IMG/VR virus record: IMGVR_UViG_2698536458_000002
Reading direction: 5' to 3' (one strand)
Origin: a virus
Taxonomy: Duplodnaviria; Heunggongvirae; Uroviricota; Caudoviricetes
DNA length: 13,968 nt
Part shown: positions 1 through 13,968 of the stretch, piece by piece
Layout of the letters: each line of letters begins with the position of its first letter
Numbering within the stretch: position 1 is the stretch's first letter
Program-made: the position numbers and the translations under genes
Notes under the pieces: model-generated
Databases searched by the model: none
The model's input: the letters and a program-made list of their open reading frames with translations, nothing else
What the model was told of the DNA's origin: nothing

Positions 1-2386
1 CCCGCCGCATCTGCGCCGGACTTCCGGCACCGCCCACATAACCACCTTCCGCATAGCCGCGCATCAGCCGGTAGAGATTCCCCACGCCAATCCGGCTGGT
101 TGCCTCCTTCGTGAAGACAAATTCACCACGGTGAACAATCCCCGCTGGCTCATATTTGCCGCCGGTTCCCGTAAATCCCCCGGTTGCAAAATGGAATTTC
201 ACCGCAGCGGCCTGAATGGCTGTACCACCTGACGCGGATGCGCCGCCACCAACAGCCCCGCCAATGGCGCTGCCGATACTCCCGACAATCCCCACCATTG
301 CCTGCTTAAGCAGAATTTCTGTCATCATGGACAGCACGGAGCGGGTGAAGCTGCGCCAGTTCTGTTCACTGCCGGTCAGCATCGCCGCCATATTCTGTGC
401 AATACCATCAAAGGTCTGCGTGGCTGCACTTTTAACCTGTGACATACTGTCCGTGGCGCTCTCTTCCCACTCACTCCAGCCGGACTTCAGGCCTGCCATC
501 CAGCTCCCGCGAAGCTGGTCTTCAGCCGCCCAGGTCTTTTTCTGCTCTGACATGACGTTATTCAGCGCCAGAGGATTATCGCCATACTGTTCCTTCAGGC
601 GCTGTTCCGTGGCTTCCCGCGCTGCCTGCCGGTCAGTCAGCCCCCGGTTTTTCGCATCAATGGCTGCCCGTTTTGCCCGTTGCTGCTGTGCGAATTTATC
701 CGCCTGCTGCGCCAGCGCATTCAGGTGCTCCTGATACGTAACCTTGTCACCAAGTGCAGCCAGCTGGCGTTTGTACTCCAGCGTCTCGTCTTTATGCGCC
801 AGCAGGGATTTCTCCTGTGCGGACAGCTGGCGACGTTGTGCCGCCTCCTCCAGTACCGCGAACTGACTTTCTGCCTTCCACAAATCCCGGCGCTGCTGGC
901 TGATTTTCTCATTCGCTCCGGCATGCTTCTCCAGCGTCCGGAGTTCTGCCTGAAGCGTCAGCAGGGCCGCATGAGCACTGTCTTCCTGACGATCGCCCGC
1001 ATACACCTTCACGCCGGACTGTTTCGGCTTTTTCAGCGTCGCTTCATAATCCTTTTTCGCCGCCGCCATCAGCGTGTTGTAATCTGCCTGCAGGATTTTT
1101 CCGTCTTTCAGTGCCTTGTTCAGTTCTTCCTGACGGGCGGTATATTTCTCCAGCGGCGTCTGCAGCCGTTCGTAAGCCTTCTGCGCCTCTTCGGTATATT
1201 TCAGCCGTGACGCTTCGGTATCGCTCTGCTGCTGCGCATTTTTGTCCTGTTGACGCTGTTGATCTACCCTCTTTTGGGCTGCATCCCGCTCCAGGCGTTT
1301 TTTTTCACGATCATCCCAGTAACGCGCCCGTGCTTCATCGTTAACGAAATAATCATCCTTGCGCAGATTCCAGATGTCGTCTGCTTTCTTAAACGCAGCC
1401 TCTGCCTTAATCAGCATCTCCTGCGCGGTATCAGGACGACCAATATCCAGCACCGCATCCCACATGGATTTGAATGCACGTGCAGTCCTGTCTGCCCAGG
1501 TCTCCAGCGTGCCCATGTTCTCTTTCAGGCGGCGGGTCTGGTCATCAAACCCTTTCGTTGCGGCCTCGTTCGCCGCCTGCAATGCCCCGGCTTCATCGCC
1601 GGAACGCTGCAACTGAGCAACATACGCAATCTGCTCCGCCGTCACGTTATGGAACTGGCGTGCCATCGCCGTCAGCCCCGACGTCGGGTCTGTGGTCAGC
1701 TTCCCGAAGGCTTCAGCGACCTTGTCCACCTCCACGCCGGATGCATAGGAGAAACGCGCCACACTCTGGCTGATGGACGCAATCTGAGCCTCACCGCTTA
1801 CCCCCGCCTTAACCAGTGCGCTGAGTGACTCGCTGGTCTGGTTAAACGTCAGCCCTGCCGCCTGCCCGGCTCTGGACAGGACCAGCATACGATCTGCCGT
1901 CAGTCCCGCCTGATTACCGGAAAGGACCAGCGTTTTGTTGAAATCGGACAGGGTTGAGTTGCCCTGATACCAGGCATACGCCAGCGCACCGGTCGCCACC
2001 GCCAGCGAGGTGGCCCCCACCATCGGCAGGGTGATCGCGCCGGCAAGCCCCCTGAACATGGGGATCATCCCGCCGAAGGAGTCCTTAACCTGACCACCCT
2101 GTTGCAGCAGGATCAGCCAGGGATTCTGCCCCCCTGCAAGCTGCGTGGCCACGTCGGTGAACTGTGCAGGCAGCATACGCATGGCGGCTTTATACTGCCC
2201 GACGGAAATCCCCGCTTTCTGTGCAGCCAGCGCCTGTCGGCTCAGCGACTGTTCAACGACTGCCGCTGTTTTTTTCGCATCACTTTCCGTACCGGAAAAA
2301 TGACGCCTGACTCTGGCCATCTGCTCGTCAAATCTGGCCGCATCCAGACTCAAATCAACGACCAGATCGCCTACCGGTTCAGCCAT
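1..2386 (-). CDS. H: Tail tape-measure protein H, 3'-truncated by the window start (about 795 of about 853 codons present)
   Basis: Minus-strand ATG at 2386..2384 gives MAEPVGDLVVDLSLD..., matching lambda gpH from memory. The frame stays open to base 2. Start lies 8 nt inside the T frame end, as in lambda. No single ORF-track entry because the frame runs off the window. Confidence 0.9.
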   Translation of the reverse strand, partial: MAEPVGDLVVDLSLDAARFDEQMARVRRHFSGTESDAKKTAAVVEQSLSRQALAAQKAGISVGQYKAAMRMLPAQFTDVATQLAGGQNPWLILLQQGGQVKDSFGGMIPMFRGLAGAITLPMVGATSLAVATGALAYAWYQGNSTLSDFNKTLVLSGNQAGLTADRMLVLSRAGQAAGLTFNQTSESLSALVKAGVSGEAQIASISQSVARFSYASGVEVDKVAEAFGKLTTDPTSGLTAMARQFHNVTAEQIAYVAQLQRSGDEAGALQAANEAATKGFDDQTRRLKENMGTLETWADRTARAFKSMWDAVLDIGRPDTAQEMLIKAEAAFKKADDIWNLRKDDYFVNDEARARYWDDREKKRLERDAAQKRVDQQRQQDKNAQQQSDTEASRLKYTEEAQKAYERLQTPLEKYTARQEELNKALKDGKILQADYNTLMAAAKKDYEATLKKPKQSGVKVYAGDRQEDSAHAALLTLQAELRTLEKHAGANEKISQQRRDLWKAESQFAVLEEAAQRRQLSAQEKSLLAHKDETLEYKRQLAALGDKVTYQEHLNALAQQADKFAQQQRAKRAAIDAKNRGLTDRQAAREATEQRLKEQYGDNPLALNNVMSEQKKTWAAEDQLRGSWMAGLKSGWSEWEESATDSMSQVKSAATQTFDGIAQNMAAMLTGSEQNWRSFTRSVLSMMTEILLKQAMVGIVGSIGSAIGGAVGGGASASGGTAIQAAAVKFHFATGGFTGTGGKYEPAGIVHRGEFVFTKEATSRIGVGNLYRLMRGYAEGGYVGGAGSPAQMRR

Positions 2387-3217
2387 ACCGGACTCCTCCT
2401 GCGATCCCTTCTGATACTGTCATCAGCATTACGTCATCCTCCGTCATGTCCGCCACATCCGGGGAAGCGGGGATAACTTCATTCCCGTCCGGGCCAAAGC
2501 GGACACCTCCGGCAAGCCCTGCCGCTTTCTGCATCAGCACATCATCTTCAGGCTCTTCGTCAGCCTCGCGCCGGTTCAGCAGACTGAAATCCAGCGGATG
2601 CATCTCCGGATCGCTGAAAAACAGGCTGAGCACGGTGTACGTCAGCCCGGAAAAGTGCATATCCAGCAGAACATCATGAAAATAATGGGTACTGTAAAAG
2701 CGGTGCCAGTCGGCATACTCCGTGGATGACATCCCGGCAAGCATGGCGCGCCAGTCGGGTCGCCCCATCTCACGCGCCAGTTTCAGGGCAAAACTCAGCT
2801 CACCGTCGAACACTTTCCCGCAGAAACAGGCTCTGCAGGCCCGGCGTCCTCTGCCTGTTCAGGAGCATCATTCACCACAAACTCATACATACCGGACAGC
2901 CGGTACACCACGTTTTCAGCATGAGAAATTGCCTCTGTGGGCCAGGTGGTAAGCACTTCCTGCTCAATCTGTTTAACGGCTTCATTCATGGACGGCATCT
3001 GCGTCTTCTTCGGATGGTTATGCCACAGGGACATCGCAACCACAAAAGCGCCGGTTCTGATGGCGTCTTCCACAGTAAACTTCCGGTTGCTGTCTGACTC
3101 CGCCTGTTCTGCCTGCCGTTTCATCAGGTCGAGATGCTCAATACGCTGCAGGGCTGACAGTTCAGAAAGCGTGACGGTCACACCGTTATGTTCAAATGAT
3201 TCGGTTTTCAGGAACAT
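2379..3217 (-). CDS. Tail assembly chaperone G-T fusion, made by -1 programmed ribosomal frameshift from G into the T frame
   Basis: G frame 3217..2795 contains the slippery heptamer G GGA AAG (plus strand CTTTCCC at 2813..2819) in zero-frame register. The -1 frame continues as ...GKVFDGELSF... to a stop at 2379 (ORF track 2379..2813). The T frame has no plausible independent start. Confidence 0.85.
2795..3217 (-). CDS. G: Tail assembly chaperone G (140 aa)
   Basis: ORF track 2795..3217, MFLKTESFEHNGVTVTLSELSALQRIEHLD...; length and sequence match lambda gpG. 15-nt gap after the V stop, as in lambda. Confidence 0.95.
   Translation of the reverse strand: MFLKTESFEHNGVTVTLSELSALQRIEHLDLMKRQAEQAESDSNRKFTVEDAIRTGAFVVAMSLWHNHPKKTQMPSMNEAVKQIEQEVLTTWPTEAISHAENVVYRLSGMYEFVVNDAPEQAEDAGPAEPVSAGKCSTVS
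2813..2819 (-). other. -1 programmed ribosomal frameshift slippery heptamer (G GGA AAG) for G-T synthesis
   Basis: Heptamer read directly in the zero frame of G at codons 133-135, 6 codons before the G stop. Confidence 0.85.
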
Positions 3218-3232
3218 CGCTGACTCTCCGGA

Positions 3233-3916
3233 TTAACTGGCGGTGACGTTGATTTCTGCAACCGCAGCAAACTCACCATTACCAGATACGACCGGAATGT
3301 TGACCTTGCCTGCAGCAACACCTTTCACGGTGATGGTCATACCACTGACCGACACGGTGGCTTTTGTTTTATCCGCAGACACCGCACGGAAGCTCTTGTC
3401 GGTTGCGCCATCCGGCTGGAATGCCACGGTCAGCGTGGTGCTCTGCCCTTTCACTACGGAAGCACTGGCGGGTGTCACCGTCATGCCGGTCGTCGCCGTC
3501 ACCGTGCTGCGATCTTCTGCCATCGACGGACGTCCCACATTGGTGACCTTCACCGTGCGGGTAATCACCTCCTTCGCCGTCACCGCCTTACCGATACTGC
3601 TGACCCAGCCACGGAACACATCGACCGTGCCGTTCGGGAAGCGGATTTTATAGGCACGGGTATCACCTTCATTAAACCACGCCAGCAGCGCCTGCTGCCC
3701 CTGCTCTCCGGGCATCCACGCCAGCGTGAAATCATCGAGATAGCTGTCGTCATAGGACTCAGCGGTCAGTTCGCCGGGCGTCAGGTCTTTAACTTTTGCC
3801 AGACGCGACCAGTCAACGTCTGAAAGCGGGTTCGCATAAGGGTCACCGCTCCCCTTATAAACCCACAGGGTGGTCCCGGCACCTTTCACCGGCATTGTAG
3901 GATTTGGTACAGGCAT
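3233..3916 (-). CDS. V: Major tail tube protein V (227 aa here, about 19 residues shorter than lambda gpV)
   Basis: ORF track 3233..3946; the real start is the internal ATG at 3916 ([22 protein letters not shown]...), preceded by GAGGA at good spacing. C-terminal Ig-like region ...[19 protein letters not shown] is present. Confidence 0.93.
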
Positions 3917-3923
3917 AGCGTCC

Positions 3924-4319
3924 TCACATTTCATAGATAATGACATAAGTCAGATCGGCTGAACTCCACAGGCCCGCATCATCGTCGCGCCGGTAGTCAT
4001 AGCCGCTGGCCACCATACTGGTGATCAAATCTGACAGTGCCGGGATATCGCTCATCACCGGATAAATCCGGGACTCCATCCACGAATCCAGCTCTGAATC
4101 CGGCACCTGAGCAGGCAGGAAAACTTCGATATGCAGCTCCGCCTGCCAGGTATCGCTGTCCAGCTCTTCGCCCGTGTATTCAGCGCCGGTGAGATAAACG
4201 GCAATTGCCGGAAAATCTTCCTCATCAAAAACAGCGGGGCGACCATCAAAAAGCGTCGCCCCGGTGTCATGCTTCTCCAGTGCATCCAGTACGGCTGCAC
4301 GGAGTTCAGTATGTTTCAT
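3924..4319 (-). CDS. U: Tail terminator protein U (131 aa)
   Basis: ORF track 3924..4319, [48 protein letters not shown]...; matches lambda gpU. 4-nt overlap with the Z stop. Confidence 0.95.
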
Positions 4320-4894
4320 CGCTTTATTACCATTCTCAGTTGATGCTGCAGCGCATAGCCCAGCTCTTTCGGAAGACGTTCACGCCGTATCCGTTCAATA
4401 TTCTGTTTAAACGCCGTGGTCAGCGGCACCGCCATCGGGATTTTCACCACATCAATGGGGTAACGGTTTTTCCCGGCCACACGCTGCATAACATGCCACC
4501 GGCCGTTTTTCAGTTGCTGAATAAACGCGCCGGGAATACGACGGTTACCCACCACAAGCACGCTGCCGCCACCTTTCAGGGATGAACGCTGCCCCTTTTT
4601 ATGACGCCTGCGGCGGGACAGGACAACCCGCGCATTACCCAGCTTGATTACGGGCAAATCCCCCCGGTTAACTTTGATTCTGGCCTGCGGATTTTTGACC
4701 GTGGCCCTTTTCAGCCTGGCCCTTTCCTTTACCAGTTTCCGGCGTACCTTTGTCTCACGGGCAACCTGTGACGCAGACTGCGATATCGCGGATGAAGCAA
4801 CGCGGTTAATGGCCATTGCGGCGGCACCGGGCACCGCCGTTTTGCTGATACGGCTGAGGTTTTCAACGGCCTGCTCAAGACCTTTTATGGCCAT
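4316..4894 (-). CDS. Z: Tail completion protein Z (192 aa)
   Basis: ORF track 4316..4894, MAIKGLEQAVENLSRISKTAVPGAAAMAINRV...; matches lambda gpZ in length and sequence. Confidence 0.95.
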   Translation of the reverse strand: MAIKGLEQAVENLSRISKTAVPGAAAMAINRVASSAISQSASQVARETKVRRKLVKERARLKRATVKNPQARIKVNRGDLPVIKLGNARVVLSRRRRHKKGQRSSLKGGGSVLVVGNRRIPGAFIQQLKNGRWHVMQRVAGKNRYPIDVVKIPMAVPLTTAFKQNIERIRRERLPKELGYALQHQLRMVIKR

Positions 4895-4905
4895 ACATCC
4901 CCCTT

Positions 4906-5259
4906 TCAGCGGCGACGGTTAACGGCAGGCGGTACGCCCCGTCCAAGCCAGAGATGACAACTTCCGCCATCATCCGGCGAAACCCGATCTACCCAGAAAT
5001 TTTCCTCACCGATGGTCAGCGTGTCTCCACGCCGCAGCTGCCGCACCTCATCAGTCCGGACAAACAGGGACGGGCTGGAGCCTTCAACGCGCACGCCCTG
5101 TCCGGCATAGCTGATATTTTCAGGGTCATCAAAAACACCACGTATCACCGCACCTGACTGCTCACCGGATGTCATGGTGGCTGACGTTCCCATGTACCCG
5201 CGTATCGTTTCATCGGCGCGGGCAATGGCAGCATCGAACAGGTTATCGAAATCAGCCAC
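4906..5259 (-). CDS. FII: Head-tail joining / head completion protein FII (117 aa)
   Basis: ORF track 4906..5259, MADFDNLFDAAIARADETIRGYMGTSATMTSGEQ...; matches lambda gpFII. Confidence 0.95.
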   Translation of the reverse strand: MADFDNLFDAAIARADETIRGYMGTSATMTSGEQSGAVIRGVFDDPENISYAGQGVRVEGSSPSLFVRTDEVRQLRRGDTLTIGEENFWVDRVSPDDGGSCHLWLGRGVPPAVNRRR

Positions 5260-5270
5260 AGCGCCTCCCG

Positions 5271-5669
5271 TTATTGCATTCTGGCCAGGCCGCGCTCTGT
5301 CATTTCGGCTGCCACACCGGCAGAGACACGAAACGCCGTTCCCGGCAGCACAAATGCCACAGGTTTATCCCGCGTGGCGTGAAGTGCATCAGTATGCAGC
5401 GTCACCAGTGCCACGACCGTGACCAGTTCAGCCGTATCCTGAATCACGGTATCCGGCTGCGCTGATACCACCTCATTTTCATGCCCGGTCAGCACATTTT
5501 CCCGGCTGAGAGGGGTGTCCTGACCGGCAGTTTCATCCGTGTCATCAAGCTCTTCTTCCAGCTCTGCCACACGAAGCGCCAGTTCTTCTTTCGTTCCCGT
5601 CAAACTGACATCGCGGTTCAATTGCTCACCCAGCTCCTGAAGACGGGCAATCAGTTCATCTTTCGTCAT
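5271..5669 (-). CDS. FI: DNA packaging / head assembly protein FI (132 aa)
   Basis: ORF track 5271..5708; start chosen at the internal ATG at 5669 (MTKDELIARLQELGEQLNRDVSLTGTKEELALRV...), preceded by GGAGGAG at about 5 nt spacing. Length matches lambda gpFI. Confidence 0.9.
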   Translation of the reverse strand: MTKDELIARLQELGEQLNRDVSLTGTKEELALRVAELEEELDDTDETAGQDTPLSRENVLTGHENEVVSAQPDTVIQDTAELVTVVALVTLHTDALHATRDKPVAFVLPGTAFRVSAGVAAEMTERGLARMQ

Positions 5670-5680
5670 GAACTCCTCCA

Positions 5681-5708
5681 CAGAGAGAAAATGGCCCCGA
5701 AGGGCCAT
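5681..5708 (-). terminator. Stem-loop (7-bp GC-rich stem, UUCG tetraloop) followed by a U/C-rich tract in the E-FI intergenic region; candidate partial terminator or mRNA-stabilising hairpin
   Basis: Sense strand reads TAA-TC-ATGGCCC-TTCG-GGGCCAT-TTTCTCTCTG-TGGAGGAGTTC-ATG. Perfect 7-bp stem 3 nt after the E stop, followed by the FI Shine-Dalgarno. Confidence 0.45.
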
Positions 5709-5710
5709 GA

Positions 5711-6736
5711 TTACGCCAGTTGAACGGACACGAACTCATCAGGATCAGCCAGCAGCATCAGCGGTGCTGACTGAATCATGGTGAACTCACGCGCCGGATC
5801 GCCGGTGGTCACCCAGTTTTTCGGGTAACGGGCAGAAGCGTTAATGCCTTCGCGCTGTGCGTCCGCATCCTGAATGCAGCCATAGGTGCGCAGACCGCGA
5901 GCCTGAGTGTTCCCCAGCACCATCGTGTTGTCCGGCAGGAAGTTCTTTTTGACGCCGTTTTCCACGTACTGTCCGGAATACACGACGATGGCCACATCGC
6001 CATACATTCCCTTATAGGACACCGCTTTGCCCAGGTCTTTTACCGCTGTCTCCAGCTCGGAATGAGAGCCGCGACGGGTATCCAGCTTCTCCTTGACGGC
6101 TTTGAAGGAACGGAACAGCGCCCAGCCTTTCGGGTCAAACACGATGATATTCACCACACCGCTGGCGTTCAGCGCGTAGGCTTCGATATCGTCGGTCGGG
6201 TCATACGTGGACTTGTCACGCTTGCTCCACTCCGTGACGCCGGACTGTGTGATGTTGTTCGCCGCACTGCGGCCCATATCCACCTCAACCGGATCGAAGG
6301 CTTCACCGGTCATGGTGTATTTGCCCTTGAGCACGGCAGAAACTGCCTGCATCTCTTCGACCTGAGCAATGGCCAGCTCTTCGTCACGCATGTTCTGCAT
6401 GATGATGCGACGGCGGCGGTAAGCCGGGTCCGCCAGATTCTGCGGATCTTCATCCGGCAGGCGACGCAGGGTCATCTGCGGATTCACCTCATGCTTGGGT
6501 TTGACATATCCCGGCGTAAATTCAGAGGTGGAGCCGCCACGGGAACGGATAACCTCACCGGAAACAATCGGCGAAACGTACAGCGCCATGTTTACCAGTC
6601 CCGGAATTTGTGAGAGATAGACTTTCTCCGTAGTGAAGGGATAGCTCTCACGGAAAAAGAGACGCAGAAACAGCGGATCAAACTTAAATTTCTGCTCATT
6701 TGCCGCCAGCAGCTGGGCGGTTGTGTACATCGACAT
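5711..6736 (-). CDS. E: Major capsid protein E (341 aa)
   Basis: ORF track 5711..6763; start chosen at the ATG at 6736 (MSMYTTAQLLAANEQKFKFDPLFLRLFFRESYPFTTEKVYLSQIPG...), matching lambda gpE length and sequence. Confidence 0.95.
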   Translation of the reverse strand: MSMYTTAQLLAANEQKFKFDPLFLRLFFRESYPFTTEKVYLSQIPGLVNMALYVSPIVSGEVIRSRGGSTSEFTPGYVKPKHEVNPQMTLRRLPDEDPQNLADPAYRRRRIIMQNMRDEELAIAQVEEMQAVSAVLKGKYTMTGEAFDPVEVDMGRSAANNITQSGVTEWSKRDKSTYDPTDDIEAYALNASGVVNIIVFDPKGWALFRSFKAVKEKLDTRRGSHSELETAVKDLGKAVSYKGMYGDVAIVVYSGQYVENGVKKNFLPDNTMVLGNTQARGLRTYGCIQDADAQREGINASARYPKNWVTTGDPAREFTMIQSAPLMLLADPDEFVSVQLA

Positions 6737-6749
6737 AAAAAAATCCCGT

Positions 6750-6774
6750 AAAAAAAGCCACACAGGCGGCCTTT
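6750..6774 (-). terminator. Short hairpin plus T7 tract in the D-E intergenic region; weak intrinsic-terminator-like element
   Basis: Sense strand reads CTAAAG-GCCGC-CTGT-GTGGC-TTTTTTT-ACGGGATTTTTTT-ATG. 5-bp stem including one G-U pair, 4-nt loop, then a run of 7 T, with a second T7 run directly before the E start. Confidence 0.3.
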
Positions 6775-6791
6775 AGTGATGAAGGGTAAAG

Positions 6792-7124
6792 TTAAACGAT
6801 GCTGATTGCCGTTCCGGCAAACACGGTCCGTTTTTTCGTCTCGTCGCTGGCAGCCTCCGGCCAGAGCACATCCTCATAACGGAACGTGCCGGACTTGTAG
6901 AACGTCAGTGTGGTGCTGGTCTGGTCAGCAGCAACCGCAAGAATGCCAACGGCAGCACCGTCGGTGGTGCCATCCCACGCAACCAGCTTACGGGTGGAGG
7001 TGTCCAGCATCAGCGGGGTCATTGCAGGCGCTTTCGCACTCAATCCGCCGGGCGCGGTTGCGGTATGAGCCGGGTCACTATTGCCCAGCGGCTGGTAATG
7101 GGTAAAGGTTTCTTTGCTCGTCAT
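6792..7124 (-). CDS. D: Head decoration protein D (110 aa)
   Basis: ORF track 6792..7130; start at the second ATG, 7124 ([41 protein letters not shown]...), which has an AAGGGA Shine-Dalgarno at about 7 nt. Matches lambda gpD. Confidence 0.95.
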
Positions 7125-7133
7125 AAACATCCC

Positions 7134-7739
7134 TTACACTGGTGTGTTCAGCAAATCGTTAACGGCATCAGATGCCGGGTTACCTGCAGCCAGCGGTGCC
7201 GGTGCCCCCTGCATCAGACGATCCAGCGCAGTGTCACTGCGCGTCTGTGCACTCTGTGGTGCTGCGGCCAGAATACGGCGGGCCGTTTCCACGGTCATAC
7301 CGGGGGTTTCGGCCAGCACGCGTGCCTGTTCTTCGCGTCCGTGAGCCTCCTCACAGTTGAGGATCCCCATAATGCGACTGTTTTCTGCCGCAACCGCTGC
7401 GGTGATCTGCGCGTTCACGTCCGGCTGCGCCGCGCTGGCGTTCTCGCCCTCCGTCGCTTGCACCACGCCAGTAACGTCAGCCTGCGAAGCAGTGGCTGAA
7501 ACAGTTGTTGATTGAGTCTCTTTGGTCATTCGCCCTCCTGAGAGACGGGATTTACGTGCATCCAGTGCATCACGCATGACGGTGATCGCATCGGTACTGT
7601 TAACAAGTTCATCAGCCAGTCCGGTATCAATGGCCTCCTGACCGCTGTACACTGCAGCCTCGGTATCCAGCACAGCCTGCACGGACAGGCCGGTATATGC
7701 CGACACCTTCTGTGCAAACATCCGGCGGGTTGCATCCAT
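7134..7739 (-). CDS. Nu3: Scaffolding protein Nu3, in-frame internal start within C (201 aa, sharing the C-terminal frame of C)
   Basis: ATG at 7739..7737 is in frame with C at residue 239 (MDATRRMFAQKVSAYTGLSVQ...). The 606-nt length equals lambda Nu3. The internal start is inferred by homology, not independently visible. Confidence 0.75.
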   Translation of the reverse strand: MDATRRMFAQKVSAYTGLSVQAVLDTEAAVYSGQEAIDTGLADELVNSTDAITVMRDALDARKSRLSGGRMTKETQSTTVSATASQADVTGVVQATEGENASAAQPDVNAQITAAVAAENSRIMGILNCEEAHGREEQARVLAETPGMTVETARRILAAAPQSAQTRSDTALDRLMQGAPAPLAAGNPASDAVNDLLNTPV

Positions 7740-8433
7740 CCGGGACTGCAATGTTTCCCGGACATCATCCGGTAGATGGCTGTAGGGGTTGCCATCCACC
7801 TTATGGCTGCCGCTGTAAATCAGCGTGATTTCCACGCCCTGTTTCTCCAGTGCAGCGCCGTAATTACTGTGAGCCATCATGACGCCGATGGAGCCTGTCC
7901 GGGCGGTCTGCGTGACCAGACGCCGGGAGGCGGCACTGGCAAGCAGCTGACCTGCGCTGCAGTTCATGTCATTGGCCAGCGCCCATACCGGCTTTATGTC
8001 ACGCACACGGGCGATGATGTCAGCGCAGTCAAATGCTCCCGCCACCATTCCGCCCGGTGTGTCCATATCGAGCAGAATGCCGTCCACCATCGGGTCGCTG
8101 GCAGCCTGTTGCAGACGGGCGATAATGCCGTTGTAACCGGTCATCCCCGAGTACGGCTGCAGCGCCCGCGTCCGGCTGACCAGCGTGCCGGACACCGGCA
8201 GCACGGCGATGCCGTTCATTACCTGATAACTGCGGGCCTGTCGTGGTCCGTCATCATCACCGGATAACGCCAGCGCCGCGGGTGCCTCTCCGGCAGTCAG
8301 GCTGTCGCCGGATACTGCATCCGTCAGGCAGCTGATCCCAAGCTGGCCTGCAAGCGCACAAAAGAAAACCCGCGCATAGGCGGGTTCAAGCATCAGCGGC
8401 TCATTAAAAGCCATGCTGGCAATATGCGGGAGA

Positions 8434-8453
<20 letters not shown>
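7134..8453 (-). CDS. C: Capsid assembly protease / minor capsid protein C (439 aa, GTG start)
   Basis: ORF track 7134..8588 (484 aa). Start placed at GTG 8453..8451 (VTAELRNLPHIASMAFNEPLMLEPAYARVFF...), giving the lambda gpC length and the lambda-like 20-nt overlap with the end of B. Confidence 0.88.
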
Positions 8454-12134
<3,681 letters not shown>

Positions 12135-12160
<26 letters not shown>

Positions 12161-12680
12161 TCAGCAACCCCGGTATCAGTTCATCCAGCGCGGCTGCTTT
12201 GTTCATGGCTTTGATGATATCCCGTTTCAGGAAATCAACATGTCGGTTTTCCAGTTCCGGAAAACGCCGCTGCACCGACAGGGGGATCCCGTCGAGAATA
12301 CTGGCAATTTCACCTGCGATCCGCGACAGCACGAAAGTACAGAATGCGGTTTCCACCACTTCAGCGGAGTCTCTGGCATTTTTCAGCTCCTGTGCGTCGG
12401 CCTGCGCACGCGTAAGTCGATGGCGTTCGTACTCAATAGTCCCTGGCTGGAGATCTGTCTCGCTGGCCTGCCGCAGTTCTTCAACTTCCCGGCGCAGCTT
12501 TTCGTTCTCAATTTCAGCATCCCTTTCGGCATACCATCTTATAACGGCGGCAGAGTCATAAAGCACCTCATTACCCTTGCCACCGCCTCGCAGAACGGGC
12601 ATTCCCTGTTCCTGCCAGTTCTGAATGGTACGGATACTCGCACCGAAAATGTCAGCCAGCTGCTTTTTGTTGACTTCCAT
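12135..12680 (-). CDS. Nu1: Terminase small subunit Nu1 (181 aa; cosB-binding winged-helix N-terminus)
   Basis: ORF track 12135..12680, MEVNKKQLADIFGASIRTIQNWQEQGMPVLRGGGKGNEVLYDSAAVIRWYAERDAEIENEKL...; matches lambda gpNu1. Confidence 0.97.
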
Positions 12681-12704
12681 TGTTCATTCCACGGACAAAA
12701 ACAG

Positions 12705-12899
12705 AGAAAGGAAACGACAGAGGCCAAAAAGCCCGTTTTCAGCACCTGTCGTTTCCTTTCTTTTCAGGGGGTGTTTTAAATAAAAACATTAGGTTACGGC
12801 GAAGAAGAACGGAAACGCCTTAAACCGGAAAATTGTCATAAATAGCGAAAACCCGCGCGCCTTCCGCCCCGTAACCTGTCGGATCGCCGGAAAGGACCC
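12705..12899 (-). other. cos region, joined form: cosB (R1 12705..12720, R2 12746..12761, IHF site I1 about 12771..12800, R3 about 12801..12820), cosN (12858..12869), cosQ (12893..12899)
   Basis: Reverse complement reads ...GGGTCCTTTCCGGCGATCCGACAGGTTACG-GGGCGGAAGGCG-CGCGGGTTTTCGCTATTTATGACAATTTTCCGGTTTAAGGCGTTTCCGTTCTTCTTC..., then the R2 and R1 elements (AGAAAGGAAACGACAG and its inverse) and the Nu1 ATG. Flanks match the lambda cos region from memory. Confidence 0.85.
12858..12869 (-). other. cosN cohesive-end segment (12-nt overhang position), variant sequence GGGCGGAAGGCG where lambda has GGGCGGCGACCT
   Basis: Position fixed by identical flanking sequence on both sides (GACAGGTTACG upstream, CGCGGGTTTTCGC downstream). 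Confidence 0.7.
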
Positions 12900-12905
12900 G
12901 CAAAA

Positions 12906-12920
12906 TGATAATAATTATCA
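12906..12920. promoter_or_regulatory. Perfect 7-1-7 palindrome TGATAATAATTATCA between cosQ and the plus-strand accessory genes; possible operator (Fur-box-like GATAAT repeats)
   Basis: Exact inverted repeat read from the sequence, AT-rich, resembling the GATAATGATAATCATTATC Fur consensus at about 14 of 19 positions. Function is not established. Confidence 0.25.
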
Positions 12921-13068
12921 TCTACATGTCACAACGTGCATCTACGCCATCAAACCACGTCAAATAATCAATTATGACGCAGGTATCGTATTAATTGATC
13001 TGCATCAACTTAACGTAAAAACAACTTCAGACAATACAAATCAGCGACACTGAATACAGGGCAACCTC

Positions 13069-13302
13069 ATGTCAACGAAGAACAGAACCCGCAGAACAAC
13101 AACCCGCAACATCCGCTTTCCTAACCAAATGATTGAACAAATTAACATCGCTCTTGTTCAAAAAGGGTCCGGGAATTTCTCAGCCTGGGTCATTGAAGCC
13201 TGCCGCCGGAGACTGTGCTCAGAAAAAAGAGTTTCGCCTGAAGCAAACAAAGAAAAGAGTGACATTACTGAATTGCTCAGAAAACAGGTTAGACCAGATT
13301 GA
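13069..13302 (+). CDS. YlcI/YnfO-family (DUF3950) small ribbon-helix-helix-like DNA-binding protein, 77 aa, with a divergent C-terminal tail
   Basis: ORF track 13069..13302, MSTKNRTRRTTTRNIRFPNQMIEQINIALVQKGSGNFSAWVIEACRRRL...; the N-terminal 48 residues match prophage YlcI/YnfO proteins from memory and have an RHH-like strand-helix-helix pattern. Weak AGGG Shine-Dalgarno 7 nt upstream. Confidence 0.8.
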   Translation: MSTKNRTRRTTTRNIRFPNQMIEQINIALVQKGSGNFSAWVIEACRRRLCSEKRVSPEANKEKSDITELLRKQVRPD

Positions 13303-13359
13303 AGCAATTTAGATAATCGTGCAGACTACGCCCCCTCATATCACATGGAAGGTACTACA

Positions 13360-13770
13360 ATGGCTCAGGTTGCCATTTTTAAACAAATATTCGATAAAGT
13401 GCGAAATAATTTAAACTATCACTGGTTTTATTCTGAACTAAAACGTCACAATGTCTCACATTACATTTACTATTTAGCCACAGAGAATATTCATCTTGTT
13501 CTTGAAAACGATAATACGGTTTTAATAAAAGGACAGGGTAAGGTTGTAAATGTAAGATTTTCAAAAAATAAATGCCTTATAGAAGCCACCTTAAAAGGAT
13601 TCAAATCAGGAGAGTTATCATTTTACGAATACAGGAAAAATCTTGCTACAGCAGGGGTTTTCAGATGGATTACAAATATCCACGAAAACAAAAGGTATTA
13701 CTATACCTTTGATAATTCATTACTCTTTACTGAGAACATACAGAACACTACACAAATATTTCCGCACTAA
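13360..13770 (+). CDS. DUF1398-family protein (YdfO/YbcV-like), 136 aa, AT-rich accessory gene; alternative upstream ATG at 13345
   Basis: ORF track 13345..13770 ([63 protein letters not shown]...). The ATG at 13360 is preferred because of a GGAAGG Shine-Dalgarno 7 nt upstream and the 136-aa family length. GC content is much lower than in the structural genes. Confidence 0.8.
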
Positions 13771-13778
13771 ATCATAAC

Positions 13779-13807
13779 GTCCGGTTTCTTCCGTGCCAGA
13801 ACCGGAC
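13779..13807. other. Inverted repeat GTCCGGTT-N13-AACCGGAC (8-bp perfect stem) just downstream of the DUF1398 gene
   Basis: Read directly from the sequence, 9 nt after the TAA at 13768..13770. No strong U tract on either strand, so it is not a canonical intrinsic terminator. Confidence 0.3.
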
Positions 13808-13815
13808 TCGCTGGC

Positions 13816-13968
13816 ATGATGAAATATGTGTACCCGGTAACCCCGGTGTGCATCGTTTTTGATTATTCCCGCACACTCGCGCAGAAGGAGTTCCCCGTCG
13901 GGCTACGGTCTCTGTTAATACGGGAATACGGCGACGATTGGATTTGCCCCTATATTTCCAGACATCTG
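13816..13968 (+). CDS. Possible 5' end of an unidentified ORF running off the window end (51 codons, no stop)
   Basis: ATG ATG at 13816 opens a frame reading MMKYVYPVTPVCIVFDYSRTLAQKEFPVGLRSLLIREYGDDWICPYISRHL to the window edge. No clear Shine-Dalgarno, and no homology recognised. Confidence 0.2.
   Translation, partial: MMKYVYPVTPVCIVFDYSRTLAQKEFPVGLRSLLIREYGDDWICPYISRHL

Follow-up and report, generated by a model that had tools for sequence, protein, structure and literature searches.

A conserved hairpin downstream of the major capsid gene E in a lambda-type late operon

The junction between E and FI

The window, that is the whole stretch of 13,968 nucleotides analyzed here, carries on its minus strand a late operon (head and tail genes) of the lambda type that is 97% identical to lambda. 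Its genes are Nu1, A, W, B, C/Nu3, D, E, FI, FII, Z, U, V, G and the start of T/H. Positions 5200–6800 (−) are 97.2% identical to lambda 6071–7671 and 99.6% identical to phage Chlobot. The major capsid gene E (5711..6736, −; 341 amino acids), which lies in a region 97% identical to E-FI of lambda, ends with a TAA stop codon at 5713..5711 (−). It is followed by FI (5271..5669, −), whose homologous coding sequences are found in lambda, HK629 and 434. FI starts at an ATG (5667..5669, −) and is preceded by the Shine-Dalgarno sequence GGAGGAG (5673..5679, −), the homologous place of which is annotated as a ribosome-binding site in phage 434.

Between the two genes, the sense strand forms a hairpin (5691..5708, −). 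Its 5' arm AUGGCCC (5708..5702) pairs with the 3' arm GGGCCAU (5697..5691) in a perfect 7-bp stem with five G-C pairs, enclosing the 4-nt loop UUCG (5701..5698). Only two nucleotides (UC) separate the E stop from the stem. Directly after the stem stands TTTCTCTCT (5690..5682, −), within a U/C-rich tract, UUUCUCUCUGU (5680..5690, −), that fills the space up to the FI Shine-Dalgarno sequence. Read in the sense direction, the junction is therefore ordered GCG, UAA, UC, AUGGCCC, UUCG, GGGCCAU, UUUCUCUCUGU, GGAGGAG, UUC, AUG. The loop is closed by a C-G pair and has the C(UUCG)G form (CCC-UUCG-GGG, read directly). Both the sequence and its folding confirm this anatomy as it was first described in the original prediction, that is a perfect ATGGCCC/GGGCCAT stem of 7 bp and a UUCG loop followed by a U/C-rich tract and the FI ribosome-binding site.

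In isolation, the hairpin has a folding energy of −11.4 kcal/mol, and it is retained in both the minimum free energy (MFE) and the centroid structures of its 51-nt and 151-nt contexts. The same prediction had called the hairpin strong, a description that holds in part. It is the most stable among the window's perfect stems of at least 7 bp and, per nucleotide, ranks fifth among the 148 non-overlapping local hairpins at or below −9 kcal/mol that we found in the sense strand (55% GC). By total energy, however, it ranks only 68th of these 148, and its z-scores against dinucleotide shuffles are −1.9 and −1.8. Moreover, hairpins of 7 bp or more with a 4-nt loop and no fewer than five G-C pairs arise somewhere in 38% of the shuffled windows. 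With z-scores near −1.9 and many coding-region hairpins of greater stability, we dropped energy statistics as proof of the hairpin's significance. Rather, it is its location and its conservation that set the hairpin above chance. A search of Rfam returned no family above its gathering threshold, the best overlapping match being PhotoRC-I at 14.2 bits (threshold 45; E = 1.5).

Two other hairpins of the minus strand were recorded in the same scans. The first (8367–8386, −) has a perfect 7-bp stem, AACCCGC-CUAUGC-GCGGGUU, with an energy of −10.7 kcal/mol, and is followed by UUCUUUUG; it lies about 50 nt past the B stop, within the 5' part of C, and is the top match of the terminator-like scan despite its coding location. 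The second (4235–4263, −), within gene U, is a very stable local hairpin, CGGGGCGAC..GUCGCCCCG, at −18.8 kcal/mol, followed by CUGUUUUU.

The spacing of the late genes sets the junction apart. In the 12 junctions that we measured, from Nu1 through G, genes overlap or lie no more than 15 nt apart, except at D-E (55 nt) and E-FI (41 nt). Each of these two long spacers is filled by a hairpin, such that the two hairpins bracket gene E. The companion hairpin in the spacer between D (6792..7124, −) and E, AAAGGCCGC-CUGU-GUGGCUUU followed by a U run, is positioned at 6753..6774 (−). The T=7 lambda capsid contains about 400 copies each of D and E, and both long spacers sit 3' of the gene for one of these two proteins. 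The major tail gene V, whose product is present at about 200 copies per virion, is followed by a 15-nt spacer with no such hairpin.

The hairpin in relatives of E

We collected the sequence past the stop codon of E homologues from 135 loci (designated by L numbers), which yielded 55 unique junctions. Among the approximately 110 lambda-type loci, the stem is kept in all but that of phage PhiR70_1 (L160), which carries an IS4 insertion. The sole change within the stem in these loci is an A to G substitution at the first position, resulting in a G-U pair. Meanwhile, the spacer that follows the stem varies (UUGUUUCUC, UUUUCUCUC, UUGUCUCUC, UUGUUUUUC), and so does the Shine-Dalgarno sequence. The N15, phi80 and HK225 types have the stem GUGGCCC/GGGCCAC, and the Kluyvera, Enterobacter, Trabulsiella and related types have CGGCCC/GGGCCG, UGGCCC/GGGCCG or GCGGCCC/GGGCCGU. 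Across relatives, the distance from the stop codon to the hairpin ranges from 0 to about 25 nt. Of 24 enteric haplotypes, 14 have the loop UUCG and 17 a UNCG loop, and the N15 and phi80 types have other loops. Because the loops of relatives include AUUC, UGUC, UGUU, UUUC, UCCG and UGCG, the emphasis that the original prediction placed on the UUCG tetraloop was overstated.

Alignment of the 24 enteric haplotypes shows where the stem changes. The outer pair is A-U in nine, G-U in nine and G-C in four; the second pair is U-A in 15, C-G in four and U-G in one. The five inner pairs are essentially invariant, and the few exceptions all come from L038, which MAFFT set one column off. Pairing is seen in 94.6% of cells, compared with 35–57% when the partner is slid by one to three columns, and the observed covariation score exceeded that of all 500 shuffles, a signal that comes from only two pairs in haplotypes that are related by descent, so that the events are not independent. 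G-U or U-G wobbles on the sense strand occur in 10 haplotypes, and A-C or C-A combinations in none. This asymmetry points to a structure in the sense-strand RNA rather than to a DNA palindrome or an antisense RNA. In our reading of the sequences, these sense-only wobbles, together with the unrelated hairpins found at the same place in more distant phages, carry more weight than the covariation score.

Such unrelated GC-rich hairpins occupy the same position after capsid genes that are 35–75% identical. PhiR5_1 and 1W have CGGGGGC-GAAAU-GCCCCCG after the capsid gene, L044 has a hairpin of 21 kcal/mol, and L074/L178 have GGCCCGGC-UCU-GCCGGGCC. A Pseudomonas-type group shares GGCGCGC-N4-GCGCGCC, with the compensatory variant GGCGCAC/GUGCGCC in L166 and L171, and still other stems are found at the post-capsid position in L172, L176, L179 and L181. 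In L069 and the L187–L191 group (31–38% identity), we found no comparable hairpin adjoining the capsid stop. The Pseudomonas-type hairpins have no U tract; instead, the Shine-Dalgarno sequence of the next gene follows directly (..GCGCGCCUGCAGGAG). Because these types keep the hairpin without the tract, it is a hairpin behind the capsid gene, and not a U tract or terminator, that seems to be under selection. Taken together, the comparison supports the view that the E-FI hairpin acts in the sense-strand RNA, its position and pairing being conserved across the E family and its loop and U tract not.

In the Pseudomonas-type loci L164–L185, the outer pairs CUG/CAG overlap the AG of AGGAG, which may point to an influence of the hairpin on how the next gene is translated in this lineage.

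Compared with the E-FI hairpin, the D-E hairpin shows broader and more even conservation. Across lineages, it has the form AAAGCCGC-N4-GCGGCUUUUUUU with freely varying loops, and it was found in every E-family lineage with a readable D-E junction down to 35–45% capsid identity, save that L183 has no clear D-E hairpin. In the L187 and L188 types (about 32% identity) no comparable D-E hairpin adjoins the start. A U-rich tract follows the D-E hairpin in nearly all lineages; in the L181/L182 types, A-rich sequence takes its place.

The one disrupted lambda-type allele was characterized separately. In PhiR70_1 (PV340577.1; L160 860–1000, L163 90–200), the E-FI hairpin is itself the precise insertion site of an IS4 element (transposase InsG), with a 12-bp target duplication, GGCCCTTCGGGG, that corresponds to the hairpin's palindromic core. 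We had considered a mosaic junction at this site, an idea that is ruled out by the junction being an IS4 insertion. The left end of IS4 brings in a strong, co-oriented terminator-like 9-bp stem, CCGGAAACG-CTCACT-CGTTTCCGG, followed by a run of seven T, about 75 nt past the E stop. The record presents PhiR70_1 as a complete phage genome and gives E. coli C as its host, the same IS4 junction is present in five of 5426 complete E. coli genomes, and we found no paper on PhiR70_1 in the searchable literature. If PhiR70_1 is viable, as its record leads us to infer, this allele suggests that late transcription passes signals much stronger than the E-FI hairpin.

Candidate roles of the E-FI hairpin

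The most likely selected role of the hairpin, to which we assign a probability of roughly 40% on the comparative evidence, would be that of a barrier to 3'-to-5' exonucleases that stabilizes the E mRNA. The barrier would consist of the compact GC-rich hairpin in the sense strand of the Q-dependent late transcript, directly 3' of E. An endonuclease would first cleave the long late mRNA at a downstream site, such as the U-rich tract bordering the stem, after which PNPase and RNase II would digest the RNA as far as the hairpin and halt. As a consequence, the part of the message that encodes E would outlive the segment comprising FI and beyond, and the sister hairpin between D and E would protect the D segment likewise. 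The original prediction named a 3' stability element and a partial terminator, both standard suggestions, on the presumption that FI is made at a low level; of the two, the stability element agrees with all that we observed.

We favor an exonuclease barrier because the stem displays compensatory changes and sense-only wobbles, and because the approximately 110 lambda-type loci hold no stem-breaking variant save the IS4 allele. The unrelated hairpins at the same place after distant capsid genes, including the Pseudomonas hairpins that lack a U tract, argue in the same direction, as does the finding that the sole two long spacers of the head region lie 3' of D and E and are each filled by a hairpin. 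The arrangement matches that of known stabilizing hairpins in that a stable stem-loop of the sense RNA lies just 3' of the more abundantly needed cistron. Classical intercistronic examples are the malE-malF REP element and puf, from which the E-FI hairpin differs in that it is a single 18-nt unit rather than a dispersed repeat. Stoichiometry set by selective RNA processing and by stabilization through intercistronic stem-loops is documented in other operons for multi-subunit assemblies, among them the cip-cel operon, where, as at E-FI, stem-loops lie 3' of the more abundant cistron in a polycistronic mRNA that encodes a single assembly (PMC4423207).

Some features of the operon count against a barrier. 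The 15-nt spacer behind V lacks a hairpin even though the virion needs that protein in many copies, and the stability of the E-FI hairpin is only moderate at −11.4 kcal/mol. In addition, because the stem begins two nucleotides past the stop, ribosomes terminating on E must melt it. Relative expression of the late genes is reportedly attributed to translation initiation, to go by the title of Sampson et al. 1988, and if mRNA levels are flat across E-FI, the contribution of a stabilizer is small. The computational evidence does not separate the barrier role from a translational one, and a search of the literature on lambda late-operon hairpins, Term-seq and mRNA decay found no functional measurement of the E-FI hairpin.

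Alternatively, the hairpin could be an intrinsic (rho-independent) terminator that removes a fraction of late transcripts past E, as the original prediction proposed in the form of a partial terminator, or that stops only Q-less polymerase efficiently and thereby shields the downstream genes from spurious non-antiterminated transcription. We consider this unlikely. The hairpin itself has the properties of an intrinsic terminator (GC-rich, within approximately 5–12 bp, short loop) and is followed by a U-rich tail, and a simple consensus scan lists it as terminator-like. In the window, however, the tail after the stem is UUUCUCUCU, an interrupted U tract where an intrinsic terminator would have about 6–8 consecutive U, and the discriminant d of the d'Aubenton-Carafa type is borderline at +2.8 and turns negative in lambda (−8.4) and in the N15, phi80 and HK225 types (−9 to −13), all scores being approximate since the formula was combined with modern energy parameters. 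Clearly positive values are restricted to a few relatives (L071, L028, L046, L035 and L030), the first four of which have a good U tract and d = 16–31. Because the hairpin has the form expected of a terminator but the U tract is not conserved with it in homologues, the Pseudomonas types having none at all, we do not file the element as a terminator.

The state of the polymerase weighs in the same direction. The late genes are transcribed by Q-loaded polymerase, which runs through pause and termination sites for tens of thousands of nucleotides because Q, as a nozzle on the RNA exit channel, keeps terminator hairpins from forming (PMC9388147). Given a Q-loaded polymerase and a marginal, non-conserved U tract, termination at the E-FI hairpin is probably unimportant in lytic growth and at most minor under Q antitermination, which leaves the proposed partial terminator a weak candidate. 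The 'Q-dependent terminator' speculated on in the same work, which consists of a hairpin, a spacer and 7–9 U (PMC9388147), does not fit either, as no such U tract is present past the spacer. PhiR70_1, the viability of which is inferred, even carries the 9-bp stem and U7 of IS4 between E and FI.

The companion hairpin poses a further problem for termination as a means of setting stoichiometry. Of the two hairpins, the one that looks more like a terminator precedes E, and partial termination there would cut the most-needed product; it is this D-E hairpin that is annotated as a rho-independent terminator in HK629, 434, N15 and HK225. A working partial terminator at D-E would reduce E relative to D, a result at odds with the stoichiometry given that the capsid needs about 400 copies of each, and this weakens the logic of a terminator-for-stoichiometry for the pair of hairpins.

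Other phages lend termination some precedent. The single terminator for T7 RNA polymerase in T7, T-phi, lies right past capsid gene 10, and read coverage falls past it (PMC6938266). T-phi thus resembles the E-FI hairpin in lying directly 3' of the most abundantly needed structural gene of a long late unit, but it is a demonstrated terminator of T7 RNA polymerase, whereas the E-FI hairpin faces Q-modified host RNA polymerase with marginal terminator features. Likewise, the P22-like phage L has a terminator-like hairpin past its capsid-building genes in an antiterminated late operon with a single promoter, and its describers propose the same two roles, partial and Q-less termination, for this terminator behind the procapsid module while calling the roles unknown (PMC8022706). 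The phage L element belongs to an unrelated capsid family, is unrelated in sequence and is predicted as a full terminator.

Less likely again than termination, in our estimate, is that the hairpin serves as a translational device for FI. In this case, ribosomes that have completed the very heavily translated E would be kept from moving onward to re-initiate at FI, and local pairing organized by the hairpin might also mask the FI initiation region, making FI output independent of E. In line with this idea, a hairpin stands between the stop and the next Shine-Dalgarno sequence in all lineages and abuts the latter in the Pseudomonas types, and the other late genes, overlapping or at most 15 nt apart, have a coupling-type spacing. 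Several types have the FI Shine-Dalgarno sequence or AUG paired in their MFE structures: UUUCUCU with GGAGGAG in the window, GUGGA with UCCAU across the AUG in lambda and, in the N15 type, UCCA just past the stop with UGGA of the Shine-Dalgarno sequence. These pairings differ by lineage, however, and are weak (−4.3 kcal/mol in the window), and we rejected masking of the Shine-Dalgarno sequence as a conserved feature. The energy required to open the FI initiation region, 12.3 kcal/mol compared with 3.9 for E, is among the highest in the operon, but opening energy does not track known abundance, as D scores 10.2. Finally, the sister hairpin separates D and E, which are equally abundant and need no uncoupling.

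We also examined the AUG or GUG at the base of the hairpin as the start of an N-terminally extended FI. It is in frame with FI in the lambda, N15, L026 and L037 types, but L025, L034 and L161 have it out of frame and several others lack it, so that the feature is not conserved. In the window, the hairpin-base AUG, two nucleotides past the E stop, is in frame with FI and opens the longest ORF (5271–5708, −; 145 amino acids). In phi80 (L005 1400–1852), the GenBank FI coding sequence starts at the equivalent GTG inside the hairpin, which is probably an annotation artefact because the in-frame relation is not conserved across lineages.

That the hairpin has no selected RNA function, being a chance or hitch-hiking palindrome or a DNA-level hot spot for recombination or insertion, seems very improbable: its energy is unexceptional for a window of 55% GC, and IS4 landed precisely in it, duplicating GGCCCTTCGGGG, in an allele shared by five complete E. 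coli genomes, but the compensatory substitutions, the sense-restricted wobbles, the unrelated hairpins that distant lineages carry independently at this position and, outside the IS4 allele, the intact stem of the approximately 110 lambda-type loci argue against such an origin.

Returning to the exonuclease barrier, a broader version would have the two hairpins that bracket E form a pair conserved across enteric and Pseudomonas E-family phages and carve a discrete, long-lived capsid mRNA from the 26-kb late transcript. This is a long shot. It takes the hairpin before E as always accompanied by a U-rich tract and the one after E as often lacking it, and the two hairpins might also insulate the very heavy ribosome traffic on E from its neighbors. 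If true, post-transcriptional 'cassetting' of the capsid gene would be a general design rule of antiterminated late operons.

Known counterparts and annotation

The E-FI hairpin is already known, in that the same element is annotated as a putative rho-independent terminator in N15 (NC_001901, 7053–7073) and HK225 (JQ086371, 7009–7028). Those elements are homologous to that of the window, sharing its position, the GGCCC/GGGCC core and a 7-bp stem. They differ from it in that the base of the stem is G-C rather than A-U, the loops are AUUC and UGUC rather than UUCG, the stem starts 9–11 nt past the stop rather than 2 nt, and the U tract is poorer. In the records of lambda, HK629 and 434, the E-FI hairpin is unannotated; where a hairpin is annotated (HK629 and 434), it is only that at D-E. 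The window's hairpin also resembles the C(UUCG)G tetraloop hairpins that Tuerk et al. 1988 reportedly found to be extra stable, having a UUCG closed by C-G at an intercistronic site of a phage mRNA, but in the E-FI family the tetraloop is no conserved requirement. The element therefore belongs to a familiar class, that of hairpins after the major capsid gene, and is not a new kind of element.

Terminator-like hairpins are common in antiterminated phage late operons, and specialists call their roles unknown (PMC8022706). Our comparative data shift the expectation from termination to RNA stability or translational insulation, and the 'terminator' labels at the E-FI site are probably misleading, which bears on annotation. 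The result is also relevant to engineered lambda-based constructs in which expression ratios are to be designed. Its practical value is modest. Lambda is the best system in which to settle the role of such hairpins, and the E-FI site offers a clean test case.

As a prophage sequence, the E-FI junction region is very widespread: counted by presence of the junction, the 121 nt that surround the hairpin occur in 3194 of 5426 complete E. coli genomes. Some database records appear to bear labels at odds with their content. MW057783.1, 'Campylobacter phage CJLB-4' (48,361 bp, labeled as a Campylobacter jejuni phage), has the same identity and layout relative to our query as lambda and looks like lambda rather than a Campylobacter phage. 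In addition, lambda E at 98–100% identity is found on short low-coverage contigs of many unrelated assemblies (L008–L023, L040–L078), including those of Chromatium, Kitasatospora, Paenibacillus, Bradyrhizobium, Akkermansia and Prevotella, where it likely represents lambda DNA contamination or spike-in.

Follow-up and report, generated by a model that had tools for sequence, protein, structure and literature searches.

Late genes and flanking genes of the window

The stretch of DNA analyzed here (the window; 13,968 nucleotides of the IMG/VR virus record IMGVR_UViG_2698536458_000002, Caudoviricetes) carries a lambda-like late region on its minus strand. Comparison with the lambda genome (NC_001416) by BLAST revealed 97.9% identity over lambda nt 13-9140 and 97.1% identity over nt 9198-12877. 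From Nu1 onward, every late protein is a full-length match to its lambda counterpart with 90-100% protein identity, except for H, which is cut off by the window end with 794 of its 853 residues included, and a shortened V. The terminase had been predicted to be near-identical to that of lambda, and the two adjacent terminase genes, both intact and full length compared with lambda, bear this out. The Nu1-type TerS (181 aa; 12135..12680, minus strand) is 98.3% identical to lambda Nu1, with the substitutions K48R, A75T, and L132I, and matches the Pfam family Phage_Nu1 (E = 2e-101). The gpA-type TerL (641 aa; 10235..12160, minus strand) is 99.5% identical to lambda gpA and differs from it by T151S, D185E, and T466I. 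Its Pfam domains are GpA_ATPase (residues 47-285) and GpA_nuclease (residues 322-600), and T466I falls within the nuclease domain.

Two further features of the window were recorded. Gene V, encoding the major tail tube protein (ORF 3233..3946, minus strand), has a 57-bp in-frame deletion at 3730/3731 that removes gpV residues 63-81 (19 residues, EDADWTATGQGQKSAGDTS) compared with lambda and with the 99.96-100% identical contig L155; a flanking repeat is not evident. A second copy of the deletion junction was absent from more than 200 fetched loci, 22 of which carry the full-length sequence, and a search for the junction in E. coli returned two-piece matches only, among the matches listed. The window copy may be tail-defective through this deletion, unrelated to cos, or the deletion may be an assembly artifact. 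Upstream of cos, on the strand opposite to the late genes, lie genes for a DUF3950 protein of the YlcI/YnfO family (13069..13302, plus strand) and a DUF1398 protein (13345..13770, plus strand), at the position occupied by bor and lambdap78 in lambda. Chromosomal lambdoid prophages typically have this arrangement, for example those of E. coli 582 (locus L004). In a megablast search of complete E. coli genomes, the best identity to the whole window was 98.3%.

Subsites of the cos region

The minus-strand sequence of the cos region runs ...GGGTCCTTTCCGGCGATCCGACAGGTTACG / GGGCGGAAGGCG / CGCGGGTTTTCGCTATTTATGACAATTTTCCGGTTTAAGGCGTTTCCG..., where the slashes delimit the predicted overhang. The heptamer GGGTCCT (12893..12899, minus strand), which we take to be cosQ (lambda nt 48473-48479), lies upstream of cosN, beginning 30 bp upstream of overhang bp 1, with the same sequence and position as in lambda. 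The 7-bp cosQ is strongly conserved (PMC4669245). On the other side of cosN, the cosB repeat R3 (AGGCGTTTCCGTTCTT; 12805..12820, minus strand) occupies bp 50-65 from the overhang start; it matches lambda at 16 of 16 positions and keeps the lambda distance to cosN, in line with the published R3 coordinates and the cosN-R3 spacing requirement (PMC9026076). The R2 16-mer (AGAAAGGAAACGACAG; 12746..12761, minus strand; bp 109-124) and the R1 16-mer (12705..12720, minus strand; bp 150-165), an inverted copy of R2, are likewise the same as in lambda.

The window thus shares with lambda the cosQ-cosN-cosB architecture, the CG dinucleotides flanking the nick sites, overhang bp 1-6, the repeats R3, R2, and R1, and the cosN-R3 spacing. 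The lambda site differs in having CGAC.T in the overhang where the window has AAGG.G, in placing R2 and R1 1 bp farther apart, and in having A rather than C at bp 35. The shorter R2-R1 distance of the window reflects a 1-nt spacer indel (GAAAACGGGCTTTTT vs GAAAGCGAGGCTTTTT; 12705..12761). Located between cosN and R3, the change at bp 35 from the overhang start (window position 12835; A>C, giving ATGACAA instead of the lambda ATGAAAA) is a recurrent polymorphism, present at 10 loci with the overhang variant described below and at the lambda-type site of E. coli 20AR0354. Beside the overhang, the left 50 bp contain four mismatches to lambda and the right 50 bp contain one; the original prediction had described the flanks as essentially lambda.

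The cohesive-end segment

The cosN cohesive-end segment, a predicted 5' overhang at 12858..12869, reads CGCCTTCCGCCC on the plus strand by direct sequence read and hence GGGCGGAAGGCG on the minus strand (12869..12858). Its lambda counterpart is GGGCGGCGACCT. The lambda record starts with GGGCGGCGACCTCGCGGG and ends with ...GGGTCCTTTCCGGTGATCCGACAGGTTACG, its last bases being GGTTACG; the lambda cohesive end given when the anomaly was first noticed was therefore right. The two overhangs differ at bp 7 (C>A), 8 (G>A), 9 (A>G), 10 (C>G), and 12 (T>G), whereas bp 11 and the entire left half (bp 1-6) are the same, for a total of seven identical positions out of 12; both the five clustered changes and their coordinates agree with the original prediction. 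The cosN core (12856..12871, minus strand) consists of the overhang and two CG dinucleotides beside the nick sites, both of which are intact (...TTACG/GGGCGGAAGGCG/CGCGGG). With a 12-bp segment that resembles GGGCGGCGACCT and keeps its left half, the site falls within lambda-like cosN as defined previously (PMC4669245).

The cluster of five changes exceeds chance. At 2.06% divergence, the value for the head and tail arm compared with lambda (187 of 9,128 positions), the probability of five or more differences in 12 positions is 2.6e-6, and ~0.003 such 12-mers are expected in the window as a whole; the 5% divergence of the cosQ-side flank would give ~0.2. Replacement of the 12-mer as a unit is supported more strongly by its recurrence in identical form in many other elements (see below) than by this calculation. 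The overhang has a G+C content of 10/12, similar to that of the lambda overhang, and the nearest-neighbor melting temperatures of the two alleles (55.8 vs 57.5°C) correspond to similar predicted duplex stability.

Occurrence of the AAGGCG right half in other genomes

The occurrence of the variant right half (bp 7-12, AAGGCG) was assessed in complete E. coli genomes with a 53-mer megablast probe, to which a lambda-type cosN offers no exact word of the 28 bases needed for a match. The probe matched 159 of 5,426 complete genomes, with coverage of 80% or more of its length in 84 of these, and a lambda-like cos region with any allele was present in 3,510. The same 12-mer with the same flanks occurs in E. 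coli APEC E14033 (Korea), 582 (Czechia), YZ22PE68 (China), and ETEC1721 (Belgium), and the exact 12-mer was also found at loci L003, L004, L005, L006, L008, L009, L010, and L012. Among plasmids, 58 records matched the 53-mer in blastn mode. The 12-mer was read directly in the 46-kb plasmids pRHBSTW-00124_4 (E. coli, 100% identity) and pEC21Z151-46K; matches to the probe at 96.2% in Shigella sonnei and E. albertii plasmids, and at 100% over 50 of 53 bases in one E. fergusonii plasmid, imply that the allele is probably present in these species as well. In a collection of one genome per species, a 20-mer scan found a single true cos, that of Escherichia sp. E1V33, the other 15 matches being chance matches in G+C-rich genomes. 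An 18-mer across the site was found in 86 IMG/VR contigs, two of which (L140 and L189) are chance matches in G+C-rich DNA. Among phage records with this type of cos, two of 75 (PhiR46_1 and YDC107_1) have the AAGGCG allele. A full-text literature search for the 12-mer returned an unrelated plant paper as its sole match.

These data bear on the suggestion that the overhang reflects a sequencing or assembly error or an engineered change. Five clustered changes amid a region ~98% identical to lambda, together with the lack of a 100% match to the 111-bp cos segment in any complete E. coli genome, could point to an error. However, the identical 12-mer with identical flanks occurs in independent assemblies from five countries (Korea, Czechia, China, Belgium, and the UK) and in ~80 IMG/VR contigs, and four IMG/VR contigs (L155, L192, L199, and L210) share 99.8-100% identity with the window across cos, as far as their partial sequences extend. 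The lack of a 100% match to the 111-bp segment is due to the A>C change at bp 35, itself a recurrent polymorphism of variant and lambda-type sites. With the same 12-mer in so many unrelated genomes and contigs, we regard an error or engineered change as almost certainly not the explanation.

To place AAGGCG among other right halves, IMG/VR was searched for the context ACG-GGGCGG-N6-CGCGGGTTTTCGC, in which the left half is invariant by design of the search. Among the matches listed, the lambda right half CGACCT occurred at least 116 times, AAGGCG at least three times, and CGACCG at least once. Fuller counts were obtained from targeted IMG/VR scans that excluded the lambda allele: AAGGCG was found in 78 contigs, CAGGCG in four, CAGACG in three, AGACCT, GAGCGT, and TGACCT in two each, and AAGCGT, AAGGCT, CTGACG, and CGACCG in one each. 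AAGGCG is thus by far the commonest non-lambda right half and has few, rare one-step neighbors. The rare alleles were seen in PhiR70_1 (L011) and at the IMG/VR loci L236-L252; CAGGCG lies one step from AAGGCG, and therefore a sparse allelic series joins the two common forms. When the anomaly was noticed, it had been asked whether this exact cosN would prove common in functional lambda-like phages. The cosN sequence GGGCGGAAGGCG is a recurrent minority allele of natural origin; it is not the majority sequence.

Genomic contexts and plasmid prophages

The AAGGCG allele occurs with three cosB/TerS classes and more than 10 different cosQ-side flanks. The first class has R3 of the lambda type, the second a 181-aa Nu1-like TerS, and the third a different TerS; the last is apparently the class whose TerL has only 64% identity to gpA. 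Of the 170 places with the AAGGCG allele in complete E. coli genomes, 16 are plasmid-borne, compared with 27 of 6,001 lambda-like cos places overall. The allele is therefore strongly enriched on plasmid-form elements and predominates among the lambda-like cos sites carried by plasmids (16 of ~27).

The phage PhiR46_1 (L244; PV340565.1, 1-46290), an N15-like linear plasmid prophage, has a complete 46.3-kb genome that combines telL/telR, ParAB, and primase genes with a complete lambda-type head and tail module. The PhiR46_1 gpA shares 99.5% identity with lambda gpA and 99.4% with the window gpA and has the T466I substitution, and the Nu1 of this phage is 93% identical to lambda Nu1 and 92.8% to that of the window. 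PhiR46_1 represents a family of ~46-kb N15-like linear plasmid prophages (also L008, L010, and L012) in which a lambda-type module replaces the terminase and cos of N15. YDC107_1 is a deposited phage genome classified as Ravinvirus. The GenBank host field of PhiR46_1 (ECOR13) and a record series that includes lambda and mEp332 suggest that PhiR46_1 was propagated as a plaque-forming phage. In both phages, the overhang and the first 22 bases of the right flank are the same as in the window; the R3 region of cosB was read in PhiR46_1 only. They differ from the window in being telomere-bearing plasmid prophages with the cosQ-side flank GGCAGGCTACG, whereas the window has the DUF3950 and DUF1398 genes found in chromosomal lambdoid prophages.

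Terminase proteins associated with the two cosN alleles

An intact TerL ORF of 630 aa or more lies downstream of 40 of 45 variant sites, compared with 44 of 57 sites of the lambda type; since it is at least as frequent after the variant, the AAGGCG allele is not a marker of decay. This result addresses the proposal that the cos is inactive or crippled, with the five changes beside the right nick blocking gpA, and that the prophage is a decaying remnant. Such a proposal draws on the extent of the right-half change (five of six bases, one of them bp 12, which adjoins the nick), on the private 57-bp V deletion in the window copy, and on the phage record collection, in which no record starts at an AAGGCG overhang, PhiR46_1 and YDC107_1 having been deposited in prophage order. 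It is at odds with the spread of the allele across many unrelated genomes, several Escherichia species, and plasmid prophages spreading by infection, and with its presence in deposited phage genomes. In the window itself, the remaining cos subsites are as in lambda, the packaging and head genes are intact, and the late genes match those of lambda, and right-half changes are phenotypically silent in published data (PMC4669245). A crippled cos in a decaying prophage is therefore very unlikely.

Another possibility is that the variant functions only with a co-adapted terminase, in which gpA variants extend the nuclease specificity to the new right half. Mutations of gpA that extend its endonuclease specificity have been reported, and the T466I substitution in the nuclease domain of the window gpA is shared with PhiR46_1. 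Covariation was analyzed in a TerL alignment of 88 sequences from variant and lambda-type loci with enough downstream sequence, plus lambda gpA as the reference; the covariation subset was restricted to gpA proteins more than 95% identical to lambda gpA (40 variant and 35 lambda-type loci). No gpA column in this subset separates the two cosN classes, and no nuclease-domain residue is associated with the cosN allele. Of the carriers, 14 of 40 with the variant and 7 of 35 with the lambda-type site have I466 (p = 0.2). Weak associations were seen only at gpA residues 9 and 21, whose codons lie a few hundred bases from cos; these associations probably reflect linkage. The same gpA protein does occur in nature with both cosN alleles: four gpA protein alleles are common to both types, and one of them is identical to lambda gpA itself (variant locus L178). 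In addition, the AAGGCG allele adjoins the TerL that is only 64% identical to gpA. In the absence of a discriminating residue in the alignment, co-adaptation of gpA and cosN was rejected, and dependence of the variant on a specialized terminase appears highly improbable.

Published tolerance of the cosN right half

Differences at bp 7-12 are common in lambda-like phages (Feiss et al., 2015; PMC4669245). N15 and phiD326 differ from lambda at bp 9 and 12, Gifsy-1 differs at bp 8, 9, and 11 (PMC4669245), and mEp213 and LLS have the overhang GGGCGGCGCGCT (PMC12315714). By direct read, the N15 sticky end is GGGCGGCGTCCG and differs from lambda only in the right half; its G at bp 12 is common to N15 and the window. 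All of these phages resemble the window in that variation is confined to bp 7-12 while the left half and the flanking CGs are kept, although the window, with five of six right-half positions changed, exceeds each of the named alleles. Selection keeps cosQ, the left half, and the CGs flanking the nicks, which are conserved in lambda-like phages, but not bp 7-12 (PMC4669245).

Genetic data point in the same direction. Many right-half mutations have a minimal phenotype, whereas the symmetric left-half mutations are severe (PMC4669245); for example, G2C lowers the yield ~10-fold and the symmetric C11G has no effect (Xu and Feiss, 1991, in PMC4669245). This asymmetry between the halves depends on how close the right half lies to cosB (Hang et al., 2001, in PMC4669245), and the TerL that nicks between bp 12 and 13 is assumed to be held in place by R3-bound TerS, the cosN-R3 spacing being critical (Feiss, 2022; PMC9026076). 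Lambda terminase gives equal yields with the lambda and N15 cosN sites (PMC4669245).

The published tolerance covers single changes and the two-change N15 allele. This range leaves room for a site that is functional but mildly impaired, with a lower efficiency of cutting or packaging, and that persists by linkage or drift; the minority status of the allele (~159 genomes vs ~3,500 with a lambda-like cos) could be read in the same way. A deleterious allele would, however, be unlikely to spread over several cosB/TerS classes or to become the main plasmid-borne form, and one or two right-half changes had no measurable effect in published work (PMC4669245). Mild impairment is accordingly an unlikely explanation, in our judgment.

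Interpretation of the variant cos

Based on sequence comparisons, the cos of the window is very probably a working lambda-type site that carries a natural alternative cohesive-end allele. The recurrence of the allele, the intact subsites, the lack of covariation with gpA, and the deposited phage genomes were observed directly in this work, while the insensitivity of nicking to the right half is drawn from the literature. Extrapolating from one- and two-base changes, we infer that the five-change overhang would be cut with normal efficiency. In the proposed mechanism, Nu1 would bind R3, R2, and R1 of cosB and thus place one gpA nuclease center for bottom-strand nicking between bp 12 and 13, while a second gpA, directed by the conserved left half, would nick the top strand to the left of bp 1. 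The right-hand nick would be set by the distance from R3 rather than by reading bp 7-12, which would leave these positions free to vary. The chromosome ends would stay complementary because both are cut from the same cosN sequence, and cyclization should be unaffected because the overhang keeps 10 of 12 G+C positions. The allele would behave as a 12-bp unit transferred among lambda-like phages. Of the earlier suggestion of a natural cohesive-end variant with a different nicking tolerance, the first part is upheld, but an altered tolerance is not needed, the wild-type terminase being already insensitive to the right half (PMC4669245). Published work already accounts for such variation, and the allele is an ordinary one.

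The two common right halves, CGACCT and AAGGCG, might conceivably act as compatibility types that partly restrict recombination and cross-packaging between lambda-like prophages sharing a host, although we consider this speculative and rather unlikely. Recombinants with an odd number of crossovers between lambda-type and AAGGCG-type phages would have ends mismatched at five of 12 positions and would cyclize poorly, and the same mismatch would arise when the chromosome of a polylysogen is packaged from one cos to a heterologous downstream cos. For comparison, two mismatched end positions reduce the yield about four-fold (Feiss et al., 2015; PMC4669245). If such a barrier did exist, it could help explain the persistence of one discrete alternative allele with few intermediates and its concentration in the N15-like plasmid-prophage lineage.

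In practical terms, search tools that rely on the exact lambda sticky end miss the ~3% of E. coli genomes that carry the AAGGCG allele, and an overhang that differs from GGGCGGCGACCT at bp 7-12 is no ground for annotating a lambda-like prophage as cos-defective. The large natural sample analyzed here confirms the genetics of Feiss and colleagues, according to which the right half of cosN is free to vary and nicking is positioned from cosB.

Follow-up and report, generated by a model that had tools for sequence, protein, structure and literature searches.

The two small genes that occupy positions 13,069 to 13,770 of the window, the whole 13,968-nucleotide stretch of viral DNA analysed here, are the already known ynfO and ydfO genes of lambda-like E. 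coli prophages and constitute the Qin-type allele of a variable slot. They are best read as two independent accessory genes, or “morons”, standing in the slot between Rz and cos, a reading that is probably correct. Morons, in the concept of Hendrix, are add-on genes expressed in the lysogen, such as lambda bor and lom; the genes described here are likewise present or absent between collinear relatives at a module boundary and, in the case of ydfO, deviate in base composition (31% GC against 57%). The two genes are also likely to be separable from each other rather than to form a functional couple, with readthrough from ynfO into ydfO being possible in their 57-nt layout. The main features, in window coordinates, are the following.

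13069-13302, + strand: ynfO-type gene encoding a 77-aa DUF3950 (YlcI/YnfO) protein, identified with Pfam and NCBIfam
13360-13770, + strand: ydfO-type gene (31% GC) encoding a 136-aa DUF1398 protein with a duplicated alpha2-beta3 fold
13347-13352, + strand: Shine-Dalgarno sequence GGAAGG of ydfO, read from the sequence and kept in Qin, lambda and DLP12
12135-12680, - strand: Nu1 (Pfam Phage_Nu1, E 2e-101)
10235-12160, - strand: terminase A
12858-12869, no strand assigned: cosN, a 12-nt cohesive-end variant, located by alignment with lambda, Qin and DLP12

The gene pair and the slot beside cos

Both open reading frames are members of described families. The upstream one scores 72.8 bits (E 2e-20) against Pfam DUF3950, whose curated cutoff is 25, and 35.2 bits against NCBIfam YlcI_YnfO_N (curated cutoff 30); the downstream one covers all 119 positions of the Pfam DUF1398 model with 147.1 bits (E 3e-43) for a cutoff of 22. 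They lie on the + strand beyond cosN, divergent from Nu1 and the terminase, are separated by a spacer of 57 nt (13303-13359), and share one reading frame with a single in-frame TGA between them. The preliminary description had proposed these two families and this 57-bp same-strand geometry, and the HMM matches and ORF coordinates bear out both; its remark on the low GC of the DUF1398 gene is equally accurate (31.4%, against 44% for the DUF3950 gene and 57% for positions 1-12700 of the window). For ydfO, the ORF listing also offers a longer option of 141 aa starting at ATG 13345; ATG 13360 is preferred on account of the Shine-Dalgarno sequence ahead of it and of the 136-aa length in RefSeq. Comparison of the ynfO core with phage BP-4795 gives a pS of 0.485 and a pN of 0.081 (pN/pS 0.17), and comparison of ydfO with its Qin allele gives a pS of 0.44 and a pN of 0.13; both genes are under purifying selection and are thus real genes. 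In an E. coli locus 99% identical to the window, the terminase, portal, protease, decoration and capsid genes are annotated on the other side of the pair, while past the window's end this prophage carries a KilA-N gene and a lysis cassette on the strand opposite to ynfO and ydfO.

In E. coli K-12, the Qin prophage displays the order nohA (- strand), ynfO (+ strand, 77 aa), 57 nt and ydfO (+ strand, 136 aa); the Qin precedent that had been cited at the outset, ynfO then ydfO near a Nu1 homologue, agrees with this annotation. Lambda, DE3, HK630 and DLP12 likewise have homologues of the two genes in the Rz/bor-cos slot, on the bor strand and opposite to S, R, Rz and Nu1, and the same ynfO-ydfO allele is found in the isolated phages PhiR49_1, Kati, Chlobot and ev099. 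That this is a recurring cargo position of lambdoid prophages, as had been suggested, is confirmed by Qin, DLP12, lambda and the close viral contigs. The content of the slot varies: ydfO; ybcW, ybcV and bor together; bor only; or nothing. Among 5,426 complete E. coli genomes, the 1.27-kb region has matches in 4,677 (covering 80% or more of it in 2,636), the DUF3950 core in 4,184 and ybcW in 2,009, with 9,861 DUF3950 places in all; the corresponding proteins are named “YlcI/YnfO family protein” and “DUF1398 domain-containing protein” in RefSeq. With both genes present in most E. coli genomes and in lambda itself, any function found for them would have very wide application.

Matches of the genome-collection scan in unrelated taxa were excluded as lambda control-DNA contamination. 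Contigs or “plasmids” of about 3.55 kb deposited for unrelated bacteria, such as CP136411.1 (“Arcanobacterium hippocoleae plasmid unnamed1”) and the Brevibacillus fluminis “plasmid pContig2”, are 99.8-100% identical to a 3,447-bp lambda segment running through bor, p78, p79 and ylcI. These lambda-identical contigs almost certainly stem from the control DNA of sequencing runs, submitted as if it were part of the genomes; ynfO/ylcI appear among the genes of A. hippocoleae in a published genome paper (PMC11171008).

The cos site next to the pair is itself a variant. On the + strand, cosN reads CGCCTTCCGCCC, which yields the cohesive end GGGCGGAAGGCG; this differs at 5 of 12 positions from the GGGCGGCGACCT of lambda, Qin and DLP12, whereas the cos flanks are near-identical. 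A pattern count over 83 fetched cos-bearing loci gives 75 of the lambda type and 8 of the window type. The variant may confer a different cohesive-end specificity.

The slot has also been drawn into the conflict between phage and host immunity. Lambda p79 activates the Vulcan NADase defence, and lambda phages escaping Vulcan lose p79, according to the authors likely by recombination with Qin (bioRxiv 10.64898/2026.09.04.749371). The link between p79 and Vulcan places the Rz-cos slot under immune selection, and the sensing of p79 by host immune systems may maintain the polymorphism between p79-bearing and p79-less slots. The window has the p79-less, Qin-type arrangement seen in the Vulcan escapers, the segment being missing between 13218 and 13283.

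The two proteins and the surrounding regulatory sequences

Alignment of homologues divides ynfO into a conserved core, codons 1-50 (13069-13218), and a variable C-terminal tail (13219-13299); MSTKNRTRRTTTRNIRFPNQMIEQINIAL.QKGSGNFSAWVIEACRRRL in the core is almost invariant, whereas the tail varies freely. The AF2 model of YnfO shows an extended segment (residues 1-18) followed by two helices (19-32 and 34-54), with a pLDDT of about 80 for the core and 67 overall; it is a model of the monomer, and the strand of the ribbon-helix-helix (RHH) fold forms only in the dimer. In hhalign, NIRFP of YnfO falls on NLRWP of the Arc/Mnt profile in the correct register (P 0.019). The top Foldseek match, NikR, is an RHH protein, with an E value (5.8) that is not significant, and searches of the Pfam and PDB profiles return no RHH match. 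The earlier label “RHH-like” is weakly supported: the extended N-terminus, the two helices predicted by AF2 and the Arc/Mnt register agree with it, whereas none of the matches is significant. The YnfO core is predicted to be an Arc/Mnt-type RHH DNA binder, which is likely but unproven. A DUF3950 match in phage vB_KppS-Ant (40% identity) was dropped, as an annotated gene of the opposite strand overlaps it.

The structure of YdfO has been solved by structural genomics (PDB 2HH8, a solution structure), and the window protein displays the same YdfO fold, with its duplicated alpha2-beta3 unit; compared with known toxin folds and families, this fold bears no resemblance to any of them. In published work, CRISPRi mapping found the lambda homologue p78 to be non-essential (PMC10695390), and a glycogen screen (PMC2853380) includes a score for the ASKA overexpression clone of ybcV, the ydfO homologue in DLP12; this implies that ybcV overexpression does not prevent growth. 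ydfO is induced 12- to 117-fold by ionic liquid (PMC4077768).

Several statements on this family were set aside. The protection against oxidative stress credited to YdfO overexpression (PMC4077768) goes back to Wang et al. 2010 (PMC3105296), who report YfdO of prophage CPS-53 and never ydfO; this mix-up of names could propagate in the literature. The designation of ydfO as essential comes from TraDIS only (PMC5821084) and conflicts with the viable Qin deletion of Wang et al. 2010 (PMC3105296); we infer a technical effect on a short, AT-rich and repeated gene. For DUF1398, “head protein” (PHROG 413 and RefSeq phage records) finds no support, lambda p78 being non-essential, and neither does “putative envelope protein” (lambda records), the protein having no hydrophobic N-terminal segment; both labels look unfounded and are being propagated.

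The pair is surrounded, and in part overlapped, by the following putative regulatory elements.

12870-13068, + strand: conserved non-coding stretch between cos and ynfO, near-identical in the window, Qin, lambda and DLP12, with inverted repeats I4 and I1
12905-12921: perfect palindrome ATGATAAT-A-ATTATCAT
12932-12905, - strand: promoter-like GTGACA-16-TATCAT (10/12), pointing to cos and Nu1 and overlapping the palindrome
13283-13299, + strand: PdhR-box-like AACAGGTTAGACCAGAT inside the 3' end of ynfO, found by alignment
13290-13317, + strand: sigma-70 promoter-like TAGACC-16-GATAAT (9/12 match to consensus), upstream of ydfO
13779-13807, + strand: hairpin GTCCGGTT...AACCGGAC, 9 nt past the ydfO stop (-13.4 kcal/mol, z -1.6)

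The PdhR-box-like sequence marks, on the right, the point from which the window is again homologous to lambda and DLP12. Qin AAcaGGTcagACCAgaT and the ybcV/ybcW site of DLP12 are PdhR targets in gSELEX, and the ybcV mRNA is about 10-fold lower in a pdhR mutant (PMC7660256). The position of the box where homology resumes, together with the PdhR dependence of ybcV, suggests that the DUF1398 gene has a regulatory region of its own, and PdhR offers a concrete handle on the regulation of ydfO/ybcV. The promoter-like site at 13290-13317 overlaps the box; it is a weak candidate because its spacing is not conserved in lambda. Downstream of ydfO, the hairpin has no T-run, and in Qin its stem is kept by a paired change (GTCCGGCT/AGCCGGAC); it may serve as a transcript end or stabiliser.

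On the cos side of ynfO, the conserved stretch with its palindrome is a candidate operator and regulatory region, judging from sequence features; lambda, Qin and DLP12 keep the palindrome and the promoter-like site (12905-12932) with minor differences. A consensus scan found no + strand promoter-like site of at least 9/12 upstream of ynfO, a repeat search found no operator-like repeat common to the upstream regions of ynfO and ydfO, and Rfam returned chance miRNA matches only, near Nu1.

Separate or coupled genes

The preliminary description had likened the two genes to a regulator-effector or antitoxin-toxin pair. This comparison is unsupported: the two families occur separately, the pair is split in lambda and DLP12, and a mosaic joint lies between the genes. 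Conserved co-occurrence of the two families, surveyed across phages and genomes, is largely absent. By tblastn, DUF3950 is found in 155 and DUF1398 in 43 of 50,697 phage records, and at least 112 of the 155 have DUF3950 without DUF1398; the collection is redundant, with many lambda and Stx records, and these counts are not those of independent events. In the phages BP-4795, 2851 and Lys8385Vzw, annotated HNH-terminase phages of which two out of three are Stx-converting, the packaging module is unrelated to Nu1/A and DUF3950 is the sole gene on its strand, between the lysis genes and the HNH-TerS-TerL module; the homology of these phages with the window starts exactly at the DUF3950 start codon. 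In ev207, ylcI is followed by bor only. In BP-4795, 2851 and Lys8385Vzw, DUF3950 lies inside the late operon, and 41 bp separate it from the gene for the HNH endonuclease of a P27/HK97-type module.

The DUF1398 family, for its part, extends beyond prophages of this type. A profile scan with one genome per species detects it in Escherichia (YcgX type), Citrobacter, Klebsiella, Kluyvera, Raoultella, Pseudocitrobacter, Salmonella and Epilithonimonas, the distant proteins sharing 24-53% identity with the window protein. Their genes are flanked by unrelated chromosomal genes, none of them consistent among the loci inspected (the K-12 ycgX gene adjoins bluR), and a dedicated DUF3950 HMM finds no DUF3950 within 5 kb of DUF1398 homologues below about 55% identity.

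Where the two families do stand together, the boundary between them is a site of recombination. The segment of about 560 bp that carries p79/ybcW in lambda and DLP12 cuts, at its left end, the ynfO tail after codon 50, and its right end lies at GGTCAGACCAGATTGA, which precedes the DUF1398 start by 60-77 nt. The window ynfO is about 98.5% identical in DNA to that of Qin, whereas the window YdfO shares only 76% protein identity with the Qin and lambda alleles. DUF1398 follows DUF3950 after about 57 nt in 79 of the 80 closest viral contigs, in the form of two alleles about 24% apart in protein with a nearly identical ynfO ahead; near-identical ynfO genes combined with divergent ydfO alleles indicate a recombination joint between the two genes. 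Laboratory experiments offer a case of such exchange in the lambda escapers of Vulcan, whose loss of p79 is considered by the authors likely to stem from recombination with Qin. The adjacency of ynfO and ydfO is thus synteny within one allele of a variable slot and not evidence of a two-component system, and ynfO/ylcI and ydfO/ybcV are best treated separately in experiments. An apparent natural fusion of DUF3950 and DUF1398 (P0014, 233 aa, 761 member sequences, and also P0010) was discarded as an artefact in which the TGA at codon 78 is called Trp, and programmed readthrough of the in-frame TGA was rejected as well, having no supporting evidence and a frame relation that is absent in lambda and DLP12.

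These observations weigh unequally on the two readings in which the genes act together. A type II toxin-antitoxin system, in which YnfO would be an RHH antitoxin neutralising a DUF1398 toxin, is suggested by the layout, a small putative RHH gene upstream of a larger uncharacterised one in a prophage; it is nevertheless largely refuted and must be considered extremely improbable, as either family commonly occurs on its own, the two genes are split apart in lambda and DLP12, their alleles recombine independently, and the chromosomal homologue ycgX has no partner. Moreover, the ASKA ybcV overexpression clone is not lost (PMC2853380), the YdfO fold is unlike known toxins, PADLOC gives no match, and the 57-nt gap with its own Shine-Dalgarno sequence differs from the usual overlap or coupling. 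Less remote, though still unlikely, is a local regulator-cargo module in which YnfO would act as an RHH repressor of the leftward promoters of the slot, that of ydfO included, the cargo being ydfO, ybcV or bor. Small RHH genes often head accessory cassettes, and such a module would account for the 57-nt same-strand spacing in 79 of 80 close loci, for the overlap of ydfO regulatory sequence with the ynfO tail, and for the ylcI of ev207 followed by bor on the same strand. Against it, BP-4795, 2851 and Lys8385Vzw have no downstream gene on the same strand and yet keep the core under purifying selection, an opposite-strand gene intervenes in lambda and DLP12, the regions upstream of ynfO and ydfO have no motif in common, and bor has its own annotated promoter.

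Two further readings concern what either gene could do on its own, and both are quite improbable. In one, ydfO or ynfO would be a defence or counter-defence cargo, protecting the lysogen or blocking a host immune system; this is in keeping with a slot engaged in phage-immunity conflict, where the neighbouring p79 of lambda triggers Vulcan and escapers gain the p79-less layout, with the nature of ydfO as an AT-rich, variable and lysogen-oriented cargo, and with one phage-resistant APEC mutant, an anecdotal case, that had lost ydfO (PMC8711792). However, no phenotype has been reported, neither an enzymatic nor a sensor domain is present, homologues outside prophages stand on the chromosome among unrelated neighbours, and a search of PADLOC-DB v2 gives no match for DUF3950 and, for DUF1398, only Csx23 at chance level (E 0.023). 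In the other, the DUF3950 protein, encoded antisense in the late operon and ahead of the first packaging gene with two different terminase modules, would be a lysogen-expressed guard that, by binding DNA near cos or through transcriptional interference, silences the terminase and head genes and hence chromosomal cos cutting; or else it would gate expression of the accessory slot.

In the reading that we favour, two independent morons, both genes run against the late transcript, which extends from the lysis genes via cos into Nu1/A; to judge from strand and position, they are placed like bor and would be readable in the lysogen rather than within the late operon. YnfO is a small basic protein whose 50-residue core most likely folds as an RHH dimer and binds DNA. 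In Nu1-type as well as in HNH/TerS-type phages, the DUF3950 gene immediately precedes the first packaging gene and diverges from it; its core is the constant element linked to the packaging genes, whatever stands downstream, and its role could be autoregulation or the repression of a cos-proximal promoter. YdfO, with its distinctive fold, would be soluble and located in the cytoplasm; its gene is an AT-rich cargo that probably has its own upstream regulatory region, including the PdhR box, which is retained on both sides of the rearrangement. Swapped by recombination independently of ynfO, ydfO would be dispensable for lytic growth and non-toxic, to judge from lambda p78 and ASKA ybcV, and its product most likely binds a host protein or a small ligand and so may adjust the physiology of the lysogen.

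Comparison with known systems

The morons bor and lom of lambda share with ynfO-ydfO their insertion between conserved modules, a deviant composition, a variable presence and an orientation against the late operon. Morons of the bor/lom type are expressed in the lysogen; in the window, ynfO-ydfO show a weak promoter match and a hairpin without a T-run, and for the K-12 homologues, which stand in cryptic prophages, expression and regulation have been published. By comparison with Arc and Mnt of phage P22 (Pfam PF03869), YnfO has a similar size, a basic N-terminal arm, an N-x-R-x-P strand motif and two helices, but the likeness comes without a significant sequence or profile match (P 0.019, with Pfam silent). 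The YdfO structure in PDB 2HH8 is that of a different allele and carries no functional annotation.

At the right end of lambda, an unannotated ylcI homologue (48139-48303) is followed by p79, p78 and bor, and the corresponding order in DLP12 is ylcI-ybcW-ybcV-borD; both thus hold a homologous DUF3950 core and a DUF1398 gene in the same slot and orientation as in the window. Lambda and DLP12 are near-identical to the window from Nu1 through cos to codon 50 of ynfO, and again from the PdhR box to the DUF1398 gene. Between these two stretches, they carry about 560 bp extra with the opposite-strand late gene p79/ybcW, whereas the window has no p79, and they have a different YlcI tail (64 aa).

The closest relative is the Qin pair, ynfO (b4533) and ydfO (b1549), which resembles that of the window in families, order, strand, protein lengths (77 and 136 aa), 57-nt spacer and position beside a Nu1 homologue and cos. 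The two ynfO genes differ by about 1.5% in DNA over the core, while the YdfO proteins are only 76% identical and the cosN sites differ at 5 of 12 positions. Downstream of Nu1, finally, the morphogenesis genes look complete in the window, whereas Qin is a remnant.
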